DNA from: a virus | Strand: one strand, 5' to 3' | Virus record (IMG/VR): IMGVR_UViG_3300031344_000005 | Coordinates: 1 to 64,000 of that record | Length of the DNA: 64,000 nucleotides | Shown here: positions 1 to 64,000 of the stretch, piece after piece | Position numbering within the stretch: position 1 is the first letter of the stretch | Layout: each line of letters opens with the position of its first letter | Notes under the pieces: model-generated | Database searches by the model: none | What the model was told of the DNA's origin: nothing | What the model saw: only the letters and a program-made list of their open reading frames with translations | Made by a program: the position numbers and the translations under genes

Positions 1-359
1 ACTTGGACGGGGCGAACTTGGCCAGGGCGAACTTGGCCGGGGCGAACTTGGCCGGGGCGAACTTGGCCGGGGCGAACTTGGACGGGGCGAACTTGGCCAG
101 GGCGAACTTGGCCGGGGCGAACTTGGCCGGGGCGAACTTGGCCGGGGCGAACTTGGACGGGGCGAACTTGGCCAGGGCGTACTTGGCCGGGGCGAACTTG
201 GCCAGGGCGTACTTGGACGGGGCGAACTTGGACGGGGCGTACTTGGCCGGGGCGTACTTGGCCGGGGCGTACTTGGCCGGGGCGAACTTGGACGGGGCGA
301 ACTTGGCCGGGGCGAACTTGGACAGGGCGTACTTGGCCGGGGCGAACTTGGCCAGGGCG
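1..359 (+). repeat. 15-bp tandem repeat GCG(A/T)ACTTGG(C/A)C(G/A)GG
   Basis: Directly visible; encodes the pentapeptide units. Confidence 0.97.
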
Positions 360-434
360 ACGATCCACGAGGGCGCTTCGCTGCCAGCCGGATGGGTTCG
401 CGGCGATTCAGGAATCATCACGAGAAAGCCATGA
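3..434 (+). CDS. Pentapeptide repeat protein (5' end probably truncated by window edge)
   Basis: About 24 tandem A(N/Y)L(A/D)(G/R) repeats, then a short unique C-terminus; frame open from the window start. Confidence 0.9.
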   Translation: MDGANLARANLAGANLAGANLAGANLDGANLARANLAGANLAGANLAGANLDGANLARAYLAGANLARAYLDGANLDGAYLAGAYLAGAYLAGANLDGANLAGANLDRAYLAGANLARATIHEGASLPAGWVRGDSGIITRKP

Positions 435-664
435 GCACCCAACGGACCTATCAACTCAAACACAAGGCGCTTGGTCTTTGCACTCTCTGCCCACGCAGGG
501 CTATCAACAAGTCCCACTGCGCGAAACATCGGGACGCTGCTCTTGCTCTCGCCAGAGCAGCGTTTCGCGCAAAGAACCCGAACGCGAAGACGCGGCAGTG
601 CCATGGGTGTCTTGGTTGGGGGCACAACATTCGGACGTGTACGAAGAAGGGGGCCGTGCGATGA
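431..664 (+). CDS. Small zinc-finger/zinc-knuckle protein
   Basis: ATG overlaps upstream stop (ATGA); CTLC...HC..H and CHGC....H....C motifs. Confidence 0.7.
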   Translation: MSTQRTYQLKHKALGLCTLCPRRAINKSHCAKHRDAALALARAAFRAKNPNAKTRQCHGCLGWGHNIRTCTKKGAVR

Positions 665-1476
665 CGTCTCACGCAAGACACTGCCAAGACCCAGAGTGCG
701 CTAAGCCTGCAACGGCGGAGCGATGGGTAAAAATCGGGGAGCAGGTCAAGGTCAAGGCTGGCCCCGGCGACTGGTCGCCCAAGAGAGGCGTAGTCGTAAG
801 CACCTACGACGTTGGGTTTGTGCCTAAATGCTTCTATGCCTCGGTAAAGGACCTAGGGACCTGGGGGCCATATTACCTCAATGAGCAATTCGGCCTGTGG
901 GACTTCGCCGACGAGCCGACGACGAAATCCACACGTGACGCAACCATTCGGCGTAACACCATCCCAGCCCCGGCGCCCGAACATGCCGATCAGTGCGATG
1001 GTACGGATTGCGACTACGATTACTGTCAGGCGCAAGGGGCGCCCAAGGTGACTGACGGGACGAAGCAGCCGTCCGTGACGTACACCGTGGCAAGCGACGG
1101 CGCCGGCAAGTGCGAGACGAGGATCGACGGCATGACCGAGCGAGAGCGGGGCGCGTGGGAGATGTATTTGGCGGACACCTCGACGAGGAGTGCCGACGAA
1201 CGATGCAGAGAGACGCTGGACGAACTGGCGCGTGTATGGGATAACCATCATGCTGATCTGGTGGGGTGGGCAGAGGCGCAGCGACAGCGCGACGAAGCCA
1301 GCGCCGTGGTCGAGCGTCTGACCAAGGAGCGCGACGAGCTGGCCCGCAAGCTCGAATCAGCTAAGGACGAGGGACGAATGGAGGCGTTTACGGCTGCGTT
1401 GGACAAGTGGAATAACCAAAATTTCAATGGGCGATTCACTGCGGCGTGGCTCCGCGAGAAAGCGGCAGGCAAATGA
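661..1476 (+). CDS. Hypothetical phage protein with C-terminal coiled coil
   Basis: ATGA coupling at 661; long ORF in operon chain. Confidence 0.65.
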   Translation: MTSHARHCQDPECAKPATAERWVKIGEQVKVKAGPGDWSPKRGVVVSTYDVGFVPKCFYASVKDLGTWGPYYLNEQFGLWDFADEPTTKSTRDATIRRNTIPAPAPEHADQCDGTDCDYDYCQAQGAPKVTDGTKQPSVTYTVASDGAGKCETRIDGMTERERGAWEMYLADTSTRSADERCRETLDELARVWDNHHADLVGWAEAQRQRDEASAVVERLTKERDELARKLESAKDEGRMEAFTAALDKWNNQNFNGRFTAAWLREKAAGK

Positions 1477-1967
1477 CCCTTTCAGAAGAACTCCGCGACG
1501 TGCGCGAGAACATCGACCGGGTGTGCAGGGTCGAGGGTGCTTTACGAGTAGCTAATCACGGCAGTGAACGCCGGGAGCTGATGTTCTACGAGCACGAGCG
1601 AGCAACAAATGAACTTCTCGTTCTCCGCGCCCGCGAGCGTGAGTTGATGGCCGGGATGACCGAGCAAGTATCAGTCGAGGCGGCAGCAGACGCGATAGAG
1701 GAAGCCAGCGCCGAAGGCATAGCGCAGGGGCGGCGGGAGCTGGCCGTCAAACTAAGGGGCAGGATCGAAAAGGGAGAATTCAGCGTGGCGAGCTATCTGT
1801 CGGATGCATGTGAAATTTTCGTTCGCGCCGCGAAGGATGTGTGCAGAGATGCTAGGGCCGTGGGCCGGCGAGAACTGGCACGGGAGGCTTTAGCCCGCGG
1901 TGGCGGATCTTCCACCGTTGCGCATGTCTCCATCGTTGAGTTTCTTGCAGCGGAGGCTAACAAGTGA
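1473..1967 (+). CDS. Hypothetical phage protein
   Basis: ATGA coupling; helical E/R/A-rich sequence. Confidence 0.6.
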   Translation: MTLSEELRDVRENIDRVCRVEGALRVANHGSERRELMFYEHERATNELLVLRARERELMAGMTEQVSVEAAADAIEEASAEGIAQGRRELAVKLRGRIEKGEFSVASYLSDACEIFVRAAKDVCRDARAVGRRELAREALARGGGSSTVAHVSIVEFLAAEANK

Positions 1968-2067
1968 GCCGTTCTCTTCTCCGCGAATTCATCCACGACC
2001 ACGCGGCCGCGCTGCTGTTGTTCGCGCTGGTTATGGTGGCGGCGTGCCCGGTGAGGTGCGCGCCGTG

Positions 2068-2505
2068 ATGGACGTCGCCCTTATGCTCCTCAGCTTGTGC
2101 GGTCCCGGCCATGCCGCTCTGGCGCCACTGGTGGCGCGCGAGGCTGCCAGGTACGAGCCCCACCGGCCCGCCGTCTTGGTGGCAATGGCGAGGGTAGAGT
2201 CGACTTGTGACCCCAGCGCAGAGGACGGTCGCGGTGACTACGGCCTGTTACAGATTCGTGTGGGTACACGGGCGGCTCGCGGCCACACAGCCGAAGAACT
2301 CAAACGGCCACGGCTGAACCTACATCTCGGAGCGGCACACCTTGCGGACAGGCTGCGGCTCTGCAACGGTAATCTGCTGTTTGCGCTGTACGTGTACGCG
2401 GGGCGGAAGAAGTGCAGGGATTACGGCGCGGACAAGTACGGGAGGGACTACGCACGACGTGTGCTGAGGTGGACCGAACAGGCAGAACGGGAGGACGAAT
2501 CGTGA
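2068..2505 (+). CDS. Lytic transglycosylase (SLT domain)
   Basis: Catalytic VES motif, GLLQI, NLHLGAAHL, AL..Y motifs; GAGG upstream. Confidence 0.8.
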   Translation: MDVALMLLSLCGPGHAALAPLVAREAARYEPHRPAVLVAMARVESTCDPSAEDGRGDYGLLQIRVGTRAARGHTAEELKRPRLNLHLGAAHLADRLRLCNGNLLFALYVYAGRKKCRDYGADKYGRDYARRVLRWTEQAEREDES

Positions 2506-2687
2506 GCAAAGACGTTCCCATCATGCAGTTGCCTATGGATGAGATGAAAGTGGTCGCAGGGAAGGCTTTTCGTGAGGGGCGCCGTGTTGGCCGCCTAGAA
2601 TTCGCCGAGGAAATCGCGAAGTCTCTCGATGCGCACGACTTGTATGAGGCGGCCAAGTGGGTGCGCGAGAAAGCGGTGGCACCATGA
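2502..2687 (+). CDS. Hypothetical protein
   Basis: GGAGG RBS, GTGA coupling. Confidence 0.55.
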   Translation: MSKDVPIMQLPMDEMKVVAGKAFREGRRVGRLEFAEEIAKSLDAHDLYEAAKWVREKAVAP

Positions 2688-2971
2688 TCGAGTGGGTAAA
2701 ACAGCCAGACACCACGTGCCCGGCCGGGTGGATAGTGAAGGAAGAGCGCGCAATCCTCGGGAGGTTTGCACTGCGCGTGCTCACGGTGGGGCGCGAAGGG
2801 AAGGTGTGGGCTGGAAATTGTCCAGGCGTTTGCATGACAGGCGATTACGACGCCATCGCGAAGGCTAAGGCTGCTTTGCTGAAGTTGGTCCGCAAGGAGC
2901 TGCAAAAAGCGCTGGCCGAGTTGGATGAAACCCCAACGAAAGCGGCGGTGTCCGCGGAAGGGAATCCATGA
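2684..2971 (+). CDS. Hypothetical protein
   Basis: ATGA coupling on both ends. Confidence 0.55.
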   Translation: MIEWVKQPDTTCPAGWIVKEERAILGRFALRVLTVGREGKVWAGNCPGVCMTGDYDAIAKAKAALLKLVRKELQKALAELDETPTKAAVSAEGNP

Positions 2972-3165
2972 CCGACTACGAACGAAAACGTCGCGATGAG
3001 TGCATCAAGCTTCGCGCGTCTGAACAGAGGCTCAAGGAGATGGTGCGCGGGCTGATCCATCAGCGCGACTGTGCCTTGCGGGAACGAGATGCCGCCGTGA
3101 TTCGCGAGGTCACGTGGGCGCTTGCTCACGCGCAGCTTTGCGAGGGGCTGGGAAAGAAGTCGTGA
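2968..3165 (+). CDS. Hypothetical coiled-coil protein
   Basis: ATGA coupling. Confidence 0.55.
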   Translation: MTDYERKRRDECIKLRASEQRLKEMVRGLIHQRDCALRERDAAVIREVTWALAHAQLCEGLGKKS

Positions 3166-3356
3166 GCCTTGCCATGAACCCAGCCATCATCGCCCAACGT
3201 CTGGGTTCACACCACGGGGATGACCCGACCGGATCTCTACGGGCGCGCGTGAAGACCGGATCGCACGTTTTCAAAAGCCTGTCAATACGCTGTGCGAACC
3301 GTGTGAGACCACACCGGAAACGTCGCGCGTTAGAAGTCCATTACGTGAGCGGGCTC

Positions 3357-3384
3357 TTGACAGTTGTGATGGGTTGTGTAATTT
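3357..3384 (+). promoter_or_regulatory. Sigma70-like promoter
   Basis: TTGACA (3357-3362), 16 nt, TAATTT in an AT-rich patch just upstream of the HTH gene. Confidence 0.5.
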
Positions 3385-3399
3385 ATAAACAGACCCGTC

Positions 3400-3615
3400 T
3401 TGAAATGCTTTCGACTTCTGCGGCTCATTCTCGGCATTAGCCAGGAGACCGTGGCCAAGGAGCTGGGCATCACCACTATGGCGCTGAACAACTACGAAGC
3501 GGGCCGGCGGTTCCCGAGCCGCTACTTGTGCAAGAAAATGGACGATGGGTTGATCGAGTTGATTGACCGGCGGGCTCTCGCTGCACTCGCGGAGCGGCGC
3601 AGTGGGAAGGCGTGA
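3400..3615 (+). CDS. XRE/Cro-type helix-turn-helix regulator
   Basis: LR..LGISQETVAKELGITTMALNNYEAGRRFP matches the HTH_XRE pattern. Confidence 0.85.
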   Translation: MKCFRLLRLILGISQETVAKELGITTMALNNYEAGRRFPSRYLCKKMDDGLIELIDRRALAALAERRSGKA

Positions 3616-3619
3616 GGCC

Positions 3620-4378
3620 GTGGCTACATTGGTCACGCGAGCCCAGCGGTCGAGAAGGAAGGGTGCGCCGGACTGCCTGCGCGACTCCAAGACACAGGCT
3701 ATCGCGGATGAGGCGGCCGAGCGGGCGGTAGCGGCCCCGCCGCCGTTGCCCCCCGAAGACGAGCCGGAGGGCGCGACCCTCACACTGGAGCAGGAGCGCG
3801 CGAAGGCGAAGCGCGAGGAAATCGAGAAAGACCCTGGGGTCATGGGCCGGCCATCCGTGCGGCTGTTCCGCATGGTGATGGCGACCGAGTCGCTCAAGGA
3901 CATCTTTGGCAATCCGCTAAAGGACAAGAATGGCCAAGTCTCGACGATGGTGATGGAGGACCAGGTCACCTACGCGGCAGTCGCGGCGGCCGTGAACCCG
4001 GCGCACCCGAAGCAGTTCGAGTTCGCGCAGATGATTTTTCAGTACCTACGCGACAAGCCACGCGAGTCCATCGCGTTGACGGGCGAGAACGGCGGGCCCA
4101 TTCGGTCGGTGGTCGAAGCCGAGTCGCTGACCCCCGAAGAGATGGCGGCGCGATTCGTACGGGCGGCCCGCATCGCCCAGGAGATCATGGCGGCCGAGGC
4201 GGCGCCGCCGAAGGCCATCGAGGCGGTGGAAGTCGGCGCGCAGCCCGCGGTGGCCGTTGTGCCGCAGCCCGGGCAAGTCGCGATCGAGGCCATGCCGGCG
4301 CCCGTGCTGTCCAGTGTTCCGATGCCAGCGGTGCAGCACCCGGCGTTCGTCCAGACGGGCGCGATTCCGAGGAAGTAG
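3620..4378 (+). CDS. Putative terminase small subunit
   Basis: IALTGENGGPI tail motif typical of TerS-like proteins; upstream of TerL; start codon uncertain. Confidence 0.5.
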   Translation: MATLVTRAQRSRRKGAPDCLRDSKTQAIADEAAERAVAAPPPLPPEDEPEGATLTLEQERAKAKREEIEKDPGVMGRPSVRLFRMVMATESLKDIFGNPLKDKNGQVSTMVMEDQVTYAAVAAAVNPAHPKQFEFAQMIFQYLRDKPRESIALTGENGGPIRSVVEAESLTPEEMAARFVRAARIAQEIMAAEAAPPKAIEAVEVGAQPAVAVVPQPGQVAIEAMPAPVLSSVPMPAVQHPAFVQTGAIPRK

Positions 4379-4563
4379 CGTCGGCGCTTGTCCTCACGCT
4401 GGCTGCGTCTTTGGCGGTTCGGGCGGCTCGTGTGGCGTGAAGTGAAACACGGCCATCCCGCGCGGTCCCACGTGGACGACGTACAGCAGCAGGCCCGGCC
4501 ACGTGACTTCGGCCCAGGGGCCGGCCGACCAGGCGGTCATGGCGGCGAGGTCGTGCGGTGGTT

Positions 4564-4803
4564 TTAGTTTGCCTCGCATGTCGGCACTGCCTCCCGCGCG
4601 ACATACCAGCAGCGGTCACGCGCTCGCTTGAACACGCGCCAGCCTGGCCCCATGGATGCGGCTTTGCGTTCGGCCTGAGTTGCGTTGGCGTAGCTAAGAG
4701 GCCAATCGTCGCCGTCTTTGGCGAGCACCATTTGCCCACAGCGCAGGCGGTACATGGAAACGACGGTCACGCGCGCACCTCCTCGAACGTGGCGTCTTCG
4801 CAT
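4564..4803 (-). CDS. Hypothetical protein (start uncertain)
   Basis: ORF chained to the upstream minus-strand gene; GAGG before an internal GTG. Confidence 0.45.
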   Translation of the reverse strand: MRRRHVRGGARVTVVSMYRLRCGQMVLAKDGDDWPLSYANATQAERKAASMGPGWRVFKRARDRCWYVAREAVPTCEAN

Positions 4804-5012
4804 TCCGCCTGCGCCAGTAGGATTCTGGCTCCTGCCATGGCGAGGTATCGCATGGATTCATGGAGCGGATTCGCGATTTCATCGACGCGGCGATCCTGGT
4901 AGACCGCTCCGACGCGCTTCAGTAGCTTTTCGAGTACGCGAAAAATGGCCTTCAATTCGGCCGCCTGCTCCCTGGTCTGCTTTTCTGCTGCGCTTGCGTT
5001 ATTCATGGTCAT
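4767..5012 (-). CDS. Hypothetical protein
   Basis: AAAGGAA RBS before ATG; helical sequence. Confidence 0.6.
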   Translation of the reverse strand: MTMNNASAAEKQTREQAAELKAIFRVLEKLLKRVGAVYQDRRVDEIANPLHESMRYLAMAGARILLAQAECEDATFEEVRA

Positions 5013-5156
5013 TTCCTTTGCAGGTTCGGTGCCAGCTACCCGACAACTTCGGCCATCGTCAGGCCCGGACAGGACCGCGTCTCATGCGTAAGCTTGTATC
5101 CCTGCTGAGTCAGCAGTGCAGCGGCTAGGCTGGCAGTCTCAGCGACAACTGCGTGC

Positions 5157-5357
5157 CTACTTCGTCGGCCGGAATCCCTTGCATTCGCGCTGCACTCCCT
5201 CGATCATGTCGTCCACAATGTGCGGCGCCTCTGCGGTGTGCTGCCCGAGCGTGAGCCCGCAGCGCGCGCAAACGCGGTCCCACTGCCCGTCATAGCTATA
5301 GCGGCCCGAGCTGCGTTCCCTGGTTTGCGTCTGCCGTCCCGTCGTCGAAGTTGCCAT
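5157..5357 (-). CDS. Small Cys/His protein
   Basis: ATG at 5357 lies 13 nt downstream of a sigma54 -12 GC; CARC....H motif. Confidence 0.6.
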   Translation of the reverse strand: MATSTTGRQTQTRERSSGRYSYDGQWDRVCARCGLTLGQHTAEAPHIVDDMIEGVQRECKGFRPTK

Positions 5358-5369
5358 GACTATAGCTAA

Positions 5370-5386
5370 AGCAACGCGCGTGCCAG
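5370..5386 (-). promoter_or_regulatory. Sigma54 (-24/-12) promoter
   Basis: Minus strand CTGGCACGCGCGTTGCT matches TGGCACG-N4-TTGCW; GG-N10-GC. Confidence 0.8.
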
Positions 5387-5426
5387 GCGGACGACCACGC
5401 GGCCAAAGGTCATGACGCAGGCCAGT

Positions 5427-5550
5427 CTCAGGAATCTGAGGCGGTTTCTGGCTACACCGCGCAATGAAATCGAGAAAGGCTAACACTTGCGCGCAGTTAG
5501 CAGTCTCAGAAATCTGAGGATGAGCAACGCGCTAACCTCAGAAATCTGAG
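5427..5550. repeat. Three copies of palindrome CTCAG(G/A)AATCTGAG, putative activator/operator sites
   Basis: Copies at 5427-5440, 5505-5518 and 5537-5550 between divergent sigma54 promoters. Confidence 0.8.
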
Positions 5551-5602
5551 AGTGGACGGTGCGGCAATTGGCGCCAGTCCACGGCCAAGCGGCGCGCATG
5601 GC

Positions 5603-5619
5603 CTGGCATGGCGCCTGCA
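5603..5619 (+). promoter_or_regulatory. Sigma54 promoter
   Basis: CTGGCATGGCGCCTGCA, GG-N10-GC, ATG 13 nt after GC. Confidence 0.75.
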
Positions 5620-5631
5620 ATAGGTCCAGGT

Positions 5632-5949
5632 ATGTCAAATCAAATCGCCCAGACCATTGCAGACCAGATCGGACGCCGCGCCATGGTGATGATCGGCGCC
5701 AAGGACCTGCTTGCCGGTGACAACTACCTCAGCATGCACGTCGGACGCGGCCCGCGCGGCGCTACGCACGTGCGCGTGGTTCTGGAGCCCGACGACACGT
5801 ACACGGTTGAAAGCATCGCCTGCCGGCACGTGCGGCACAACGGTATCCCCGAGCTAACCCGCAAGGTCATCGCCAGCACCTCGGACATCTACGCCGAGCA
5901 ACTGTGCCAGGCGATTGAAACCGTGACCGGACTCTACACCAGCCTGTAG
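5632..5949 (+). CDS. Hypothetical phage protein
   Basis: Follows a sigma54 motif; IAQTIADQIG...DDTYTV...IETVTGLYTSL resembles small phage early proteins. Confidence 0.7.
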   Translation: MSNQIAQTIADQIGRRAMVMIGAKDLLAGDNYLSMHVGRGPRGATHVRVVLEPDDTYTVESIACRHVRHNGIPELTRKVIASTSDIYAEQLCQAIETVTGLYTSL

Positions 5950-5963
5950 GCACGCAACCTGCA
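5947..5963 (+). promoter_or_regulatory. Sigma54 promoter
   Basis: TAGGCACGCAACCTGCA, GG-N10-GC, ATG 14 nt after GC. Confidence 0.65.
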
Positions 5964-5976
5964 AGGACTTAGGATC

Positions 5977-6489
5977 ATGACCACCACATTCAACCCCGGA
6001 CAGACCTACAGCGCCAGCATGATCTGTGACCACAATTGCATTGTGTCAATTACGGTTGCGAAACGCACTGCGAAATTTCTGACCACGACCGACGGCAAGC
6101 GCCTCGGCATTTCGGTCTATGACGACGCTGAGCAGATCTACCCTGACGGACACTACAGCATGTGTACGGTCATCAGCGCTACCGCGCCGGCGGTTATCCT
6201 GACTGACTGGCAGCGTGCCGCTCAGCGCAAGACCGAAGTCGAGGCAGCCAAGGCAAGCGCGCCAGTGGTCACGCCGTCAATCACGCCAGCGCTTCGCCTT
6301 GCGGTTGAGGCTGGCTTTGTGAGCCGGTGCTCAATCGTCCCTGTCAAGTGCTCGTGTGGTCACACCATGCTGCGCCTTATGCGCGATACCACGCGGACCA
6401 CGTCAAGCTGTCCCTGCGAAGTGTGCCGCGGCGACCTGACCCAAGCCGACGCCGACGCGCATAACCTGGAGGTGCTGAGGCACGGCTGA
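5977..6489 (+). CDS. Hypothetical protein with C-terminal zinc ribbon
   Basis: CSCG...CPCEVC; follows a sigma54 motif. Confidence 0.65.
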   Translation: MTTTFNPGQTYSASMICDHNCIVSITVAKRTAKFLTTTDGKRLGISVYDDAEQIYPDGHYSMCTVISATAPAVILTDWQRAAQRKTEVEAAKASAPVVTPSITPALRLAVEAGFVSRCSIVPVKCSCGHTMLRLMRDTTRTTSSCPCEVCRGDLTQADADAHNLEVLRHG

Positions 6490-6519
6490 CCCCTGCCACG
6501 CCGGCAGAGTGAGACGGAT

Positions 6520-6536
6520 TAGGCACAAGACGTGCG
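6520..6536 (+). promoter_or_regulatory. Sigma54-like promoter
   Basis: TAGGCACAAGACGTGCG, GG-N10-GC, upstream of the ASCH gene. Confidence 0.55.
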
Positions 6537-6552
6537 ATGGAATAGGAAGCAA

Positions 6553-7029
6553 ATGGAAACAACAATCCGACAGTTTGGCCGACCGTGGATGGCTGTAACC
6601 ATGAAGTGCCTAAGCGTGCGGCAGCCGTGGGCCTGGGCCATCATCCACGCGGGCAAGGATGTGGAAAATCGCACATGGGCGACTAGCTATCGCGGGTTGC
6701 TGGCGATTCACGCCGGCAAGGGCTGCACGCGCGCCGAATATGACGCCGCCGCCGTCGAGATAGAGCGGATCACTGGCAGGCGTCCGCCGCCGCTGTCCGA
6801 GTTGCCGCGCGGTTGTGTGGTCGGCATGGTGGAGATGAACGACTGCGTAACCAGCGGAGAGACCGAAAACGACTGGGCACAGGACGGCTACTGCTGGTGG
6901 ATGCTCACCAATGCGCGGGCGTGCAACCCCGCAGTCACGCGTGGTCATCTAGGGCTGTTTGAGGTAACCACGGAGCTTCTCTTCCCCAACGTAGCGGTCA
7001 TCGCGGGCGCAGCCGAGACTTTCGGCTAG
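6553..7029 (+). CDS. ASCH domain protein (start 6553 or 6601)
   Basis: LSVRQPWAWAI..GKDVENRTW...YRG.LAIHA ASCH signature. Confidence 0.88.
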   Translation: METTIRQFGRPWMAVTMKCLSVRQPWAWAIIHAGKDVENRTWATSYRGLLAIHAGKGCTRAEYDAAAVEIERITGRRPPPLSELPRGCVVGMVEMNDCVTSGETENDWAQDGYCWWMLTNARACNPAVTRGHLGLFEVTTELLFPNVAVIAGAAETFG

Positions 7030-7686
7030 CCGCTCGCGCGCCTCGCGACTTTCGCAGATTACAACCAAGTAGCGTTCCGTATCTTCGGCGGTCGCGTCGG
7101 CATGGCCCTTGGCGCGCATCTGTTGGCGAGCCTCTTTCGCCTTCGCTTCCGCGACGGCTCGTTCTTCAGGCGTTGGCTCTGGCTTCTTTCGAGTGGCGGC
7201 GATGTCTTGCAACTCCCCGATGGCGTTTTGCATTTCGGGAGCCTGCGATTCCAGGGAAAAGAGTCCTGTCCCGTCGAACATGATCTCCAGTTCCGTCACG
7301 TCGAAGCCTGTCTGATCTAGGTTAAGTTCTGGCAGCATGGGGGCCAACAAGGCGAGATCCCACTCTCCCATGGCTGCGGCGTTGTTCAGAAAGAGCCCCT
7401 GCTCTTTCTCTTGCTTCTCGGTTAGGTTGACCACCGAAACATCTAGCATGTAGTCCGTCGATCCCTCCAGTGCGTCGAGGCACGCAAGGCGTTGGTGGCC
7501 ACCGACAAGGTGGCCCGTCTTCTGGTTGAAGATGACCGGCTCAAGCATCCCAACGCGCTTGAGGTTGGCCTGGAGCTTTTTCTTTGCGTGAGGGGAAATC
7601 TTGCGCGGGTTGACCGGAAGGCCCACGATGGAATCGCGCGAGACTCTCTCAACCTTGAACTTCTGAAACTTGGTCAGGTCGCTCAT
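6949..7686 (-). CDS. ParB N-terminal (ParB/Sulfiredoxin-like) domain protein
   Basis: NPRKI...L..NLKRVG.LEPVIFN..TGHLVGGHQRL motif; GGAGG RBS. Confidence 0.85.
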   Translation of the reverse strand: MSDLTKFQKFKVERVSRDSIVGLPVNPRKISPHAKKKLQANLKRVGMLEPVIFNQKTGHLVGGHQRLACLDALEGSTDYMLDVSVVNLTEKQEKEQGLFLNNAAAMGEWDLALLAPMLPELNLDQTGFDVTELEIMFDGTGLFSLESQAPEMQNAIGELQDIAATRKKPEPTPEERAVAEAKAKEARQQMRAKGHADATAEDTERYLVVICESREARERLAESLGCARDDRYVGEEKLRGYLKQP

Positions 7687-8359
7687 GGATCATGGCCTCC
7701 GCAAAGGGGAACGAGCGAAGAAGGGTTTGCCAGTCCTCGGAGTGGTTGCATTTCAGCCAACGCAGACACGGGGTGATGAGGGCGAATCCTCCCATGCGTG
7801 AGTTCTCGTCGCCAAAGCGGATTGGCGTAGGAATCTTGCGTGCCCGCATGTAGCCGAACACATCGGCATCGACCCAGTCCCAGATGGGCGCCACTTTTCC
7901 CCCCTCGGCTCCGCGGTCATGGATGCCGTCGACCTTGCGATGATGCAGCCGCCTCGTCATGGAGTCGGTTGCACGTTCGCCGTAGGCGAACCAGGAGATG
8001 CCCGTCTTCTTGGTCAGGTAGTGCTCCACGTCCCGCAGCTTCAGCTCGGGTAACTTCTCGGCCGCATCTACATGTGGCCGGAGCACGGCATACTTGGCGA
8101 TGCGAGCGAGATCCCAGTGCGGGACGAAGTGCAGCGGAACATTCGCGCGTTTGGCCGCTTGCTCGACTTGGTCCTCTACGCAGCGGAGACCCCGACACAA
8201 ATACATGAAGTAGGCTTCGACATGAGAGAAGGCACGGCAGCAAATATCCAACGTGACCAGGCTGTCCTTGCCGCCCGATAGCCCAACAAGAAGCGAGCCG
8301 CCCGACATCTGAGATGCACGGGCGGCTCGCTCTGAAGCTGTCGCCAGCTTCGATGGCAT
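7649..8359 (-). CDS. PAPS-reductase-like PP-loop (adenine nucleotide alpha hydrolase) enzyme
   Basis: SGGKDS PP-loop, YGERATDS..RR, PIWDW motifs. Confidence 0.85.
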   Translation of the reverse strand: MPSKLATASERAARASQMSGGSLLVGLSGGKDSLVTLDICCRAFSHVEAYFMYLCRGLRCVEDQVEQAAKRANVPLHFVPHWDLARIAKYAVLRPHVDAAEKLPELKLRDVEHYLTKKTGISWFAYGERATDSMTRRLHHRKVDGIHDRGAEGGKVAPIWDWVDADVFGYMRARKIPTPIRFGDENSRMGGFALITPCLRWLKCNHSEDWQTLLRSFPFAEAMIHERPDQVSEVQG

Positions 8360-8361
8360 TG

Positions 8362-8424
8362 CTAGACGCGGCCCGAACCGCCGCCGCCTTTGCCCTTCTT
8401 GCCCTTCGCTGCTTTCTTTGCCAT
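8362..8424 (-). CDS. 20-aa Lys/Gly-rich peptide MAKKAAKGKKGKGGGGSGRV
   Basis: AGGAG RBS 6 nt before ATG; TAG stop 2 nt before the PP-loop ATG; below ORF-track cutoff. Confidence 0.7.
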   Translation of the reverse strand: MAKKAAKGKKGKGGGGSGRV

Positions 8425-8502
8425 GGTGTTCTCCTACTTACTGCCCCTGTAGACCGGGGCCGTCACGTGACGCGAAGTATGTTACCATAGTCGTGGCACG
8501 AG

Positions 8503-9978
8503 ATGCTAGCTTCCGCCGAACTCCACGACCTCGAAGGCGCCTACCGCACCGCTGATGAGACGCTGGTGCGGCTGGCCCGCCGGTCGATGAAGGCGTTTTT
8601 CAGCTACGTGATGCGGGACGAGGAGACCGGCGCACCCGTCGAGTTCGCGCCGATACATGAAGACTGGCACCGGCTGGCCGACCAGTACGACCGGCTGATG
8701 CTGTGGAGCTTCATGGAGTCAGGCAAAACCTTCAGCCTTAGCGTCGCCCGCACGCTCTGGGAGTTGGGGCGCGACCCGACGTTGCGCTTCGCCATCGTCA
8801 GCAACACCAGCGGCATGGCGGTCAAGATCGCGAATCAGATCGGAAAGTACATCACGCAGTCGGCGGAACTGCACCGGGTGTTTCCACACCTGGAGCCTGA
8901 CCCCAGCATGCCGTGGAACAGCGAGCAGCTCACGGTCAAGCGGCCGACGTTGTCCAAGGACCCGTCGGTCAACACTCTCGGAATCGGCAGTAACACACAG
9001 GGCGCCCGCATCGATCGGGCCATCCTGGACGACGTGCTGAACCGCGAAAACACGCGCACCCAGTACATGCGGGACGAGTCGCAGGACTGGTACCTGAAGA
9101 CCATCCCGGGCCGCATGACGGAACGTGGCCGCATCCTCGGAGTCGGCAACGCTTGGAACCCGGACGACCTCTACCACCGGCTGGTGAAAAACCCGCGCTG
9201 GAAGGGCTACAAGTTCCCCATCCTGAAGCCCGACGGCAGCAGCGCGTGGCCCGAAGTCTGGCCGCTCGACCGCATCGAACGGCGCCGCCAGGAGTTGGGC
9301 CCGCTCGAATCCATGAGCCAATTGATGTGCCAGCCCATCGACGACGCCATGGCGCGGTTCAAGCGGGAGTGGATCGAGGCTTGCCTGCGGCGTGGCGAGG
9401 GCAAGTCGCCCGTCTACGCCCTGCGAGGCATGCCGACGGGCCTGCGGGTCTTCTGCGGCGTCGACTTGGCGGTGGGGCTGAAGAAGAGCCACGATCTGAC
9501 GGCGTTCTTCGTCCTGGCTGTTCACCCGAATGGCGACCGCGAGGTACTGTGGGTCGAAGGTGCGCGCCTCCTCGCGACCGACATCATGGGCAAGGTGCGG
9601 GAGTTGCGGGATCGCTTTCACCCCATCTTCGTGATCGAGAACGTGGCGGCGCAGGACTACCTAGTGCAGCTCCTCCAGGGAAGCACGTCGATTCCGATCA
9701 TTCCCTTCGCTACGGGCAAGAACAAAGCTGACCCGACATTCGGGCTCGAAGCGATGAGCGCCGAGTTCGCAGCCGGCAAGTGGATAATCCCGAACCATGG
9801 CGGCGTCTGTGAGCCCGAGATCCAGGCATGGGTCGACGAAATGCTCAGCTACAGCCCGTCGGCACACTCGGGCGACAGGTTGATGAGTTCGTGGTTCGCC
9901 AAGGAAGGCGAGCGCCTCGGGGCCGTCGCGCCCGCTCCGCCCACCGGGATCATGCCGCTCCGTTTGAATCGCTGGTGA
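8503..9978 (+). CDS. terL: Terminase large subunit
   Basis: Walker A-like ESGKT, Walker B AILDD, GNAW coupling motif, RNase H-like GVDLA and C-terminal D; followed by portal. Confidence 0.93.
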   Translation: MLASAELHDLEGAYRTADETLVRLARRSMKAFFSYVMRDEETGAPVEFAPIHEDWHRLADQYDRLMLWSFMESGKTFSLSVARTLWELGRDPTLRFAIVSNTSGMAVKIANQIGKYITQSAELHRVFPHLEPDPSMPWNSEQLTVKRPTLSKDPSVNTLGIGSNTQGARIDRAILDDVLNRENTRTQYMRDESQDWYLKTIPGRMTERGRILGVGNAWNPDDLYHRLVKNPRWKGYKFPILKPDGSSAWPEVWPLDRIERRRQELGPLESMSQLMCQPIDDAMARFKREWIEACLRRGEGKSPVYALRGMPTGLRVFCGVDLAVGLKKSHDLTAFFVLAVHPNGDREVLWVEGARLLATDIMGKVRELRDRFHPIFVIENVAAQDYLVQLLQGSTSIPIIPFATGKNKADPTFGLEAMSAEFAAGKWIIPNHGGVCEPEIQAWVDEMLSYSPSAHSGDRLMSSWFAKEGERLGAVAPAPPTGIMPLRLNRW

Positions 9979-10004
9979 CCTGAGAAAGTGTTAAGGTGTA
10001 GCCC

Positions 10005-11651
10005 ATGGCAAGTGCAATCCACAGGGATCCGGCAGCAGGAGAACGACTCGTGAACGCAGTGGCCCAGCAAGACCTTGTCGCCGAGCAGATGCGGCGGGTG
10101 GGCCTGTCGCAGCGGCAAGTCGAGCTGAACCAGTTGTATTCCTATGCCCGCGCGCAGCAGCACGACACGTGCGCGCTTGACTGGGACGGCAGCCCGCATC
10201 CCACGGCCATCGACCGGCAGGCCATCGTCTCGTCGAACTTCCTGCCGCAGGGATGGAAGGACCCAGGCGGGAATCTGGACCCCCTGCCCCTGCGGTATCG
10301 CCGGCCGTCGGTGCCCTGCCACCTTGGCAAGGTGATCCCGGCGCGCTTCACGGCGCTCCTCTTCGGGGAAGGCACGCACCCGCAATGGAAAGTGCCTGGC
10401 CTCCCCAACACCGAGGCATGGATCGAGGCCGTGAGCCACTCCTATGACCTCTGGTCGAAGATGACGCTGGTGCGAGACATGGGCGGCGGCATGGGAACGG
10501 CCATCATCGGTTTCAAGATCATCGACGGCGAAGTGGTGTTTGAGGAGTTCGATGCCCGCTGGGCGTTCCCGACGTTCGACCCGCGGCGGCCCGGCCTGCT
10601 CTCGATGCTGGAGATTCGGTACATGTTCCCGCAGGAAACCATGGACCCGCAGACCGGGAAGTGGCGCGAGGACAAGTTCTGGTATCGCAGGATCATCGAC
10701 ACGAAGAGCGACTGTCTTTGGAAGCCGCAGCTCGTCGGCGACGGCACGCAGGAGCCGAATTGGAAGGACCCCGCGACGGCCGCCTCAATAGTCGACCACG
10801 AGTTTGGCTTCGTGCCGGTCTGGTGGATCCAGAATATCGAAGTCACCGGGGACATTGACGGCGATCCGGACTGCCACGGCTGCTACGACTATTTCGACCG
10901 CATTGGTGAGCTGGACTCGCAGTCCCACAAGGGCGCGGTCAGGAACGCAGACCCAACCGCCACGATTGCCAGCGACGGGAACTACTCGACGGTCCAGATG
11001 GGCAGCGACCAGGTGCTCAAGATGGAGAAAGGTGCGACCGCCGGCTACCTCGAAAGCCAGGGGACCGCCGTGAAGGCCGCGTCCGACGAATCCGACCGCT
11101 TGCGCTCGAAGGCGCTGGAAATCGCGGAGTGCGTGATGCCCGACCAGGAAGACCGCGAGGGCGGACCCGTCACCGCGACCGAGATGCACAAGAAGACCGC
11201 CGCCATGTACGCGAAGGCGGCCCGCATGCGCCAGCAGTACGGCAGCAAGGGACTCGTCCCGATGATGACCGCGCTGGTGAAGGTGGCGCAGAAACTCAGT
11301 ACCGCCACCGTTGTCGGCGATGCCATCGTTAGGCGCCCCATCAAGCTGCCGCCCAAGATGGACGAGCAGCAAATGGGCGCGTACCAGCTCGACCCCAGCG
11401 ACAACGCGCAGCTCAAGTTGGAATGGCCGCCGTTCGCCGAGCCCACGCCAGGCGACACGCTGTCGACCGCGCAGGCGACTGTCTTGCTTGTGGGGAGTGG
11501 CATCGTCACGAAGAAGACCGCTACGCGAAAGGTGGCCTCGCACTACAACATTGAGGACATTGACGCTGAAGTCGCGCAGGCCGCGAAGGAAAAGCCCGTG
11601 ATGCCGGACTTGGGTGCGCAGTCGCTGAGCGAGTTGAACCAAGGGAGGTAA
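10005..11651 (+). CDS. Portal protein
   Basis: 548 aa right after TerL; HEFGFVPVWWIQN, LKLEWPPF motifs like SPP1-gp6-type portals. Confidence 0.85.
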   Translation: MASAIHRDPAAGERLVNAVAQQDLVAEQMRRVGLSQRQVELNQLYSYARAQQHDTCALDWDGSPHPTAIDRQAIVSSNFLPQGWKDPGGNLDPLPLRYRRPSVPCHLGKVIPARFTALLFGEGTHPQWKVPGLPNTEAWIEAVSHSYDLWSKMTLVRDMGGGMGTAIIGFKIIDGEVVFEEFDARWAFPTFDPRRPGLLSMLEIRYMFPQETMDPQTGKWREDKFWYRRIIDTKSDCLWKPQLVGDGTQEPNWKDPATAASIVDHEFGFVPVWWIQNIEVTGDIDGDPDCHGCYDYFDRIGELDSQSHKGAVRNADPTATIASDGNYSTVQMGSDQVLKMEKGATAGYLESQGTAVKAASDESDRLRSKALEIAECVMPDQEDREGGPVTATEMHKKTAAMYAKAARMRQQYGSKGLVPMMTALVKVAQKLSTATVVGDAIVRRPIKLPPKMDEQQMGAYQLDPSDNAQLKLEWPPFAEPTPGDTLSTAQATVLLVGSGIVTKKTATRKVASHYNIEDIDAEVAQAAKEKPVMPDLGAQSLSELNQGR

Positions 11652-11656
11652 GCAGG

Positions 11657-11920
11657 ATGAAACGGAAGCCAATTATCCGACCGACGAGATACGCACGCCC
11701 ATGCGATGACTCCGTACCAGGTTGGTGCGTGGCTGAAGTGGAGATCGGACCGAAGGGCGTCAAGTGGGTCGGCACGCTCTTTGAGCCGGTGCTGACGGTT
11801 CGTGGGATGAAGTTGATTGGACGTCCCCGGTGGATCAAGCACGGGATGACGAGAAACCAGGCGACCAAAGAGGCGAGACTCTGGAACGAATTGGAGAGAG
11901 CCAAGCCTAAGAGGAAGTAG
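11657..11920 (+). CDS. Hypothetical protein
   Basis: GGAGG RBS, basic small ORF. Confidence 0.55.
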   Translation: MKRKPIIRPTRYARPCDDSVPGWCVAEVEIGPKGVKWVGTLFEPVLTVRGMKLIGRPRWIKHGMTRNQATKEARLWNELERAKPKRK

Positions 11921-12084
11921 CGAGTGGACCGGCCCGACATCATCCCATGCTGGCAGCATCGGTTAGCTGATCTTCGCCGAACCGTGCGCGATTGCCAGCA
12001 TGGTGGGCAGAAGCTACGCAACGATGAGGGGCAACTCTTCTGTGCGGATTGCGGACGCCACTTGAACGACGATGGGGGCGAGGT

Positions 12085-13227
12085 TTGAAGATCGCGATCG
12101 ACTGGGATGGCACGGTGGTCAGCCGAGACCGATCGTATGCCGATGTCACGACGCCCATGGAGTTCGTGCCTGGGGCCAAGGAAGGGCTGCTGGCGCTGAA
12201 AGCCGCTGGCCATTTGCTTCTGCTTTGGAGCGGCCGCGCGAGCCGCGCTTTGCTGGTAGACCCCGAGCTTGACCCCTTCGTGCGCGCCGGCGTCGTCGAG
12301 GTGGACCGCCGACATTGGCAAGAGTCGCGCTGGCTTCATCAGGCGCGTTATGACCAGATGATCGAGTTCGTCGAGCGTGAATTGCCCGGCGTGTTCGATG
12401 CCATCGACGACGGCCTGGCGGGTAAACCCAGCGTGGATCTCTTCATTGACGACAAGTGCATGGCGATGCGCGGCCCTGCCACGTGGGCGCGGATTGCTCG
12501 CCAGTACGGCGAAGAGCAGCCCCTGTTCGACGAGCCCGCGGCGACTGGCCTGCTGGCCCGCCCGGTCGCGAGCCTGAACTTAGTGCCTGCCGGGCCCCTG
12601 AAGGACATTCTCGACAGCGTGCGGGGCGAACTGAAGGCCGCCGGCATCGTGCACTTCGAGCCGCACTTCGCCTTGGGGGATTCGGGCTTCTGGTGTGCCG
12701 ACCGCGCCCTGACGGTCAATATCCCATGGTTTCTCGCCACCGAGGAGCTGCACCAGCTCGCCCAGGCCCGCTACCCGATGCAGTGGAGCGACGTGCTCCG
12801 GGGCGTCCGGCACGAAGTCGGGCACGCCTTGAACTACGCCTTTGAGCTGTGGAAGCGCGAGGATTGGCGGCGTACCTTCGGCGACTTCACGGCGCCCTAC
12901 CCGGATCGGCCCTGGCCTGTGGCGCCCGACAGCCCGGACTTCGTTGAGTACGTGCGGGACAGCGGGCCAGGGTACAGCCAGCGGCACCCCGATGAAGACT
13001 GGGCCGAGTCTTTCGCCTGCTGGCTGGACCAGGCGTCAGATTGGCGGCGACGCTACATGGCGGGTGCTCGTCGTAAGCTGGAATACGTGGTCATCATCGC
13101 CCGGGACGTGCTCTGCGGCTGGCCTAGCAACTACAACCTGGGGACGCCGCGGGCTTGGCGGGAAGCTTTCAGGGGGCAGACCGTCGCGCAGGCCCTGGCG
13201 ATACCAACCGCAGAAAACGGGCCTTGA
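12085..13227 (+). CDS. HAD-family phosphatase fused to putative zinc metallopeptidase
   Basis: TTG start after GAGG; IDWDGT, WSGR, GKP, FIDD HAD motifs; C-terminal HEVGH and HPDEDWAESFA. Confidence 0.75.
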   Translation: MKIAIDWDGTVVSRDRSYADVTTPMEFVPGAKEGLLALKAAGHLLLLWSGRASRALLVDPELDPFVRAGVVEVDRRHWQESRWLHQARYDQMIEFVERELPGVFDAIDDGLAGKPSVDLFIDDKCMAMRGPATWARIARQYGEEQPLFDEPAATGLLARPVASLNLVPAGPLKDILDSVRGELKAAGIVHFEPHFALGDSGFWCADRALTVNIPWFLATEELHQLAQARYPMQWSDVLRGVRHEVGHALNYAFELWKREDWRRTFGDFTAPYPDRPWPVAPDSPDFVEYVRDSGPGYSQRHPDEDWAESFACWLDQASDWRRRYMAGARRKLEYVVIIARDVLCGWPSNYNLGTPRAWREAFRGQTVAQALAIPTAENGP

Positions 13228-13252
13228 CACCGCCGTAACAGTCCGCTACTGT
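13224..13252 (+). promoter_or_regulatory. Sigma70 promoter, leaderless type
   Basis: TTGACA-17 nt-TACTGT, ATG 6 nt later. Confidence 0.7.
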
Positions 13253-13258
13253 CACGAT

Positions 13259-13480
13259 ATGGCACCAGAAGCGCGTAACCCAGGCCACGTCGTTCGGCTG
13301 AGTGACGCAGCATACGAACAACTCCTCGCACTGCAGGAAGTTGTCGCGTCGCGGGGCTGGCAGGTGGTCGGCGTGAAGAGTGCCGAGCCGGCGACCCTGG
13401 CCGCCGTGCTTGGCATGGCTATCGCACAGGTGAGCGACATGGTGGCCGAGCTGACGGCAGAGAAGAAGGGAGAGGGCTGA
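13259..13480 (+). CDS. Small putative DNA-binding (ribbon-helix-helix-like) protein
   Basis: HVVRLSDAAYEQL strand-helix pattern; own promoter. Confidence 0.55.
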   Translation: MAPEARNPGHVVRLSDAAYEQLLALQEVVASRGWQVVGVKSAEPATLAAVLGMAIAQVSDMVAELTAEKKGEG

Positions 13481-13483
13481 ACG

Positions 13484-13966
13484 ATGCCGATCATGCACAC
13501 CAATATCTCGGGGGACTTCTGGAACTGCGACTGCAAGAATTACCCGAACCCCATCGAGTTTTCCTTCTGCCCACTCTGCGGCAAGAAGCGGCCCGAACCA
13601 CTGCCCGCAATCGGCGATAAGGTCTGGGTCAAGGCGCAGGTCAAGGAAGTTGTCGAGCCGATTCCTGGTGGTGTGCTCACTCAGCCAGGTTTCCGTCTCT
13701 TCGATCACGCGGGCCTGTTCGTGCCAGCGGACTACGGCGAGACGTGGATGCGGGTGGATTCCGGTGGAGAAGCGCCGGCGGGGCACATACCGCTGCTCAA
13801 GGGGGCCCGCGCGGGCCCCCTTGAGCAGCTGCCACTCATCGAGCAGTATCCCGGACTCCGGGAAATCTTAGAGGCCAACGTCGCTGGGTTGCTGGGCGAC
13901 GACGATGGGCCGACGATGCGAGACAGGCTGGCTAAGAACATCATCGACCTCATCTTCGGGGGCTAA
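13484..13966 (+). CDS. Hypothetical protein with N-terminal zinc ribbon
   Basis: WNCDC...FCPLCG. Confidence 0.6.
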   Translation: MPIMHTNISGDFWNCDCKNYPNPIEFSFCPLCGKKRPEPLPAIGDKVWVKAQVKEVVEPIPGGVLTQPGFRLFDHAGLFVPADYGETWMRVDSGGEAPAGHIPLLKGARAGPLEQLPLIEQYPGLREILEANVAGLLGDDDGPTMRDRLAKNIIDLIFGG

Positions 13967-13968
13967 CC

Positions 13969-14382
13969 ATGGGACGTGAAGCGAAAGCAAAGGCTGAACG
14001 CGGCTACCTGAAGAAGCTCTTCGACGGCCAGACCACCGCCCAGGACGTGTGGCGCCAGGCTGTGATCAGGCGGCACACTTGCAACAAGTGCCAGGCTCAG
14101 GCGACGATGGAGGCCCACGTGTTCTGGCCGGTGGAGGACTTCGAGCGCGACCAGCCGTTCCTGGCGGTCAAGATCGCGAGCGATCACCACGGCGGGATCC
14201 CGTTCGTATCGTTCAAATCGTCCGGTGGTGGACGGCGCGACTTCGTCCACATGCCGACCCTGTACGCCTGCGACGGGTGCTCGGCCGAGCTCGAGAAGAT
14301 GCTGGCGCACGCCCCAAGTTACGTGGTGGTGGAATTCCGCCGCGGGCCCGGGCCGGAGAAACCGCAGGTGCAGGTGTCGTGA
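13969..14382 (+). CDS. Hypothetical Cys-pair protein
   Basis: CNKC and CDGC pairs. Confidence 0.65.
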   Translation: MGREAKAKAERGYLKKLFDGQTTAQDVWRQAVIRRHTCNKCQAQATMEAHVFWPVEDFERDQPFLAVKIASDHHGGIPFVSFKSSGGGRRDFVHMPTLYACDGCSAELEKMLAHAPSYVVVEFRRGPGPEKPQVQVS

Positions 14383-14855
14383 AAAATCTCGCTTGTCTTG
14401 CTGCCCTGCTGGCATCTTGCGCGACCGGCATCGAGCCACCGCCCGACGCGGGGGCAACTGGCGGGGCATCTATCGGGGCGACGTTCCCAGCCGCCACAGG
14501 CGGGGCGCGCGCATCTTCCACCGCTGAGGGGGCAGGGGGAACGGCGGCGGCCGGCGGTGTGATGACTACGGGAGGCGCGGCCGCAACGGGCGGGACAACG
14601 ACGAGCCCACCACGCGATGCCGGTGTGGCACGGGACTCCCTGGCGAAGATCGACTTGCCCCCCGACGCCTGCACGGTCGACATGTACGGCAAGGTCACGG
14701 CGTGCGCAGTGTTTCTCGGCCAGACGCCACCGCTGGTGTTTTGCCCGTGGAATATGAATTGCCAAGTGGCGTCGTGCGCGGAAAACTCATCGGGGCTAAC
14801 GACGCCCGGAGTTCTGTGCTCGGCGGGTGGGCCGAGCTGCGCATGCACGAGGTGA
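14379..14855 (+). CDS. Putative lipoprotein
   Basis: Lipobox LASC after a hydrophobic leader; G/T/A linker; Cys-rich C-terminus. Confidence 0.65.
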   Translation: MKNLACLAALLASCATGIEPPPDAGATGGASIGATFPAATGGARASSTAEGAGGTAAAGGVMTTGGAAATGGTTTSPPRDAGVARDSLAKIDLPPDACTVDMYGKVTACAVFLGQTPPLVFCPWNMNCQVASCAENSSGLTTPGVLCSAGGPSCACTR

Positions 14856-15067
14856 AGCGATGATCATCGAAGCCATTATTCTCGGGTACGCCATCTATCG
14901 AAGCCGCAATCCAGTCTGTTGGCGGATTGTTTGGAGTGGTGACTGTGTCTCATGTTCGGACACGTTCCGCCCGGTGGATCCTGACCGACTACTGAGACTT
15001 GCGGGGCTGGGTCTGCCATGCCGACTACCTTGGCCGATTTGACCCCACTTGGTGTACAATAGCCACC

Positions 15068-15529
15068 ATGTCTCTCGCCTCCGTCCAGTTCGCCAAGACC
15101 CAGCAGAAGCCACAGCAGCCCCAGCCCGACAAGCCCAAGCTGAACGCACAGGAACGCCTGGCCCTCAAGAAGATGCGCCGAGAAGCCAAGGCGGCGGGGG
15201 CCACGCTGCAGAACAACGGTGAGGGAGGACTCGCACCGTCACTTGTGCTTGGGATCATGCGCCGGGACCATTTTCGTTGCGTGAACGAGGACTGTCCCAC
15301 TCCCAAGAAGAATTTGTCCCTTGACCACATCAGTGGCCACCCGCAGGAGATTGCGGCGGATCCGGAAGCCCGTCACAGGAAAGACCTGAAGCGTGGAATC
15401 AAACTCGGGCACGTGGCCAAGATGGAAGCCCTGAGAACTATTTGCGCACAATGCCATGATCGTTGCCACGACCGCGAGCGTGAGATAGACGCCGGCGAGA
15501 AACCGCAACCCATGCGAGGCAAAGAGTAA
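15068..15529 (+). CDS. HNH endonuclease-like protein
   Basis: RRDHFRC....C....LSLDHI...LRTICAQCH; TACAAT 7 nt before ATG. Confidence 0.7.
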   Translation: MSLASVQFAKTQQKPQQPQPDKPKLNAQERLALKKMRREAKAAGATLQNNGEGGLAPSLVLGIMRRDHFRCVNEDCPTPKKNLSLDHISGHPQEIAADPEARHRKDLKRGIKLGHVAKMEALRTICAQCHDRCHDREREIDAGEKPQPMRGKE

Positions 15530-15538
15530 AATCCCGCC

Positions 15539-16486
15539 ATGACGATCACCGTCGGTCCTCACGACACCACATTCATGCCGAGGATTTGCGCGAAGTGCGG
15601 ATCCTCCTACGAGGGAACGAGGATGCTTTGCGATGGCTGTCGCGTCGGCAAGTGCCCGACGTGTGGTGGCCCACTGGTGCAGACGAGGGGCGTGGGGCAC
15701 GTCTACAAGTACTGCTCCTATGAGTGTCGGGACAAGGGGCGCAAGGGCATCTCACTCAAGGGCAAGGTGACGGTCGCTTGCGAGGTATGCCAGAAGGCAT
15801 TCGAGGTGTTCCCCTCACGAGTCGGAGTCGTGAAGTATTGCTCGAAGGAATGCGGAAATGTTGGAGCGGCGAGACACCTATCTGCAGTGGGATCGAAACT
15901 GCGAGCCGATCCGGCCTATCGAGCGGCGCAGTCGGCGCGCACGCGGGAGTCTTGGAAAGATCCGTCCAAGCGCGCGACGCACGAGGCAGCGGTGCGCACC
16001 GTGGAGTACCGCAAGGTCAGATCTGAGATCGCATCACGACCGGCTTCGATGGAACGGATGCGCGTGTTGGGCAAGACATGCAACACGCACGAAGCCATGC
16101 TGCGTAGAAAGGCCCCCGATTGGCCCAAGTGGACCGCTTACGTCGATACGAAGGGCGTCGAGCACAGATTTCGTTCTTCGTGGGAAGCCGACTGGGCCAA
16201 GTGGTTTGATTGCCTGGGGCTCGAATGGAAGTACGAACCCAAGCGGTTCGATCTCGGCCCACAACACCTAGGCGTCTACACGCCAGACTTTCACGTACAG
16301 ACCATGTTCGGCGCTTGCTATGTCGAGGCGCACCGAATAGAGAAAGTGCGACCGGGTGATGAGAAGAAGGTAGCCAAGCTCAGACGGATCGCTGCTGAGG
16401 GCATTCTCGATCTGCCGCTCGTACTCATGGGCGAATCCCAGATCAAGAGTATGCGCAAGGCAATGCGAGAAAGGCTGGCCGCGTGA
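15539..16486 (+). CDS. Zinc-finger PD-(D/E)xK endonuclease (homing-endonuclease-like)
   Basis: Several CxxC/YCS..C fingers; FRSSWE...KYEP...YTPDF...VE nuclease core. Confidence 0.75.
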   Translation: MTITVGPHDTTFMPRICAKCGSSYEGTRMLCDGCRVGKCPTCGGPLVQTRGVGHVYKYCSYECRDKGRKGISLKGKVTVACEVCQKAFEVFPSRVGVVKYCSKECGNVGAARHLSAVGSKLRADPAYRAAQSARTRESWKDPSKRATHEAAVRTVEYRKVRSEIASRPASMERMRVLGKTCNTHEAMLRRKAPDWPKWTAYVDTKGVEHRFRSSWEADWAKWFDCLGLEWKYEPKRFDLGPQHLGVYTPDFHVQTMFGACYVEAHRIEKVRPGDEKKVAKLRRIAAEGILDLPLVLMGESQIKSMRKAMRERLAA

Positions 16487-16752
16487 AGGTCAAGATTTTC
16501 GTCACCTTCGACAAGCTCGGGGGCAGCGCCGAGGTAGAGTTTTGGACAAAGGACGGTACACTTCGCCGGGCTAACGGGGCGTGGTTCTTGAATGTCCCGG
16601 TGGCTGACCTTCCGATCGGCATTCGGGCCATCAAGAGTGCGCGCGTAGTAGTAGACGGCGAGAAGATGGGCACCTGCGACGACATCGAGGTGCTGTTCGA
16701 CGACGGCGGATCGCCCTATATGGTGGAGTGCCGTGGCCGAGTCGCTATATGA
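16483..16752 (+). CDS. Hypothetical protein
   Basis: GTGA coupling. Confidence 0.5.
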   Translation: MKVKIFVTFDKLGGSAEVEFWTKDGTLRRANGAWFLNVPVADLPIGIRAIKSARVVVDGEKMGTCDDIEVLFDDGGSPYMVECRGRVAI

Positions 16753-17671
16753 GCAGGTGGTGAGCGCCCATCGGCGCACACTAGACAGACTGATCGAAAA
16801 AGGCTCAGTCGAGCGCTTGCGCAACGTCTACGAGAAAGCGTCCGCCGAGGTCCTGGCGAAGCTCGAACGGTTGGGCCGCGGGTCTACCAGCTTCACGGCG
16901 CATCACCTCCGCATGGCGCTCGCGCAGTTGAAGGCCGGCCAGCTCTACATTGACGATGCGATGATCGGCGAGCTGAATGCTGCCACACGCGAGGCCCAGG
17001 TCGAAAGCCTGCACATGTTGGTACGCGACTACAAGCGCCTTGGAAAGCACTTCACCGGCCACGCGCCAGTCTTGCCCATCGAGGAGGCGGCGCGGTTCGC
17101 CGGGGTCATCGACAAGAGCCGCAGCTCGCTCCTGCGCCAGCACGCGACGAGCATCAAGCGCTACGGCGCGGCCGTCATCGACCAGACCCAGGAGGCGATG
17201 GGCGTGTCGCTGGCAAGCGGAGAAACGCTTGACGGCACTATCGGGCGTGTCCACAAGGTCATCGGCGGGCAGTTCTTCGCGGCGGAACGGATCGCGCGAA
17301 CGGAAACCTGCTATGGCGCGAACGTCGCCCATTCCGACGGCATCAAGGAAATCGCCAAGGAAGACCCCGCGATCCTGCAGCAGTGGTGCGAATTTTGCGC
17401 GCCAGACGGGCATCCGCTCGACGATCGCGTGGCAGTGGACAGCATCGCAATGCACGGCCAGGTGACGGACCCTGGCGGCGAATTCACGATGCCAGCGACC
17501 GCGCCCTTTCCGGACGCCAAAGGCCGCACGAAGGTTGACGAGTCCCTGGTGGGCAAGTCGTGGGCCGTGCCGCCGTGCCGGCCGAATGGGCGCGAGACAG
17601 TACTGCCCTGGCGCAAGGACTGGGGCTCGCCCGGCTGGCGCTACAAGGGCGGCCGACGTGTTCCCGCCTAG
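16733..17671 (+). CDS. Head morphogenesis/minor capsid protein (SPP1 gp7/Mu F-like)
   Basis: AERIARTET, DDRV...HGQ, PPCRPNGRE motifs. Confidence 0.8.
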   Translation: MAESLYEQVVSAHRRTLDRLIEKGSVERLRNVYEKASAEVLAKLERLGRGSTSFTAHHLRMALAQLKAGQLYIDDAMIGELNAATREAQVESLHMLVRDYKRLGKHFTGHAPVLPIEEAARFAGVIDKSRSSLLRQHATSIKRYGAAVIDQTQEAMGVSLASGETLDGTIGRVHKVIGGQFFAAERIARTETCYGANVAHSDGIKEIAKEDPAILQQWCEFCAPDGHPLDDRVAVDSIAMHGQVTDPGGEFTMPATAPFPDAKGRTKVDESLVGKSWAVPPCRPNGRETVLPWRKDWGSPGWRYKGGRRVPA

Positions 17672-18963
17672 CCCCGCAGGTGGTAATAGATCCCGTTCTC
17701 AGGCGTCTCGCCGGGCGGGAAGTCTTGCCGAATCGTCACTGCTCCCGCCTTCGTCGCCGAGAACATCGAGTAGTCCCGGAACGCCCGCCCCAGCATCTTG
17801 CGGGTGAGCGCCGGCTCCGCGTCCAGGAAGCCCTTGCCCGAATTGAGGTGTAGCAGGGATGTGAAGTAATCCTCGTAGGCAGCGCCGACGCGCTCGAAGC
17901 TGTTGTTCTTCTCGACCCACTGGCGGCAGACAAACGGATCGATCGGTGGCACGCCGTCCGTCTGTCCCAACAGGTTTCGCGCCGCCCAAACCGACTCCTC
18001 AAACGTACTGACCCGCCAGCCGGTGTAGCCGTGAGCCACGGTGTCGGTGTAGCCACCAAAGTCTGTCGAGATGACGGGGCAGCCAGACGCCGCGGCCTCA
18101 AGCGCGACCGCGCCAAGCGGTTCGACGTAGCGGCTTAGGCTGAACAGGCCCTTCGCTTTCTGCATGAGTTCGCGGCGGACCTTCGCCGACGTCATGCCGA
18201 TGTACCTCGCGCCCGCTGGCCACTCAGCGACGAAGCTGCTGGCGTCACCGCGTCCTGTGAGGAAGATGGGGGTCTTGAGTTCGCGAGCAACTTGGATCGC
18301 CCAGCGGACGCCCTTGGGCTCCAGCATGCGGGTCTGAACCAGAAAGTAGTTCAGCTTCTCGGCCGTCGGCAGCGCTGGGCCGAACAGGTCGAAGTTGAGC
18401 GGTAGCGGTATCACTTGGTGCCACCACTTGTCTCCTCCGAAGTTCTTGTCAAACCCTTCGTGGAAATGCCGCCAAGCGTGCGATAGGTACACCCGGAAAG
18501 GCGCATACGCGTACGGCGAACCGATGCCGCATTCGACGACGATTTGAGGCACGTCCTTGGTACAGCCCTGGTGGCCCCACAGGCAAGACACGATGGACGA
18601 GTATGGCGCGCCACCGCGTTCGAGCAGAATTTTGCGGACGTTTGCTTCGTACAGGTCCCACTGCTGGGAGTAGGCGTGCTCGCGGCACAGGATGAAGGGC
18701 GCTTCGGGTTTCTTCCAGCCATAGAGGATCCGCCACCAGTCCTCCGTCATGGCGTCGACGTGTTCGACGCCTTCGGGCGGCCGGCTGCCGGGCATACCGA
18801 TGTGGATAACCTCATGGGACGGCTTGCCGTCGGCGTCGCGGCGGTCGGCCATCATCTTGGCGAAGTACCAAACCTGCTCAGTGAATGGACACAGGTTGAC
18901 CAGGTCCTCGTCGCGTGGGTCCGTGGTCTGAGTATGTGGGAAACCCACACAGATGATCCTCAA
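17668..18963 (-). CDS. Glycosyltransferase family 4 (GT-B)
   Basis: R..PKG, EPLGAVALEAAASGCPVISTDFGG..DTV.HG.TG; TTG start after GGAGG. Confidence 0.88.
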   Translation of the reverse strand: MRIICVGFPHTQTTDPRDEDLVNLCPFTEQVWYFAKMMADRRDADGKPSHEVIHIGMPGSRPPEGVEHVDAMTEDWWRILYGWKKPEAPFILCREHAYSQQWDLYEANVRKILLERGGAPYSSIVSCLWGHQGCTKDVPQIVVECGIGSPYAYAPFRVYLSHAWRHFHEGFDKNFGGDKWWHQVIPLPLNFDLFGPALPTAEKLNYFLVQTRMLEPKGVRWAIQVARELKTPIFLTGRGDASSFVAEWPAGARYIGMTSAKVRRELMQKAKGLFSLSRYVEPLGAVALEAAASGCPVISTDFGGYTDTVAHGYTGWRVSTFEESVWAARNLLGQTDGVPPIDPFVCRQWVEKNNSFERVGAAYEDYFTSLLHLNSGKGFLDAEPALTRKMLGRAFRDYSMFSATKAGAVTIRQDFPPGETPENGIYYHLRG

Positions 18964-19637
18964 GATTGCACCTCCAATTCCACGTGTTTCCACGTCTTGC
19001 GAGCGAGGATGTCGTAGATATTTCTAACACACACGCCGAAGTCGGCGGCAAGTTGAGGCACGGTCCATCCTTGGGCGCGAAGCTGAAAGACGGAGCGCAC
19101 CTTCTCATCAGTCAGTTTGGATCTACTGTGCCCTTCTCCACGTGGGCGAGATTCCGGATGCAAGCGTGAGCCGCTGTGTTCACCACGCGCCATTCGCTCT
19201 GGGTGCAAGTGGGACCAATGCGCATCGCCGCGCGCTACACGTTCCGGGTGCCTATGTGACCAGTGCTCGTCGCCATAAGAATGTGGCGGATCACTTTGTC
19301 TGCCCTTCGCCATCATGTCCCTGGTATTGTCCTTCATCGTTCCGAGAAACAAGTGCTCATCGGCAACACAGGGCGGATTGTCGCACTTATGGGGGACGTG
19401 CAGGCCATCGGGGATTGGGCCGTGAGCCAACTCCCATGCTACGCGGTGGGCACTTTCCCCACTGCCAGCGCGTCCCAGACGGCTGCTGAGCCTACCGTAC
19501 CCATGATAATCCAGCGCGGCCTGCCATTCTAGGCAAGGCGTTGTCATGCCCGGTCTGATGAAATCGGCAAGCTTGGCCTTCGCGAGGAATCGCTGCTTAA
19601 GTCGGTCGAGTACGAAGATGCGCATGGTTAGCTCCAT
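18960..19637 (-). CDS. HNH homing endonuclease
   Basis: AHRVAWELAHGPIPDGLHV.HKCDNPPCV...HLFLGT..DN; C-terminal HTH. Confidence 0.88.
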   Translation of the reverse strand: MELTMRIFVLDRLKQRFLAKAKLADFIRPGMTTPCLEWQAALDYHGYGRLSSRLGRAGSGESAHRVAWELAHGPIPDGLHVPHKCDNPPCVADEHLFLGTMKDNTRDMMAKGRQSDPPHSYGDEHWSHRHPERVARGDAHWSHLHPERMARGEHSGSRLHPESRPRGEGHSRSKLTDEKVRSVFQLRAQGWTVPQLAADFGVCVRNIYDILARKTWKHVELEVQS

Positions 19638-19844
19638 TCAATGGCTGCCGTCGTAGCCCGGCGGACGCCCCTGCCATGGCGGTGCGGGCGGGAACATTGG
19701 CTCTGGTAGCTTCTCGCCCGGCTCCATCATCCGCACCTCGACCACGTTGTAGTCCAGTTCGACCGCTCGCTGCTGCGCGCGCGCCGGGTCCTCCCATGCC
19801 GAGTCGAGGTGCAGAACGTTGCGGACGATGAAGATGGTTTTCAT
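19638..19844 (-). CDS. Hypothetical protein
   Basis: ATGA-coupled between FkbM and HNH genes. Confidence 0.5.
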   Translation of the reverse strand: MKTIFIVRNVLHLDSAWEDPARAQQRAVELDYNVVEVRMMEPGEKLPEPMFPPAPPWQGRPPGYDGSH

Positions 19845-20557
19845 GGTCTGCACACAATGTCGTAGCCGTCTCTCCCGTCGCTCGGGTTGAACGGCTGTCC
19901 CGTGCGGATGTCCTTGCATTCCGCCGAGTAGCCAAGCCAGCGCAGCTCCGTCTCCAAGTCGCGGATCGTGAAGCCTGAGAGACCTAGTCCCCAGGAATTG
20001 ACTTCGACGACCATGATGGGCCGGCAGCGCAGAATTGTCCCACGCGCGCCTCGCAGGGCCAACACCTCGTGGCCTTCGATGTCCCACTTGATGAGCGCTG
20101 GCGACAGACCGAAGCTGTCGAGTGTCACCACCTCGACCGGCACGTCACCGTCTGCGTCGATGTGGCTGGCCCCGGCGTTTTCCTCACGCTTGATCTTGAG
20201 CGAAGCCACGCGATCTGACAGGCCGCAGTTGTGGAGCACGACGTTCGGCAGGTCCGCACAGTTCTGCCGGAGGCACTCGAAGGGCTCAACTTGCGGCTCG
20301 AAGGCATGCACGGTGCCGGCCTTCGTCGCATAGGACGAGGCGTGGTCTCCAAGGCTGGCGCCTGCGTCGATGACGGTCGATCCTTCCGGTATCAGGTCGA
20401 GCACCAGCGGAATCAGTTTGATCGGTGGGCACGACAGATCTGCGCCGAGACAGTGGTGCTGTTCGATCCATCGCGACAGGTGCGTGTCGTCCTTCAGAAC
20501 TGCGATCGAGCGTTCGCCCGGAAGACCGGGGATGATGCCGGGCGTGTGGATAATCAT
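19841..20557 (-). CDS. FkbM-family SAM methyltransferase
   Basis: VIDAGASLG, VHAFEP, LIKWDIEGHE..ALRGA motifs. Confidence 0.88.
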   Translation of the reverse strand: MIIHTPGIIPGLPGERSIAVLKDDTHLSRWIEQHHCLGADLSCPPIKLIPLVLDLIPEGSTVIDAGASLGDHASSYATKAGTVHAFEPQVEPFECLRQNCADLPNVVLHNCGLSDRVASLKIKREENAGASHIDADGDVPVEVVTLDSFGLSPALIKWDIEGHEVLALRGARGTILRCRPIMVVEVNSWGLGLSGFTIRDLETELRWLGYSAECKDIRTGQPFNPSDGRDGYDIVCRP

Positions 20558-20585
20558 ACTCTGCCCCTCGGATTGGCCAAAGAGA

Positions 20586-20801
20586 TCAAGGTGTCTTCCC
20601 CTGTTGGTCTCTCGCCGCGATCTGATGGGCAAGTAGCAGCGCGGTCCCTCGGTGGATTCGCAATCCGCCCGCTGCGCGTTCGAGGGCCGGCCTGCTCAGA
20701 CCCAAGTGCCGCGCGGCTTGGCATGTGCCCTGTGCTTCGATGAGGGCCTTCAGGCGGGTCTGATGCTCTGGGCTCATCTCGGTGTCGTTCTTTTGCTTCA
20801 T
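20586..20801 (-). CDS. Small HTH protein
   Basis: QAARHLGLSRPALERAAGG; TGCTATGAT upstream. Confidence 0.55.
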   Translation of the reverse strand: MKQKNDTEMSPEHQTRLKALIEAQGTCQAARHLGLSRPALERAAGGLRIHRGTALLLAHQIAARDQQGKTP

Positions 20802-20894
20802 GGTGCTTGCACCATCATAGCAACGAAGTTGGGCCAAAAGTCAAGCTTACATTTTCGTGAGGCACGAATTGTGTTACCTCGGAAGTACACGACC

Positions 20895-21434
20895 ATGACC
20901 AGCCAAGTTGACCCGAAGAAGCTCAAGTCGCTGCTGAACAAGTCACAGACCGAACTCGATCCGCCAGAGGACGAGGGTGGAGGTGGGGATCCCGCCGACA
21001 CTGGAGCGGCCTCGGACGACGGCTCCGACGACGACGAGGAAGAGGGCGGCGAAGAGGAAGAGCAGACGGTCGAGTCGCTGACGGCGTCGCTGAAGGAAGC
21101 CGTTCCAACGATCAACGAGATCATCGACGAGTTCCGCACGGGCAGCGACGCGCAGCCGAAGGCCGGCGTCGAACAACTCGAAGAAGAACTCGATGCCGAG
21201 GCGGTGCACGGGTTCTGTGGCTGGACCGAGGAAGCGGGCAAGAAGGACTTTCGCAAGCTGGGCGAAGCGCTCGACGTGGAAGACGTCGATGGCTTCGTCG
21301 GCTGGTGCCGGGCCGTCCGCAAGATGGAGGAGGAAGACGGCGAGGGCGGGGAGAGCGGCGGCGAGGAAGGGGCGACCGAAGAAGAGCCCGAAGGTGGCGA
21401 GCCCGAAGGCGAAGAGGAACCCGAGGCCGAGTGA
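20895..21434 (+). CDS. Highly acidic hypothetical protein (head region)
   Basis: E/D-rich ORF starting the rightward head operon. Confidence 0.7.
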   Translation: MTSQVDPKKLKSLLNKSQTELDPPEDEGGGGDPADTGAASDDGSDDDEEEGGEEEEQTVESLTASLKEAVPTINEIIDEFRTGSDAQPKAGVEQLEEELDAEAVHGFCGWTEEAGKKDFRKLGEALDVEDVDGFVGWCRAVRKMEEEDGEGGESGGEEGATEEEPEGGEPEGEEEPEAE

Positions 21435-21706
21435 TGCCGGGCAACCTCAAAAACGCCTTGCGCGCAGAGCCCGCTGGCGGGACCGTCAATGTGGATCTGA
21501 CGAGAACGACGCCCAAGGCTGACCCGCGGTTTATGCCCGAGCAGGCGCCCCCGGAATCTGATTCCGCGATGGACGCTCCGGGCCTGACCGTCACTGGGAA
21601 GTCACCCAATGCTCGCATCGCACTACCGGCAAGCCAGAAGCTGCCCAATTTGCCACCGGCCAGGAACCCGAATTTGTTCGAGGCAACCCCGAGGAAGCGA
21701 ACATGA
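21431..21706 (+). CDS. Small Pro-rich protein
   Basis: GTGA coupling. Confidence 0.55.
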   Translation: MMPGNLKNALRAEPAGGTVNVDLTRTTPKADPRFMPEQAPPESDSAMDAPGLTVTGKSPNARIALPASQKLPNLPPARNPNLFEATPRKRT

Positions 21707-21912
21707 GCGAAGCTCTTTCACCAGGTCGACGGCGCGCGCTTGAGCTTGGCCGCAAGTTCGGGACGATTCGCGAAGACAAGCCTCGCACCGCCCCTGACGG
21801 TCTGACCGGCGGGCGGGGAGCCTCCGAGATGGCGAAGGCTGAGAAACCACTACTCGAAGGCGCGAGCGTGAAGCCCGCCGTCGAAAAACCGCTCCCGTTT
21901 CGACGGGGGTAA
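21703..21912 (+). CDS. Small protein with KPLPF motif
   Basis: GAGGA RBS, ATGA coupling. Confidence 0.6.
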   Translation: MSEALSPGRRRALELGRKFGTIREDKPRTAPDGLTGGRGASEMAKAEKPLLEGASVKPAVEKPLPFRRG

Positions 21913-21922
21913 GGAGAACCAG

Positions 21923-22081
21923 ATGAGCGACGAGAGCACCCCTGTCAAAGAGTACGACGCAAAGCACGGTTCCTACAAGCCCAGCGGACTGGAAGTCAAC
22001 ACGGCTTCTTCGGTGCTTCCGGCGAAAGATAAGCCGCTGCCGTTCAAGTCGACGGTTGGCAACACGAACGCCGACAAGTGA
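21923..22081 (+). CDS. 52-aa protein with KPLPF motif
   Basis: TAAGGAG RBS; MSDESTPVKEY...KDKPLPFKSTVGNTNADK. Confidence 0.65.
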   Translation: MSDESTPVKEYDAKHGSYKPSGLEVNTASSVLPAKDKPLPFKSTVGNTNADK

Positions 22082-22119
22082 TCGGCGGCATCAGTCACTG
22101 ATTTGAGGAGAGACATTCC

Positions 22120-22992
22120 ATGGCCATCAACGACACCACGACCCACTCCAGCACAGTTCGCGACGCCTACAACACCGGCATTCTGGGCAAAGAGTCCGAC
22201 GCCAGCCAGAAGGCGCCTCTGGGCGACATCCTCTCGGTGTTGCTCGACGTCGCCAACACGGCCGTCTCGGTTTCGGCCGTCACCGTCGGAACCGCCGTCA
22301 CCCCTACGCTCACGCCGACGGCAACGTCCGGGGCGACTGGGATCATCCCCACGGCAACTGCCGTAGTTACGGTCTCCGCTTCGTCGGTTTCAGTTGCGAC
22401 GGCGGTTTCGACGGCCGCCGTTGCCTACGCATCGCCCGATCAGACGATTCTGGCGAACCTGGCAAACGCCAACTACGTCTCGGTGAACCAGTGCGTGACC
22501 GACATCAAGGCTCTGATCACCAAGGTCAACGCCGCAGTGGTGGACATCAGCGCGACCGATGCCAAGCTGAGTGCGGTTCTGGTGGACCTCAGCGCCGCCA
22601 AGGTCGACAACACCGCACTGGCTGCGCAGGTCAATGCCGCGCTCGTCGACATCAAGTCGCTGCGAGCCTGTATGGCGGCCACCGCCGCCAACGGCACAAT
22701 GGGCGGCTGCACCGAGCCGAGCCTCACCGTGACGAGCTACCTCACCGGGACGCTGACCTACACGCCGTCATCGATCATCAGCATCCACGGCTACGGCACG
22801 ACCCCGGGCGTCCTGAAGCTCATCCGCGATCCGAACCACACGCTCTCGACTGGTGAAGTTTTTTGGGATGGCTATCGCGGTCTGAAGTTCTGCGCCGCCG
22901 ACCTCCTGACCACCTACGACGCCATCTACGCCAAGGCCGACAGCTCGCAGAAGGTGAGTTGCCTCATGGCCTCGATTGCGGACATCGTCTAA
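22120..22992 (+). CDS. Putative head decoration/structural protein
   Basis: GAGGAG RBS; T/A/V-rich with coiled coil; upstream of scaffold. Confidence 0.55.
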   Translation: MAINDTTTHSSTVRDAYNTGILGKESDASQKAPLGDILSVLLDVANTAVSVSAVTVGTAVTPTLTPTATSGATGIIPTATAVVTVSASSVSVATAVSTAAVAYASPDQTILANLANANYVSVNQCVTDIKALITKVNAAVVDISATDAKLSAVLVDLSAAKVDNTALAAQVNAALVDIKSLRACMAATAANGTMGGCTEPSLTVTSYLTGTLTYTPSSIISIHGYGTTPGVLKLIRDPNHTLSTGEVFWDGYRGLKFCAADLLTTYDAIYAKADSSQKVSCLMASIADIV

Positions 22993-23009
22993 CCGACGGA
23001 GTCAGTAGC

Positions 23010-23186
23010 GCCACATGAAACCTTTCAGCGGGACACACGCCAACCTGAGATTCACTCAGGGCGCCTCTGTCCCGCGCAACGTGGCTCGATACCTTGCGTG
23101 CCCGCCCGTTGAAGTCGTCACTCGTGACGACGGCGACGATACAGCCGGTGACCGCGACGTAAACGAGTAGCTCCGAGGAGCGAGTC
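23010..23186 (+). promoter_or_regulatory. Structured leader upstream of scaffold gene
   Basis: Nested stems GCCAC/GTGGC, GCGGGACA/TGTCCCGC, CCTGAG/CTCAGG; GTCGTCAC/GTGACGAC; GCTCC/GGAGC over the RBS. Confidence 0.55.
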
Positions 23187-24041
23187 ATGCCGAACGAAAA
23201 CCAACCCGATCCGAATCAACCGCCAGCCCCAGGAACACCGCCAGTAAGCACTCCGCCCGTCGGAGCCGCACCTCCCGCCCCCCAGGGCAAGAACGTCATG
23301 ATCCCCCAAGCCGCATTTGACAAGCGAGTCGAGCAGGCGAAGAGAAGCGGTCGAACCGCCTACCAAGCCGAACTCGACGCGGCTGCCGTGGCCAAGGGAT
23401 ACGCGAACCACACCGCACTGATGGCCCACGTCGATGGGTTGCTCACTCGACGAGCCGCCGCGCCGAAGTCACCGCAGGCCCAGCCGCAGGGCCAGGCCAG
23501 CGGATCACCTCCTCCCCCGGTCCCGCCCAAGAACCGCAATGACCGCCAGGCCATGCAGCAATTCGAGCGAGACAAGGCGAGGGCGCAGCGCGAGCGAGAA
23601 CAGTCCGAACGACGATTGGCAGACGAGCAGAAGCGACGCCGCAGGGCCGAGCGAGAACGCGATGCCATCGAAGCCCGGTCCAACCTCGAACGCATTGCCG
23701 GCCGGTGTGGCGTCAAGGACGTCGACTACGCGATCCATCTGTACACCCAGCACTGCCAAGGGAAATCCGAGGACGAGCTGAGCAAGATGGACGAAGATAA
23801 ATTCTTCAAGGAGTTGCGGCAAGGACACCCCTACATCTTTGGGGAAACGGTCGTGCCCGCGACGACCGGGACCGTGGGAGCGCCCCCCGGCTCTCATGTA
23901 CCGCCATCGGCCGCGGGAACCGCAGCCGCTGCCGGGCAGGCCGGAACCATCGACGTTACGAAGATGAACAAGGAACAGTACCGCGAGTATAGGCGGAATC
24001 GCGGCTACGACCGACCGCTCCTGACAGGCAGAGCAAGCTGA
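23187..24041 (+). CDS. Capsid scaffolding protein
   Basis: Pro-rich N-terminus, central coiled coil, HPYIF motif, immediately before capsid. Confidence 0.78.
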   Translation: MPNENQPDPNQPPAPGTPPVSTPPVGAAPPAPQGKNVMIPQAAFDKRVEQAKRSGRTAYQAELDAAAVAKGYANHTALMAHVDGLLTRRAAAPKSPQAQPQGQASGSPPPPVPPKNRNDRQAMQQFERDKARAQREREQSERRLADEQKRRRRAERERDAIEARSNLERIAGRCGVKDVDYAIHLYTQHCQGKSEDELSKMDEDKFFKELRQGHPYIFGETVVPATTGTVGAPPGSHVPPSAAGTAAAAGQAGTIDVTKMNKEQYREYRRNRGYDRPLLTGRAS

Positions 24042-24086
24042 AACTGACGGCCAACAGCCGACGAACACCAACGAAAGAGGAAATCC

Positions 24087-25502
24087 ATGGACTTCTCAGT
24101 CATCCAACAGTCGCCCCAGGTCCGAGAACTGGTGCAGCAGAACGTGCTGCAGCGGGAGTTCAAGGACGCCCTGTACCCCCGCAATCTGTTCCGCGGCGAA
24201 GCCGAGCCGGTGGAATGGCCCGCCAACATCGGCGACAGCATGGTGTTCACCGGCCGCGGCCTGATGAAGCCGTCGACCAAGCCCTTGAAGCCCGGTGACG
24301 AGCCGCGGGCGAAGAGCGTCGAGTATGAACAGTGGTCCGCCCAGCTCCATCAGTGGGTCGGCCGCGCCCCGGACATCTCGACTGTGACCGACCTCGTGTC
24401 GATCGCGCGACTGTTCGTGAGCAACGTCCAGGCCCTCGGGTTGGATGCTGGCATGTCGCTCAACCGCATCGTACGCGATCGGTTGTACAACGCCGCGCTG
24501 AGCGGCCAGACGGTCGCGACAGTGACCGCGACTTCGGGCCACACCATCACGGTGGCGCGCTTGAACGGTTTCACGACCGCGCGGCGCCCCGACCTGTCGA
24601 CTGGATCGACGGTCAAGTTCGACACCGTGTCGAGCAACAACCCGCTGATCGCCTACACCAAGCACGCCTCCGGCGCCACGCTGACCCTCACCATCACGGG
24701 CTTCACCCCGACCTACACGGGCGACGAAACCGGGCCAGGCACCCTGACGGTTGCCGAAACCTTGAGCGGGAGCAACGTCACGGCGCGGGATCCGATCTGG
24801 ACCGCTGACGCCAGCTTCATCAACCGCGCGGGCGCTGGCCTGAGCGTCGATGCCGTCACGAGCACGGGCCACGGCTTCACGTTCGACCTGTACCGCAGTT
24901 CGGTGGGCCACATGGCGGACAACAACGTGCCGAAGATGTCTGACGGCTTCTACCACGCGCACTTCAACAACTACTCCAAGGGCCAACTGTTCAGCAGCGA
25001 CGAGAGCCAGCGGCTCTTGACCAGCTTGCCGGACTACTACTGGTACAAGGAGTTCACGATCGGCGAGGTGCTGGGTGGCCTGGTGTTCGAGGACACCGAG
25101 ACCCCGCAGGCGTCGAACGTCCAAGGTGGCACCTCCAACGTGTACGACGGCTCCGACACCGGCGAAGCGTTCGGCGGCGAGATGTACAACTACACCAGCG
25201 ACCTCATCCAACGCCCGATCTTCATCGGCGCCGAAGCGGTCTACGAATACTACCGGCCCCTCGGCGGTCTCGTGACTGAGGCCGGCGTCAACGGGCAGGT
25301 GGGTGAGTTCACCGGCCTGACCAACAACGGCATCGAGGTGAATGTGGATCGCGTGCAGGTCTACCTGCGAGCGCCCGTGAACGTGACGGGCGACATCGTG
25401 ACGTCGGTGTGGAAGAGCGTGATGGATTGGCCCTGCCGAACCGACGTGCTCACCGGCGACAGCGCCAGGTTTAAGCGGTGCGTCGTGGTGGAACATATCT
25501 AG
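24087..25502 (+). CDS. Major capsid protein
   Basis: 471 aa, strong codon bias and RBS, YHAHF/IGEVLGGLVFE pattern, position after scaffold. Confidence 0.85.
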   Translation: MDFSVIQQSPQVRELVQQNVLQREFKDALYPRNLFRGEAEPVEWPANIGDSMVFTGRGLMKPSTKPLKPGDEPRAKSVEYEQWSAQLHQWVGRAPDISTVTDLVSIARLFVSNVQALGLDAGMSLNRIVRDRLYNAALSGQTVATVTATSGHTITVARLNGFTTARRPDLSTGSTVKFDTVSSNNPLIAYTKHASGATLTLTITGFTPTYTGDETGPGTLTVAETLSGSNVTARDPIWTADASFINRAGAGLSVDAVTSTGHGFTFDLYRSSVGHMADNNVPKMSDGFYHAHFNNYSKGQLFSSDESQRLLTSLPDYYWYKEFTIGEVLGGLVFEDTETPQASNVQGGTSNVYDGSDTGEAFGGEMYNYTSDLIQRPIFIGAEAVYEYYRPLGGLVTEAGVNGQVGEFTGLTNNGIEVNVDRVQVYLRAPVNVTGDIVTSVWKSVMDWPCRTDVLTGDSARFKRCVVVEHI

Positions 25503-25510
25503 CGAAACGC

Positions 25511-26030
25511 GCGTCACAGCCTGAGAAGGAAATGTGCTTTTCCCGCGACTATCCCGACACGACGAGCGCACCGGCGCCACGGGATAGTCGCGCCTCAGTT
25601 TTGCCCTTCGGGGCAATTAAAGGGCCTGGAGCTTCGGCTCGTAAACACACGCGGTCGTGTCGCTGTGTTCTGGCCCGCCGGCATGGTGGCGGCGCTTCGG
25701 TGCTTGCCCATACGAACGTGCCGGTTCATGTCCGCGCTGGTCGCCCGATTGTGACGGGATTGCGCTTGCCCGCTTTGGTCAGTGGACATTCGCGCCCATC
25801 TATGACGGCGAACTCAACCGAGCTTTGTGCTCTGGATGAGTTGTTGCGCGGCTATCGGGAGACGCCAACCCTGGCCCTTGGCCATGGAACCGCGTCGCCC
25901 TCTGGCGGCCCCACTTCTAGAGAGTGGTCGGTGGCTTCGGCCATGACTCTGGACTCGCGCTCAAGCAGATCCCATCAGCGTGGGTTAAACGCTGTCACTG
26001 CTAGTGCCTGAGTCCGGTGCCCCGCCTCTT
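25511..26030 (+). ncRNA. Candidate large structured non-coding RNA (~520 nt)
   Basis: Four C(UUCG)G-capped hairpins, 13-bp perfect stem 25544-25556/25580-25592 and many further helices; no credible ORF. Confidence 0.7.
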
Positions 26031-26051
26031 TTTGACCAACAGGAGAATCCG

Positions 26052-26441
26052 ATGAGCCTGATGAGCGACAGAGCAGCAGCGAAGCAAAAGGATGCCAAGC
26101 CGGCGTCAGTGAAAGCTCAGGAACCGCCGGCCGCTCCGGTAGTCTCTCCTCCGCCACCCGTAGATCCGGTGGCAGCCTTCGCCGTGACGGCCGAGGAGTT
26201 CTCTGCCAAGGATGCGCCCATCGAAGCGCTCGACATCGTGGTGCCTCCGCCGGAGGCGCTAGCCCCGAAGGTCGCGCTTGCTCCTACCCGTCGCGTGCGC
26301 GTGCTGGCGGACGGCAAGGTGTTGCTGGGTGCTTGCATGCACAGATTCCGCGCAGGCAACGTTCTGGACGCCAATCAGTACGATAACCACGTGTTCGGCC
26401 AACTCCTGAAGGCCCTCAAGACGGAGCCGATCGAGAACTGA
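26052..26441 (+). CDS. Hypothetical virion-associated protein
   Basis: AGGAG RBS; precedes head-tail genes. Confidence 0.65.
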   Translation: MSLMSDRAAAKQKDAKPASVKAQEPPAAPVVSPPPPVDPVAAFAVTAEEFSAKDAPIEALDIVVPPPEALAPKVALAPTRRVRVLADGKVLLGACMHRFRAGNVLDANQYDNHVFGQLLKALKTEPIEN

Positions 26442-26443
26442 CG

Positions 26444-26860
26444 ATGGCCCTCACGCTTTCAGAGAAGGCCCGTGTCCGCTACCACTTCGGCTATCCGAAT
26501 ACGTCGATGAATGCTTCTCTGTCGATTGGGATCCCGCTGGACACGCAGTTCATGTTTTTGCTGGACCGGGCGATGAACCTGATTCTGCCGGAAGCGGAAG
26601 AGACCGTGCGGATGCTGATCGGACGGCTCGACCAGACTGACGATGCGATCTTCCAATGCCAGCTCCGAATGCAGGTCAGCAAGGTCGACGGAATCGAACT
26701 GCGGGCCGACGAAATGGATGCGCTTGAAAACGCCTACTACGGGCAGGCCACGCGCCTGGCTGACATGCTGCACACGCCGCTGTACCCGTTCTCGGCTCGA
26801 TTCCAGGGCAGGGGCGGGGTGACGAGCGCGCCCCAAACCGGAATGGTCGCGAGGCACTGA
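26444..26860 (+). CDS. Head-tail adaptor/connector
   Basis: MALTLSEKARVRYHFGYP start, size and synteny. Confidence 0.65.
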   Translation: MALTLSEKARVRYHFGYPNTSMNASLSIGIPLDTQFMFLLDRAMNLILPEAEETVRMLIGRLDQTDDAIFQCQLRMQVSKVDGIELRADEMDALENAYYGQATRLADMLHTPLYPFSARFQGRGGVTSAPQTGMVARH

Positions 26861-27252
26861 TGTCAACGCCCATCATCGTCAACCACGCAGGAGTCGCGGT
26901 CGGGACCAGCTCGGGCGGCTCGTTCGGCTGCGGCCCGTTCGACACCAGCTTCAACGCGACCTATGCGGCGCAGAAGAGTGGCCAGGACGATGTGGTGAGC
27001 GCGACCTTGGGGGCCCCCCTCGTGCTGCCCCTGGAGAACGTGGCGGGTGTTCGGGTGCTCATCATCAGCGTGAGCGGGAACAGCGTGACGTTGCTACTCA
27101 CCAGCGCGTCGGGCACCTTGCAGAAGATTCCGCTCAGCAGCGGGGGGATCATGATTTTCCACCAGCCGACCCTGGGCGACGAGTTCACGGCGATTGAAAT
27201 CGTCGGCAACGGCGCCACCGTCAGCTACTTCGTCGCGGGAGACCTCGCCTGA
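26860..27252 (+). CDS. Virion structural protein (beta-rich)
   Basis: TGATG coupling; synteny. Confidence 0.55.
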   Translation: MSTPIIVNHAGVAVGTSSGGSFGCGPFDTSFNATYAAQKSGQDDVVSATLGAPLVLPLENVAGVRVLIISVSGNSVTLLLTSASGTLQKIPLSSGGIMIFHQPTLGDEFTAIEIVGNGATVSYFVAGDLA

Positions 27253-27845
27253 TGCTGCAGGATCGTACCAGCCCGAGCGACGTGAAGGCCGAAGTGCCGT
27301 CCCTGTCGGGGCAGGTGCATCCCGAGCCCACCGTCAGGCGCAGCCTGGCCGATTCCCTGGTGCCCGCCATTGACCGGATCCGTCAGATCAAAACGGACCT
27401 CGGCTTTTCGCCATATCGCGTCTTCTTGGTCCACTGGCGCTGGCCCGGCAAGCGCGGCATCGGGCGCCCGGTCGAAACCGCCCGGATCGAAATTCAGCCG
27501 ACCCCTCGTGTCCAGGACATGCTCAGCACGTCCTTCGGCGTCTCGGCGTTCGGCCTGACGGAGGGCGGTGGGCTGTTTGTCGACCGCATCAGCGCACGAT
27601 TCAGCGAGGCGGACCTGACGGGCCGCACGCCTGACCTGATGGACCCAGCGCGCCCGCAGACCAGCGCCAGCAACGCAGAGTTCTTCTGGGAGGTGCGGGA
27701 GACGCGCCGAACGACGCCGCCGACGAAGCCCCGCCGCTACGCCGTGAGCGGCGTTCCAATGCTCAACAAGACGGGCCTCCACTGGCGCGTCAACCTGACC
27801 AAGCAGGACACATCCTGCGAAGTCGAGCCCGAGGTGGCGTCGTGA
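27252..27845 (+). CDS. Head closure/head-tail joining protein
   Basis: Synteny; beta-rich with terminal WRVNLTK. Confidence 0.55.
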   Translation: MLQDRTSPSDVKAEVPSLSGQVHPEPTVRRSLADSLVPAIDRIRQIKTDLGFSPYRVFLVHWRWPGKRGIGRPVETARIEIQPTPRVQDMLSTSFGVSAFGLTEGGGLFVDRISARFSEADLTGRTPDLMDPARPQTSASNAEFFWEVRETRRTTPPTKPRRYAVSGVPMLNKTGLHWRVNLTKQDTSCEVEPEVAS

Positions 27846-28450
27846 TTCGCACGGTCCACATCCGCGACCTGGGCGGGTACGTGTCGAAGATGCCCAAGGA
27901 GCGCCACGCGGCGGCCGTGCGGGCCGTCCGCAGGTGCATGCGCAGCCGCGGGCGAGTCATCGTCAACGAGGAGATCAATGCGACGAAGCCACGGCCGCCC
28001 GTCGACCGCCGCACCTACGCGAACTCCTGGGAGACGCTAGCGATCGACGATGGCTGCCGCATCTATTCGACAGATCCCAAGGCGTCCGTCATCGACCGCG
28101 GCCGACGTCCTGGCTTCGGAATCGGCCGGGCCGGCATCGAGGCCCTGATGGGCTGGGTCCACCGGCACGGCATGGATACCGTGAGCCACCCGGCAGCCCA
28201 GCGAGTTTCTCAGCGGCAGATGTTGCAGCGGGCACTCGGTCAGCGCGTGATGACCCTCAGAGCCGCCAAGAGCGAACAGGTGGGAGCGGCTGCCCGTTCC
28301 ATCGCGTACGCCATCGCGGCCGCCATCAAGAAGCGCGGTCTGTGGATGCCCAAGGGTCTGCAGGTATTCGCTCGCGCCAGCAAGCGCATCGTCGAGGAGT
28401 GCCGAACGGCCGTTCGGCGGGCTATCGCGGGCGCTGAGGGGGGCAACTGA
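27842..28450 (+). CDS. Neck/tail completion protein (HK97 gp10-like)
   Basis: PVDRRTYANSW...ASVIDRGRRPG...IA.AIKKRG pattern. Confidence 0.65.
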   Translation: MIRTVHIRDLGGYVSKMPKERHAAAVRAVRRCMRSRGRVIVNEEINATKPRPPVDRRTYANSWETLAIDDGCRIYSTDPKASVIDRGRRPGFGIGRAGIEALMGWVHRHGMDTVSHPAAQRVSQRQMLQRALGQRVMTLRAAKSEQVGAAARSIAYAIAAAIKKRGLWMPKGLQVFARASKRIVEECRTAVRRAIAGAEGGN

Positions 28451-29151
28451 TGTACGCCTCCCAATTCTTTCCCTTGGCCATCTGCGACGTGCGGGACGCC
28501 TGCGCGTTGGCTCTCAGTCGGGTCATCGAGGCCATTGACACTACGATTGGCGGCCAGCGCATCAAGTTCAACCACGTGTTCGATGAGTGGCCGACTCAGG
28601 ACGACAAGTACGACCCACCGGCCGCCTGCGTGATCGCACCTCCCGAGTGGGAATACTCGGACAGCGGCGAGCCGAAGCTGTTGGAGGACACGGTTCAAAG
28701 CTTCACTACGGGCGCGGATGACCCGCCGTCCTACGGACTCTACAAGACGGCCGAAATGCTGGACCAGTTCGGGCTGCAGATTCGGGCAGGAAGCGCCGCC
28801 ATGCGGTCCATGCTGAAGCTGGCCGTCGAGGACGCCTTTCAGCTTCGCGAAGCCGCCATGTACCCCCTGAGACAGCGGTACGGCCTGCAGTTGGATCTAC
28901 CTGAGTATTGGGGACTGACCGCACGCGCATCGCTGCTCAAGGGCAGCAACACCGATTCCGAGGACGCGGCCATGCGAAATCAGCGCGAGGCTTCGTTCGT
29001 GATTTCCATGCAGGCCCCCAAGGTGCAGCTCATGGCCATCTGGCCGATGAGCATCACCGTTACCGAGAAGACCTTCACGGGCGATGGGCGGCTCATCAAT
29101 AGCGCCACCATCAAGCCCAGCGACGATCCGCCAACCATGACCAGGAGCTAA
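28450..29151 (+). CDS. Tail terminator-like protein
   Basis: Immediately precedes sheath; size and synteny. Confidence 0.5.
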   Translation: MYASQFFPLAICDVRDACALALSRVIEAIDTTIGGQRIKFNHVFDEWPTQDDKYDPPAACVIAPPEWEYSDSGEPKLLEDTVQSFTTGADDPPSYGLYKTAEMLDQFGLQIRAGSAAMRSMLKLAVEDAFQLREAAMYPLRQRYGLQLDLPEYWGLTARASLLKGSNTDSEDAAMRNQREASFVISMQAPKVQLMAIWPMSITVTEKTFTGDGRLINSATIKPSDDPPTMTRS

Positions 29152-29154
29152 CCC

Positions 29155-30993
29155 ATGTTCATTTACCGCACAACCACGATGCCGACCCTGGCGAAGCTCA
29201 CGGAACTGGAGCGCATCGTCGCCGTCGACGGCGCAGGTCCCAACCAACCAGTGAGCGGCGGAACCGTCCGCGCTTGCGCGGTGGGCGAGTGCCTGCAGGG
29301 GCCGTTCGTTCCTACGGTGGTCAACGCCCCCAGCGACATCGAGAACTACTTCGTTGGCGACCGCACCCGGTTCGCTCTGCTCAGCCAGAGCGGGTTCGAC
29401 CCCGCGACGGCCGTGCAAGACGGATCCGGCGTGACGTTCGACGGCAACGTCTGGGCCGAACTGAAGGGCAAGACGTTCAGCGGGCTTGTGATTCAGCGGG
29501 TCGACTGCGACATGGTGACGGCGACGGCGTCGGTCACGACCAAGGCGTTCGTCGCCTTCACGCTCACGGTGAACTCCGCCGACTACACGACGGTCAGCAA
29601 CGTCCAGTATACCAACAAGGACATCGTGATTCCGTCGGGAACTCGGTTCTCCGATGCGGCCAACGTCGTGATCGCAACCTCTCAGCAGATCACGATCCCA
29701 ACTGGAACCATCATCACGACTGGCGCGCTGGCGCTTGCCATCAGCTTCACGCAGAACGCAGCGTCGGGCGCTCTGACGTACGTTGCCTCGGGTGCAACGA
29801 CTGGCGCCACCTGTTTTTTCGTCAAGGGCACCACGAAGGCCATCGCCGGCATCAATACGGCAGTCGACGTCGTGTTGCCAGGCGTGAACGCCGGCACGGT
29901 GATTGCGGCTTCTGGTGTGTCGACCATCAACATCACACCCGCCGCCACCGCCATCTTCGCCCCGACGGGCGGCGGGGCGGCTCCGAGCGGCGACACCCTG
30001 TCCAACCGCATCATCCTGAACTACCCCGCAGCCATCACGAAGACGCTGCCGGGTGTGGCGGCCACGAACGACATCGTGGCCATCTGGTCGGCTCGCAACT
30101 ACCAGTCCAGCACGGCAGACACCGGCAAGACCATGCGGGCGAACCTTTGGGCCAACGCCATCGCAGCGAGTACCACAGGCCGTGGGCGCGCCGCCTGTGT
30201 GACGGGTGCTCCAGTGGTGGGAATCACCGCGAGCGACCAGACGACCGCCAAGGGCCTCTACGAGGCAATCATCGGCACCACCGACACCATCACGGGCGCC
30301 GACGCAGACCGCTACTGGCTCAGCGGTCCCTACATCCAGGTCTTCAGCAGCGAGCTGAACGCCGACATCGTCATCAGCGTCTGTGGCACCCGGGCCTGCA
30401 TGAAGGTCAATCTGGCGAACGCCGGCAAGTCCGAATACCAGACGAGCGTGGGGAGCCCGGAGAACGACAGCATCCAGGCCGTCGACGCCCAGGAGCCCTG
30501 CTTCGCCGCCAACCCGATGGTCGAGGCGGACTTCACCGCCATGAAGGCCGCGGGGGTCGCGTGGTTCGTGAAGGATCGTACGGCCGGCTGGTGGTTCTAC
30601 AGCGGCGTGACGGGCGCGAATCGCATCACCTACCAGAACCGCGTGTCCGACAACCGCCGCAGCTTTGCGGACGAGATCCAGGACATGATCTTCGGGCTCG
30701 GGACGCCGTACTCGAAGAAGCCCGGTACGCCACAGCGAGCCGACTCCTACATGCAGGACATCACGGCATATGTGGACATGCTGGTGAAGCCTCCGATCGG
30801 TGACAGCCGTGCCATGGCGGCCACTGTGCTCGACGGCGCGGCGGCGGGCAACAGTCAATATCTCAACGCCCACGGCGTCTATCTGTTCGAGACCGACGTG
30901 GCGATGTACGGCGACATGAACGCCATCGTCATCAAGACCATGATCGGTCCCAACGTCATCATCAGCCAGGCCACCTCTCAGGCCGGCACGTAA
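29155..30993 (+). CDS. Contractile tail sheath protein
   Basis: 612 aa; VGE..QGPF.PT N-terminus, NRRSFADEIQ C-terminal motif; followed by tube. Confidence 0.85.
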   Translation: MFIYRTTTMPTLAKLTELERIVAVDGAGPNQPVSGGTVRACAVGECLQGPFVPTVVNAPSDIENYFVGDRTRFALLSQSGFDPATAVQDGSGVTFDGNVWAELKGKTFSGLVIQRVDCDMVTATASVTTKAFVAFTLTVNSADYTTVSNVQYTNKDIVIPSGTRFSDAANVVIATSQQITIPTGTIITTGALALAISFTQNAASGALTYVASGATTGATCFFVKGTTKAIAGINTAVDVVLPGVNAGTVIAASGVSTINITPAATAIFAPTGGGAAPSGDTLSNRIILNYPAAITKTLPGVAATNDIVAIWSARNYQSSTADTGKTMRANLWANAIAASTTGRGRAACVTGAPVVGITASDQTTAKGLYEAIIGTTDTITGADADRYWLSGPYIQVFSSELNADIVISVCGTRACMKVNLANAGKSEYQTSVGSPENDSIQAVDAQEPCFAANPMVEADFTAMKAAGVAWFVKDRTAGWWFYSGVTGANRITYQNRVSDNRRSFADEIQDMIFGLGTPYSKKPGTPQRADSYMQDITAYVDMLVKPPIGDSRAMAATVLDGAAAGNSQYLNAHGVYLFETDVAMYGDMNAIVIKTMIGPNVIISQATSQAGT

Positions 30994-31002
30994 GGAGCTA
31001 CC

Positions 31003-31449
31003 ATGGCGACTGACTATCGAGTTCTCGGCCGAGACACGAACATCCGGATCACCCAGAGCGGTATCCTGCTGACCGAGATCACGGCCATCAAGAATCTGGA
31101 CTTCGGGCCCGAGTTGACTTTGCTGTCCGAGGGCTTCCTGGGCGAGTCTGCCGAGCGCCACCGGGAAGTCTTCAAGTCGGTGGACGTCAACTTTGTCGTC
31201 GAACCCGAAGGCGAGTCAATCTTCCAACTGCAGTATGCGATCTACCAGCGGGCGCGAAGCGGCCAGGCGAACGATCTGCAGATCAACCTGGGGTACAGGA
31301 TTCAATTCCCGTCCGGGACCATCTTCCGCATGACCCTGCCGGACCTGCGGTTCAGCGACCCCGGCAAGCTCGCGAACGCGGGCCGCGAGTCGTTCCTCTC
31401 GCAGTCCTTCGCGGCCAAGACCGACCGCTACATTCCCAACTTCACCTGA
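31003..31449 (+). CDS. Tail tube protein
   Basis: 148 aa directly after sheath; TAAGGAG RBS. Confidence 0.75.
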   Translation: MATDYRVLGRDTNIRITQSGILLTEITAIKNLDFGPELTLLSEGFLGESAERHREVFKSVDVNFVVEPEGESIFQLQYAIYQRARSGQANDLQINLGYRIQFPSGTIFRMTLPDLRFSDPGKLANAGRESFLSQSFAAKTDRYIPNFT

Positions 31450-31476
31450 TCCCCCAACCCGACATAGGAGGCCACC

Positions 31477-31875
31477 ATGTCCGATCCACTGAACCTAGGG
31501 ATGCAAGCTGCGGCAGCGATCGCAGCCTTGCCCCGCACGACCTTCACGGTCCCCGAAACCGCTCGCACCGCCACGGACCCCAAGACCGTCACGATTCGCC
31601 AACTGACGTTCGCCGAAGAGAAGGCGGCTCTGGAGGCCAAGGGGCACGGCGGCCACTCGTTCGAGTACGAGGGCGCCAAGCGGGCGCTCTGTGCCATTGA
31701 CGGCCAGCCCATCACGTGGACCGACAACCAGATCGAGAACGTCTTCATGGGCCTGTCGAACAAGGTGCGCGACATGGTGATCCGTGGCTTCTCCCTCGTC
31801 TGCCTGCCGAGCCAGAAAGAGGCGGACGATTTTTTAGCCAGCGCGAGCGCCACGGACTCAGCGAACAACTCCTAG
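31477..31875 (+). CDS. Tail assembly chaperone (G)
   Basis: Between tube and tape measure; slippery T TTT TTA near 3' end. Confidence 0.78.
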   Translation: MSDPLNLGMQAAAAIAALPRTTFTVPETARTATDPKTVTIRQLTFAEEKAALEAKGHGGHSFEYEGAKRALCAIDGQPITWTDNQIENVFMGLSNKVRDMVIRGFSLVCLPSQKEADDFLASASATDSANNS

Positions 31876-32024
31876 ACGCCCTATGGGACGACGTCGTCTA
31901 TATAGCTCGATACGCACACCAGGACTTCGACAAGATACTCAGCCGACCGCGTTCTGAAATCATCAAGATCAAAGAAGCCCTCGGGCGGCTGGTGGACCAA
32001 GAGAACAACAAGAAACCCACCTAA
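31830..32024 (+). other. -1 programmed frameshift site and GT extension
   Basis: T TTT TTA at 31830-31836 in correct phase; -1 frame open to TAA 32024. Confidence 0.78.
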
Positions 32025-32030
32025 GCCGCC

Positions 32031-33863
32031 ATGAGCGAGAATACGACACAGGTTGAGGGCCTAGACTTTACGGTCAAGGACCACGCGACGCCGGCCGCCG
32101 AGCACATGGCGAAGGCGTTCGAGCACGTCCACCACGCGGCCTCGGCTACGACCCAGAAGTTCAGTCAGATGACCCACAGCGCCGCCATGTCGGGCCTCGC
32201 CATGGTGGGACTTGGGTTCGGGTTCCGCGAGGTGGCGAAGTTCGCGGGCGACGCCAACCTGGAGCTTGAGAACGCGGTCAAGAGGATCGCGGGCGTTCAG
32301 TTCACGTTCGGCCACTGGAAGGCCGGCACGACGGCACAGGAGAAGTGGAACGAGTCGCTGACGGAGGGGAATGAGATCGTCGGCAAGTTGGAGGCGTCCG
32401 AGGGCAAGCTGAAGATGAAACGGGCCGAGTTGGCCGAGGTTTACTCGTCTCAGGCGATGATGTCGGAGCGCTACCACCAGACGCAGGCGCAGCAGATCGA
32501 TCTGACCGAGAAGCTTGGCGCTACGCAGAAGGTGCTGGGCATCAGCGCGGAGGCGGCGGGCGACATGATCGGCCGCGCCGCCATGACGGGCGCCATTCCA
32601 CTGCGCAGCCATCTTGGACGCCAACTCGCCAGCAGCATCGGGGATCTGAAGAAGTTCAAGCACGCCTCCGAGGCGGTGCGGTTCGAGAAGCTCAAGAAGG
32701 CGCTGGGCGACATGATGCCGGCGGCCGAAGGGATGGGGAAGGGACTGGCGGGTTCCATGTTCGACGTGCGCAAAGCCGTAGAGGATCTCACGCGGGATCT
32801 GACGGGAGGCGTCTTCAAGCAAGTCACGAAGGACTTCGCCGACTGGGCGCACAAGCTGACAGACGTGCGGGAGAGCGGCCAGAGCGTCGCGAAGGTTTGG
32901 GGCGAGAAGCTCGTGACGGATTTCGGCTACCTGAAGGACGCGACGGCATTCATCGCCGATCATTGGAAGGCCATTGCCGGCATCTTCGTGGCCACCAAGT
33001 TTGCGGGTACCATGCAGGGGCTGGCGGGGCGCTTCGGGGCTGGGGGCGTAGCGGGGGCGGCCGGGGGAGCGGCGGCGGGTGCCGGGCTGGCCGGCGTGAT
33101 GAACGTGAAGGCCGGTACCGTGAACGTCCAGGGAGGCGCAGCGGCGGCACTGGGGGCCACCACGGCTTCCGAGATTGGGGCGAAACTCAAACCCAGCTTG
33201 TCGGAGACCGTCACCAAATTCAGTAACATGGCGGCCAGGGTCGGAATAGTCACAGAGGCCCTTGGGGGGCTCTACATTGGTCTGGACGCTCTCGCCAAGT
33301 GGGCACTGTCGAAGCAAGACGAGGGCATGGCCAGGAGCGCGGCGGCTCCGCGGGCTATGTCATCGCTCACCGCTGGTGCTAAGGCCATGTCGTCCGCACT
33401 GCATGAGGAATCGGTCGAGAAGACATTCGGCCACCTAAAGTCGGCCTTTGAAGCCTACGGCCTGAAGCCTGGGCAGATGCTCGACCGGGCGACGCTGTCC
33501 GCCGAATTGCGAGCGATGGAGCCTGGTCTCGCGGCCAAGCAGATCGCCATGTACGGCATCAAGGGCGCTTCCGCCAAGAGCGTCCAGGCCCCTGGCATGT
33601 TGGACGAGGCCGCCGGCAGGATCACGACGCTCCTGAACAACTATGCCGCGCAGTTGTTGGCGGCGAATCCCGATCTGGCCAAGGGAGTCTCACAGCGGAA
33701 GACCACGGCCGCACCCGTGACGAACATCAACGTCCAGCACCTCGAAATCACCCAGGACTTCAAGCAAGCCGATCCTGACCGCGTCTTCCACAACGTCCCG
33801 CGAGACATCGCCGACATGGTCCGCAACCCGCGCGGCAGCAACATCGGGGCGGTGTCAGGATGA
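32031..33863 (+). CDS. Tape measure protein
   Basis: 610 aa, Ala/Gly-rich helical, after chaperone. Confidence 0.8.
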   Translation: MSENTTQVEGLDFTVKDHATPAAEHMAKAFEHVHHAASATTQKFSQMTHSAAMSGLAMVGLGFGFREVAKFAGDANLELENAVKRIAGVQFTFGHWKAGTTAQEKWNESLTEGNEIVGKLEASEGKLKMKRAELAEVYSSQAMMSERYHQTQAQQIDLTEKLGATQKVLGISAEAAGDMIGRAAMTGAIPLRSHLGRQLASSIGDLKKFKHASEAVRFEKLKKALGDMMPAAEGMGKGLAGSMFDVRKAVEDLTRDLTGGVFKQVTKDFADWAHKLTDVRESGQSVAKVWGEKLVTDFGYLKDATAFIADHWKAIAGIFVATKFAGTMQGLAGRFGAGGVAGAAGGAAAGAGLAGVMNVKAGTVNVQGGAAAALGATTASEIGAKLKPSLSETVTKFSNMAARVGIVTEALGGLYIGLDALAKWALSKQDEGMARSAAAPRAMSSLTAGAKAMSSALHEESVEKTFGHLKSAFEAYGLKPGQMLDRATLSAELRAMEPGLAAKQIAMYGIKGASAKSVQAPGMLDEAAGRITTLLNNYAAQLLAANPDLAKGVSQRKTTAAPVTNINVQHLEITQDFKQADPDRVFHNVPRDIADMVRNPRGSNIGAVSG

Positions 33864-35164
33864 CGACCTTCGCCGAACTGAATGCGCAGGGCGACGCCGC
33901 CGACAAGGACTCGACGGCGCAGGGCCATATCCAGATCATCCCGCTCGAAGGCACCCTGCCGACCATCGACCTATGGGCCGACGCCATGCCGTTCAAAGGC
34001 ATGGAGTTCGCGGGCGAGCAGCGGATCTCGACGAAATACTACGTTGGCAACCCGGTGGCGACACAGCAGATCGGCGGTCCCATCAAGACCCCCAGTACAT
34101 GGATGGGGCATTGGATGGACGTCGACCTGGGCGAAGGCGGGGCCCGTGCGTTGGTGCTGCAGTTCGAGAACCTGCGCGACCTCGGGATCCCGGTGGAGGT
34201 GCGGTGGGGCGGCCGAAATCTCGCGGCCGGCGAAGACCCCGCGGTGGTTCGTCGCGGGCTCATCAAAAAATTCACGCCGAAGTACAACCGCCTCCAAGAC
34301 ATCGAATGGTCCTGTGAGTGGGAATGGCGGGGCGAAACCCTGCAGACCAAGCCGCCGACGTTCGCGTCAGATGCCTTCGCGACCAGCCAAGACTTCTCGG
34401 CGCTGCGGGAGCAACTGGCCGAAACACAGGACGAAACGACGTCCTGGAGAGACGTTGCGTGGGACATCCTGGGCACTGGCGCCAACGCCATGTTGACCGT
34501 CTCGGATGCGCTGGACGATGTACAGAGTTCCATCGCCGCGGCCATCGACGTGGTGGACGGGGCGAGCGACATGTTGTCGCAGGTCGCCAGTCTGCCAAGT
34601 GACATTGCCGACCGCATGCGCGGTGTCTGCGCTCGCGTGGTGATTGCGTGTGCCAATGGTCGCGCGGCCGTAGGGGATTTCTGCGGGCTCTGGCCCGGCG
34701 TCGAGGGCATCGCGATTGGGGTGGACATCACGGAGGCCGGCATGTTCATCCGCCGGCAGGCCGGTATGGCGAAGCTCGCGATGTTCCCGCATGACAACCC
34801 CATGGAGCACCTCGACGGCCAAACGGCTCAATACGACCTGATCCGGTCTTGGGACCTGCTGGCCCAGCAGGCGGCGGTGGCCTCCGCGACGCTTGCGAGT
34901 CAGCAGGTCCCAGACATTATCGCGACCGTGCGACCGCCAGCCGGCACTGACCTGCGGGACCTCGCCGTCAAATACTACGGCAATGCAGATCTGTGGATCT
35001 TGATTGCCGACTACAACGACCTTGACAGCTCGGAGGTACCGGCGACGCCAGCCGGCGTGAGCGACAACGGCGCGCCGCCGATCTATATCCCGCGACAGAC
35101 AGCATTTGTCGCGATGCTAAATGAACTATGGGGCAGCGGCGGCGCTACGGGGGCCTCGCCATGA
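33860..35164 (+). CDS. Tail tube initiator/baseplate protein with LysM-like C-terminus
   Basis: DLRDLAVKYYGNADLWILIADYN; follows tape measure. Confidence 0.7.
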   Translation: MTTFAELNAQGDAADKDSTAQGHIQIIPLEGTLPTIDLWADAMPFKGMEFAGEQRISTKYYVGNPVATQQIGGPIKTPSTWMGHWMDVDLGEGGARALVLQFENLRDLGIPVEVRWGGRNLAAGEDPAVVRRGLIKKFTPKYNRLQDIEWSCEWEWRGETLQTKPPTFASDAFATSQDFSALREQLAETQDETTSWRDVAWDILGTGANAMLTVSDALDDVQSSIAAAIDVVDGASDMLSQVASLPSDIADRMRGVCARVVIACANGRAAVGDFCGLWPGVEGIAIGVDITEAGMFIRRQAGMAKLAMFPHDNPMEHLDGQTAQYDLIRSWDLLAQQAAVASATLASQQVPDIIATVRPPAGTDLRDLAVKYYGNADLWILIADYNDLDSSEVPATPAGVSDNGAPPIYIPRQTAFVAMLNELWGSGGATGASP

Positions 35165-37311
35165 GCCAGTCACAGCCCCGCCTTTACCGGCCAGCGTGGT
35201 TTCTGCGTTTCCATGTGCGTCTAGAGGACTTCGGCCAGACCGACGAGTCCGACGCCCAGGACGGCTCGAAGCCCTACACGGACGCCAAAGCGACGCAACT
35301 CCAGCTATCGAGCGACACCGAGACTCTGCTGGCCCAGCAGGCGGCGGCTGGCGGGTACAGAAAGTCAAGTCAGATCGGCCTGCTGAAACTATCGAGCGGG
35401 CTGCGTCGGGACGCCGCCAGGGTCGGCGCCAAGTCATCGGCGGGCGATGGTGGCAAGGCCGATCCGTTCTCGGTGGAGTTCGTCACGGCCCCCATGGAGC
35501 TGTCGATCGAAGACAAGGGCTTCCGCGAGGCGGACGTTCTGGAGGCCAGCTTCCCCTTCATCGACATGCCGCTCAACCCGCTAATCGTTCGCGAGATTCG
35601 CGTCGAGGGCTGGGTCGGGACCGTGAAGGCCGCCGACTTTGCGACCCCGCAGAACTGGCACCTGGAGCCGCGGATGTCGAAGACCAGCGTGCTGCGGTTC
35701 AACGGGTACGTGGACTTGCCCGAGATGGAAGCCGACGAGAACGCCAACACGGTGCACATCAAGGCCCGCAGCTACATCTCGGTGCTCATCGACGGCAAGA
35801 TCAATCCGCACGCCAAGGCGTACCGGATCCAAGGGAAAGAAGAACTGCTGACCGCCTACATCAACCGCATCCTGTCGCTGTACCCGCCGACATCGGGCGA
35901 CACTGGCGGCGACCCTTTCCGCGCCTACTGGTACGCGAGCCCGTCCGAGAAAGAGCCGACGCTGAGCCGCAAGACCCTGTTGCGGTCGCTTCAGAGCGCG
36001 AAGAGCCGCAACCAAGCGGCCGGGCAATCACCCGGCAGCGACAGCAGTGCGCAGCCGGACCCCGCGGGCGAAGCCCCCGATCCAGCCGGGCTGGGTGACG
36101 CTGCCAGCGGTGGCGCACCGGCGATGCCTCCCAAGGCCGTGAGCGAAGAAGGAATTTCGATCTGGGATCTCATCACGCAGGCGTGCGAGCTGTGCGGTGT
36201 GCTCCCGATGTACAAGCCGAGCCTGCCGCCGTTCAAGGGGCCAGATGGGAAAGACATCGATCCCGTCAACTGCCTGCTCGTCACCCCGCCGGAAGCGTTC
36301 TTCGATGATATTTCGAGCGCCGTGCAGATCGCTGGCGGTGCGCGGGACGGCTTCACACGCGACTTCAGCCTTGAGACAGGCGGCGCGTTTACCTCGGACG
36401 TCCGCTTCATGGTGTGGGGACAGAACCTCAGCAAGATGAAGCTAGCCCGTCAGATGGGGAAGGTACGTCCAACCGCCGTCGAGGTGCGCGGCTACAACAT
36501 CGACGCCAGCGACAAAGGCGGCGAGATGGTGGCGCGCTTCCCAGCCCACAATCCCAGGAAGCCCAAGGGCAAGGGACGCTCGGCGCACAAGATGACCGAG
36601 AAGGGCGGCGGGAAAATCGATGCGATCCGCACGTTCGTCTTGAAGGGCATTCGCAGTCCGCAGATGCTCATGGACGCCGCCAAGTCCATCTATCACCAAC
36701 TCTGCCGGCCCGAGCTGACCATGAGCTTGGAGACCGACGAACTGGCCAGCTACATCGACCCCGCAGCGTCCATGCAGGCGGGTACGCTGGTCGAGAACCA
36801 CAACGACAACCCCGACATCCTGCGACTTTGTGCCGGCACGCCCGTACATGTCGTGGTGGCGAAGAAGTCGAAAGATCCCAACAACCTCACGATCTGCAGC
36901 CTCTCAGAATTCTACGACCTGAAGGGCGACCAGATCGTAGAGCTGCTGACCAAACAAAACGACCGCTGGGGTGCCTTCCACACCGACGGGACACTCGACC
37001 AGCAAGGCATCGAAGCCACGGCGCAGAAGATTCAGGCGGCGTACCGGGCGGCCAAGCTCCCGAGCGTCTACTACTGCAAGGCCGTTCGCTTGCAGTTCAA
37101 GGCGGACGATGAGTTCTTTCACTGTTCGATGGAGCTGGCGAACTACATGCCGACGAATGACCCGGCCAACATGGATGCCGACACGCATGCCCTAAACGAC
37201 GAGCGCAGGATGAAGCCAACGTCGTCGGCCGCCAGGCGGGCGGCAGCACAAGCCAAACAGTCAGACGACATCACGAACCGAGCTGCGCGCCAGTCTTCGG
37301 GGGGTGTCTGA
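35161..37311 (+). CDS. Baseplate hub protein
   Basis: Synteny; WDLITQACELCG pattern; precedes spike. Confidence 0.65.
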   Translation: MSQSQPRLYRPAWFLRFHVRLEDFGQTDESDAQDGSKPYTDAKATQLQLSSDTETLLAQQAAAGGYRKSSQIGLLKLSSGLRRDAARVGAKSSAGDGGKADPFSVEFVTAPMELSIEDKGFREADVLEASFPFIDMPLNPLIVREIRVEGWVGTVKAADFATPQNWHLEPRMSKTSVLRFNGYVDLPEMEADENANTVHIKARSYISVLIDGKINPHAKAYRIQGKEELLTAYINRILSLYPPTSGDTGGDPFRAYWYASPSEKEPTLSRKTLLRSLQSAKSRNQAAGQSPGSDSSAQPDPAGEAPDPAGLGDAASGGAPAMPPKAVSEEGISIWDLITQACELCGVLPMYKPSLPPFKGPDGKDIDPVNCLLVTPPEAFFDDISSAVQIAGGARDGFTRDFSLETGGAFTSDVRFMVWGQNLSKMKLARQMGKVRPTAVEVRGYNIDASDKGGEMVARFPAHNPRKPKGKGRSAHKMTEKGGGKIDAIRTFVLKGIRSPQMLMDAAKSIYHQLCRPELTMSLETDELASYIDPAASMQAGTLVENHNDNPDILRLCAGTPVHVVVAKKSKDPNNLTICSLSEFYDLKGDQIVELLTKQNDRWGAFHTDGTLDQQGIEATAQKIQAAYRAAKLPSVYYCKAVRLQFKADDEFFHCSMELANYMPTNDPANMDADTHALNDERRMKPTSSAARRAAAQAKQSDDITNRAARQSSGGV

Positions 37312-38087
37312 TGGGCCACGCATTCGGCACCGAGATCCGGCGCAACATCGACGCCAAGGCGCTCGGCAAGGCCATCTCGGCGCCGGGCCTCGACCTGCGG
37401 TACTGGTGCAGTCTTGCCGTGGTCTGCACCCACGATCCCGAGACGGGCGAAAAGGACCTGACCGACAAGCTCGCCATCTACAACGACAGCGCAGGCGTGG
37501 ACGTCGACGTGGAGTTGCAGCCGCTTGGCCAGCCCTGTACGTGCAAGTACGCCGGCATCCAGGCCGGCGACGTGACGATTTGCGCGCCCATTCGGCCCGG
37601 TGACATCGTATTGGTGGAGTGCCCGGACGGCGACCTGTACACGCCCGTCATCACGCACATCGTGCACAGCCGAGCGAAGCGCCAGCCGACAGAGGACGGG
37701 AAACCCATCTTCGACAACAACCGCCTGCTCATCTATGCCAAGAACGTTCCGATTGACATTCGCACGGCCGGCGGTGTGCGGATGCTGCTTGATCAAGATG
37801 GCAATGTGAACGTCACGGCATCCACCGTCACCACCACCGCCACGACGTTCACCACCAAGGCCGAGACCAAGCTGGGCGATGAGAATGCTTCACAGCACGT
37901 GATGCACGGCGAATTGTTCACGACCGACTTGTCTGCCGCTCTCACCGCGATTCTGGCGGACCTAGTTCTGGCGTTTACGATGCTGGGGCTAACTCCGCCG
38001 GGGCCAACGTCCACGGATCCCGTCACACAGGTGCTCACCGGTATCGCGTCCGGCACCTATCTCGCGACGAAAGTGACCGCCACATGA
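37311..38087 (+). CDS. Baseplate spike (gpV/gp5-like)
   Basis: OB-fold-like [14 protein letters not shown], beta-repeat, C-terminal YLATKV. Confidence 0.72.
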
Positions 38088-38349
38088 GCGCCGCGGGGAA
38101 TGCCATCGGGACGGCCATCGTAGCCTACGAGAAAACGGCGTTAGCTGCGTTCGTGGCTGCGCGCAAGCCAGGGCCCTATTCGGCGGCCGAGTTGGTTCAA
38201 CTGCAATTGATCCGGAATCAAGCCGACGGCAACGCCATTGTGGACAATCTGCCGTCTTCGCAGGGCGGCAGCGGGGCGTCCAACTGGGACGGTGGGCAGG
38301 CAAACACCAATTACGGCGGCATGCCTTCGATCAATGGGGGCAACGTCTA

Positions 38350-38350
<1 letters not shown>
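38084..38350 (+). CDS. Small baseplate-associated protein
   Basis: ATGA coupling; ends in WDGG...INGG. Confidence 0.5.
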
Positions 38351-39845
<1,495 letters not shown>

Positions 39846-39849
<4 letters not shown>

Positions 39850-40820
39850 CCGAAAAGATCAGTGCAGTCATCTGCACCTACAACGAAGAGGACAACATCG
39901 CGGCCTGCATCGAGTCGGTTGCAGGCGTCGACGAGGTCGTGGTGAGTGACGACTATTCGGAGGACTCGACAAGGGAGATTGCCGAACGCCTCGGCGCCAA
40001 GGTATTGTTGCGCAGCAAGGAAGGCGGTGGTTCACGGCTCGGCGGTGACATCATCACGGAGACGCATGTCAACGACTTCCACGAGCGCTTCGGCTGGGCG
40101 CCATCATTCCACGCTGGCGACCGCATTTGCAACGGCGCCGACAAGGCCCGTGAGGCCGTGGGGTTCGCCCAGGGGGACTGGATCATTAGTCCAGATGCGG
40201 ACGAGCGTGTCACCTGGAACTTACCAGCGTTGCGGGAATTGCTTCCGGTCTGTGATCAGATCGTGCACGAGTTCGTCCACTCACACGACGCTGAAGGGAA
40301 GCCTCACCGAGTAAGCACTATCTCAAAACTATTTCGCAAATCCATGACCGGGTTTGGAGGGCGCACGCACACTTGCATGCTGCCGGCGGGGAGGATCCTC
40401 CAGACGAACCTGCTTCGCATTGACCACTACCAAAAACCCCACGACCAGCCGCACGTGCTGCCAACGATGGAGTACAGCGTGCTGACGGACGACGATCAAC
40501 GAAGTCGGTTTTATCTCGGGCGCGAATATTACTTCTATCGTCACTACGACAGGGCGCTCGTTCTCTTGGATCTGTACCTCAAGAACGCCACCGGACACAT
40601 CCCAGAGATTGCACAGGCACGGTTGTACGCGGCTCATTGCTACTGGGAGGATGGCTCGGGACGTGGCGATGAAGCGCGGCGGAGCTGCATGGAAGCGTTG
40701 ATCCTCAACCCCGAGCACCGGGACGCACTGGCATTCATGGCCGAGCTGTATCACGAGCCGTGGAAACACAAATGGCTGCACCTCGCTAGCGTGGCCACAG
40801 ACGAGGATATTCTATTTTGA
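39846..40820 (+). CDS. GT2 glycosyltransferase with TPR-like C-terminus
   Basis: [28 protein letters not shown]; [13 protein letters not shown]-like helices. Confidence 0.88.
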
Positions 40821-41653
40821 ACCCATTCGCCCGCGCAGGATTTGAACAAGCCGGACAGATGCTCGGCGAGGGCAGCTCGTTCTACGTCGCGCGGGCCATC
40901 AGCGTGGGCGGACAGATCGTCCGAATAGTGTTCAGCGGCGAGCCCAAGCACAAAAGTTCGGGTGCGCCAGATGATGCCCTGAACGCGGCGAACTACCAGG
41001 TTTCAGTCACGACCGGGACCGGCAATGATCCGGAGTCCATCGCGACCCTGCTAACCGTTGGGTTCTGGCCAGCCTTCGGGCTGCACGCTGACGGCGAGGC
41101 GTACGTCGATTTGCAAGTGGACCGCCCCCTCATCGTCGGCATGAGCTACACGGTCGCGGTGTCGCATGCACTGGTGGCGGCTGACGGCACTCCGATCGGC
41201 TCCCCCTACTCGTGGACCTTCAACGGCTCGGCGCGGCCGATTCGTCGACGCCAGCAACGCCGGCAAATCGGGCTAGTAGACTTCGCGAGCGATCCCTTCA
41301 CGGGCGGCATTAAAGTCGACCAATCGGGCGACTGGGCGAGCGAGGAAGGTTTGTCCGGCACTCGCAAGCGCGTTTGGCGGACTGCCCTCACGCCATTCGG
41401 CGCATTTTCGTTTCTGCAGAATTTCGGTCTGAAGTACGACATCAAGAAGCCCGGCACGCTCAGCATCCTGGGCAACTTGCGCACCGAACTGAAACAGCAG
41501 CTTCTGCAGCAGCCCGACATCAAGAACGCCAGCTCGTCGGTGGCGATGGACTCGCGTGGCTTTTTGGCTATCACGATCAACACCCAGACCAGCACGGGTG
41601 AGAATCTTTCCGATACCATGCAGGCAACCCCCAGCGGAATGGTGACAACGTAA
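40817..41653 (+). CDS. Baseplate wedge/sheath-initiator protein (gp25-like C-terminus)
   Basis: GDW....G....R...T..G....NFG pattern; precedes baseplate J. Confidence 0.6.
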   Translation: MNPFARAGFEQAGQMLGEGSSFYVARAISVGGQIVRIVFSGEPKHKSSGAPDDALNAANYQVSVTTGTGNDPESIATLLTVGFWPAFGLHADGEAYVDLQVDRPLIVGMSYTVAVSHALVAADGTPIGSPYSWTFNGSARPIRRRQQRRQIGLVDFASDPFTGGIKVDQSGDWASEEGLSGTRKRVWRTALTPFGAFSFLQNFGLKYDIKKPGTLSILGNLRTELKQQLLQQPDIKNASSSVAMDSRGFLAITINTQTSTGENLSDTMQATPSGMVTT

Positions 41654-42762
41654 TGCCCTCTTCCTTCGTTTCGCGCCAAGACCTCTTCGCGGTTGGCCGC
41701 GCCGCCATTGTCGCCACGCCTGGAATCCGCATCAACCCAACGATGATCGATGTTCCGGGCAGCGATCTAAACCTCACGGTCGGGGTAGACGCCGTGTTGG
41801 GCGAAGAAATATCGATGCGTTCTGCCTATGCGATGCGGGGGGCGTTCGCGGAGTTAGCGCGCGGCTCGCAGCTCGACCGAGTGATCTATGACCGATCGGG
41901 CCTCCTGCGGTTCGGCGCCACGCCGGCCAGCGTAGATCTCGTGCTGAGCAGGCCAACCGCAACCGGGGGCGCCGGGACCCTTGACGCTGGCTCAGTGGTC
42001 CAAACGGCCGCTGGCACGCAGTTCGGGCTGGATTACGCGGTGGTTTTTGGCGATGCGCTTCTCACGACCACGGCGTCCGCGACATCTACAACGTCGGGCG
42101 CCGATACCAACGTGGCAGCCGGGACCGTGACAGGGTTCTCAACTCAGCCGTTCGACACGACTTTGACGGTGACCAACCCCACGAGCGCGGCCGGCGGAAC
42201 CGATGCCGAGGATGCCATTGCGTTCCTGGGGCGCTATCGCGGCTACTTCCCGACGCTCAGCAGGGGCACGCTGGGGGCCATCGAATATGGGGCCACGCAG
42301 GTGCCTGGCGTTGCCGTCGCGACCGCCACCGAGGTGGTGAACCCAGGGACGGGCTACCCTGCGGCTATCGTCCAGTTGGTGATCGGTGATGTCTCGGGAA
42401 ACGCGACCTTCGACATGGTGAAGGCCGTGGCCAATATGATGCTGACCTACCGGGCACTCGGTATCTACGTGCAGGTACTGAGCGGCGTCGTATTCCAGCA
42501 GGCCGTCGCGTGGTCGCTCGCGTTCCAAACCGGAGTCAACGAAGCGCTGGCGGTGTCGCGCGTGCGGGCCGTTACGGTGGCGTGCGCGCAATTCCTGGCG
42601 CCGGGCGCCACGCTCTACAGGTCGACTCTTATCAGCGCGGCCCGAAAAGTGCCTGGCGTCATTATCTCGGATTCGTCACTCGTCTACCCGCTCGGAGACG
42701 TCGAGCCTACGTCGGTTCAGCAAATGATCCGTGTCGCAAGCCAGGCGGTCACCTTCCAATGA
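41653..42762 (+). CDS. Baseplate J-like protein
   Basis: ARGSQLD, GGTDAE....R, RGTLGAIE...VPGV motifs. Confidence 0.88.
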   Translation: MPSSFVSRQDLFAVGRAAIVATPGIRINPTMIDVPGSDLNLTVGVDAVLGEEISMRSAYAMRGAFAELARGSQLDRVIYDRSGLLRFGATPASVDLVLSRPTATGGAGTLDAGSVVQTAAGTQFGLDYAVVFGDALLTTTASATSTTSGADTNVAAGTVTGFSTQPFDTTLTVTNPTSAAGGTDAEDAIAFLGRYRGYFPTLSRGTLGAIEYGATQVPGVAVATATEVVNPGTGYPAAIVQLVIGDVSGNATFDMVKAVANMMLTYRALGIYVQVLSGVVFQQAVAWSLAFQTGVNEALAVSRVRAVTVACAQFLAPGATLYRSTLISAARKVPGVIISDSSLVYPLGDVEPTSVQQMIRVASQAVTFQ

Positions 42763-44252
42763 GTCAGGGCGGTCCTCTCTCGCAGGCTGACCTACTGGCG
42801 TTTCTGCGCCGGACGACGGATAGCGCTTGGCTGCAGGCCATGCTCGACCAGCCCGATGGCGCTGCCATCATCGCCAGCAAGCTCGCGGTTTTCGAGGCGA
42901 CCAGCGAAGCCGTCATGGCCCAAGCCGATGCCACCATGATTTCAACAGCGCCGACTGGGCGCTCGGGAGTGTGCACGCTGACGCTCAGCCGTAGCAATAC
43001 CAGCGTGGCCGACACAATCCCGAAGGGGTACTCGTTCGTGACCAACCTTGGCGTCGCCCTAACGGTCGCGACCGACACCATCGTGGCGACGTCGCAGAGC
43101 ACCGTGGCGGTCCCGCTTGAAACCGTCAGGATGATCGATTTGGTCAACACTCCTGGGCCCGCATTCGACGACCTTCTCACGCCCGGCGGATACGTCGACG
43201 CCGCCCTGGGCACCAACGGGGCATGTGTGTTCTTCGATGCCCCACACACGTCCGGGACGCTCACCTATGTTTCGTCGACTGCTATCACCGGCGCCGCCGA
43301 AGACTGGCTGAGTGCTCTTGGCGCCGAGCGCGGCTGCTACCGTCAGGACGGCGAGGACGGCGAAGCCTACAGGGCACGAGTCCGCATGATTCCCGATGCC
43401 GTGAGCCCCAGAGCTATTGCGGCCGCCGTCGATGCCCCGTCGACGGCCTTGCCGCCGCGCTGGCTCGCCGAACCGTTCAACGACGGCGCCGATGTAGACG
43501 TCCGGCTGGCCATGAGCCTGGGATTCTTCGACGCTCCGTTCTGCGACATTGGGACTAACGGCTGGCCGCTCAGCTACTGCGACGATTGGCTTGGCGCGAC
43601 ACTTGCGGCAAAAAACCCCGTCGCGACTGTCGAAACCCCCGGCATGCGGGAGAGCCGCGCCTATTTCCGCATCGACCTGGTCGGCCCGTTGTGCGACCCC
43701 GATGGCCTGCTCCTCTATGCGGACGTCGGATATACCGACGACACCGAATGGGGGTTCCCCGACATCGGCTGCCTGCCGGGCTCTTCGATTGGAGTGCATC
43801 CCGTCATAGGCGCCGCCAGCCAGGCCCTTCTGCATGAGGCGCAGACCAAGAAGGCCGGGGGAGTGCAGTTTGACATCTACCTCGAAGACGCAACAATTCT
43901 GCAGGCGCAGAACTACCACAACGGCACCACCGACCCGACCGGGGCCGTCGTCTGGACGCTCACGCCGGAGTCTGACACCGCATGGTATCTACGCGAAGGG
44001 CTCGCGACCGGAGACGCTGGCGAAATGATGAATCCCGCAACACAAGGGATCAAGGTGCGGCTCACCCTGGCGGACAGCACCGTCATCGATACCGGGTGGC
44101 GCGTCGGCTGCCTCCCGTTGCGGATGTTCGAGCTGAAAGCCCTTGGGTATCACAGCCAGCGCGTCGCTAAAATCGAGGGCCTGGTGAGGGCCGATGTGCC
44201 CGCGTTCTTGAACCTAGTTGGAAATTTTCTAGTGAGTACGTGCACAATCTGA
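42759..44252 (+). CDS. Baseplate wedge/tail protein
   Basis: WLSALGAERG..R..GE..EAYRAR, KKAGGVQF motifs; after J. Confidence 0.65.
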   Translation: MSQGGPLSQADLLAFLRRTTDSAWLQAMLDQPDGAAIIASKLAVFEATSEAVMAQADATMISTAPTGRSGVCTLTLSRSNTSVADTIPKGYSFVTNLGVALTVATDTIVATSQSTVAVPLETVRMIDLVNTPGPAFDDLLTPGGYVDAALGTNGACVFFDAPHTSGTLTYVSSTAITGAAEDWLSALGAERGCYRQDGEDGEAYRARVRMIPDAVSPRAIAAAVDAPSTALPPRWLAEPFNDGADVDVRLAMSLGFFDAPFCDIGTNGWPLSYCDDWLGATLAAKNPVATVETPGMRESRAYFRIDLVGPLCDPDGLLLYADVGYTDDTEWGFPDIGCLPGSSIGVHPVIGAASQALLHEAQTKKAGGVQFDIYLEDATILQAQNYHNGTTDPTGAVVWTLTPESDTAWYLREGLATGDAGEMMNPATQGIKVRLTLADSTVIDTGWRVGCLPLRMFELKALGYHSQRVAKIEGLVRADVPAFLNLVGNFLVSTCTI

Positions 44253-44269
44253 CGACATAGGAGATCCCC

Positions 44270-45841
44270 ATGGCAGCCGGTTCTAAGTCACATTTCATTC
44301 AGAATCCCCGCGAGATGATCGTGTCGACCGACCTCACTCGCATTGGCAAACTGGCAGTCCGCGAACAGCAGGACGCCGACCAGGCCAAGAGCGTTCGCGC
44401 GGACTTTTACACGTCTGCATCGGGCACCATTGACGACTTTGGCCCCGCCAATCGGGCCACTGCGGCGACGCCGATCTCTGGCGCGCTGGTGGCGCCGTCG
44501 CTCACCGGGAGCCCGGGCACGCTCAACATGCTCATAGGAGCAGGCGAAGTCGAGTTCGCGTCGAGCGATACATCTGTACCCGACGTGTCGGCATACCAGA
44601 CGACGCGGTGGACGGGTCAAATCGTCACGTGGCCGACGGCCGCCAACCCCGACGCGAACTATCCCAAGATCGCAACTATCTGCGTGACCCCGGGTGATGA
44701 CGGCTTCGACGTCGCCAGTCGAAACATTCTACTCAATCCCACGACGCGCCAGTTCGAGCCGCAGAACGTGCCGAAAACCAGCGATCCAACGGGCACCATC
44801 TCGGTCGTCGCCGGCACCGCCGCCACTACGCCGTTCCCGCCTGCGGTGCCATCTGGCGCCGTCGCGCTGTTCGATGTGCTGATGCATGCCGGTGACACGC
44901 AATCATTGTCATTTTGCATTACTCGCCGCTGCTGGCGGCGCATTGAATTTCCGGGCAGTTCGCAGCATGGAATCCTGAAGGACTGCGTGCCCACGTGGGC
45001 CTACGGAGCGGAGTCCGCAGGGTCAACCACCAAGCTCGTTACCGCCAGTCGGGTACACCGGGCCATCATCGACGGCGAGCTGCTGACGTTCTCGGGAACC
45101 GGCTACATCACGCCCGTCACCGATACGGTCAACGGTCCCACGAGCGCGCCGGCGGGGAACGACATGGCGACGTACCTCTACCTGTGTGGAGGCCGGAATT
45201 GGCCGTATGCCCTACTGACCAACGGCGGCCTGTCGGCCGTCCCGGTCGTGCTGGTTGAAAGCCTCACGGCACCGGACGCCATGGGTCACCCCAGCGCGGC
45301 TCTGGCTTGGGCCGGATCCGCAATCCCGCGAGCGGCGGCGCTGTTCATCGGCTGCGCGTTCAGAATTGCCAACACCAGTTTGACGAAGTCCGTGTTCTAC
45401 GACGGCGACTGGGTGCGACCGCAGGACAGCACAAGTGGCCCCGCTTTTTTGGGGTTCTATCTGGCTACCATCACGACGATCGCTGATGGATACCCTGTGA
45501 CAACCCTGGATCTGAGCGGTGGAGGCGGAGGCATTCCGGCCGTATCGACAGCCCTGGAGTTACAGGCCGACTACAATCCCGGCGCAGCCGGCGCCTACCA
45601 GGTAGGCGTTCGCATCACCTACCCGTCATCGGGCCCGGTAATACTCCGCCCGACCATGCAGGGACTCAACGGCGGGATCGATAGTATAGGTGAGGTCGTC
45701 AGTCCCCCGGCGCGCATCCCCTGTTCCGCCGGTGCGGCAACGGTCGGCTATCAAGGGTTTGGAAACAGCCCGACGACGGGTATCGCACTACACATCCGTC
45801 CCACCGCCTACAACATGAACATCCCGCGCGTCGGCAAGTAG
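44270..45841 (+). CDS. Tail fibre-associated protein
   Basis: AGGAG RBS; VVAGTAA..P.PPAVPSG motif; synteny. Confidence 0.65.
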   Translation: MAAGSKSHFIQNPREMIVSTDLTRIGKLAVREQQDADQAKSVRADFYTSASGTIDDFGPANRATAATPISGALVAPSLTGSPGTLNMLIGAGEVEFASSDTSVPDVSAYQTTRWTGQIVTWPTAANPDANYPKIATICVTPGDDGFDVASRNILLNPTTRQFEPQNVPKTSDPTGTISVVAGTAATTPFPPAVPSGAVALFDVLMHAGDTQSLSFCITRRCWRRIEFPGSSQHGILKDCVPTWAYGAESAGSTTKLVTASRVHRAIIDGELLTFSGTGYITPVTDTVNGPTSAPAGNDMATYLYLCGGRNWPYALLTNGGLSAVPVVLVESLTAPDAMGHPSAALAWAGSAIPRAAALFIGCAFRIANTSLTKSVFYDGDWVRPQDSTSGPAFLGFYLATITTIADGYPVTTLDLSGGGGGIPAVSTALELQADYNPGAAGAYQVGVRITYPSSGPVILRPTMQGLNGGIDSIGEVVSPPARIPCSAGAATVGYQGFGNSPTTGIALHIRPTAYNMNIPRVGK

Positions 45842-45845
45842 TTCG

Positions 45846-48800
45846 ATGGGGTTCGCCTCCGCCAGCATTCTGATTTCCGTCAATGGCGACACCCCCGTCG
45901 CCCAGTGGCGGCAGGACTGCGTGGCGGGTTCGGTCGTCACGGTCGCGCTGTCCGACAACATCGGCGCCAACACGTACCGCTGGCGCCTCATCGGCAGACC
46001 CGAGGGCTCCACGACCGCCGGCACCGGGCCAGAGCCGTTGTCACTCGGGACCGCCGCCGTTGCGGCTTTCACGATCGATATTCAGGGCACCTACGTGGTC
46101 GAGTGTCTGGTGAACGGTGGGGCGCCAGACGCGATCATCATCGTCGGCGGCGTGGCGTATCTCGAAACATTCACCAACCCGCTTGGGCTGCTATTGCGCC
46201 TCCTGGGTCCAGGCGAAACCAGCGAGGACAATGCGGACCCGCAGATAGCTCAGGGCTGGATCAAGATGCTGAACCGCTGGCTGAAGGTTCTGCGAGCCTT
46301 CGTGAGCCAAGCAGCTTTGTTCCTGAGCGATCGCATTCCGCTGCCCAATGGAGTTGGCGCTTCCGGCACTGGCAACGAGGCGACGCGATGGGATCACGTC
46401 CACCCACTCAAGCCGGTGCCGGTCCTGACCACGCGGTACTATTTGACCGGCAACCCCTCCGATACTTCGGGCGACTATCTGTTTTCGACGATTCAGCCAG
46501 CGCCTGCAGATCTGCAGCCGCCTAGCGGGTCGACCTACCCGATCATTCAAGATTCCCCCGTCGGCGATCCGGGGATCGCGACGTGGCCAGCGGGCGTCGT
46601 GATGGCCCACATTGTGGCGCGGGTGCTAAATGCCCATGGCGGGGGAATGTCCTATCCCATGAGTTTCGGCACGTCAGGGGAAGGCGCCGCAATTCTGGGG
46701 CGCGTTTCAGGCGGCCGCGGCGGCTTGGCATACCAGACGGCGCCCTGGCCAGATCAGCCGCTGCTGACATCGGATTACCAGACGTTCGTGGTTCCGCTCT
46801 ACGTGCAAAGCTTGGATGGTAGCGCGGGCGACCGGCTAAGGGCTTGGTTCCGCTGCAACCCCACCGGCGGTACCATCACAGACGAGCAATTTGAGATCCA
46901 TCTCAGTGACAGCTACCTCGATACGCTTTTCCCTCCCTCAGATGGTGGCACCGGCGGCGACACCTACAAGGTCAAGCGCGACGTCGATGCCACGCCCGTA
47001 TATGGGGATCAGTTACTCGTCAGTCCGAATGGAAGCCTCTCGCTTGTCAACGATCCCGAGTCCGACTCAATTGACATTCAGGTGGTGTGCAGTTCCGACT
47101 TGCCGCTGCCAGACGACCCTGTGGCGTCGGCGGGCGACCCCAACGATCGACCCGCCAGCATAAAGCATGTCCACTCCCTCGTCCCCGCCTCCACCAACGG
47201 CAGCAAGCTCTGGACAGGCCTCATCCCAGCCCTCGGGGAGCTTGCAGCAGTTGACTGCGTGTTCTCGGGCGGCTTGGGCGGTAACAGCGGCTGGAGCCAG
47301 AGAGGGACGGGCGTCTGGCAGTCGAATGGTTACGGCGGGATACCCCCCATCGCGCTCGACTCGGCAATCCCCTTTGTCGGTATGCGGGTATTGGACGCCG
47401 TCGATGGTGTCGAAGCTGGTATCTACGTCCTGACCGATACTGGGCAAGATGTCGTCACGGCCAATACGCCATACTATATCCAGGCCGACGGCTCGCTCGC
47501 ACTCACACCGCCCACGACATCGGGAAATCTGACGGCCACTGTCTCGGGTCAAGCGGCGACCATCGAGATGCAGTCGTCTGCGATTGGTCTCACGACTTGG
47601 CCTGGCGGCACAGTTCCCGTAACCGTAACCGCATGGATAACCGGCGGTTCCGGCGACTACACGTTTGGTTTCATCGTAGGAGAATCCATTGCTTTAGATC
47701 GAGGCTACGCTGGCGGAGGAGGCAGCGCCTACTCCTACTCCGACCACGCGCACCTGCCCTCGACTCAGGCCATTACGAGCACACCCCAGCAATTCACGTT
47801 CAACGTGCCGGTCACCGGAACGTCGAGTGCTAACCTAACGGACTGGCTCATGTTGGCGCTTACCGCTCATGGCAATGATGGCGCCGTTCTGCACATCGGC
47901 TACGACCCTTCACAGTCCGGTGCTATCACCACGCTGTTCACGACGACGTTCTATCACTTTGCAGTCCTGCAACGCTCTTCCGATGCCAACGCTACCGCCG
48001 ACTTCAGCAATGGGATGTACGTGCTGGTCAACGGCGGCTCTACCCATGCGGGCCAGACGTGGGGAGCGACACTGCCTAGCCCCTTCGAGCTGGACGTCTC
48101 ATCCCAGTCCTGGACGCAGATCAGCCCGCCAACTTCCACGCCTCTCTACCAGCTTCTTACGGCTGCACAGCTTGGCTTCACCAGCCCCAACACCGGGCAA
48201 GCATCGGCGGCGGTTTCGTCGACCACGGGCGAGGTCGTGATTGGGTCGCTGACTTTCGATGAGCGCACCGCCGACCTGGCCGGTACTACGATCCCCGCGA
48301 CCGGAGTGTGGCGCTCCCACCTACCACTGAGTTTGGGTGGCGACCTCGCGGCCAACACGGTCGTGAAAGCCTACGCAAAGGGCGCACTCGATGGGACTTG
48401 GCACCTTGTCGGTACAACGTCGGCACTCCACAGCGCAGGCCCCGGAGTCTTCATCGCGGTAGGCGCCTTTGGCGGCGCCGGCTACTCAATGGGCGGCGCC
48501 GAGCCACTGCAGATGCAATTCACGGCGTCGACGGACTCGACGGACGGCGTGACTGTGGCGTGGACCTACAACGATCCGACGCATCAGTGCTACATCGAAG
48601 TCCCGATGGTGCTGGGGTTCTCGGGAACTGACAACCACCAAGACCTCATCAAGCGCGGCGTGTTCCTCGTCGCTGGCAATGAAACCAAGTATGGGCATCC
48701 CCAGAGCTACATCGAGCCGGGCCGTGTGCATTCGCCATACGGCGACCTGGTGACGACGGTGGGCGGGGTTTTCACGGCGCCCAGAAGCAATTCTGTTCAG

Positions 48801-49091
48801 ATTGATGGCAACGAGGATTTCATTGGCATTGACCTAGAAGCCACGGGAAGTGATCCATGGTTACCCGGCGACCGTCTCTGGGTTCACTACGCTAGTGCTC
48901 GCAACGTGGTGGCGATGCGAACTGTGCCGAGCGGTTGCGGAGCGCTCTGGTTCAATGTTCCCCCCGACCCCTCCGACCCATCAGGTAGCTCGCCTACTGT
49001 GAGAGTGGGGACTGGCTCCGTGATGTGCTTTGTCTGCAACGGCACCCTATGGGTAGCCGCCACACCACCTGCGTTTGGAAATATCGAATGA
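45846..49091 (+). CDS. Large tail fibre protein
   Basis: 1081 aa, beta-rich, RWDHVHP and HVHS motifs. Confidence 0.68.
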   Translation: MGFASASILISVNGDTPVAQWRQDCVAGSVVTVALSDNIGANTYRWRLIGRPEGSTTAGTGPEPLSLGTAAVAAFTIDIQGTYVVECLVNGGAPDAIIIVGGVAYLETFTNPLGLLLRLLGPGETSEDNADPQIAQGWIKMLNRWLKVLRAFVSQAALFLSDRIPLPNGVGASGTGNEATRWDHVHPLKPVPVLTTRYYLTGNPSDTSGDYLFSTIQPAPADLQPPSGSTYPIIQDSPVGDPGIATWPAGVVMAHIVARVLNAHGGGMSYPMSFGTSGEGAAILGRVSGGRGGLAYQTAPWPDQPLLTSDYQTFVVPLYVQSLDGSAGDRLRAWFRCNPTGGTITDEQFEIHLSDSYLDTLFPPSDGGTGGDTYKVKRDVDATPVYGDQLLVSPNGSLSLVNDPESDSIDIQVVCSSDLPLPDDPVASAGDPNDRPASIKHVHSLVPASTNGSKLWTGLIPALGELAAVDCVFSGGLGGNSGWSQRGTGVWQSNGYGGIPPIALDSAIPFVGMRVLDAVDGVEAGIYVLTDTGQDVVTANTPYYIQADGSLALTPPTTSGNLTATVSGQAATIEMQSSAIGLTTWPGGTVPVTVTAWITGGSGDYTFGFIVGESIALDRGYAGGGGSAYSYSDHAHLPSTQAITSTPQQFTFNVPVTGTSSANLTDWLMLALTAHGNDGAVLHIGYDPSQSGAITTLFTTTFYHFAVLQRSSDANATADFSNGMYVLVNGGSTHAGQTWGATLPSPFELDVSSQSWTQISPPTSTPLYQLLTAAQLGFTSPNTGQASAAVSSTTGEVVIGSLTFDERTADLAGTTIPATGVWRSHLPLSLGGDLAANTVVKAYAKGALDGTWHLVGTTSALHSAGPGVFIAVGAFGGAGYSMGGAEPLQMQFTASTDSTDGVTVAWTYNDPTHQCYIEVPMVLGFSGTDNHQDLIKRGVFLVAGNETKYGHPQSYIEPGRVHSPYGDLVTTVGGVFTAPRSNSVQIDGNEDFIGIDLEATGSDPWLPGDRLWVHYASARNVVAMRTVPSGCGALWFNVPPDPSDPSGSSPTVRVGTGSVMCFVCNGTLWVAATPPAFGNIE

Positions 49092-52000
49092 AAAACCCAT
49101 TTGCAGTGCTCCTCGCGACTCTTGGCATCGCCATCGGCGGGAGTACACTCGTCTATGGCGCCTCGGTTGGCTACAGCTACCTCTACGGTAACAACTGCTC
49201 AGGCTATGGGTGTACCAACCCGCTCACAACCGTCACCGGCACCCTCGCCGCCGCACATGGCGACGCTGGAGTCAACGTCATGAACAGCCCCGCGCCCACG
49301 GCAGTTGGGCAGGCGCTGCTCGCAAAATCTATTGGCCCTTCCGCGAGTGCCAATTGGGCAACCATCCCCGGCGCAAATGCAGATATGATCTGGACGATTC
49401 GCAGTAGCGCTGCGGACAACAGTTGGTACAGCGTCACCTACGGCAACGGTACGTTTGTCGCCGTGGCGCCTACGGGGACGGGCAATCGAGTGATGACGTC
49501 GCCCGATGGAATCGCATGGACGATCCGCAGCAGCGCTGCGGACAACAGTTGGTCCAGCGTCACCTACGGCAACGGCACGTTTGTCGCCGTGGCGACTACA
49601 GGGACGGGCAATCGAGTGATGACATCACCCGATGGGATCACATGGACGATCCGCAGCAGCGCTGCGGACAACAGTTGGTTCAGCGTCACCTACGGCAACG
49701 GTACGTTTGTCGCCGTGGCGCCTACGGGGACGGGCAATCGAGTGATGACGTCGCCCGATGGAATCGCATGGACGATCCGCAGTAGCGCTGCGGACAACAA
49801 CTGGTACAGCGTCACCTACGGCAACGGTACGTTTGTCGCCGTGGCATACTCGGGGACGGGCAATCGAGTGATGACGTCGCCCGATGGAATCGCATGGACG
49901 ATTCGCAGTAGCGCCGCGGACAACGGCTGGATCAGCGTCACCTACGGCAACGGTACGTTTGTCGCCGTGGCATACACGGGGACGGGCAATCGAGTGATGA
50001 CGTCGCCCGATGGAATCGCATGGACGATCCGCAGCAGCGCTGCGGACAACAGTTGGCACAGCGTCACCTACGGCAACGGCACGTTTGTCGCCGTGGCGAA
50101 TACAGGGACGGGCAATCGAGTGATGACGTCGCCACCTTGGACCAACACGCCGCTATCCTCGTCGGTGCCTCCACTCGTCGCCGCAGGCCCCGGTGTGGCC
50201 GGCACGGGAACAAGCGCCCAGCGGTCTGATAGCCAGCAAGGGCTCTCCGCGACCAACCCCAACAAGGGCGACTTCTTCCGCTCGCCCGTAGGAACCGATA
50301 GCGCCACGAATACCAGCATCGGATGGGATCACGCCTTGGATCTCGTGCGCTACGCGGGCAGTGGTACGGCAGATCCAACGGCTGGGGCAGGCGTGCCTTG
50401 CCTACTGGCCTCTGGGTCTCCGCTTAGCATGTGCCTGTACTACCAGACGGTCCATTGCAACGACGGTGGATGTAGCTACGCGATTTGGTGGAAATCGGGC
50501 AGTGGTGATACCCAATGGACGCAGTTTGGCACGGGTGGGGGAGGTGGAGGAGGTACCATCGCGCTCACGTCACCGCTTGGAACCATCAACATCGGCGCAG
50601 GTGGTGGCCTGACGACCGAGGACGTGGTCTACGGCCATGCGATTCATACAGCGCTGCAGGGTTCCGAATGGAACGTGGCCAGCGGTGTCTGTCCTCTCGA
50701 CCCGAATACCATGGTTCCGCTGGCGAATCTGTACCCCAGCACCGAATCGCACGCCGGCACCATGAGCGCGGCTGACAAGACCAAGCTCGACGGCATCTCA
50801 GCCGGCGCAACCGTTGATGCCTTCACCGTCAAGGCTGCTTCGGGCTCAACGCCAGGCTATCTCGGTGCCGTCTGCGAATCCACCGACAGCAGTATCACCA
50901 TTGGCCAGACCGGCGACTACGTGACGTTCGCCGCGAACTTCGGCACCGGCGCGGCTCAGGTCTGCAGCGGTGCTACCTGCGCGGGCCTGCAGAGTCAGCT
51001 TCCCGCGTGCGCGCCTGGACAGATCGAAATCTTTGGCACAGTTACACAGACCGGGACGGCCACAGGGACGGTTACGAGCCGCACTTGCCAGAATTCGCCC
51101 TATCAGCCGGTGGGCAGCTATCAACCGGCGCTACCACCTGGGACAAACAACCAGGTGCTGGCCTACTCTGTGACGGGCACGGGGACCGGAACCAATATCG
51201 TAGCCAAAACTCCCAGCGTGAATGCTGGCAATGGCATCTCGGTGAGTGGCACCAACCCGGTCACGGGCCTCACAATTTCGGCCAACATCGCCAGCAGCCG
51301 CAACATCTCCACCGCGACTGCTAGCACGACTGCCGTGTCAACGGCTACCACGATGTACGGGTCTGACTCACAGGTGGTGCTGCCTGTGGCCAACGCGACC
51401 ACGCAGGGCATCTCCAAGGTTGCCAGCAATGCCGCTATCGCCAGCTCGACCAATACAGGCACGGCGTCGTCGACGGCGGGTGCCACCTGCATGCCGGCAG
51501 ATGCGACGGCCAACGGTGATCACCGGGTCAGCGTGGCGTCTGGGTCGACCCCGTACTACCTGGGGGACGCCGTCATAGCGGCGGCGAGTCCCGCGGTCGG
51601 TGGGGCTCCGATCGCCTTGAGTATAGACGACGAAGGCGGTGGTGTGAAGTATCTGATGCTCGGTGCGCGCGCGGGCTCCTCCTCGGTGAGCGGCATGGTG
51701 CGGCTCGACCCCAACGCACCCCCTGCCCTCGACGGCGGCCCGGCCACCACGGGCTCGCGTGGGCTTGCGGCTGATTCAGGCAACAAACCCAAGCTGGGCG
51801 GCAACTCGCCCACGCCGCGGCAAGCGCTCATCGGCGGGACCTGCAGCAACACCGCCACGGGGACCAACACCACAACCGCGATCAATTTCTGCCCATTGCA
51901 AGTCACGGACGTCAACGGCGCGGTGGGCGGCAGTGGGTCGACCAGCCATTACTCCAAGTGGACTGCTGGCAGTCAGCTTGGCAACGCCTTCATCACCGAA

Positions 52001-52816
52001 GACGCCGCCCAGCCTCAAATGAATGGCAGCTTCTCGGCGGGCACGACCTCGATTGACTATGTGGGACCCGCGCAATACAGCGCGATGGAATTGCCACGAG
52101 GCGAGCTGCTATTCAGCAACACCAATGCATCCAATCAGGCGTACCTGGTCAGCAACGCTTACGAGAAGTCAGACGGGACGCAGGCTTACCGCTACACGGG
52201 ACCAGCGGCAGGGCTGGGGATGCAAGACGGGATTATCTACGCTTTGACGGCGCCGAGCGGGACGCAGAATGCGGCGATTTCGTGGGTGACACAGGCGACG
52301 ATTTCGTCAACAGGGATTGCGGGCAGCAACATCACGGCCACACCAACGGCGAATGCGATTCCCAAGGCCGATGGTAGCGGGACACTCAATGCGTGGGTGA
52401 CAAATCACGCCAGCATCTTTCACGACACTTCGCTGGCCACCACCGTAGCGATCGGAGACTATCCTACCTGGCACACCATTCTGACATTTAACACAGGCGG
52501 AACTGCTGGAGCCATTGTTGTTCACGCCACGGTGACGGTCAAGTGTAATGGCGGGGGTAGTAGCGCAATCGCTTATGTGAGGCTTGCGATGGGTGCCGCC
52601 CAACTCGATGGGCAGTATTTGGCGACCGTGCCAGCCGCTGCATACGGGTACTACGGATACGCGACGTTAAGCGCCAACAGCTACGCGCCATTTTCGGCGG
52701 GAGCACACACGGTAGGTCTGCAAGCGTACACCGACACCACTAGCTGCGTCGTCCAGGGAAACGATCAGATCACGGGCGGCTCTGCTGTCCTCGTAGCCAC
52801 CGAATACACGAACTAG
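49088..52816 (+). CDS. Fibre/adhesin-like protein with signal-peptide-like N-terminus and six-repeat beta-propeller
   Basis: ATGA coupling; MKNPFAVLLATLGIAIGG leader; six 42-aa repeats; GTMSAADKTKLDGI fibre motif. Confidence 0.7.
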   Translation: MKNPFAVLLATLGIAIGGSTLVYGASVGYSYLYGNNCSGYGCTNPLTTVTGTLAAAHGDAGVNVMNSPAPTAVGQALLAKSIGPSASANWATIPGANADMIWTIRSSAADNSWYSVTYGNGTFVAVAPTGTGNRVMTSPDGIAWTIRSSAADNSWSSVTYGNGTFVAVATTGTGNRVMTSPDGITWTIRSSAADNSWFSVTYGNGTFVAVAPTGTGNRVMTSPDGIAWTIRSSAADNNWYSVTYGNGTFVAVAYSGTGNRVMTSPDGIAWTIRSSAADNGWISVTYGNGTFVAVAYTGTGNRVMTSPDGIAWTIRSSAADNSWHSVTYGNGTFVAVANTGTGNRVMTSPPWTNTPLSSSVPPLVAAGPGVAGTGTSAQRSDSQQGLSATNPNKGDFFRSPVGTDSATNTSIGWDHALDLVRYAGSGTADPTAGAGVPCLLASGSPLSMCLYYQTVHCNDGGCSYAIWWKSGSGDTQWTQFGTGGGGGGGTIALTSPLGTINIGAGGGLTTEDVVYGHAIHTALQGSEWNVASGVCPLDPNTMVPLANLYPSTESHAGTMSAADKTKLDGISAGATVDAFTVKAASGSTPGYLGAVCESTDSSITIGQTGDYVTFAANFGTGAAQVCSGATCAGLQSQLPACAPGQIEIFGTVTQTGTATGTVTSRTCQNSPYQPVGSYQPALPPGTNNQVLAYSVTGTGTGTNIVAKTPSVNAGNGISVSGTNPVTGLTISANIASSRNISTATASTTAVSTATTMYGSDSQVVLPVANATTQGISKVASNAAIASSTNTGTASSTAGATCMPADATANGDHRVSVASGSTPYYLGDAVIAAASPAVGGAPIALSIDDEGGGVKYLMLGARAGSSSVSGMVRLDPNAPPALDGGPATTGSRGLAADSGNKPKLGGNSPTPRQALIGGTCSNTATGTNTTTAINFCPLQVTDVNGAVGGSGSTSHYSKWTAGSQLGNAFITEDAAQPQMNGSFSAGTTSIDYVGPAQYSAMELPRGELLFSNTNASNQAYLVSNAYEKSDGTQAYRYTGPAAGLGMQDGIIYALTAPSGTQNAAISWVTQATISSTGIAGSNITATPTANAIPKADGSGTLNAWVTNHASIFHDTSLATTVAIGDYPTWHTILTFNTGGTAGAIVVHATVTVKCNGGGSSAIAYVRLAMGAAQLDGQYLATVPAAAYGYYGYATLSANSYAPFSAGAHTVGLQAYTDTTSCVVQGNDQITGGSAVLVATEYTN
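49391..50134 (+). repeat. Six tandem 126-bp repeats (last truncated)
   Basis: Units start at 49391, 49517, 49643, 49769, 49895, 50021. Confidence 0.97.
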
Positions 52817-52823
52817 GACCACC

Positions 52824-53027
52824 ATGCCCAAACGCAACCCTCGAACCATCTACGCGACCGGCTGGGGCGCCACCACGTCGCAACTCGCGCGCGACCGCAA
52901 GAGCATCTTGCTGCGCACGCCGGCCAACCCGGTCCTCAACCTGGCCGACGCGCGGCTACTGGCGGAGGGGATACTGCGGCTAATCGAAGAAGCGAAGAAC
53001 CCACCCACGAAGAATGTGATAGACTGA
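52824..53027 (+). CDS. Hypothetical protein
   Basis: AGGA RBS. Confidence 0.5.
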   Translation: MPKRNPRTIYATGWGATTSQLARDRKSILLRTPANPVLNLADARLLAEGILRLIEEAKNPPTKNVID

Positions 53028-53043
53028 ACGAAAGGATCCCACC

Positions 53044-53460
53044 ATGCCGATTACCCCCGCAACAAAGTACGACGTCAGCACCTCGCTGAATTTTTCGTTA
53101 GCTTTCTACCTGTCGGGCACCGCGACCCCGGCGACCGACATGAGCGCCGCCATGCGCACCAGCTGGATCTGCAAGTCGTCCCATGAGCTGTCGCTGTGGC
53201 TGAAATGGCCAGGCACCAGCGCAGGCGTGACCGCTCCTACCGGGACATGGTCCATCGAAGTGACGAACGACAGTTCCGAGGCGACGGGGATTGCTATCCC
53301 GCCAGCCGACATCCCCGGCCTGACGGCGGGACAGCCTGCGGGCACGTCCGGCCGGCTGGTCATCGACCCGCTTTCGATCGCCTCGACCTATTTCGCGGTC
53401 GTCTACACGCCGTCGAGTGGCGGCAGTGGCGCGGTCGCGACCGGCGCCGTGGGAGCGTGA
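53044..53460 (+). CDS. Small beta-sandwich virion protein
   Basis: AAAGGA RBS; PTGTWSIEVTND...YFAVVYT pattern. Confidence 0.6.
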   Translation: MPITPATKYDVSTSLNFSLAFYLSGTATPATDMSAAMRTSWICKSSHELSLWLKWPGTSAGVTAPTGTWSIEVTNDSSEATGIAIPPADIPGLTAGQPAGTSGRLVIDPLSIASTYFAVVYTPSSGGSGAVATGAVGA

Positions 53461-53464
53461 CGCC

Positions 53465-55111
53465 ATGGCCGATACTCACGCTCGCAGCAAGCAGTCACTC
53501 GGTGGACTCACCCAGGACGACATCCCCGACGGCACGACGGCCAAGCAGTTCGTCCCCACCGCCGTCGCCATGACAGGCGGCACCTCAACCGACGTTGTCT
53601 CCTCCGACACGGTGACGTCTGGCGCTCTCGTCGTGGCAGGTGCAGCAGTAGGCCCGGCTCCCACTACGCAGAAGTGGAGCGCGGCCAGTGCAGCGTCAGC
53701 CAGCTCCCCTGGTATCTGCGGCGGCGTAGCGGTGGCGGCCGTGGGTGCAACTGACCTGGCGCTCAAGGTTCAAAGTGTTGGCATCACCGGCGTGATTGCC
53801 GATGCCCTCTGGGACTCCCTACCCGCTACGTCCGACGCGGGCAAGCCGGTCTACCTGAGCAAGACCGTCGGTCACTACACACTGGATGTCTCGGCCTACG
53901 TGACGACCGACCGCGTGCAGTCTCTCGGCATTCTCCATGCGGGCGGCACCGGGGCGTGTCGGATCAAGCTGGCGATTGGGCAGTCCCTCACGGCTTTGCA
54001 GTGGGTCGCCTTGCTCGCGGGCAACGCATCTATCAAGGACATCCCCGTCACGGCGCTGACGTTCACGCCGGCATACTTGACCGGGGCGACCGATGCAACA
54101 TCAGTGGTGGCGACCTGGCAGGCTGTGACTGCTGGAAGTTTCGCGGTCACGATTGACGGCACGGCCCGCACCATTTCAGGGCTCAACTTCTCAACCGATA
54201 CCACAATGGCGCTCGTAGCGAGTCGTATTCAAGCAGCGATTCGCGTGGCTACGAGTGCGCTGGAAACCTTCACTTGGTCGACTGACCACTTCGTCCTGAC
54301 TTCGGCGAGCACGGCCAATACCAGCGCCGTCACGGTTACGAGCGCCACCGGGTCGGGGACGGACATCAGCGGCGCGGCCGGTGGTTCGCGCTTCTTGTCC
54401 TGCAACTCCAGCAAGGGAGTCGTTACGGCCCGCGCACACGGTGTCTACACGCTCCTCACGACCGACCGCCGCTTGCGTCTATCCTGCACCGCTACTGACC
54501 CCGTCTGGCTGCTTCTCCCGACGTGCACTGCCGCCGGTGACGGCAAGCAATACATATTCGTCGATACCGGGTACCTCTCGGCGACGAACGTGATCACCCT
54601 CGTCCACAACGGGGCAGAGACGATCGCGAATGTCGCAGCAGACATCACGCTAGCGGCAAACGGCGGGGAGATCATTGTCACCTGCGACCTAGTCCACACC
54701 AACTGGACCAAGAACGTGGGCAGCATGGCGCAACTGGCGGCCACTCCTACGGCACTACTCGGTAGCGCTCAGGCCAATGCAGTCGCTGGGACCGTTGCGC
54801 CTCCCTCCACTGTGAACACGAACACATACACCCCGGTGTTGACCGACGCCTTTCTACCCAAATGGATGACCTATGCTGGCGCAAGCGCCGTCACGCTTCC
54901 GCAGGATTCTGACCTGGCGTTCCCCATTGGCAGCTCAATTTCTTTCAAGTGCGCGAACGCCGCAGGCAAGATCACGTTTGCGGCCGGCTCAGGAGCGACG
55001 CTAGTGGTGGCTCGCACCGGATGTGCATCGCTAATTCCGCAAAACCCATGGGGCGAGGTCTACAAGTCCGCGGCGAATACGTGGGAACTCATCGGGCCGT
55101 TCGTAGGGTGA
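53465..55111 (+). CDS. Mosaic fibre/decoration protein
   Basis: GKPVYLS cement-like N-domain; GSFAVTIDGT..TISGLNFS...VASRIQAAIR segment; VTLP...FPIGS C-domain. Confidence 0.6.
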   Translation: MADTHARSKQSLGGLTQDDIPDGTTAKQFVPTAVAMTGGTSTDVVSSDTVTSGALVVAGAAVGPAPTTQKWSAASAASASSPGICGGVAVAAVGATDLALKVQSVGITGVIADALWDSLPATSDAGKPVYLSKTVGHYTLDVSAYVTTDRVQSLGILHAGGTGACRIKLAIGQSLTALQWVALLAGNASIKDIPVTALTFTPAYLTGATDATSVVATWQAVTAGSFAVTIDGTARTISGLNFSTDTTMALVASRIQAAIRVATSALETFTWSTDHFVLTSASTANTSAVTVTSATGSGTDISGAAGGSRFLSCNSSKGVVTARAHGVYTLLTTDRRLRLSCTATDPVWLLLPTCTAAGDGKQYIFVDTGYLSATNVITLVHNGAETIANVAADITLAANGGEIIVTCDLVHTNWTKNVGSMAQLAATPTALLGSAQANAVAGTVAPPSTVNTNTYTPVLTDAFLPKWMTYAGASAVTLPQDSDLAFPIGSSISFKCANAAGKITFAAGSGATLVVARTGCASLIPQNPWGEVYKSAANTWELIGPFVG

Positions 55112-55114
55112 TGC

Positions 55115-56056
55115 ATGTTGTCCATCGGCATACATGCAAGCACGTGGAAGGTAGGACGATTCGGCTATATCCTTGGAGGGTTTGCTGCATCCCCTGTCGC
55201 TACTGCGGACTGTACAACATTCTCCACACAGATCACCGCTGCCCTGGCAAGCGCGAATCTGTCGCAGAATAACTATAACGCGTGCTCTTTGAGTGACGCC
55301 GTGAGATACGGCTACGCGCTTGGAGGATACAACGCGATTTACCTCATTTCAACTGATCAAATCACTCTCTCCACACAGGTCACCGCCTTGCTCGCTACCT
55401 GCAATCTATCGCAATCCAGGTATCGCGCTGGGTCGCTAAGCGACGGATTTCAATTTGGTTATGTCTTAGGGGGGACGAATGGCGCCCCTGTCGCTACTGC
55501 CGACTGTACAACATTCTCCACGCAGGTCACCGCTGCCTTGGCAAGCGCGAATCTGTCAGAGGCTCGTTATGGTCTAAGCGGTCTGAGTGACGCCGTGAGA
55601 TACGGCTACGCGCTTGGAGGATACACCTCCACCTACGTGGCCACGGGTGGGTGTTTGACGTTCAGTACCCAATCACTAGCCGCCCTAGCAAGCGCCAACT
55701 TATCACAGGCTCGTAGGTACGCTTGCTCAATGGGCGACCCTGTAAGGTACGTTGGCTATACGATAGGCGGTTCCAATGGGAACGATCTAGCTACTGCGGA
55801 CTGTACAACATTCTCCACACAGGTCACCGCTGCCTTGACAAGCGCGAATCTGTCGCAGGCTCGTTATGGCGTTTCCGGCATGATCGACGGACTTCAATTT
55901 GGTTATGTCTTAGGTGGAGCCAATTCTGGAGGGAATCTAGCTACTGCGGACTGTACAACATTCTCCACACAGATCACCGCTGCCCTGGCAAGCGCGAATC
56001 TGTCGGCAGGGAACGCGCGAAGGTATGTGTCATCCGTGAGTGACTACAATGTTTAA
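55115..56056 (+). CDS. Kelch-like repeat beta-propeller protein
   Basis: Six ~49-aa repeats GY.LGG...ATADCTTFSTQ.TAALASANLSQAR; appears lower in GC. Confidence 0.75.
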   Translation: MLSIGIHASTWKVGRFGYILGGFAASPVATADCTTFSTQITAALASANLSQNNYNACSLSDAVRYGYALGGYNAIYLISTDQITLSTQVTALLATCNLSQSRYRAGSLSDGFQFGYVLGGTNGAPVATADCTTFSTQVTAALASANLSEARYGLSGLSDAVRYGYALGGYTSTYVATGGCLTFSTQSLAALASANLSQARRYACSMGDPVRYVGYTIGGSNGNDLATADCTTFSTQVTAALTSANLSQARYGVSGMIDGLQFGYVLGGANSGGNLATADCTTFSTQITAALASANLSAGNARRYVSSVSDYNV

Positions 56057-56615
56057 CCCGCCCCCTGAACTGCTGGCGGCATTTGCGGAAATCCAGCAAC
56101 CGCGCAGTCGGTATGCACTAGACAAACTGGTGGTTGGGCAGAAGTTTACGCCAGAGGCGCAGTATGCTCAATGCGTGCTGGAAGCACAGATCAAGTGGGT
56201 CAACATCCGTCTAGGTCGATTGGAAATGGAGCGTATTGATCTTGAAATTGCAGCCATCACAACGCCGGGCCGGCTCGGCGAAATTGAACGCGAAAAGAAG
56301 CAGATAGAAAAAGAACAGACCATGCACGCCATGCTGGGAGCCGAGCGAGAGTTAGCGTGTCTATGCGACATCTTCGGGCAATTCCCTTCAAAGTTCACCT
56401 ACGAGGAGTTGCAAGCTGCACAACCTGAGGAACACCGTCAACGTCTGTGCATGCACGCCATCCAAGACATTGCGGCGTTCGGCTACGTGACGCCCGGCAA
56501 CCAGGATGCCCTGCGGATGATCAAGGCCGCACTGGTCATCAACGAAGTCAACGGCAAGAAACAAATCACAATTGAATTGGCGACCGAAACAAATCAACTG
56601 AGGGCTCTTCCATGA
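56049..56615 (+). CDS. Coiled-coil fibre-associated protein
   Basis: RSRYAL.KLVVGQ..TPEAQY.QCVLE; overlaps kelch gene stop. Confidence 0.6.
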   Translation: MFNPPPELLAAFAEIQQPRSRYALDKLVVGQKFTPEAQYAQCVLEAQIKWVNIRLGRLEMERIDLEIAAITTPGRLGEIEREKKQIEKEQTMHAMLGAERELACLCDIFGQFPSKFTYEELQAAQPEEHRQRLCMHAIQDIAAFGYVTPGNQDALRMIKAALVINEVNGKKQITIELATETNQLRALP

Positions 56616-57010
56616 TCAACTTGACTACGAACATCACCATCACGAACGACATTCCCCGCATTGTCAAATGGCAGGTAGCGGACGCGCACGATTGCGCGAA
56701 CCAGACGCCGCCGTGCCTGACTCTTGCTCTCAACCTGATCGGCCCTGGCGCTGTCATCTTCGGGTCGTACAATCTGGCAATCTTCGATACCTTGGCCAGC
56801 ACGACCCTCACCGTGAATCCTACGCCACAGGGAATCAGCGACCAGTTTCTCTACGGGTCGGCGGTGCTTACCGGCAACCAATACACGGCTCTTTCGGCAA
56901 TCTGGAACGGCAATTGCTCGGGTACAGGAACTAGAGCTAAGCGGCTGGCGGCCCTTGAGGCGGCTATTGTATCTGCGGGAGTTCTGTCCGCAGCGTTCTC
57001 GGGCACCTAA
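56612..57010 (+). CDS. Hypothetical (possible fibre chaperone)
   Basis: ATGA coupling; synteny. Confidence 0.5.
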   Translation: MINLTTNITITNDIPRIVKWQVADAHDCANQTPPCLTLALNLIGPGAVIFGSYNLAIFDTLASTTLTVNPTPQGISDQFLYGSAVLTGNQYTALSAIWNGNCSGTGTRAKRLAALEAAIVSAGVLSAAFSGT

Positions 57011-57012
57011 CC

Positions 57013-57303
57013 ATGCGGACAATACTCACGGCTTGCATTCTTCTATCCCTGTCCTGCGCAACCGTCCCGCCGACTCCTGCGCCTGCCTACACCTGTGCCA
57101 CGGCCTGCGCTCGCGGCACTGTACTCGACTGCGACTGGGCACGGTGGAATCCCGACGTCGGCAACTGCGCTTCTCAGTGCGTGGACTGGCGCGACACTTG
57201 GGGGTATGACGTGGCATGTATGAGTAAGGTCGCGACCTGTGAGGCGGCAGAGCATTGCCAGGGCCACACGTACGGAGTGCACAGGCTGAGTAAGAAGAAG
57301 TAG
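57013..57303 (+). CDS. Cys-rich lipoprotein
   Basis: MRTILTACILLSLSC lipobox; eight further Cys. Confidence 0.65.
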   Translation: MRTILTACILLSLSCATVPPTPAPAYTCATACARGTVLDCDWARWNPDVGNCASQCVDWRDTWGYDVACMSKVATCEAAEHCQGHTYGVHRLSKKK

Positions 57304-57308
57304 CACCC

Positions 57309-57764
57309 ATGGAGTACCGCCGTCCCACACGAGAGGTTGCCACGCCGAGGGCGGTGGACGACTCGGAACACGTTGTGTGGTGCTGGGAAGGCGCAGGGCC
57401 GGGTGCACGATTGCGATTGCACGTTGACCAGGTGAAGAACAACATGAGCCAGCAGATTGACGGTGTAGCCAAGGAATCGCGCAAGGACATCACGGCTATC
57501 AACAAGCGCCTGTGGTACATCAGCGGTGGGGCGGCGGTGGTTGGGCTGCTCGCCCCTGTCGTCCTGGGAGTCTGGCTCAGCTATAGGCTCAAGGACAGCG
57601 ATGACCGCGCCGTGAAGCGTGCCGATGTGGAGCAGGCCGTCCAGAAAAGCGCTGCGATGGCAACGGCAAAGAGCCTCGACGATATGGGGCTGTTCAAACA
57701 GATGCTCGACAAGCAAGCCGCCGACATCGCACTGCCGACGGTGACGCCAAGGAACCGAAAATGA
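57309..57764 (+). CDS. Single-TM membrane protein
   Basis: Hydrophobic GGAAVVGLLAPVVLGVWL. Confidence 0.6.
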   Translation: MEYRRPTREVATPRAVDDSEHVVWCWEGAGPGARLRLHVDQVKNNMSQQIDGVAKESRKDITAINKRLWYISGGAAVVGLLAPVVLGVWLSYRLKDSDDRAVKRADVEQAVQKSAAMATAKSLDDMGLFKQMLDKQAADIALPTVTPRNRK

Positions 57765-57847
57765 TCTGGACGTTCCTGCGAATCTTCGGCGTGCTCGTGG
57801 CCTTCGGCGTGCTGTGCATCGTGTGTTGGTGGTGGAGCAACAAGTAA
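57761..57847 (+). CDS. 28-aa single-TM peptide
   Basis: AAGGA RBS, ATGA coupling; MIWTFLRIFGVLVAFGVLCIVCWWWSNK. Confidence 0.5.
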   Translation: MIWTFLRIFGVLVAFGVLCIVCWWWSNK

Positions 57848-57863
57848 ACCAAGGAACATCACA

Positions 57864-58346
57864 ATGACCCCGTCCATCATCCAAGTCGCATCAGGCCCCG
57901 GCTGGGCCATGGTGATCGTGTTACTCGTCGGGCTCGCGGCTATCGTGGGCATCTTCGGTGCGCTGCTCAAAGGGATGTTGGAAAAATTCCACTTGCGCGC
58001 TTCTGAGGATGGCCAGATTACACGCGCCTCCATGTTGGCCGCAACCGACACCATGAGAGATATTCGTGAGTCCTGCACCACGTGCCAACAAAGCGTCCTC
58101 GTCGTGATCAAGACTGTGATGGGGGAGCAGGTAGAGCGGGTCCTCATGGACATCCGTGTCGAGCACGACGACACTCGAGCCTGTCTGTACGAGTTGCATA
58201 AGGACGGCGGGCGCGAGACAGATAGACTCATTGAGAAGCTTGATCAAATCAACAACACGATGCTGACATTGTCTACGCAGGGCGACTCGCCCCCGGTGCT
58301 CGGAGTGGGTTCCCAGGTTCGTGAAAGCGTGGCGTCGACGAAATGA
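57864..58346 (+). CDS. Membrane protein, holin/spanin-like
   Basis: N-terminal TM then coiled coil; lysis region. Confidence 0.55.
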   Translation: MTPSIIQVASGPGWAMVIVLLVGLAAIVGIFGALLKGMLEKFHLRASEDGQITRASMLAATDTMRDIRESCTTCQQSVLVVIKTVMGEQVERVLMDIRVEHDDTRACLYELHKDGGRETDRLIEKLDQINNTMLTLSTQGDSPPVLGVGSQVRESVASTK

Positions 58347-58660
58347 TATGGCTCGCCCTCGCCCTCGTCGTCCTGGCAATCGTCGTCGGCGCGTTCGCGC
58401 TGGGCTGGCGGGCCTCGGCATGGTACTGCCAGCAAGCGACTCCGAGCTGTCCGCGGTGGCGCCCCCAGTGGCTTGCCATGTGGATCGCTGGCCTGAAGAA
58501 GCAATACCCCAACGGCTCGCATGAGCGGCGCCCTACGCCCGCGCCCACGCCGGGAGCGGTCCCGATGGCTAGGCTTGACAACGAATGGCGCGCGGGGATA
58601 CCATCTCAACGAATGGACACGCCGGTAACGGGCTGCGAAAATCCAAAGCGAAAAACATGA
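58343..58660 (+). CDS. Membrane protein
   Basis: N-terminal TM; ATGA coupling. Confidence 0.5.
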   Translation: MIWLALALVVLAIVVGAFALGWRASAWYCQQATPSCPRWRPQWLAMWIAGLKKQYPNGSHERRPTPAPTPGAVPMARLDNEWRAGIPSQRMDTPVTGCENPKRKT

Positions 58661-59175
58661 AAGAAATCCCCCTCACGCAGGGCAAGGTCGCGCTCGTCGA
58701 TGACGAGGACTTCGAGGTGCTGAACGCGTTCAAGTGGTGCGCGGGACGAGATAAACGAACCTTCTACGTCATGCGGCGTGTACGTAGGCCGAGCGGAGGG
58801 TGGACAACGGAGAAAATGCACCGAGTGATTCTCATGCGTAAGCTAGGCCATTCGCTTGCCAAGGACGAACAGAGTGACCACGTCAATGGCGATGGCCTCG
58901 ACAACCGACGCGAGAACCTGCAGATGGCTACAACAGCGCAGAATCAACGAAACTGTCATCGGTTCATGCACACGGTAACTAGCCGATATCTAGGAGTGTG
59001 CTGGCACAAGCATTTTGCAAAGTGGACGCCGCGAGTTGGAGTTGCCAGAAAGCGCGTCAGCCTAGGCTATTATCGCACCGAATCCGAAGCCGCCCTTGCT
59101 CGCGAGTTCTACATCGCCGCACACCCCGAGCTACAGGCACGTAGCAACTTTGCAGGGCATGAACTGACACTGTGA
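58657..59175 (+). CDS. HNH-AP2 homing endonuclease
   Basis: MKEIPLTQGKVALVDDEDF, MHRVI, DHVNGDGLDNRRENL, SRYLGV.W...LGYY.TE.EAA. Confidence 0.9.
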   Translation: MKEIPLTQGKVALVDDEDFEVLNAFKWCAGRDKRTFYVMRRVRRPSGGWTTEKMHRVILMRKLGHSLAKDEQSDHVNGDGLDNRRENLQMATTAQNQRNCHRFMHTVTSRYLGVCWHKHFAKWTPRVGVARKRVSLGYYRTESEAALAREFYIAAHPELQARSNFAGHELTL

Positions 59176-60074
59176 AAGGGACCACACACATGCGCATAAA
59201 TCTGAACACAATCCTGATCGTGCTCGCTGGGTTGGGCGTATTTTCCCCCGACATTGCCTCGGTGGCCGCGTGGCTCGCGTCCATGAACGTCGCGTGGCTG
59301 GGGACCGTCGTGAAAGGGCTAGGCCTGCTCGCGGCGTTCTGTAGCGCCGCGCCCCTGGTGGTTCCTCGGTTGCGCTCGTTCCTGGCGCTGCTTGGCCTGG
59401 CGACTCCTCCCGGGGCGGTGGCCCCATGGGACCCGACACGAGACGCGGGACCGGGCGCTGCCCCTCGCGCGACCACCACGACGAACGTCGTGGCTCTCCC
59501 TGGCAACCCAACTCCTCCTGCCGGTACTCCGCGACGTGGCCCCTACGGGCCCGGCCCGCTGGCACTGCTGGTCCTGGCTGGCTCGCTGCTGTGGGGCTCT
59601 ACCGCGAGGGCGCAGACACAACCGACTAGCCCCCAGCTTGGTGGATGCATCGCTAACGGCGAGATGTGTTTTGGAACCGCTGCCGACGTGGTGCTGACCA
59701 AGATAGGATTGTCGGGCGACAACAAGGGAATCTCGGGCGGCTTCTCGACAGGCGTGGGTTACGGTGCGACCTTCGCCCCTGACAAGTTCTACGCGACCGG
59801 GCTGGACCTGTTTTTGAATGTCAACCTGAGCGGAACTTCTGGTGTTGCAAGCCGTGTCTCACCCGCAATCATGCTCCATGCGATGAACTACCTGTTCCTG
59901 GGCTTGGGCCTGGACATCATCGCTCCAACCGATACCGTGAGCAGCTACGGGACAGGGTGGTCGCTGTTGCTCGGATTCGGTTCGACCATCACCAGTATCA
60001 CGCCGGGGTACGCAAAGAAGGAAGCCATTCGACAACTGGCAGCAGAGCGGGCCAGCGCGGAGGCAGGCAAGTGA
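59172..60074 (+). CDS. Membrane protein: holin-like TMs plus beta-rich C-terminal domain
   Basis: Two or three N-terminal TMs, internal signal-like segment ending ARA, amphipathic beta strands. Confidence 0.55.
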   Translation: MKGTTHMRINLNTILIVLAGLGVFSPDIASVAAWLASMNVAWLGTVVKGLGLLAAFCSAAPLVVPRLRSFLALLGLATPPGAVAPWDPTRDAGPGAAPRATTTTNVVALPGNPTPPAGTPRRGPYGPGPLALLVLAGSLLWGSTARAQTQPTSPQLGGCIANGEMCFGTAADVVLTKIGLSGDNKGISGGFSTGVGYGATFAPDKFYATGLDLFLNVNLSGTSGVASRVSPAIMLHAMNYLFLGLGLDIIAPTDTVSSYGTGWSLLLGFGSTITSITPGYAKKEAIRQLAAERASAEAGK

Positions 60075-60271
60075 ACGAGGAGGAGATCCAAACTCGCATC
60101 CGGCAGGGCATCGCCGACGGCATTCGCAAGCTCGAAGAGGGCCGGAGACTGGACGTGCTGTTCGCCGCAATTCGCGCGATCGAAGATCGCGACGAGCGCG
60201 TACGTGCCGTGCGAAAAATCTTCGAGGTCTTCGGGCCAGCGGCGGGACCGAACACAGGAGGAACGACATGA
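60071..60271 (+). CDS. Hypothetical protein
   Basis: GGAGG RBS, GTGA coupling. Confidence 0.55.
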   Translation: MNEEEIQTRIRQGIADGIRKLEEGRRLDVLFAAIRAIEDRDERVRAVRKIFEVFGPAAGPNTGGTT

Positions 60272-60735
60272 TTGGTGATCTTGCTTCTGGCTTCGCTCGT
60301 GGCTGTCTTGGCGTGGTGATGCTGCTCGGGCTTGCGGGCGCTCAGTGTGCGCAGCCGCAGCCCATCCCTACGCCGCCGCAGGTGGTTGATGCCGCGCCAC
60401 CTCCTCCGTTTACTGGCCTCATTGTCAACTGCGGTGAAGTGCGAGCCCAGGTCGTAGCCGCTCGCCCAGCGGTACAGACCTGTCTGGCGACACAACCACC
60501 TGTCGCAACCATCCCACCTGTTCCCGCAGCGGTGGACAATGCGCTACCGGCCGACGGCTGCATGGTAGACCTACTGTCCACGTGGGGCCCTGGCCCACTG
60601 GCGTGCGCCGTGCGGGCCGAGGGCATGCAGGCGTTTGCCCGCGGGCACACCGACGCTGGGACCAACACTGACCAGGCCGTGGCGCATGCGTCGCGACTTT
60701 GGATCACGAGCCACGGCATCGGGTACAAGGATTGA
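60268..60735 (+). CDS. Putative lipoprotein/exported protein
   Basis: Hydrophobic leader ending GAQC, Pro linker, paired Cys. Confidence 0.55.
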   Translation: MIGDLASGFARGCLGVVMLLGLAGAQCAQPQPIPTPPQVVDAAPPPPFTGLIVNCGEVRAQVVAARPAVQTCLATQPPVATIPPVPAAVDNALPADGCMVDLLSTWGPGPLACAVRAEGMQAFARGHTDAGTNTDQAVAHASRLWITSHGIGYKD

Positions 60736-60737
60736 CC

Positions 60738-61523
60738 ATGAACAAGATGCGCTTTCTCGGCAAGCTACCGTTTCAGCCTGACCACCGCGACCTGAAGCTG
60801 GCCAAGTACATCGACAAGGCCAAGTTGATCGAGGCTGCGCAGGTTCCCGGCGCCGTGGACTGGGGCGTCTTCCCGACGCCGGACGGTTCGGATCCAGCGC
60901 CCGACACTGACCCGCTTGGCAACGACAAGGCCGGTGATTGCGTGTACGCGGCCCCTGGACACATGGTCAATCTTGTGGCCCAGCTCACCGGGGCACCCGT
61001 GAGGGTCACGACCGCTATGGCGATTGGAGCCTACTCGGAAGACACCGGATACGACCCGGTCACCGGCGCCAACGACAACGGCGCCAACATCCGCGACATG
61101 CTAAACCGCTGGCGGAAGCGGGGCCTGTACGGCACGACCCTCGCGGTCTACTGCGCGGTAGACCGGAACGACGCCGACGAGGTCACGATCGCAACCTGGC
61201 TCTGCGGTGGGCTCATCGGCGGATACAACTTGCCCAAGTCGGTTTGGGCACAAAATCCAGATTGGTACGTGCCCGACCCACTCACGCCAGACGATGAGAC
61301 AATCATCGGGGGCCATTGCGTGTTCTGGCATGGGACATCGCCAGGGCTCGACAACGGCACATCTTGGGGTGAGGACACAAGCGCGACGCCACCGTGGCGG
61401 AGACGGCACTGCGAGGAGCTTTGGGCGCCGCTACTCAGCATGTGGGTGCTGCGCTCGGGCCGGGCGCCAAACGGGTTTGCATGGGGGGATCTGCTTGCGG
61501 ATGTGAGCGCGAGGGGCGAATGA
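60738..61523 (+). CDS. Papain-like (C1-type) cysteine peptidase
   Basis: PD.RD propeptide-like motif, VDW, GND..GDC, GGHCV, TSWG. Confidence 0.7.
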   Translation: MNKMRFLGKLPFQPDHRDLKLAKYIDKAKLIEAAQVPGAVDWGVFPTPDGSDPAPDTDPLGNDKAGDCVYAAPGHMVNLVAQLTGAPVRVTTAMAIGAYSEDTGYDPVTGANDNGANIRDMLNRWRKRGLYGTTLAVYCAVDRNDADEVTIATWLCGGLIGGYNLPKSVWAQNPDWYVPDPLTPDDETIIGGHCVFWHGTSPGLDNGTSWGEDTSATPPWRRRHCEELWAPLLSMWVLRSGRAPNGFAWGDLLADVSARGE

Positions 61524-61693
61524 TCCGCTCCCTCCTACTCGAAAACGCGCTCCGGACCCACCGGCTGCGGATCTTCGCACGACTACCCGGCGCGCCGCTA
61601 CCGTGTCCGCTAGAAGAACTCGACGAGGTCACGCGGGCTTGCTGGGAGCTGCTGTTCGACTTCGAGCGACGAAACCAGGAGGTGCGGCCGTGA
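61520..61693 (+). CDS. Hypothetical protein
   Basis: ATGA coupling. Confidence 0.45.
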   Translation: MIRSLLLENALRTHRLRIFARLPGAPLPCPLEELDEVTRACWELLFDFERRNQEVRP

Positions 61694-62139
61694 CTCGCAC
61701 CGGCCAGGCCCACCAGCTCTATGCCGAGGGCAAGACCGCGCGGGAAGTTGCGGGCATCATGCACCTTGGACTCGACAGCGCGCGCAACCTCAAGTACAAG
61801 CCCGCCAGCACACGTGAGGCCCGTGCGCCCATCCCGGCCGCTACCGAGGCGGCCTGCGTGGCGCTGCTCAATGACAGGCGCACGACAAGAGCCATCGCCG
61901 ATGAGCTGCACATCTCGCCTGCGTCGGTATACGCGATTCGCGATCGGAACGGACTGACGACCAACCGGCGCAAGAAGCGGCACCTGATGTCCGACCAGGA
62001 CACGCGCGCGGGCCTGCCGACCTGCCAGTGGTGCCCAATGCTAGCGCCTTGTACCTGTACCGGGCCGATGCGTGCGGCGGACTTCGTCGGGCGCGCCGGC
62101 GAGTCGCGTGGCTCGCTCGTACTGCCGAGGCCGTTCTGA
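61690..62139 (+). CDS. Double HTH protein
   Basis: GKTAREVAGIMHL and TTRAIADELHISPASVY; C-terminal Cys cluster. Confidence 0.65.
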   Translation: MTRTGQAHQLYAEGKTAREVAGIMHLGLDSARNLKYKPASTREARAPIPAATEAACVALLNDRRTTRAIADELHISPASVYAIRDRNGLTTNRRKKRHLMSDQDTRAGLPTCQWCPMLAPCTCTGPMRAADFVGRAGESRGSLVLPRPF

Positions 62140-62152
62140 GTGGAGGTGAGAC

Positions 62153-62725
62153 TTGCTGATTCCTCAGTTTGTCCAGGCCCTGCACTACCAGGCGGCGAGC
62201 CGTAGCGCAATCAGTTGGGTTGTTCTCCACACCATGGAGGCCCCCTGCGTGACCGGCATGGCCCAGCGGTGCGCGCACAGCATGACGGGTGGCGGACGCA
62301 TCGATAGCGCCCACTATGCCTGCGACCCTGCCAACGTGATCCAGATGGTGCGCGAGCAGGACATTGCATGGCACTGCCGCAGCGATGCGACAGGCACGGT
62401 CAACCGTCTGAGTATCGGCGTCGAGCACGCGGGATACACGCTCGGCACTCCAACCGACTGGCCGCACGACCCACACGCGCAGGGCATGATGGACCTGAGC
62501 GCTCAGCTCGTGGCGGACATCTGCAGCCGCTACAACGTGCCGGTGGTGCGCTTGACGGTCGAGCAGATTCAGGCGGGCCAGCGGGGCATCATTGCCCATA
62601 TCGACGCGACCCACGCCTTCAACGTGCCGGGCGGGCACGTCGACGGCTCCACGTGGCCGTGGGATCAATACCTGCCCGTAGTGCAAGCGCTGGTCAAAAC
62701 GCCAGACGTCGAGATGATGTCATAG
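62153..62725 (+). CDS. N-acetylmuramoyl-L-alanine amidase (Amidase_2) endolysin
   Basis: VVLHT.E, SAHY, IAWHC, NRLSIGVE, IIAH...HVD motifs. Confidence 0.9.
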   Translation: MLIPQFVQALHYQAASRSAISWVVLHTMEAPCVTGMAQRCAHSMTGGGRIDSAHYACDPANVIQMVREQDIAWHCRSDATGTVNRLSIGVEHAGYTLGTPTDWPHDPHAQGMMDLSAQLVADICSRYNVPVVRLTVEQIQAGQRGIIAHIDATHAFNVPGGHVDGSTWPWDQYLPVVQALVKTPDVEMMS

Positions 62726-62758
62726 AGGCGAGCATCCAAACAGAGGAGGGCCTTCGTC

Positions 62759-62923
62759 ATGTGGTTGTTCTTTTCGATTCCTGTCATTTTCATCATCATG
62801 GGTCTTGTCATCTGGGTGGCAGCGGCCAAGCCCAAGGTCAGCGAGTTCGGCAAGATGGCGGTATTCGTCGGGCTGTTCTGGTTGTGCTCGTCGTTGACGA
62901 CACACTACTTCCCCCACCGCTGA
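62759..62923 (+). CDS. 54-aa two-TM protein, holin candidate
   Basis: AGGAGG RBS; two hydrophobic helices; directly after amidase. Confidence 0.55.
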   Translation: MWLFFSIPVIFIIMGLVIWVAAAKPKVSEFGKMAVFVGLFWLCSSLTTHYFPHR

Positions 62924-62987
62924 CCGCTTGACAGCCACCGCGCGACGGGCGACACTGCCGCAATGGACGCCGACAAGCTCCGCGAAC

Positions 62988-63353
62988 ATGCCTAAGTTCT
63001 TCATCCCCGGCCCGCTTCCCGGCCTCAACGAAATGATCGACCAGGCCAAGGGCTGCGGTGGCCGCGGTGCCCGGTACGCGCGAATCAAGGACCAGTGGAC
63101 GCAGACCTGCGCGCTCCATGCCCTGGCTGCCGAGCTCAAGCCCATGGCCCGTGTGCAGCTAGAATTCCACTGGATAGAGCGCACCCGCCAGCGCAACCCC
63201 GACAACATCGCAGCAGCGCACAAGTACATCCTGGACGGTCTGGTTACCGCCAAGGTGCTGGCGAACGACGGCTGGAAGCAGGTGGCAGGCTGGTCAGATT
63301 CGTTCGAGGTTGGTGACCGGCTCGGCGTGTGGGTCACGGTCGAGCCGGTCTGA
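62988..63353 (+). CDS. RusA-like Holliday junction resolvase
   Basis: LPGLNE, R.PDNI.AAHKYILDGLV..VL.ND motifs. Confidence 0.82.
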   Translation: MPKFFIPGPLPGLNEMIDQAKGCGGRGARYARIKDQWTQTCALHALAAELKPMARVQLEFHWIERTRQRNPDNIAAAHKYILDGLVTAKVLANDGWKQVAGWSDSFEVGDRLGVWVTVEPV

Positions 63354-63359
63354 CCTCGG

Positions 63360-63900
63360 CGCGCGCGGTGGCGATTGGGATAGGCCCACGCTCCAAGGGG
63401 CAGACAGCCGAACGGCCCGAGGTACAAGTTCTTGACTTGCGCCGCCGGGCCGTTCAAACTGTCGCTTGATGAGAACTACAAGGGTAAAGTCCCACGTAGT
63501 TATCCCGCTGTCAAGCGGGTTGAAAGGCGCCTCGAAGGGCGCTGTTGTTGCGCAAGCATCGTCCGGTCTCGTCAGGTCAACGGCGGCAGCCGAAATACTC
63601 CGCGCCCAATCGGGCGAGCACTCGAAACGCCGGCTCAGGATCCTCGGGCCACAGGGACGCTACCGCTGTCCTTGGCGCCGGCGCGAACCACCGCAACGGC
63701 TCACACGTGGATGCGTACCAAGCCAGCCCGCACGAAGAGTGACGGCTCGCCGGCGTACGGGACACGTGACAGCGCGTGTATGGGGCGAGCGCGCGACATA
63801 GAGCTGACCCGACGCAAAAAGACCCGCCGGCGTCAGTAGCAGCAGAGGACACGGAGCAAGAGGCAGAGCAGACCCAGACTCTCTTGGGTCAGGAAGAGCG
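63360..63900 (+). ncRNA. Candidate large structured non-coding RNA
   Basis: Enclosing stem GCGGTGG/CCACCGC (63365/63688), 10-bp stem 63410-63419/63446-63455, GCAA tetraloop, G-U-rich helices; no credible ORF. Confidence 0.5.
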
Positions 63901-63915
63901 GTCTGTCAATTGTGC

Positions 63916-63943
63916 TTGACGGCTAGCGTGAGTATGGTAACAT
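63916..63943 (+). promoter_or_regulatory. Sigma70 promoter for gene starting at 63950 (truncated by window)
   Basis: TTGACG-16 nt-TAACAT with TGn extension; ATG 6 nt later. Confidence 0.6.
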
Positions 63944-64000
63944 ATGGCCATGGGCCAGGTATCAAAGCGCTTCCGCCTGAGCTTCGTCGTGCTGGACGAG

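Follow-up and report, generated by a model that had tools for sequence, protein, structure and literature searches.

Unless fired by a specific, ATP-driven activator, a sigma-54 promoter remains silent; described examples include enhancer-dependent promoters with upstream activator sites, such as glnAp2 with NtrC and nifH with NifA. The locus described here, in an uncultured rhizosphere myovirus, resembles these systems in its GG and GC elements, which lie 10 nt apart and fit the extended consensus, as well as in its dyad sites ~75-200 bp upstream and in a control region common to divergent candidate promoters. However, promoters of the glnAp2 and nifH type have ordinary leaders and a ribosome site, while here only 12-13 nt separate the -12 element from the ATG; in addition, the carrier is a phage without an activator, and two more sites are found at internal junctions between genes. 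Leaderless phage mRNA is known from a sigma-70 promoter, as lambda cI is transcribed from PRM. Like cI, the present locus has a small phage gene beside a divergent control region that contains a dyad site in three copies, and an ATG at or next to the 5' end (predicted here) without a Shine-Dalgarno core. Yet the elements are of the -24/-12 and not the -35/-10 kind, and the dyads lie upstream of the candidate promoters rather than over them. Promoters of T7-type RNA polymerases also place a repeated motif directly 5' of consecutive small genes, but they are conserved over their full 20-30 nt, whereas here only the sigma-54 positions are. Finally, phage moron cassettes are likewise discrete insertions in a conserved operon, with lower third-position G+C and their own control region, the genes here being ParB-like, PAPS-reductase-like and ASCH-like. 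Unlike in those cassettes, control by sigma-54 and a host activator is proposed here, which was not found described in the literature searched. As that search turned up no account of a sigma-54 promoter lying directly against a start codon, and none of such promoters in a phage, the mechanism proposed below is without findable precedent, which counts against it.

The window, that is the whole 64-kb stretch of DNA analysed, derives from an 82,815-bp IMG/VR virus record with a CheckV completeness of 100%. The initial annotation spoke of a phage island; the whole window is phage, as part of a complete virus record, and what can be kept of the term is that the motifs fall within an insertion of 4,054 bp in comparison to close relatives. 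Comparison by blastn places the borders of this cassette at window position 4377, equivalent to position 1054 of the relative L008, and at window position 8432, equivalent to L008 position 1089; in L008 and in a second relative (L007) the same place holds 34 bp only, as also found by tblastx. The gene on the left border is 82.5% identical in nucleotide sequence to its L008 copy, which lies directly 5' of the large terminase gene, and has no family match in Pfam or PHROG. The third-position G+C of the cassette is lower than that of the structural genes. Contigs of four sequencing runs contained identical pieces only and no cassette-free form, an Rfam search of positions 4000-9000 gave no match, and there was no RNA run among the listed sequencing runs containing this sequence. 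The genes of the region are as follows.

Positions 3563-4378, plus strand: presumed small terminase subunit gene, adjoining the cassette on the left (label from position only)
Positions 4378-8431, no strand: accessory cassette of 4,054 bp, between the small-terminase-like and large terminase genes
Positions 4767-5006, minus strand: m0 gene, 79-aa helical orphan protein
Positions 5157-5357, minus strand: m1 gene, 66 aa, of a small family in which Cys30, Cys33, His40 and Cys59 are invariant; Shine-Dalgarno core absent
Positions 5632-5949, plus strand: m2 gene, 105 aa, phrog_9437 (function unknown; E 4.4e-19); no Shine-Dalgarno core
Positions 5977-6489, plus strand: m3 gene, 170 aa, conserved N-terminal domain and Cys-rich C-terminus
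Positions 6553-7029, plus strand: ASCH-like gene, 158 aa, phrog_3193 (E 5.4e-43)
Positions 6949-7686, minus strand: ParB-like nuclease-domain gene, phrog_9353 (E 2.9e-51), with further matches to several ParB-like PHROGs; convergent with the rightward genes
Positions 7649-8359, minus strand: PAPS-reductase-like gene, PF01507 (E 4.8e-9) and phrog_424
Positions 8503-9978, plus strand: large terminase subunit gene, adjoining the cassette on the right, phrog_38 (E 1.7e-67)

Among the cassette proteins, no DNA-binding or RNA-binding family was detected. The 66-aa Cys/His protein has 63 cluster representatives at E<=1e-3 and no Pfam or PDB relative, and its structure model reaches a mean pLDDT of 55. 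The 79-aa protein found only itself in a collection of 5.8 billion proteins and had no Pfam or PHROG match. Relatives of the m2-gene protein were found in 24 phage records, the majority from phages of Rhizobium, Agrobacterium, Rhodobacter and Ralstonia, and the m3-gene protein has 11 relatives besides itself. The ASCH assignment of the 158-aa protein stays below threshold in Pfam (E 0.0015; 19.7 bits, where 21.2 are required), its other basis being a DNA match of 57 nt to a gene whose product carries the annotation 'ACSH domain' protein. Scores from the protein atlas were below 0.9 and serve as leads only.

Candidate sites were scored using a sigma-54 weight matrix, the frequencies of which were set by hand and not taken from a library. 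In five of them, named m0 to m4, the GG and GC doublets are exactly 10 nt apart.

Positions 5019-5034, minus strand: m0, TGGCACCGAACCTGCA, 13.6 bits; 12 nt before the ATG at 5006, predicted +1 at ~5008, AAGGAA between motif and ATG
Positions 5370-5385, minus strand: m1, TGGCACGCGCGTTGCT, 16.0 bits, full match to the sigma-54 -24/-12 consensus; 12 nt before the ATG at 5357, predicted +1 at ~5359
Positions 5604-5619, plus strand: m2, TGGCATGGCGCCTGCA, 14.6 bits; 12 nt before the ATG at 5632, predicted +1 at ~5630
Positions 5948-5963, plus strand: m3, AGGCACGCAACCTGCA, 12.4 bits; 13 nt before the ATG at 5977, predicted +1 at ~5974, AAGGA and TAGGA between motif and ATG; first bases overlapping the TAG stop of the upstream gene
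Positions 6521-6536, plus strand: m4, AGGCACAAGACGTGCG, 7.0 bits; not supported

The four 16-mers quoted in the initial annotation (m1 to m4) are correct in coordinates and strand, and so are their spacings of 13, 13, 14 and 17 nt if the count runs from the final base of the motif to the A of the start codon; the intervening sequence is then 12, 12, 13 and 16 nt long. m0 was absent from that annotation. Its description of four sigma54-type promoters is borne out as to the motifs of m1, m2 and m3, which are good matches, and not for the site at 6521. Because 81 sites in the genome already score at least 8 bits, m4 is indistinguishable from noise; moreover, its predicted start point falls within an AGGAAG Shine-Dalgarno sequence, located 4 nt before the ATG at 6553, and the homologous ASCH-like gene of locus L022 has no m4-like motif upstream. 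The extended sigma-54 consensus is YTGGCACG-N4-TTGCW. It is fitted by m0-m3 and not by m4, and m1, matching every specified position of TGGCACG-N4-TTGCW, has the top score on both strands of the whole 82.8-kb record. A pyrimidine precedes the first motif base in all four of m0-m3, and the -12 element takes the CTGC form in m0, m2 and m3. Both the spacer and the 12 nt following the motif vary among m0-m3, so that the four are not duplicates of a single sequence; the positions common to them are those that sigma-54 reads.

The start codons next to these sites are all ATG and lie 2-3 nt past the predicted +1 for m0-m3, the 5' ends being themselves predicted. For the m2 gene, the ATG at 5632 is preferred over that at 5608, as homologues align from query residues 1-8; the ATG at 5977 is the sole start of the m3 gene after an in-frame stop, and the same MTT opens 6 of its 11 homologues; and the 79-aa protein in the large collection fits a start of the m0 gene at 5006. 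Thus, as far as homologous and deposited proteins can place them, the start codons of the m0, m2 and m3 genes are independently supported, in favor of the RpoN reading. That the genes are near-leaderless, as had been claimed, would fit the m1 and m2 genes, where a GGAG, GAGG or AGGA core is absent at -17 to -4, and would fit less well for m0 and m3, which carry AAGGA before the ATG and, like m4, have such a core. A transcript from the predicted +1 of m0 or m3 would exclude these AAGGA-type sites, which counts against the RpoN reading, as does the finding that 51 of 82 genes lack a Shine-Dalgarno core at the first ATG by the same crude test. The mRNAs would be near-leaderless only if transcription starts ~12 nt after the GC, and the AAGGA-type sites inside the motif-ATG gaps of m0 and m3 argue that translation also proceeds from longer transcripts.

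m0-m3 point outward from a 274-bp divergent intergenic region, the inner pair being m1 and m2, and this region contains three copies of a 14-bp palindrome.

Positions 5427-5440, plus strand: palindrome copy 1, CTCAGGAATCTGAG, centered at -74 (m1 start) and -196 (m2 start)
Positions 5505-5518, plus strand: palindrome copy 2, CTCAGAAATCTGAG, centered at -152 (m1) and -118 (m2)
Positions 5537-5550, plus strand: palindrome copy 3, CTCAGAAATCTGAG, centered at -184 (m1) and -86 (m2)

A fourth copy was found nowhere in the 82.8 kb with two mismatches allowed. As the palindromes lie 74-196 bp upstream of the predicted m1 and m2 starts and overlap neither motif, the layout has the geometry of activator sites and not that of an operator. 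Across 401 sampled alphaproteobacterial genomes the palindrome was present as a single copy in six and as two copies in none, which is chance level and counts against the RpoN reading, and its sequence returned one irrelevant primer only from the literature. A search of viral contigs for the tandem-palindrome pattern led to two unrelated coding repeats in DNA of 40% G+C, which were set aside.

The consensus fit, the outward orientation, the fixed distance to the ATG and the palindromes at enhancer-like distances make sigma-54 promoters the best available explanation of m0-m3, as far as sequence comparison can take it. Accepting m0-m3 as genuine RpoN promoters that are fired by a host activator and give near-leaderless mRNAs is given a probability of about 0.45. 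Observed are the motifs with their statistics, orientation and spacing, the palindromes, the insertion and the lack of an activator, sigma factor or RNA polymerase among the phage genes; we infer that RpoN binds, where transcription starts, what protein binds the palindrome and to what effect, and that translation is leaderless. A dimeric or oligomeric activator would bind the three palindromes in the 274-bp control region, contact closed RpoN-polymerase complexes through DNA looping and fire both operons. It would most likely be an enhancer-binding protein of the host, since the phage encodes none. Since the -12 element stops 12-13 nt short of the ATG, a transcript would start either on the initiation codon or 2-3 nt ahead of it. 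For the first gene on each side, which encodes the 66-aa Cys/His protein in one direction and the 105-aa phrog_9437 protein in the other, translation would proceed from a leaderless mRNA. The second gene in each direction would have an internal promoter, m0 or m3, and would keep its AAGGA-type ribosome site for read-through transcripts.

Alternatively, and this is unlikely though worth weighing, m0-m3 could be sites for some other phage or cassette factor, either a DNA regulator or a translational repressor acting on mRNA. Here, the likeness to sigma-54 promoters would be coincidental, and the palindromes would be operators of a cassette regulator such as the 66-aa Cys/His protein. The word CCTGCAA, common to three of the sites, exceeds what sigma-54 needs, and the ribosome-binding sequences after m0 and m3 would place the motif inside a longer mRNA leader. 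Similar words also turn up elsewhere: a 21-bp palindrome at 67603-67623, probably an operator, scores 15-16 bits on both strands; a recurrent palindrome of ~38 bp in viral contigs includes motif-like words; and at locus L474 such a word lies within a 30-nt repeat that begins TTGGCACG, is conserved over its full length and looks like a phage RNA polymerase promoter. These words, together with the small proteins encoded by the cassette, the conserved Cys/His family among them, speak for another factor. On the other hand, the common positions match those of the sigma-54 consensus one-for-one, down to the 10-nt spacing and the preceding pyrimidine, while the spacer varies; the sites are not palindromic; they have no common or unusually stable RNA fold (z-scores 1.24, -0.02, 0.23 and -0.73); and the cassette proteins belong to no detected nucleic acid-binding family, all of which argues against another factor.

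The RpoN reading requires an activator from outside the phage. The claim that no activator is encoded in the window can be extended to the whole 82,815-bp record, in which a search with PF00158 gave 0 matches, so that the suggested search for an enhancer-binding protein in the rest of the phage was likewise empty, which counts against the RpoN reading. A 241-aa AAA protein (81216-81941) was considered and rejected, as it matches PF00004 only and not PF00158, shows by eye neither a GAFTGA loop nor a DNA-binding domain, and adjoins a helicase gene. Neither Sigma54_DBD nor Sigma70_r2 matched in the record, nor did the T7-type RNA polymerase family PF00940, for which the control genomes gave no positive either. 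As no sigma factor or T7-type polymerase was found in the record, the polymerase of the host must be used. Since the phage encodes no activator, it is reasonable to suppose that it ties the effectors to a host signalling circuit, as had been proposed. The myxobacterial context suggested for this circuit is unsupported: the G+C content is 0.58-0.65, the sequence occurs in rhizosphere metagenomes, and the following searches pointed to no host. Searching species genomes with the terminase gave no match and no prophage relatives, a tRNA scan gave no tRNA gene, and none of the isolated phages is close, with terminase and capsid-like proteins 22-27% identical and the helicase ~35%. The DnaB-like helicase was examined as a host clue and matched 80 loci at 33-41% identity, mostly in Comamonadaceae, which were too distant and too dependent on the seed word to name a host.

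The sigma-54 holoenzyme forms stable closed complexes that are silent without an activator. It could therefore be speculated, with a small chance of being right, that the holoenzyme binds m0-m3 as roadblocks or insulators and not as promoters, either shielding the cassette from late read-through of the terminase operon or keeping the cassette genes silent. This would agree with the lack of an activator in the record, with the cassette splitting two genes that are adjacent in relatives, and with each site lying directly over a ribosome-binding and start region. However, all four sites point into the downstream gene, which is not required of a roadblock, the three palindromes upstream of m1 and m2 are given no role, and no other promoter of the cassette genes was found.

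It is equally improbable that the sites arose by chance in G+C-rich DNA, sharpened by post hoc choice of ATG, pattern and sites. Taken singly, they are unexceptional, as the median best score in 200 dinucleotide shuffles was 15.2 bits, and the other matches of at least 15 bits, at 13411 and 56903, fall inside coding sequence; the former (15.7 bits) was considered as a late promoter and set aside, since tblastx to a relative marks the sequence as coding. The pattern GGCAYNNNNNYTGCW (GGCAY-N5-YTGCW) has exactly four matches in the 64-kb window, namely m0-m3, against 1.62 expected, and four or more were reached in 7 of 100 shuffles; it was fitted after the sites were seen, which, together with the hand-set matrix, counts against the RpoN reading, and the ATGs of m0 and m2 were also chosen after inspection. 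What argues against chance is the coincidence of several features, in that m0-m3 all fall inside a stretch of 945 bp (P 1.25e-5 in simulation for four random matches), point outward, and in three cases share a 12-nt spacing: extending the pattern by N12 and ATG gave three matches against 0.01 expected, and three were reached in none of 100 shuffles. The independent support for the start codons points in the same direction. Among 995 ATGs opening at least 50 codons, matches of at least 12 bits numbered six at offsets 12-15 and six at the other 76 offsets, an excess with a binomial probability of 1.1e-5, or 1e-3 without two palindrome-derived sites. A related, G+C-matched 76-kb phage showed nothing similar, with 0 of 17 matches of at least 10 bits at 12-15 nt before an ATG. 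Thus, the comparison of motif density with shuffles called for initially gave ordinary single scores, while clustering and ATG spacing exceeded chance.

Surveys of relatives gave a mixed picture. The cassette is absent from close relatives, and none of 28 loci of large terminase relatives has a comparable motif cluster. In viral contigs, the m2-gene protein found six distant loci, none with the motif, the m3-gene protein none, and the ParB-like protein four distant loci. None of 27 metagenomic loci with m3-gene homologues carries such a motif, which counts against the RpoN reading; several instead have TATAAT-type boxes, ~25-nt leaders and a GGAG site. The distant m2- and m3-gene homologues belong to unrelated phages. 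Among the matches listed, viral contigs hold at least 120 TGGCACG-N4-TTGCW sites with an ATG 6-24 nt downstream, and 23 of 40 ORF-opening ATGs of this TTGC form are at gaps of 12-15, compared to 8 of 51 for a reversed-motif control (Fisher 3.3e-5). An in-frame stop at most 90 nt upstream was present for 14 of the 23 TTGC-form cases and 0 of the 8 controls, again among the matches listed. About half of the raw TTGC peak at gaps 12-13 derives from a palindromic element, the second arm of which (ATGCCA) provides the ATG and is not a start codon, and without these sites the raw peak among the matches listed is weak (P 0.016). The CTGC form, as in m0, m2 and m3, has no spacing preference among the matches listed (a gap of 12-15 for 7 of 55 ORF-opening ATGs, in no case preceded by an upstream stop), which favors chance and counts against the RpoN reading. 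The survey thus hints that the motif-against-ATG arrangement recurs in viral contigs for the canonical TTGC motif.

Ordinary sigma-70-type promoters overlapping or neighboring the motifs are very improbable drivers of these genes, as the only sigma-70 consensus site between 4300 and 8550, CTGGCA-16-TATAGT overlapping m1, compares to 0.9 expected by chance and has a -10 box ending 1 nt before the ATG, so that transcription would start inside the ORF, and nothing comparable lies upstream of m0, m2 or m3, even if m3-gene homologues in other phages do stand behind TATAAT-like boxes.

If m0-m3 are sigma-54 promoters, the cassette would be expressed only while a particular signalling protein of the host is active, providing a direct link from host physiology to phage accessory genes, and, with transcription starting on the start codon, enhancer-dependent initiation and leaderless translation, which are not known together, would be joined. 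A broader and doubtful proposal is that phages of many hosts carry an undescribed class of small regulator-like or accessory genes with canonical sigma-54 promoters set against the start codon, which would be leaderless and switched solely by an enhancer-binding protein of the host. The hint of recurrence makes the arrangement testable on cultured phage-host pairs. Should such a class exist, the phage would read the stress or signalling state of its host without a regulator of its own, and the present cassette would represent this class with four promoters and an enhancer of its own.

The phage record is 82,815 bp long (CheckV completeness 100%), the window being its first 64 kb, with a G+C content of 0.58–0.65; positions beyond 64,000 are record coordinates. 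Family matches identify large terminase, portal-like, baseplate J, DUF3383 sheath-like, Mtd/collagen fibre, and amidase genes in the window, and a YqaJ-type exonuclease, a DNA methylase, a DnaB-type helicase, and a Tad4-domain protein in the last 19 kb. This tailed-phage gene content marks a tailed phage genome rather than an island in a bacterial chromosome, and the "phage island" of the initial annotation thus gives way to a window that is phage throughout. The phage DNA occurs in rhizosphere metagenomes. No close isolated phage was found, terminase identity to isolated phages being at most about 24%, and searches with the terminase, helicase, and capsid-like protein named no host; the earlier guess of a myxobacterial host does not hold. 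The Tad4 domain (type I Thoeris inhibitor, PF25186, E 3.5e-29) lies in a 187-aa protein at 69607–70170. The structural module is interrupted by an opposite-strand block (17668–20632, minus) encoding a group-1 glycosyltransferase, an HNH endonuclease with a helix-turn-helix domain, and an FkbM methyltransferase, and a family-2 glycosyltransferase is found at 39846–40820. Also in the structural region (15030–15070), ATG 15068 lacks a Shine-Dalgarno core and has TACAAT 7 nt 5' of it, which may mark a sigma-70-type leaderless start.

In relatives at 82–83% nucleotide identity, a gene homologous to that at 3563–4378, the presumed small-terminase gene, is followed by 34 bp and then the large terminase gene. 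At the same point, the window carries an insertion of 4,054 bp (4378–8431), whose genes and motifs are as follows.

Genes and sigma-54-like motifs of the inserted cassette
4394–4579, minus: small ORF of the leftward set
4564–4803, minus: small ORF of the leftward set
4767–5006, minus: leftward set, 79-aa protein
5034–5019, minus: motif m0, upstream of ATG 5006
5157–5357, minus: leftward set, 66-aa Cys/His protein
5385–5370, minus: motif m1, upstream of ATG 5357
5604–5619, plus: motif m2, upstream of ATG 5632
5632–5949, plus: rightward set, 105-aa protein (phrog_9437)
5948–5963, plus: motif m3, upstream of ATG 5977
5977–6489, plus: rightward set, 170-aa protein
6521–6536, plus: motif m4
6553–7029, plus: rightward set, ASCH-like protein

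The rightward set converges on ParB-like and PAPS-reductase-like genes. Between the two sets lies an intergenic region of 274 bp, from which m1 and m2 are directed outward, while m0 and m3 sit at the next gene junction on each side, 351 and 344 bp farther out, each directed into the following gene. Just right of the insertion, 8432–8470 is conserved in relatives; it includes both a CCCC..GGGG hairpin and the palindrome CCGTCACGTGACGG, close to the 5' side of the large terminase gene, and may serve as a signal for late regulation or for packaging. The large terminase gene of three relatives itself contains an insertion of ~1.2 kb (L013 4571–5791, L011 2482–3702, and L012 1673–2893), which may be an intein, intron, or homing element; the window is uninterrupted at the corresponding point (9647–9652).

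The four 16-mers first reported, m1 to m4, are present in the sequence 13, 13, 14, and 17 nt upstream of their ATGs. Both strands of the whole record were scored with a sigma-54 weight matrix, its frequencies set by hand after the published consensus and its scores therefore rough. The top match of the genome is m1 (16.0 bits), followed within the cassette by m2 (14.6 bits), m0 (13.6 bits), which was missing from the initial list, and m3 (12.4 bits). As a promoter, m4 is rejected: it scores 7.0 bits when 81 sites in the record reach at least 8 bits, an AGGAAG ribosome site spans its predicted start point, and nothing similar lies upstream of the homologous gene in one relative. What m0–m3 have in common is a preceding pyrimidine, (T/A)GGCA(C/T), five bases, and then (T/C)TGC(A/T), which are the consensus positions, while they are unlike one another in the spacer and the twelve downstream bases. 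Two further sites were noted elsewhere. The site TGGCATGGCTATCGCA (13411–13426, 15.7 bits) lies 58 nt 5' of the gene at 13484, which has a strong Shine-Dalgarno sequence, and comparison with a relative places the site within coding sequence; CGGCACGCCAAATGCT (67949–67979; 4949–4979 of L035, a piece of the same record) scores 11.4 bits 12 nt 5' of the ATG of a 122-aa ORF, a second ATG lying 6 nt past the motif, as in m0.

Taken singly, the sites are unremarkable, since the best score per shuffle has a median of 15.2 bits (200 dinucleotide shuffles), and enrichment at 14 bits or more is only moderate genome-wide (6 sites against 1.84 expected). The arrangement of the set is exceptional in clustering and ATG spacing. 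The pattern GGCAY-N5-YTGCW matches the window exactly four times, at m0–m3 (1.62 expected; four or more in 7 of 100 shuffles), all within 945 bp (P = 1.25e-5 for four random matches), and followed by N12 and ATG it matches three times against 0.01 expected; having been written after inspection of the sites, this degenerate pattern somewhat inflates these figures. A test free of gene calls covered offsets 0–79 at all 995 ATGs opening at least 50 codons, and found six matches of at least 12 bits at offsets 12–15 and six at the other 76 offsets together. Two of the former six share one palindrome (67603–67623) as their source and do not count independently; leaving both out still gives a binomial P of 1e-3. 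We judge the cluster to be genuine, not a product of chance.

The intergenic region also contains a 14-bp palindrome, CTCAG(A/G)AATCTGAG, in three copies of like orientation, with no further copy in the whole record at two mismatches allowed. Measured to their centres, the copies are 74, 152, and 184 bp upstream of the predicted m1 start point; for m2, the corresponding upstream distances are 86, 118, and 196 bp. No copy overlaps either motif. Enhancer-dependent promoters are classically laid out in this way, with dyad sites upstream of divergent -24/-12 elements. Judged from sequence, the best explanation, with a probability of about 0.45, is that m0–m3 are four RpoN-type promoters of a mobile accessory cassette, for which the three palindromes would act as a common enhancer, and that they are placed for near-leaderless transcripts. 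Three of the sites first proposed as sigma-54 promoters, m1–m3, are thus best read in that way, and m4 is not.

The main rival, which we consider unlikely, is that the sites are recognized by some other sequence-specific factor and only resemble the consensus. In its favor, words like the motif also occur in the 21-bp palindrome TGGCTAGCAATTTGCAAGCCA (67603–67623), which reaches 15–16 bits on each strand when scored as a sigma-54 site and is centred in the 40 bp between divergent ATGs 67592 (minus) and 67633 (plus), within record positions 67590–67635 (L035 4590–4635). This palindrome is probably an operator, as the neighbouring 73-aa rightward protein weakly matches ribbon-helix-helix families (NikA-like, E 0.011; CopG, E 0.057). 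The sigma-54 reading is preferred because the shared positions are those of the consensus, the spacer and downstream bases vary, the palindromes are suitably laid out, and no phage sigma factor or polymerase was found: no sigma-54, sigma-70-family protein, or T7-type RNA polymerase was detected in the record, the T7-type search being run without a positive control. The same variation speaks against both duplication and full-length promoter conservation. Such conservation is seen in locus L474 (1–700, minus), where a ~30-nt repeat, TTGGCACG.ATCCTGCTG..TATA.GGT, lies directly 5' of consecutive small ORFs and looks like a phage RNA polymerase promoter beginning with sigma-54-like words; m0–m3, in contrast, share consensus positions only. 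Only one sigma-70-like site is present in the cassette; it overlaps m1, and transcription from it would begin inside the ORF.

Several results count against the sigma-54 reading. As first reported, the window encodes no activator, and a search of the whole record for PF00158 found none. A 241-aa AAA protein beside the helicase gene was considered for this role and discarded, as it matches PF00004 only. No relatives of the cassette were found with which to compare conservation of the GG and GC positions. None of the 27 loci encoding homologues of the 170-aa protein has a sigma-54-like motif; several have TATAAT-like boxes and leaders of ~25 nt. In unrelated metagenomic phages (L053–L056, L058, L061, and L067–L071), these homologues have a common leader with CCATCAACA behind a TATAAT-like box, pointing to an early transcript start conserved across the gene family.

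With the C of GC taken as -12, transcription from m1, m2, m0, and m3 is predicted to start at 5359, 5630, 5008, and 5974, that is, 2, 2, 2, and 3 nt before the ATGs, and transcripts would be near-leaderless. The start codons themselves are consistent with homologues: for the 105-aa protein, alignments begin at the first residues, the 170-aa family mostly has the same MTT start, with ATG 5977 the sole start after an in-frame stop, and homologues of the 66-aa protein are mostly 56–90 aa, arguing against a 109-aa upstream extension; the recorded start of the 79-aa protein is 5006. A GGAG/GAGG/AGGA core is absent from the first gene on each side (m1, m2) and present in the second genes (m0, m3), by a crude test that finds none at the first ATG in 51 of 82 genes. 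The pattern would suit leaderless translation of the first genes and dual use of the second ones. Also against the sigma-54 reading, the ribosome sites at m0 and m3 fall within the stretch predicted to be untranscribed.

A start-site mapping study of Sinorhizobium meliloti (PMC3616915) counts 171 mRNAs as leaderless and places RpoN-type motifs ahead of 112 start sites. Within the full text searched, which excludes subscription journals, no sigma-54 promoters are described in a phage genome and none abutting a start codon. In the parts consulted, a putative sigma-54-like protein of a Pectobacterium phage comes from a weak HHpred match (PMC7693777), RpoN motifs are mentioned in the host only (PMC8244752), and prophage genes are tied to activation of the RtcR regulon (PMC9879122), the last being a link between phage and enhancer-binding protein rather than a phage promoter.

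Viral contigs were sampled for TGGCACG-N4-TTGCW with an ATG 6–24 nt downstream, giving at least 120 sites. Among the 120 matches listed, 18 ATGs lie at gap 12 and 17 at gap 13, against ~6 at other gaps. About half of this raw peak is a palindromic element in which ATGCCA mirrors TGGCAT and the "ORFs" behind have only a few codons; with such elements removed, the peak is weak (P 0.016). One recurrent form of ~38 bp (TGGCACG-N4-TTGCW-N3-4-GCAA-N5-6-ATGCCA), found in viral contigs of 30–60% G+C within L154–L272 (e.g., L177, L268, L184, L246), has sigma-54-like motifs face to face on both strands, three copies lying within 170 nt in L177. The excess of ORF-opening ATGs persists: among the matches listed, 23 of 40 lie at gaps 12–15, compared with 8 of 51 for the reversed motif (Fisher 3.3e-5), and an in-frame stop is found in the 90 nt before 14 of the 23 and before 0 of the 8 controls. 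With CTGC instead of TTGC, the form of three of the four window sites, no preference is seen among the matches listed (7 of 55, none with an upstream stop), and the survey is no direct support for the CTGC sites of the window. Of four examples inspected, three look like true small-gene starts, namely those of a 201-aa protein near a genome end whose N-terminus is helix-turn-helix-like by eye, of an 83-aa gene from a divergent region in a complete phage of 56 kb, and of a 91-aa gene, while the fourth probably lies inside a gene; PF00158 was found in none of five such records. Overall, the survey hints at recurrence of the canonical motif immediately 5' of phage start codons.

Follow-up and report, generated by a model that had tools for sequence, protein, structure and literature searches.

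Results

Organization of the locus

The window, by which we mean the whole 64,000-nucleotide stretch of viral DNA that was analyzed (IMG/VR record IMGVR_UViG_3300031344_000005, positions 1 to 64,000), carries a compact operon beside a terminase gene (Table 1). A first-pass annotation had described this operon as headed by a K/G-rich, 20-amino-acid ORF opened by AGGAG-N6-ATG, followed by a PAPS-reductase-like PP-loop gene that overlaps a ParB-like gene, all divergent from the terminase. The description agrees with the sequence in each of these parts. The opening lies at 8435-8422, with the ATG itself at 8424-8422; the TAG stop (8364-8362) is separated by two bases (CA) from the PP-loop ATG at 8359; the two larger genes share 38 nt; and the divergent gene is identified as TerL by its match to a PHROG.

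Table 1. Features of the operon and its flanks, numbered from the first base of the window
Feature	Position	Strand	Remarks
ASCH-like protein, 165 aa	6532..7029	+	Convergent, overlaps end of ParB-like gene; phrog_3193
ParB/Srx-like protein, 245 aa	6949..7686	-	GGHQR motif; phrog_9353, phrog_620; overlaps PP-loop gene by 38 nt
PAPS-reductase-like PP-loop ATP pyrophosphatase, 236 aa	7649..8359	-	PF01507, phrog_424
Mini-ORF, 20 codons	8362..8424, stop included	-	First gene of operon; product MAKKAAKGKKGKGGGGSGRV, basic, Gly-tailed
Shine-Dalgarno-like AGGAG	8431..8435	-	6 bases 5' of mini-ORF ATG
TerL	8503..9978	divergent from operon	phrog_38, 1.7e-67

The AGGAG ahead of the mini-ORF is the only Shine-Dalgarno (SD)-like motif of the operon, and none of GGAG, GAGG or AGGA is present in the 20 nt 5' of the PP-loop ATG. 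Because an in-frame TAG is located three codons 5' of its ATG, the mini-ORF cannot extend further in that direction. The encoded peptide ends in Gly-Arg-Val, not in Gly, and therefore belongs to the less common class in which a few residues follow the glycine. Its nearest counterparts among the relatives described later are the 18-aa peptide of locus L066, MAKAKSKKRKAKKSKGGG, and the tail of the L007 peptide, KKGKSGGGGGSGQ.

As a control for chance, the 143-nt intergenic stretch was shuffled 20,000 times with its dinucleotides preserved. An ATG-initiated ORF of at least 15 aa ending 0-10 nt before the enzyme ATG arose in 437 shuffles, such an ORF with an SD-like motif in 65, and one that also had at least 60% K+R+G in none (0/20,000). 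We predict that the 20-codon ORF is a real gene whose product is made, and that it represents one of the shortest members of a varied set of mini-proteins, from 18 to approximately 100 aa.

The stretch, in whole or in part, is present in 15 sequencing-run entries, with no RNA run among those listed; they come from metagenomes of rhizosphere, peat and bioreactors. Comparison of contigs with positions 7600-8600 gave only identical pieces and short, unrelated ones, and so no sequence variants. A scan of positions 6800-8700 for sigma-70 promoters, whose consensus may not be that of the host, returned no sites.

The PP-loop enzyme and its neighbors

The 236-aa protein matches the Pfam PAPS_reduct model (PF01507) over residues 24-179 with 36.9 bits (cut-off 22.5; 4.8e-09), which is the sole Pfam domain found in it, and it scores better on phrog_424 (1.1e-17) than on phrog_2302. 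The SGGKDS motif (S28, G30, K31, D32, S33) is invariant in 31 homologues and likewise in a second set of 40, and no cysteine is invariant in either alignment. When an AF2 model of the enzyme (pLDDT 92) was compared with the PDB by using Foldseek, 222 chains matched at E<=0.001; the matches listed are PP-loop enzymes or relatives that use adenine nucleotides, among them TtuA, CysH, FAD synthase, TilS, LarE, QueC, GMP synthetase and CysD. TtuA structures rank at the top (6.9e-10, TMq 0.51-0.54), with TM-scores no better than those of CysH (0.53-0.55); therefore, the fold says only that this is a PP-loop enzyme. The model thus predicts the alpha/beta ATP-pyrophosphatase fold of the PP-loop superfamily. 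The closest homologues of the enzyme, P0001 (91% identical) and P0002 (74%), are absent from the metagenome locus scan.

The ParB-like protein matches phrog_9353 (2.9e-51), phrog_620, annotated as "ParB-like partition protein" (8.8e-24), phrog_723 (1.8e-13) and the PADLOC MTase_II N-terminal region (6e-16), and its translation contains a nucleotide motif of the GxxR type, GGHQR. It gave no match to the Pfam ParB model at E<=0.01, and its score on the DpdB profile is far under the cut-off. With tblastn, 57 of 60 viral loci yielded a ParB-like gene, which lies downstream and on the same strand in 53. The convergent ASCH-like protein scores 19.6 bits on Pfam ASCH, just below the cut-off of 21.2, and matches phrog_3193 (3e-43), a PHROG without an assigned function; as a frequent accessory neighbor, an ASCH-like ORF is present in 57 of the 140 loci and in 11 of the 46 cluster representatives. 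No protease or exporter gene was seen beside the operon in the ORF lists.

Conservation of the small ORF

We collected 140 loci (60 viral, 80 metagenomic) that form 47 clusters, 46 of which are informative. In the viral-contig scan, an alignment query found loci, whereas a single enzyme sequence found none. The expectation that a short, basic, Gly-rich ORF would be conserved upstream of PP-loop homologues was borne out over the 46 informative clusters. A short ORF ending in Gly is situated at the PP-loop start in 21 clusters, and a long upstream ORF (the ParB gene) ends in Gly in another six; because one of the 21, L084, is actually a ParB C-terminal fragment, the corrected counts are 20 and 7. 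Nine clusters have a basic ORF of the window type, with 1-9 residues after the last Gly, and ten have no such ORF by our rule. In loci L003 and L030, the small ORF is located further upstream.

An abutting ORF of any kind that ends in Gly is found at 28/46 PP-loop starts versus 23/168 other long-ORF starts (Fisher 5e-10), and the strict short-basic-Gly pattern at 18/46 versus 3/168 other gene starts (Fisher 4e-11); both Fisher values overstate independence, because the clusters are related by descent. In a search with the 54-aa mini-protein of Bacteroidales-type loci, the PP-loop gene directly follows in 11 of the 12 loci found. At locus L178, the 54-aa protein is kept beside an ASCH-like gene, and neither a PP-loop nor a ParB gene occurs within 1.5 kb. 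Riemerella phages have two overlapping small ORFs ahead of the enzyme gene, namely a 33-aa frame and a candidate basic 44-aa frame; the CRP34 record annotates the 33-aa frame rather than the basic one, and the RefSeq record of RAP44 leaves the candidate 44-aa ORF without annotation. Lactobacillus phages LR1 and JNU_P7, whose enzymes are 30-32% identical, have no convincing counterpart of the small ORF.

The position of the mini-ORF ahead of the enzyme gene is thus conserved, and the enzymes behind mini-ORFs form a phage subfamily of their own among PAPS-reductase-like PP-loop proteins, paired with ParB-like proteins. As gene anatomy, the three-part system proposed in the first-pass annotation is supported by the small ORFs at homologous loci. 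Its further claim that gene callers would miss the small gene holds for the 20-aa form and for the 44-aa ORF of RAP44, but not for relatives of approximately 45-95 aa, which are present in predicted-protein collections.

Translation of the operon

Among 31 loci of relatives, an SD-like motif precedes the small ORF in 27 but the guessed PP-loop start in only 5. The distance from the stop to the next start is 2 nt, or the genes overlap, in many loci. Since the ribosome-binding site of the operon precedes the mini-ORF, translation of the enzyme gene is probably coupled to that of the mini-ORF. A frameshift that would join the two products into one protein was rejected, because the gaps and frames between the genes vary among loci.

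Properties of the mini-proteins

The mini-proteins are very basic and largely unstructured, and they usually begin with Met-Ala and end with glycine. Among 37 de-replicated peptides, the median net charge is +11, and 25 have a terminal Gly. Two subfamilies exhibit a protein-coding substitution pattern, with third positions varying most: differences by codon position are 7620/5504/12714 in the 54-aa Bacteroidales-type family (31 unique sequences) and 189/188/358 in the K-rich family (7 sequences). The 54-aa family also conserves a non-basic C-terminal motif, F-G-M/L-S-A/T-G, and its AF2 model has two short helices and no strands, at low confidence (pLDDT 60.3).

The terminal Gly might in principle be a by-product of an SD sequence. 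Hosts in Bacteroidales are not known to rely on SD pairing. The glycine is retained in Bacteroidales prophages, and all four codons (GGA, GGT, GGC and GGG) are used for it directly before TAA, TAG or TGA, which rules out this explanation.

In six loci in which the ParB gene is upstream (L009, L010, L015, L083, L084 and L092), a basic tail of approximately 25-30 aa is fused to the C terminus of ParB, and all six tails end in Gly. Tail fusions were seen only at the C terminus of ParB, with none that would bury the tail. Bacteroidales-type loci have extra paralogous MAR...G mini-genes flanking the enzyme gene, as multiple substrates would.

The different peptide types have properties and position in common and no alignable sequence; homology between them is not demonstrable. 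For 25 small ORFs, PHROGs gave no match and Pfam gave chance-level matches only, all below cut-off; the mini-protein of locus L022 resembles the histone-H1-like HC2 model (1.6e-05, also below cut-off). A profile of the 54-aa family found 17 clusters among 1.84 billion representatives, nearly all of 50-102 aa. That search yielded no informative fusion: its lone long match (1573 aa) aligned with just 19 residues of the profile, repeated over ten stretches. The 54-aa sequence is present in the ESM Atlas, with no usable look-alike, and a reciprocal search with the alignment of the K-rich family gave 583 pattern matches, none confirmed by tblastn. In the literature on phage PAPS-reductase/ParB-like pairs, we found no description of a Gly-ended mini-protein.

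Discussion

Proposed role of the mini-protein

Our preferred proposal, put forward tentatively, is that the basic body of the mini-protein binds DNA and that its Gly tail serves the PP-loop enzyme as substrate or carrier. The body would keep the peptide on DNA beside the ParB-like protein, while the flexible tail would enter the PP-loop active site. There, the C-terminal carboxylate would be adenylated (ATP yielding AMP-peptide and PPi), and the activated tail would then be transferred to a nucleophile, which could be an amine on DNA or protein, ammonia, or sulfide, the last giving a thiocarboxylate. The logic would resemble that of TtuA and TtuB, a carrier ending in Gly-Gly, or that of disordered modifiers of the Pup type, and would dispense with an Fe-S cluster and a catalytic cysteine. 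In the window peptide, the Arg-Val after the glycine would have to be trimmed or tolerated; no processing protease for residues beyond the last Gly was identified. The first-pass annotation had suggested that the peptide may be a RiPP-like substrate, an amino-acid donor or covalent DNA adduct, or a basic DNA-binding partner. The data favor readings in which a free C-terminal glycine matters, without proving any of them.

A more ambitious version, which we consider unlikely, is a new conjugation system. In it, the PP-loop enzyme would activate the C-terminal Gly of a ribosomally made, disordered and polycationic mini-protein, the ParB-like protein, acting as a DNA clamp, would aid its covalent joining to phage DNA or to a protein, and the resulting mark would be read or erased by the often linked ASCH-like protein. 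Such a system would operate with no E1 and no Fe-S cluster, and peptidyl-DNA hypermodification could be one of its products.

Alternative explanations

The mini-protein could instead be a noncovalent DNA-binding accessory, a protamine- or histone-H1-like polycation that covers DNA, bends it or anchors the PP-loop/ParB pair to it and is itself chemically unaltered. The Gly tail would then be merely a flexible linker or docking element. This account is a serious possibility, although on balance we find it doubtful. It accommodates the high positive charge, the sub-threshold HC2 match, the fusion of the tail to a DNA-associated ParB-like protein, the retention of the mini-protein without the enzyme at L178, and the 9/46 clusters, the window included, in which the peptide does not end exactly in Gly. 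However, a polycation requires no conserved last residue, yet two results point to one: the 25/37 peptides with a terminal Gly and the enrichment of the strict pattern at PP-loop starts. Nor does it call for the non-basic C terminus that is kept in the 54-aa family.

It is quite improbable that the mini-protein belongs to the packaging module, for example as a small DNA-recognition or packaged protein that lies beside the PP-loop gene only because a late operon starts there. The cassette does adjoin terminase genes in the window, RAP44, LR1 and L042, and at L178 the mini-protein gene is followed by a short ORF and then by a gene resembling the putative small terminase of L042, with no PP-loop gene. 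The mini-ORF in the window nevertheless points away from TerL and is probably coupled in translation to the PP-loop gene, which is also directly next in 11/12 loci found with the 54-aa protein, and the ParB tail fusions link the mini-protein to the enzyme pair.

We give similarly little credence to a leader ORF whose product has no role and that serves only to deliver ribosomes to the enzyme gene by termination-reinitiation. Such a leader would explain the placement of SD-like motifs ahead of the small ORF and rarely ahead of the enzyme, as well as the 2-nt gaps and overlaps. The excess of third-position changes and the conserved amino acid motifs in two subfamilies instead indicate selection on the protein, and lengths up to approximately 95 aa, a terminal-Gly bias and fusion to ParB would be superfluous in a leader. 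Finally, a chance ORF in a G+C-rich spacer, conceivable for only 20 codons given the 437 shuffles with an ORF in this position, is scarcely credible in view of the stricter shuffle counts and the counterparts at most related loci.

Implications for annotation

Phage "PAPS reductase" genes beside ParB-like genes are routinely labeled as host or sulfur metabolism, as in a table of PMC11318856. Reading them as sulfur auxiliary metabolic genes (AMGs) is argued against here, because the catalytic cysteine is absent. The mini-protein would be the missed third part of a common phage PP-loop/ParB-like gene pair, and a conserved, Gly-ended third component sharpens the vague label of possible DNA modification into specific tests. 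If the conjugation reading were true, many viral "cysH / PAPS reductase" sulfur AMGs would be parts of such a machine. More generally, ORFs of 18-60 codons that head phage late operons deserve annotation.

Comparison with known systems

True CysH enzymes have a catalytic cysteine in a C-terminal tail, within an ECGLH motif. We rejected a true PAPS/APS reductase of this kind, as no Cys is invariant in the sets of 31 and 40 homologues and the protein scores 17.7 bits on NF002537 against a cut-off of 154.

The two-gene core by packaging genes is the same as in "PAPS reductase" plus ParB-like pairs of the IbrA/IbrB type in phages and prophages (phrog_2302/phrog_424 with ParB PHROGs). In IbrA, the PAPS_reduct domain is followed by a second domain (DUF3440) at the C terminus, and the partner protein is ParB-like. 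Unlike IbrA, the enzyme here has PF01507 alone, with no second domain; judged by its sequence, it would work as the IbrA/IbrB pair does without being a true IbrA. Lambda ninC is a lone gene of this family, and a table in PMC10695390 names its product as a PAPS reductase family protein.

A ParB-superfamily protein with a PP-loop/PAPS-reductase-family enzyme is also the combination seen in the phosphorothioation systems DndB-DndC, BrxP and SspD. According to PMC10853773 and PMC12839542, the paired enzyme acts on DNA in phosphorothioation, and the enzymes have cysteine-bound 4Fe-4S centers and a cysteine desulfurase partner. Identity with DndC, BrxP or SspD was rejected, as the enzyme here has no invariant Cys and the BrxP model matches only 24 residues (18.7 bits). 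Moreover, no cysteine desulfurase was found in the 54 window ORFs that were scanned with Pfam, of 76 picked by script.

For the ParB-like gene, a tested role model is provided by ParB-dependent thymine dioxygenases, in which, according to the abstract of PMC13229309, phage ParB-like proteins activate a DNA-modifying enzyme on double-stranded DNA. They differ in that the partner is an Fe(II)/2-oxoglutarate dioxygenase, and that abstract mentions no mini-protein.

The placement of a tiny gene directly ahead of the gene for a putative activating enzyme is reminiscent of Pup and microcin C. In Pup/PafA and in microcin C, in which MccA is adenylated by MccB, a short or disordered encoded peptide is activated at its C terminus with ATP. 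The folds differ, PafA being glutamine-synthetase-like and MccB E1-like, and the peptides end in Glu or Asn instead of Gly. Those systems also have neither a ParB partner nor such a basic composition.

In TtuA-TtuB, Ncs6/Urm1 and the archaeal PP-loop proteins with ThiS/MoaD-type partners, a PP-loop ATPase works with a small carrier that inserts its C-terminal Gly-Gly into the active site. Unlike TtuA, which has Fe-S cysteines and zinc fingers, the enzyme here has no invariant cysteine, and therefore no Fe-S site. Unlike the beta-grasp TtuB, the 54-aa partner is modeled as helical, without strands; the small proteins here are polycations, and the setting is phage DNA or packaging rather than tRNA. 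No E1-like activating enzyme is found nearby (54 of the 76 script-picked window ORFs were scanned). Genomic linkage of ubiquitin-like proteins to functionally associated enzymes in archaea is treated in PMC2948915. As in TtuA-TtuB, the gene adjoining that of the PP-loop enzyme encodes, in the Gly-ended relatives, a small protein whose C-terminal glycine is free, and one of the TtuA PDB entries among our structural matches contains bound TtuB, a Gly-ended carrier.

A 20-codon ORF heads the PP-loop/ParB unit

The first-pass annotation described a 20-codon ORF with an AGGAG element that abuts the PP-loop gene, and the window sequence confirms this arrangement (see table). The mini-ORF, MAKKAAKGKKGKGGGGSGRV, is limited to 20 codons by an in-frame TAG three codons 5' of its ATG, and two bases separate its stop codon from the ATG of the enzyme, 5' of which there is no SD-like motif. 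The 3' end of the enzyme gene overlaps the 5' end of the ParB-like gene by 38 nt, and the three ORFs form a self-contained unit. The ParB-like gene has no Pfam ParB match at E<=0.01. The record is an 82.8-kb IMG/VR virus that is estimated to be complete, and rhizosphere metagenome runs contain its DNA.

Coordinates of features in the window and in related viral or metagenomic loci (handles beginning with L)
Feature	Position	Strand	Remarks
SD-like AGGAG	8435-8431	minus	six bases 5' of mini-ORF ATG
Mini-ORF	8424..8362	minus	ATG 8424; stop TAG 8364-8362
PP-loop enzyme, 236 aa	7649..8359	minus	ATG 8359; Pfam PAPS_reduct 36.9 bits (cut-off 22.5); phrog_424
ParB-like, 245 aa	6949..7686	minus	phrog_9353 2.9e-51; phrog_620 8.8e-24; GGHQR motif
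PP-loop/ParB overlap	7649-7686
TerL	8503..9978		divergent from three-ORF unit
Portal	10005..11651		divergent from three-ORF unit
ASCH-like gene	6532..7029		convergent; overlaps end of ParB-like gene
Two extra MAR...G mini-genes, 61 and 62 aa	L042:3684-3869 and L042:3889-4077
Extra MAR...G mini-gene	L023:4026-4178		between enzyme and ParB
Extra MAR...G mini-gene	L175:2563-2814		directly after enzyme
Locus with 54-aa protein	L178:925-2619
Overlapping small ORFs, Riemerella phages	L144:2255-2389, L184:468-569		5' of PP-loop gene
Pentapeptide-repeat protein	3-434	plus	8.3e-34; at window's edge
392-aa ORF	12049-13227	plus	after portal gene and an 87-codon ORF
Glycosyltransferase/HNH/FkbM block	17668-20632	minus
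499-aa Mtd_N protein	38350-39849	plus
Family-2 glycosyltransferase	39846-40820		follows 499-aa protein

As a control for chance, the 143-nt spacer was subjected to 20000 dinucleotide shuffles. An ORF of at least 15 aa occurred at the same position in 437, and an SD-like motif accompanied it in 65; the further property of at least 60% K+R+G was seen in 0 of the 20000. A chance ORF is the least likely of the explanations considered. The mini-ORF is very probably a real, conserved partner gene.

Upstream ORFs recur among homologues

The matches listed include 50 enzyme homologues, with 91% to 37% identity. We compared 60 viral loci and the 80 best of 131 metagenomic loci. A tblastn search located a ParB-like gene in 57 of the 60 viral loci. 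In 53 it shares the enzyme's strand and lies downstream of it, 3 loci have it upstream, and in the remaining one it is encoded on the opposite strand. Most loci carry a short, very basic ORF whose end touches the PP-loop gene's start or runs into it.

The enzymes were grouped by single linkage at 70% identity into 47 clusters, of which 46 were informative. A short ORF ending in Gly was found in 21 of these 46 (including L084, where it is actually a C-terminal piece of ParB), and a long upstream ORF with terminal Gly in 6. The window belongs to a class of 9, with L005, L007, L017, L047 and L051 among the others, in which Gly of a basic ORF is followed by 1-9 more residues. By our rule, 10 clusters have no such ORF; two rule-negative loci have a basic Gly-ended ORF farther away, of 135 aa one gene further upstream (L003) or of 61 aa with its end 84 nt upstream (L030). 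The distant cultured relatives LR1 and JNU_P7 have no convincing counterpart of the ORF.

It had been predicted that homologues would carry a short basic Gly-rich upstream ORF, and the comparison bears this out. When the identical rule was applied to the starts of 168 other long ORFs in the same set of representatives, an abutting ORF with terminal Gly was found at 23, versus 28 of the 46 PP-loop starts (Fisher 5e-10), and a strict pattern (<=110 aa, Met start, >=15% K+R, >=2 Gly in the last six residues, terminal Gly) at 3, versus 18 of 46 (Fisher 4e-11), although the clusters' common ancestry means that both values overstate independence.

Coding and translation signals

Mini-proteins of different types are too divergent for alignment between types. 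Within the 54-aa family, found in Bacteroidales prophages and gut or rumen phages, 31 distinct nucleotide sequences show 7620, 5504 and 12714 pairwise differences at codon positions 1, 2 and 3, and seven sequences of a K-rich family (MAIKVAGAK...KKAGTSGGG) show 189, 188 and 358. An SD-like motif lies 4-17 nt 5' of the small-ORF ATG in 27 of 31 representative non-Bacteroidales-type loci, versus only 5 of the same 31 for the guessed enzyme start, which indicates that the window's layout of coupled genes behind a single ribosome-binding site is the norm. Judged from such signals, the small ORFs upstream of the enzyme are evidently protein-coding and are predicted to be translated.

We rejected the idea that the terminal Gly is a by-product of the next gene's ribosome-binding site, because all four Gly codons are used, directly before different stop codons, and because the residue persists in Bacteroidales.

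Properties of the mini-proteins and their neighbours

A loose rule gave a candidate peptide in 102 of 140 loci, 77 of them unique and 37 after de-replication, a few of which are evidently spurious (for example, L010, L019, L054 and L084). These 37 have a median length of 56 aa (range 18-106) and a median net charge of +11; the C-terminal residue is Gly in 25 and His in 4, and the second residue is Ala in 25. The window's peptide is the second shortest and most resembles L066 (MAKAKSKKRKAKKSKGGG, where the enzyme is 46% identical), the L007 tail (KKGKSGGGGGSGQ), L052 and L094. None of 25 small ORFs matched PHROGs, and their Pfam matches were sub-threshold and attributable to chance.

The 54-aa family ends in a conserved F-G-M/L-S-A/T-G motif and was found in 7 of the 11 loci from the genome collection in which a true homologue occurs. 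Its profile matched 17 clusters among 1.84 billion representatives, and its AF2 model, of low confidence (pLDDT 60), has two short helices and no strands. Viral contigs searched with this protein yielded 12 loci, with the PP-loop gene directly next in 11. In L178, the Gly-ended protein is flanked on one side by an ASCH-like gene and on the other by a 90-aa ORF and a putative small-terminase gene, and neither a PP-loop nor a ParB gene occurs within 1.5 kb. Either this locus arose by deletion, or it indicates that the mini-protein can function in the enzyme's absence.

Six loci (L009, L010, L015, L083, L084 and L092) have the ParB-like gene upstream of the enzyme and no separate mini-ORF. In all six, ParB has an extra basic tail of ~25-30 residues after the conserved D-E-R-Y motif, with terminal Gly; the window's ParB ends 12 residues past this motif. 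Fusions that bury the tail were not seen in the loci compared; a Gly-ended tail placed at the ParB C-terminus is what a need for a free tail end would predict.

Bacteroidales-type loci carry extra MAR...G mini-genes between enzyme and ParB. Up to three paralogous small basic Gly-ended proteins surround the PP-loop gene, one before it and one or two after, before ParB where ParB was seen; a second C-terminal motif, ..Y-M-G-x-x-A-G, recurs in them. Of the two Riemerella phage small ORFs, neither is annotated in the RAP44 RefSeq entry, and in CRP34 the 33-aa frame is annotated, not the basic 44-aa frame ending ..N-G-A-I. Of the 140 loci, 57 include an ASCH-like ORF, as do 11 of the 46 representatives; it is mostly convergent just past ParB, as in the window.

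Other features of the window

The 499-aa protein combines collagen repeats with an Mtd_N (major tropism determinant N-terminal) domain and is a candidate receptor-binding protein of diversity-generating type. The minus-strand block (group-1 glycosyltransferase, HNH endonuclease, FkbM-type methyltransferase) is set in an otherwise plus-strand structural region. Pentapeptide-repeat proteins can mimic DNA.

The PP-loop enzyme and possible roles

SGGKDS, H81, D110, R129, D132, R136, W162, Y170 and D209 are invariant in 31 homologues; no Cys is invariant in these or in a second set of 40. For a confident AF2 model (pLDDT 92), TtuA heads the Foldseek ranking (6.9e-10; TMq 0.51-0.54), one matched entry having the carrier TtuB bound, with CysH and APS reductases at TMq 0.53-0.55, then FAD synthase, TilS, LarE and QueC. 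The sequence profile reaches only the PP-loop region of TtuA (4.7e-05). The enzyme falls far below every threshold of curated models for CysH, CysD, NadE, BrxP and QueC, and is therefore assigned to a separate subfamily of adenylating PP-loop enzymes. Among 54 further window ORFs, Pfam revealed two glycosyltransferases, an FkbM-type methyltransferase and HNH nucleases, and no desulfurase, E1-like enzyme or base-hypermodification pathway. In the C-terminal columns of the homologue alignment, many PP-loop proteins continue in frame beyond the point where ParB starts; their recurring V-S/P-E-V...Q-P-A-x-D tail may be a genuine extension, or it may be conserved only because the ParB frame overlaps it.

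We tentatively propose that the polycationic body would keep the mini-protein on DNA together with ParB, while the Gly tail would reach the PP-loop site, where its carboxylate would be adenylated and then transferred. Several observations count against this model: the window's peptide ends in Gly-Arg-Val and some other tails are extended too, some clusters and distant cultured relatives lack the ORF, L178 has the protein with no enzyme gene nearby, and the TtuA fold match is generic. The main rival, somewhat less likely than this model, is a non-covalent DNA-binding or tethering role; a packaging protein and a pure leader ORF are less likely again. As pure speculation, extended tails could be trimmed by the product of the 392-aa ORF, the sole protease-like candidate seen, whose similarity to zinc metallopeptidases is weak (Peptidase_Mx 6.3e-05, below cut-off).

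In searches of full-text articles, no account emerged of a small Gly-ended protein that accompanies phage PAPS-reductase/ParB genes. The mini-protein adds a third component, not catalogued before, to a phage cassette that is widespread and uncharacterised.

Real PAPS reductases have a catalytic Cys, and DndC, BrxP and TtuA have Fe-S ligands, whereas the enzyme here has neither, which argues against both a "sulfur AMG" label and phosphorothioation. PP-loop enzymes activate a carbonyl or carboxylate oxygen by adenylation, after which the group moves to an N or S nucleophile; NAD synthetase, TilS, QueC, diphthine-ammonia ligase and the TtuA/TtuB-COSH pair are examples. It is reported that a DNA-modifying enzyme can depend strictly on phage ParB-like proteins for its activation on double-stranded DNA (PMC13229309).

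Follow-up and report, generated by a model that had tools for sequence, protein, structure and literature searches.

The stretch that follows the major capsid gene of an uncultured phage encodes a large, intricately folded RNA of about 490 nt that belongs to no catalogued family, and selection also keeps one reading frame across it free of stop codons. The window we analysed is the 64,000-nt stretch at positions 1 to 64,000 of IMG/VR record IMGVR_UViG_3300031344_000005, and the RNA lies at 25544-26034 on its + strand. In an alignment of 18 homologous sequences (A1), the 117 pairs predicted with RNAalifold are 96.7% paired, against 36.6-44.1% when partners are slid by 1-3 columns, and 73 pairs change on both sides, against 15-21 when slid. 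None of 500 shuffles reaches any of the five measures used. The stretch also folds better than chance: the + strand MFE is -239 kcal/mol (z = -2.73, with 1 of 100 dinucleotide shuffles doing as well), whereas two coding flanks of equal length give z = +0.11 and +0.75. Folding energy alone cannot tell the strand, because the - strand gives z = -3.38; the + strand follows from the UUCG loops and from 10 of the 117 pairs, whose commonest form is G-U.

The earlier note's observation of a densely structured region behind the capsid gene is confirmed, and every string it named lies where it was placed. CTTCGG occurs at 25606, 25632, 25695 and 25935, four times in 549 nt where base composition predicts 0.24, and 35 times on the whole + strand of the window. 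The 13-bp stem is perfectly complementary, with CTGAG at 25521 and CTCAG at 25594, and the six further helix pairs of the note are present as written. All four cUUCGg hairpins covary, the domain of the 13-bp stem keeps its architecture with different stem letters, and five of the six further helices are supported by the comparative data. The sixth, ATGTCCGC/GTGGACAT (25728/25782), is not supported, since the covarying model instead pairs 25731-37 with 25846-52 and 25767-74 with 25781-88. The note also took the gap between the capsid stop and the next ATG to be non-coding and missed an ATG at 25532 that opens a 159-codon frame. The features are collected in the table.

Features at the capsid junction and the observations that define them (window coordinates; helix numbers are those of the covarying model).
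Position	Strand	Feature	Observations
24087..25502	+	Major capsid protein gene (471 aa), directly upstream	PHROG phrog_1357 major head protein, E = 1.7e-7; tblastn gives 26-27% identity over 97-98% of the protein to annotated major capsid or coat proteins of 7 cultured phage records; GC3 0.89
25503..25543	+	Short variable leader with the restart codon ATG 25532-25534	In-frame ATG or GTG begins 16-30 nt after the capsid stop in 12 of 13 lineages; by our reading of the alignments, a Shine-Dalgarno-like motif at usable spacing in only a few lineages
25532..26011	+	Stop-free reading frame (159 codons) laid over the RNA	Kept open but does not look like a protein gene
25544..26034	+	The structured RNA as a whole	About 21 helices; alignment, pair counts with controls, nhmmer and covariance-model searches
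25544..25592	+	Domain 1: long stem (25544-56/25580-92), 5' internal loop ACACGA (25557-62), inner hairpin (25567-70/25575-78)	RNAfold gives the same architecture in 13 of 13 lineages with different stem sequences; CACG core of the loop invariant
25601..25616	+	Hairpin with cUUCGg loop (helix 2)	3 of 6 pairs change on both sides; 100% of cells paired
25622..25676	+	Three-way domain: closing helix GGGCC/GGCCC, cUUCGg hairpin 25630-39, hairpin 25645-68 with invariant loop UCGUG	Helices 3 and 4; the hairpin pairs 25630/25639 and 25631/25638 covary
25678..25724	+	Helix CCGGCATG/CGTGCCGG carrying the cUUCGg hairpin 25688-25708 and the invariant bulge CAUACGAA	Helices 5 and 6 are 99% and 96% paired, with 4 double changes each
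25731..25852	+	Central multi-branch domain closed by 25731-37/25846-52; holds helices 8-13, including AACTCA/TGAGTT	In helix 7, 6 of 7 pairs change on both sides; helices 8-13 all covary
25857..25883	+	Two short variable hairpins (helices 14, 15)	Absent in some lineages; deletions here in relatives L024 and L031
25904..26026	+	3' domain closed by the long-range helix GGCGG (25904-08)/CCGCC (26022-26); holds the cUUCGg hairpin 25931-44, GGACTC/GAGTCC and CAGCGT/ACGCTG	Helix 16: at 25906/26024 the pair is C-G in 7 sequences and U-A in 7; helices 17-21 covary; covariance model R2 was built from this domain
26027..26034	+	Conserved U-rich tract (TCTTTTTG) directly after the closing helix; may be a termination or 3'-end signal	Conserved in all 13 lineages of alignment A4; does not fit the simple terminator scan
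26052..26441	+	Next gene (129 aa, Pro/Ala-rich, unknown function)	Good Shine-Dalgarno motif AGGAG 6 nt upstream; weak relatives after the capsid gene of distant phages; no Pfam or PHROG match

The note's interpretation, a possibly undescribed late-expressed RNA, is partly supported: this is a folded RNA absent from the catalogues, while the roles the note suggested (assembly, packaging, protein sponging or transcript processing) remain proposals. Rfam 15, which includes ROOL, GOLLD, pRNA, group I and II introns, RNase P, tmRNA, 6S and Mu-gpT-DE, gives no match at gathering score in the 64-kb window. At E up to 10 on 25300-26300 there is only a 13-bit lncRNA hit outside the element, and at E up to 5 nine relatives give only two 21-bit miRNA hits on the domain-1 hairpin, all of which we regard as chance. 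ARAGORN finds no tRNA or tmRNA gene in the window, and the reverse transcriptase family PF00078 is absent from the whole 82.8-kb record, in a search whose controls were detected. Searches of the literature turned up no description of this RNA, which is not proof of absence; the supplementary csRNA models of PMC10690425 and motif list of PMC5737381 were outside the comparison and could bear on novelty.

The RNA occurs once per genome (one copy in each of 5 of 5 phage records), always after the capsid gene, in one clade of uncultured soil, peat and freshwater tailed phages. It is present in 33 of 33 loci with capsid identity of 58% or more and DNA beyond the capsid stop, and in 0 of 39 loci at 47% or less. 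An nhmmer search and two covariance models (R1 and R2, limited to about 135 positions) found no homology in the post-capsid stretches of phages at 47% or less, the models hitting nothing in 37 distant loci. A blastn search of the 549 nt against 50,697 phage records gave no match, and the nearest cultured capsid genes are only 26-27% identical and have 0-58 nt behind them, so no cultured relative or host is available. A pattern scan of genome contigs gave one hit, in a Terriglobia MAG (locus L063) that is about 42% identical to the window and a chance match, and so gives no clue to the host. Of 17 metagenome hits, 11 duplicated viral contigs, 2 were new members (L048 and L062) and 4 were chance matches; with L063 these make 5 chance matches at 38-44% identity, all left out of every count. 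Two 151-nt contigs of one freshwater metatranscriptome lie at 25625-25775 and 25754-25904, with 6 and 4 differences, but they are of low depth and may stem from DNA in the library. Contigs of this library gave no cover on the capsid gene or the next gene within 24000-27000, an absence that proves nothing and from which we draw no claim on abundance.

The open frame is conserved as a frame, but not as a protein. Upstream of the ORF ends, it has no stop columns across 11 representatives, against 15 and 20 in the other two frames, and 12 of 13 lineages are open to within 79 nt of the next gene. It stays open despite frame-shifting indels, with 5-31% of columns read in another phase in 14 of the 17 other rows of A1. 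It is not uniform: in the lineage of loci L086, L088 and L139 it stops 118 nt before the next gene, at 77% of the element, and in L036 no start codon lies near the 5' end of the RNA. A conserved protein-coding signature was one of the conditions that had been set beforehand as able to overturn the RNA reading, and none appears beyond the open frame. GC1/2/3 is.61/.65/.61, against a GC3 of.72-.89 in 8 neighbouring genes, and the codon score is -0.34, against +0.11 to +0.58. Variable fractions by codon position are.60/.72/.66, with no third-position excess. Pfam, PHROGs and PDB give no real match, with one spurious Pfam hit at E = 0.0064 among 12 translations and no PDB hit for the profile. The longest antisense ORF has 64 aa. 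A programmed frameshift or read-through extension of the capsid protein is rejected, because the offset between the capsid gene and the downstream frame is 0, 1 or 2 depending on lineage.

Among close relatives the RNA evolves much more slowly than the capsid gene at all three codon positions. Close pairs differ at 0-3 positions in about 520 nt of the RNA, but at 19-61 codons in the last 1200 nt of the capsid gene in the five pairs with many capsid changes. Many unpaired stretches are invariant across sequences that are 55-76% identical: CACG in ACACGA, GGUCGUGUCGC, CAUACGAA, CCUGG, CGUA and UGGUC. An all-against-all covariation scan returned only nested helices, with nothing robust outside them and no support for any pseudoknot or kissing pair. 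ACACGA (25557-62) is complementary to UCGUGU (25655-60), but both are nearly invariant, so covariation cannot test this pair, and a pairing of CGUA with UACG is contradicted in L090. At the 3' end, the covarying 5-bp closing helix is followed by TCTTTTT in all 13 lineages, but it encloses a branched 113-nt insert, unlike a canonical intrinsic terminator, and a scan for simple terminators finds none there.

Distant relatives carry other stretches at this junction that are not detectably homologous, and may be very diverged relatives or independent elements, but are also rich in hairpins. Six of eight of these have a restart frame that begins 8-29 nt after the capsid stop and covers 77-95% of the stretch, while two, L101 and L102, have broken frames. 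Still others have only a 31-101 nt gap.

The existence of the multi-domain RNA, its absence from Rfam, its single copy behind the capsid gene in this clade, its slow evolution and the selection for a stop-free but not amino-acid-conserving frame are established by the sequence comparisons; transcription, termination, stability, translation and function are inferred. Our preferred explanation, held tentatively, is a ribosome-traversable 3' module of the capsid message that also yields a stable RNA. We found no promoter-like site, so the RNA is probably transcribed with the capsid gene as the 3' part of its message. In this view, the last helix and the U tract would end or pause a share of transcripts, and the compact fold would block 3' exonucleases, which together would let the capsid cistron and the RNA outlast the neck genes downstream that are needed in far fewer copies. 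The element does lie between the capsid gene and small head or neck-region genes on the same strand, with copy numbers inferred from general phage biology; the gene map used is our own crude GC3-based call, not an annotation. The stop-free frame would make the bulky insertion passable: ribosomes that finish the capsid gene would restart, unwind the RNA and reach the next gene, keeping read-through transcripts translated and sparing them polarity. However, a highly structured RNA should by itself be a poor Rho substrate, which weakens the anti-polarity argument, and a stabiliser or terminator needs only a hairpin, as in relatives with short gaps, so about 21 helices and many invariant loops argue for something more specific. 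The ORF stop varies from 79 nt before the next ATG to an overlap with it, so neither a model in which the ribosome melts the terminator nor a simple attenuation model, in which a ribosome at the ORF stop masks helix 16, fits every lineage. The invariant unpaired stretches suggest a defined tertiary fold or a bound partner, and the released RNA may therefore have a further job in trans; the two roles are not exclusive.

A trans-acting accessory RNA in the manner of ROOL, GOLLD or phi29 pRNA is possible but somewhat less favoured. Such an RNA would be cut or terminated out of the late transcript and would act through its tertiary fold as a self-assembling particle, an assembly or packaging cofactor, or a decoy for a host protein such as a defence sensor; the site after the capsid gene would merely be a highly expressed insertion hot spot, and the open frame would only keep the insertion harmless to the operon. 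The invariant unpaired stretches are typical of tertiary contacts or binding sites, and the slow change of the RNA, the library contigs on it, and its accessory nature (relatives with lower capsid identity carry unrelated elements, an HNH gene or nothing at this site) fit this reading, as does the fact that large ornate phage RNAs form RNA-only assemblies (PMC12286853). On present evidence it has no partner, processing site or oligomer to its name, and the recurrence of restart frames in unrelated elements at the same site points to a role tied to translation at this junction. A translation-gated switch is a further reading, which we consider unlikely. Ribosome traffic from the capsid gene would keep the RNA unfolded, and when translation falls, late in infection or under a host defence that shuts it down, the RNA would fold and then terminate, stabilise or act in trans. 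Selection for a translatable frame without a conserved product, a start codon right after the stop of the most heavily translated gene, and the closing helix with its U tract are consistent with this, but it is purely inferential, the ORF ends differ between lineages and nothing shows two alternative folds. If true, though improbable, it would be a new kind of dual-use element, an ornate RNA that must remain translatable and reports the translational state of the cell, and since most of the other folded elements at this junction also have restart frames, the principle may be general for this phage group.

An ordinary protein-coding gene for a basic, low-complexity protein whose mRNA happens to be strongly folded is very unlikely. 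The conserved start and open frame support it, as do gene callers, which list it as a hypothetical protein (13 clusters were found), and a net charge of +6 to +20. But the other two frames give equally basic products, positions that would be four-fold degenerate are invariant, and close pairs show 0-1 synonymous changes where, by our scaling, the capsid rate predicts about 17. In L021, L031, L032, L028 and L036, 17-31% of columns are read in another phase, leaving a phase agreement with the window of only 69-88%, and compensatory stem changes swap residues, for example LPFGA to LAFGP. Least likely is a mobile, intron-like or homing element, or a chance run of hairpins. HNH endonuclease genes sit at the same site in L097 (Pfam HNH, E = 5.4e-10), and in L036 a Cys/His-rich 178-aa ORF, which looks HNH-like by eye but has no Pfam match, lies between the capsid gene and the RNA. 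However, no group I or II intron model matches, the flanks are a complete gene end and a gene start, the RNA occurs with and without the neighbouring ORF, and chance is excluded by the pairing controls.

Large structured RNA classes with strong comparative support are rare, and each has opened a line of work (RNase P, group I/II introns, OLE, GOLLD, ROOL). This one was probably missed because its stop-free frame makes gene callers label it a hypothetical protein, so that surveys mining only intergenic DNA skip it, and other large RNAs may be hidden in the same way. A conserved open frame without a conserved protein is unusual in its own right, and raises the questions of how a bulky RNA is accommodated inside a translated operon and whether translation gates its folding. 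The recurrence of folded elements and restart frames at the capsid-neck junction of related phages points to an unexplored layer of control over how much capsid is made relative to neck proteins.

The RNA resembles ROOL and GOLLD (RF03087 and RF01998; PMC12286853) in being phage-borne, several hundred nucleotides long and rich in covarying helices, with no known protein product and unknown function. It differs from them in matching no Rfam model, in its fixed place directly after the capsid gene inside the late operon and in its selected stop-free frame, and no oligomer is shown. The Mu-gpT-DE motif, said to lie downstream of Mu-type major head genes, is likewise defined by its place; it was not found in the main text of PMC5737381, and no Rfam family, this one included, matches here. 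The csRNAs of IMG/VR (PMC10690425) come from the same data source and rest on the same kind of evidence, but that survey took only MetaProdigal intergenic regions and reports structures of 29-151 nt, so a region called as a gene would have been skipped. Terminators and hairpins after highly expressed phage genes (PMC4371310) offer another comparison. T-phi lies after T7 gene 10, and CUUCGG hairpins are reported from T4 intercistronic regions (Tuerk et al. 1988). The position after the capsid cistron, the cUUCGg caps and a U tract after a closing helix are shared, but here there are about 21 helices in four domains instead of one hairpin, invariant loops, a closing helix that spans 123 nt and a negative terminator scan at the 3' end. 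Selective RNA processing and stabilisation by intercistronic stem-loops (PMC4423207, PMC5927463) likewise places a structured element between a cistron needed in many copies and cistrons needed in few. The malE-malF REP and the puf operon are examples. The present element is far larger and conserved in sequence, a frame runs through it, and the resemblance rests on position rather than on processing or half-life data. Finally, dual-function sRNAs such as SgrS/SgrT and RNAIII/hld also carry a selected open frame. So does the DRT2 ncRNA with its hidden stop-free ORF (10.64898/2026.09.22.753630). In these, as here, RNA structure and the absence of stop codons are both under selection in the same nucleotides, but this phage has no reverse transcriptase, no conserved peptide is made and the frame spans the entire 480 nt.

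The 82,815-bp IMG/VR virus record whose first 64 kb were analysed is rated as complete by CheckV and belongs to a tailed phage. The phage has no close cultured relative: its major capsid protein is 26-27% identical over 97-98% of its length to the annotated capsid or coat proteins of seven cultured phage records. The DNA runs that hold the stretch are rhizosphere runs, which are the probable source, followed by lake and peat runs.

The observation made in the earlier note, a densely structured region directly after the capsid gene, is upheld, and every motif named there lies where it was placed. Four CTTCGG occur in 549 nt, where base composition predicts 0.24. The + strand folds to -239 kcal/mol with z = -2.73, and 1 of 100 shuffles does as well, whereas two coding stretches of the same length give z = +0.11 and +0.75. 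The - strand gives z = -3.38, so folding energy alone does not assign the strand.

To collect relatives, a capsid-protein scan of IMG/VR gave 17 loci, and a DNA pattern built from two invariant stretches of the RNA gave 27 viral loci, 17 metagenome loci and one genome locus. Of the latter 18, 11 duplicated viral contigs, 2 were new members, and 5 were chance matches at 38-44% identity that we dropped. A scan with a capsid alignment gave 78 loci with 27-89% capsid identity. An nhmmer profile of the RNA hits 33 of 33 of these loci that have capsid identity of 58% or more and DNA beyond the capsid stop, and 0 of 39 at 47% or less; the six further loci end inside the capsid gene. We count 13 lineages, which are 55-76% identical to the window in the RNA. 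Covariance models of two sub-domains find exactly one copy in each of 5 of 5 phage records, and nothing in 37 distant loci or elsewhere in the window.

RNAalifold, run on 18 sequences of which 16 are distinct, predicts 117 pairs in 21 helices, and 73 of these pairs keep pairing through changes on both sides. Counted independently, 96.7% of cells form standard pairs, compared with 36.6-44.1% when the 3' partners are slid by 1-3 columns, and pairs with double changes number 73, compared with 15-21 when slid. None of 500 shuffles reaches any observed measure. Domain 1 was missed by RNAalifold because of indels, but it folds into the same architecture in 13 of 13 lineages with quite different stem letters. 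Ten pairs are predominantly G-U, which together with the UUCG loops fixes the RNA on the + strand. One helix proposed in the earlier note is not supported, since it conflicts with two covarying helices, while a long-range helix that closes the 3' domain covaries. Many unpaired stretches are invariant. ACACGA in the loop of domain 1 is complementary to the invariant hairpin loop UCGUGU, but without variation covariation has no bearing on this pair, and a scan for non-nested covariation found nothing robust.

Coordinates of the features discussed (window positions unless preceded by a locus name; L-numbers are loci of relatives)
Feature	Coordinates	Observation
Terminase large subunit gene	8503-9978	Matches PHROGs
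Portal gene	10005-11651	Matches PHROGs
392-aa protein next to the portal gene	12049-13227	N-terminal match (residues 6-159) to a PHROG annotated as phosphoheptose isomerase, phrog_1238, E = 4.1e-12
Stretches without a convincing gene on a crude GC3-based gene map	21435-22119; 22993-23186; 41654-42509; 55112-56039	685, 194, 856 and 928 nt; none matches Rfam at gathering score
Major capsid protein gene	24087-25502	Matches phrog_1357, E = 1.7e-7
Stretch skipped or replaced in a lake-water DNA contig	25479-25579	The contig joins 25478 to 25580; the 101 nt hold the leader and the 5' half of domain 1; may be a relative with a different 5' end
Open frame	ATG 25532, ends at 26011	159 codons
Domain 1	25544-25592	Long stem, 5' internal loop and inner hairpin
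Metatranscriptome contigs (two, 151 nt each)	25625-25775; 25754-25904	6 and 4 differences
Hairpin	25630-39	Covaries
Helix proposed in the earlier note	25728/25782	Not supported; conflicts with covarying helices 7 and 11
Long-range helix GGCGG/CCGCC	25904-08 / 26022-26	At one pair, C-G in 7 sequences and U-A in 7; followed in every lineage by a U-rich tract
138-aa protein two genes after the capsid gene	26444-26860	28-47% identical in 9 distant loci, with the motif ARYHLGY in most; no Pfam or PHROG match
Extra small hairpin of the L086/L088/L139 lineage	L086:4490-4520	About 29 nt, inserted between domain 1 and the first UUCG hairpin
Other post-capsid hairpin-rich stretches	L110:1665-2028	Seven CTTCGG in 364 nt
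	L118:4324-4666 (also L121, L128)	Compensatory stem changes by eye
	L095:4390-4910; L100:4435-4790; L103:4420-4866	
HNH endonuclease gene	L097:4413-5162	Pfam HNH, E = 5.4e-10
178-aa ORF between the capsid gene and the RNA	L036:9166-9702	Cys/His-rich; no Pfam match
93-aa ORF at the post-capsid site	L137:4492-4773	Cys-rich; no Pfam match

The gap after the capsid gene is not free of open reading frames. An equivalent frame of 131-174 codons follows the capsid gene in every relative, and across 11 representatives, upstream of the ORF ends, this frame has no stop column while the other two frames have 15 and 20. If stops fell alike in the three frames, the chance of this, (2/3)^35, would be about 7e-7 by our arithmetic, although the columns are not fully independent. 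The frame survives indels: in five lineages 12-31% of columns are read in a different phase from the window, yet it stays open. An ATG or GTG begins 16-30 nt after the capsid stop in 12 of 13 lineages, the exception being L036, where the 178-aa ORF is inserted. The frame ends anywhere from 79 nt before the next gene's ATG to an ATGA overlap with it, and in the L086/L088/L139 lineage a UUAG hairpin loop creates a TAG that ends it 118 nt before. Its relation to the capsid frame is 0, +1 or +2 depending on lineage, so recoding of the capsid protein is excluded.

This frame does not behave as a protein gene. Its GC1/2/3 is.61/.65/.61, while eight neighbouring genes have GC3 of.72-.89 and GC2 of.41-.52, and its codon score is -0.34, against +0.11 to +0.58. 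The fraction of variable columns is.60/.72/.66 for codon positions 1/2/3. Between close relatives the RNA differs at 0-3 positions in about 520 nt, whereas the last 1200 nt of the capsid gene differ at 19-61 codons, mostly synonymous, so even sites that would be silent are frozen. Compensatory stem changes swap residues, all three frames give basic products, and searches of Pfam, PHROGs and PDB give nothing real. Selection therefore acts on RNA sequence and pairing and, separately, on the absence of stops, and the latter only makes sense if ribosomes read the frame. On our reading of the alignments, only a few lineages have a usable Shine-Dalgarno motif before the start, whereas the next gene has one throughout. 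This fits restart by ribosomes that have just terminated on the capsid gene, which is an inference.

The gene order at this site is capsid, a variable element, a small Pro/Ala-rich protein, and then a conserved protein of 134-144 aa, which in the window is the 138-aa protein and is the best-conserved marker of this head-neck region. In this clade the variable element is the RNA. In phages with capsid identity of 38-47% it is either another hairpin-rich stretch of 340-520 nt that neither the covariance models nor nhmmer recognises (L095, L100-103, L110, L118, L121 and L128), an HNH endonuclease gene (L097), or nothing but 31-101 nt (L104, L106, L107 and L124). Six of eight such hairpin-rich stretches, as a raw count without statistical support, again have a frame that starts 8-29 nt after the capsid stop and covers 77-95% of the stretch; L101 and L102 do not.

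Evidence of expression is slight. One freshwater metatranscriptome holds two contigs that lie on the RNA, but these are of low depth and are only a weak sign that a close relative's RNA is present in an RNA library. No sigma-70-like promoter was found between 23900 and 26500, and co-transcription with the capsid gene is therefore the simplest assumption.

What the analysis firmly establishes is a new family of large structured RNA, masked by a selected open frame; how it works is inferred. The earlier note's interpretation is supported in part: its core inference of a possibly undescribed RNA holds, while the roles proposed there, in assembly, packaging, protein sponging or transcript processing, are hypothetical. 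We tentatively favour a module at the 3' end of the capsid message, which would end or pause some transcripts at the closing helix and U tract, resist exonucleases, and stay passable to restarting ribosomes so that the neck genes are still expressed. The main reason is that folded elements with restart frames, not detectably related to one another, recur at this very junction. The strongest rival, a somewhat less favoured but possible one that is not exclusive of the first reading, is a trans-acting ornate RNA, which is supported by the number of invariant loops, the extreme conservation and the accessory distribution. A translation-gated switch is unlikely, and a plain protein gene and a mobile or chance origin are more unlikely still.

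Rfam 15 gives no match at gathering scores in the whole window, and relaxed thresholds give only chance hits, both in the window and in nine relatives. ARAGORN finds no tRNA or tmRNA gene in the window, the phage has no reverse transcriptase, blastn finds nothing in 50,697 phage records, and literature searches, which did not extend to supplementary files, returned no description of this RNA. The known elements with which we compare it are T-phi, the T4 CUUCGG hairpins and Mu-gpT-DE.
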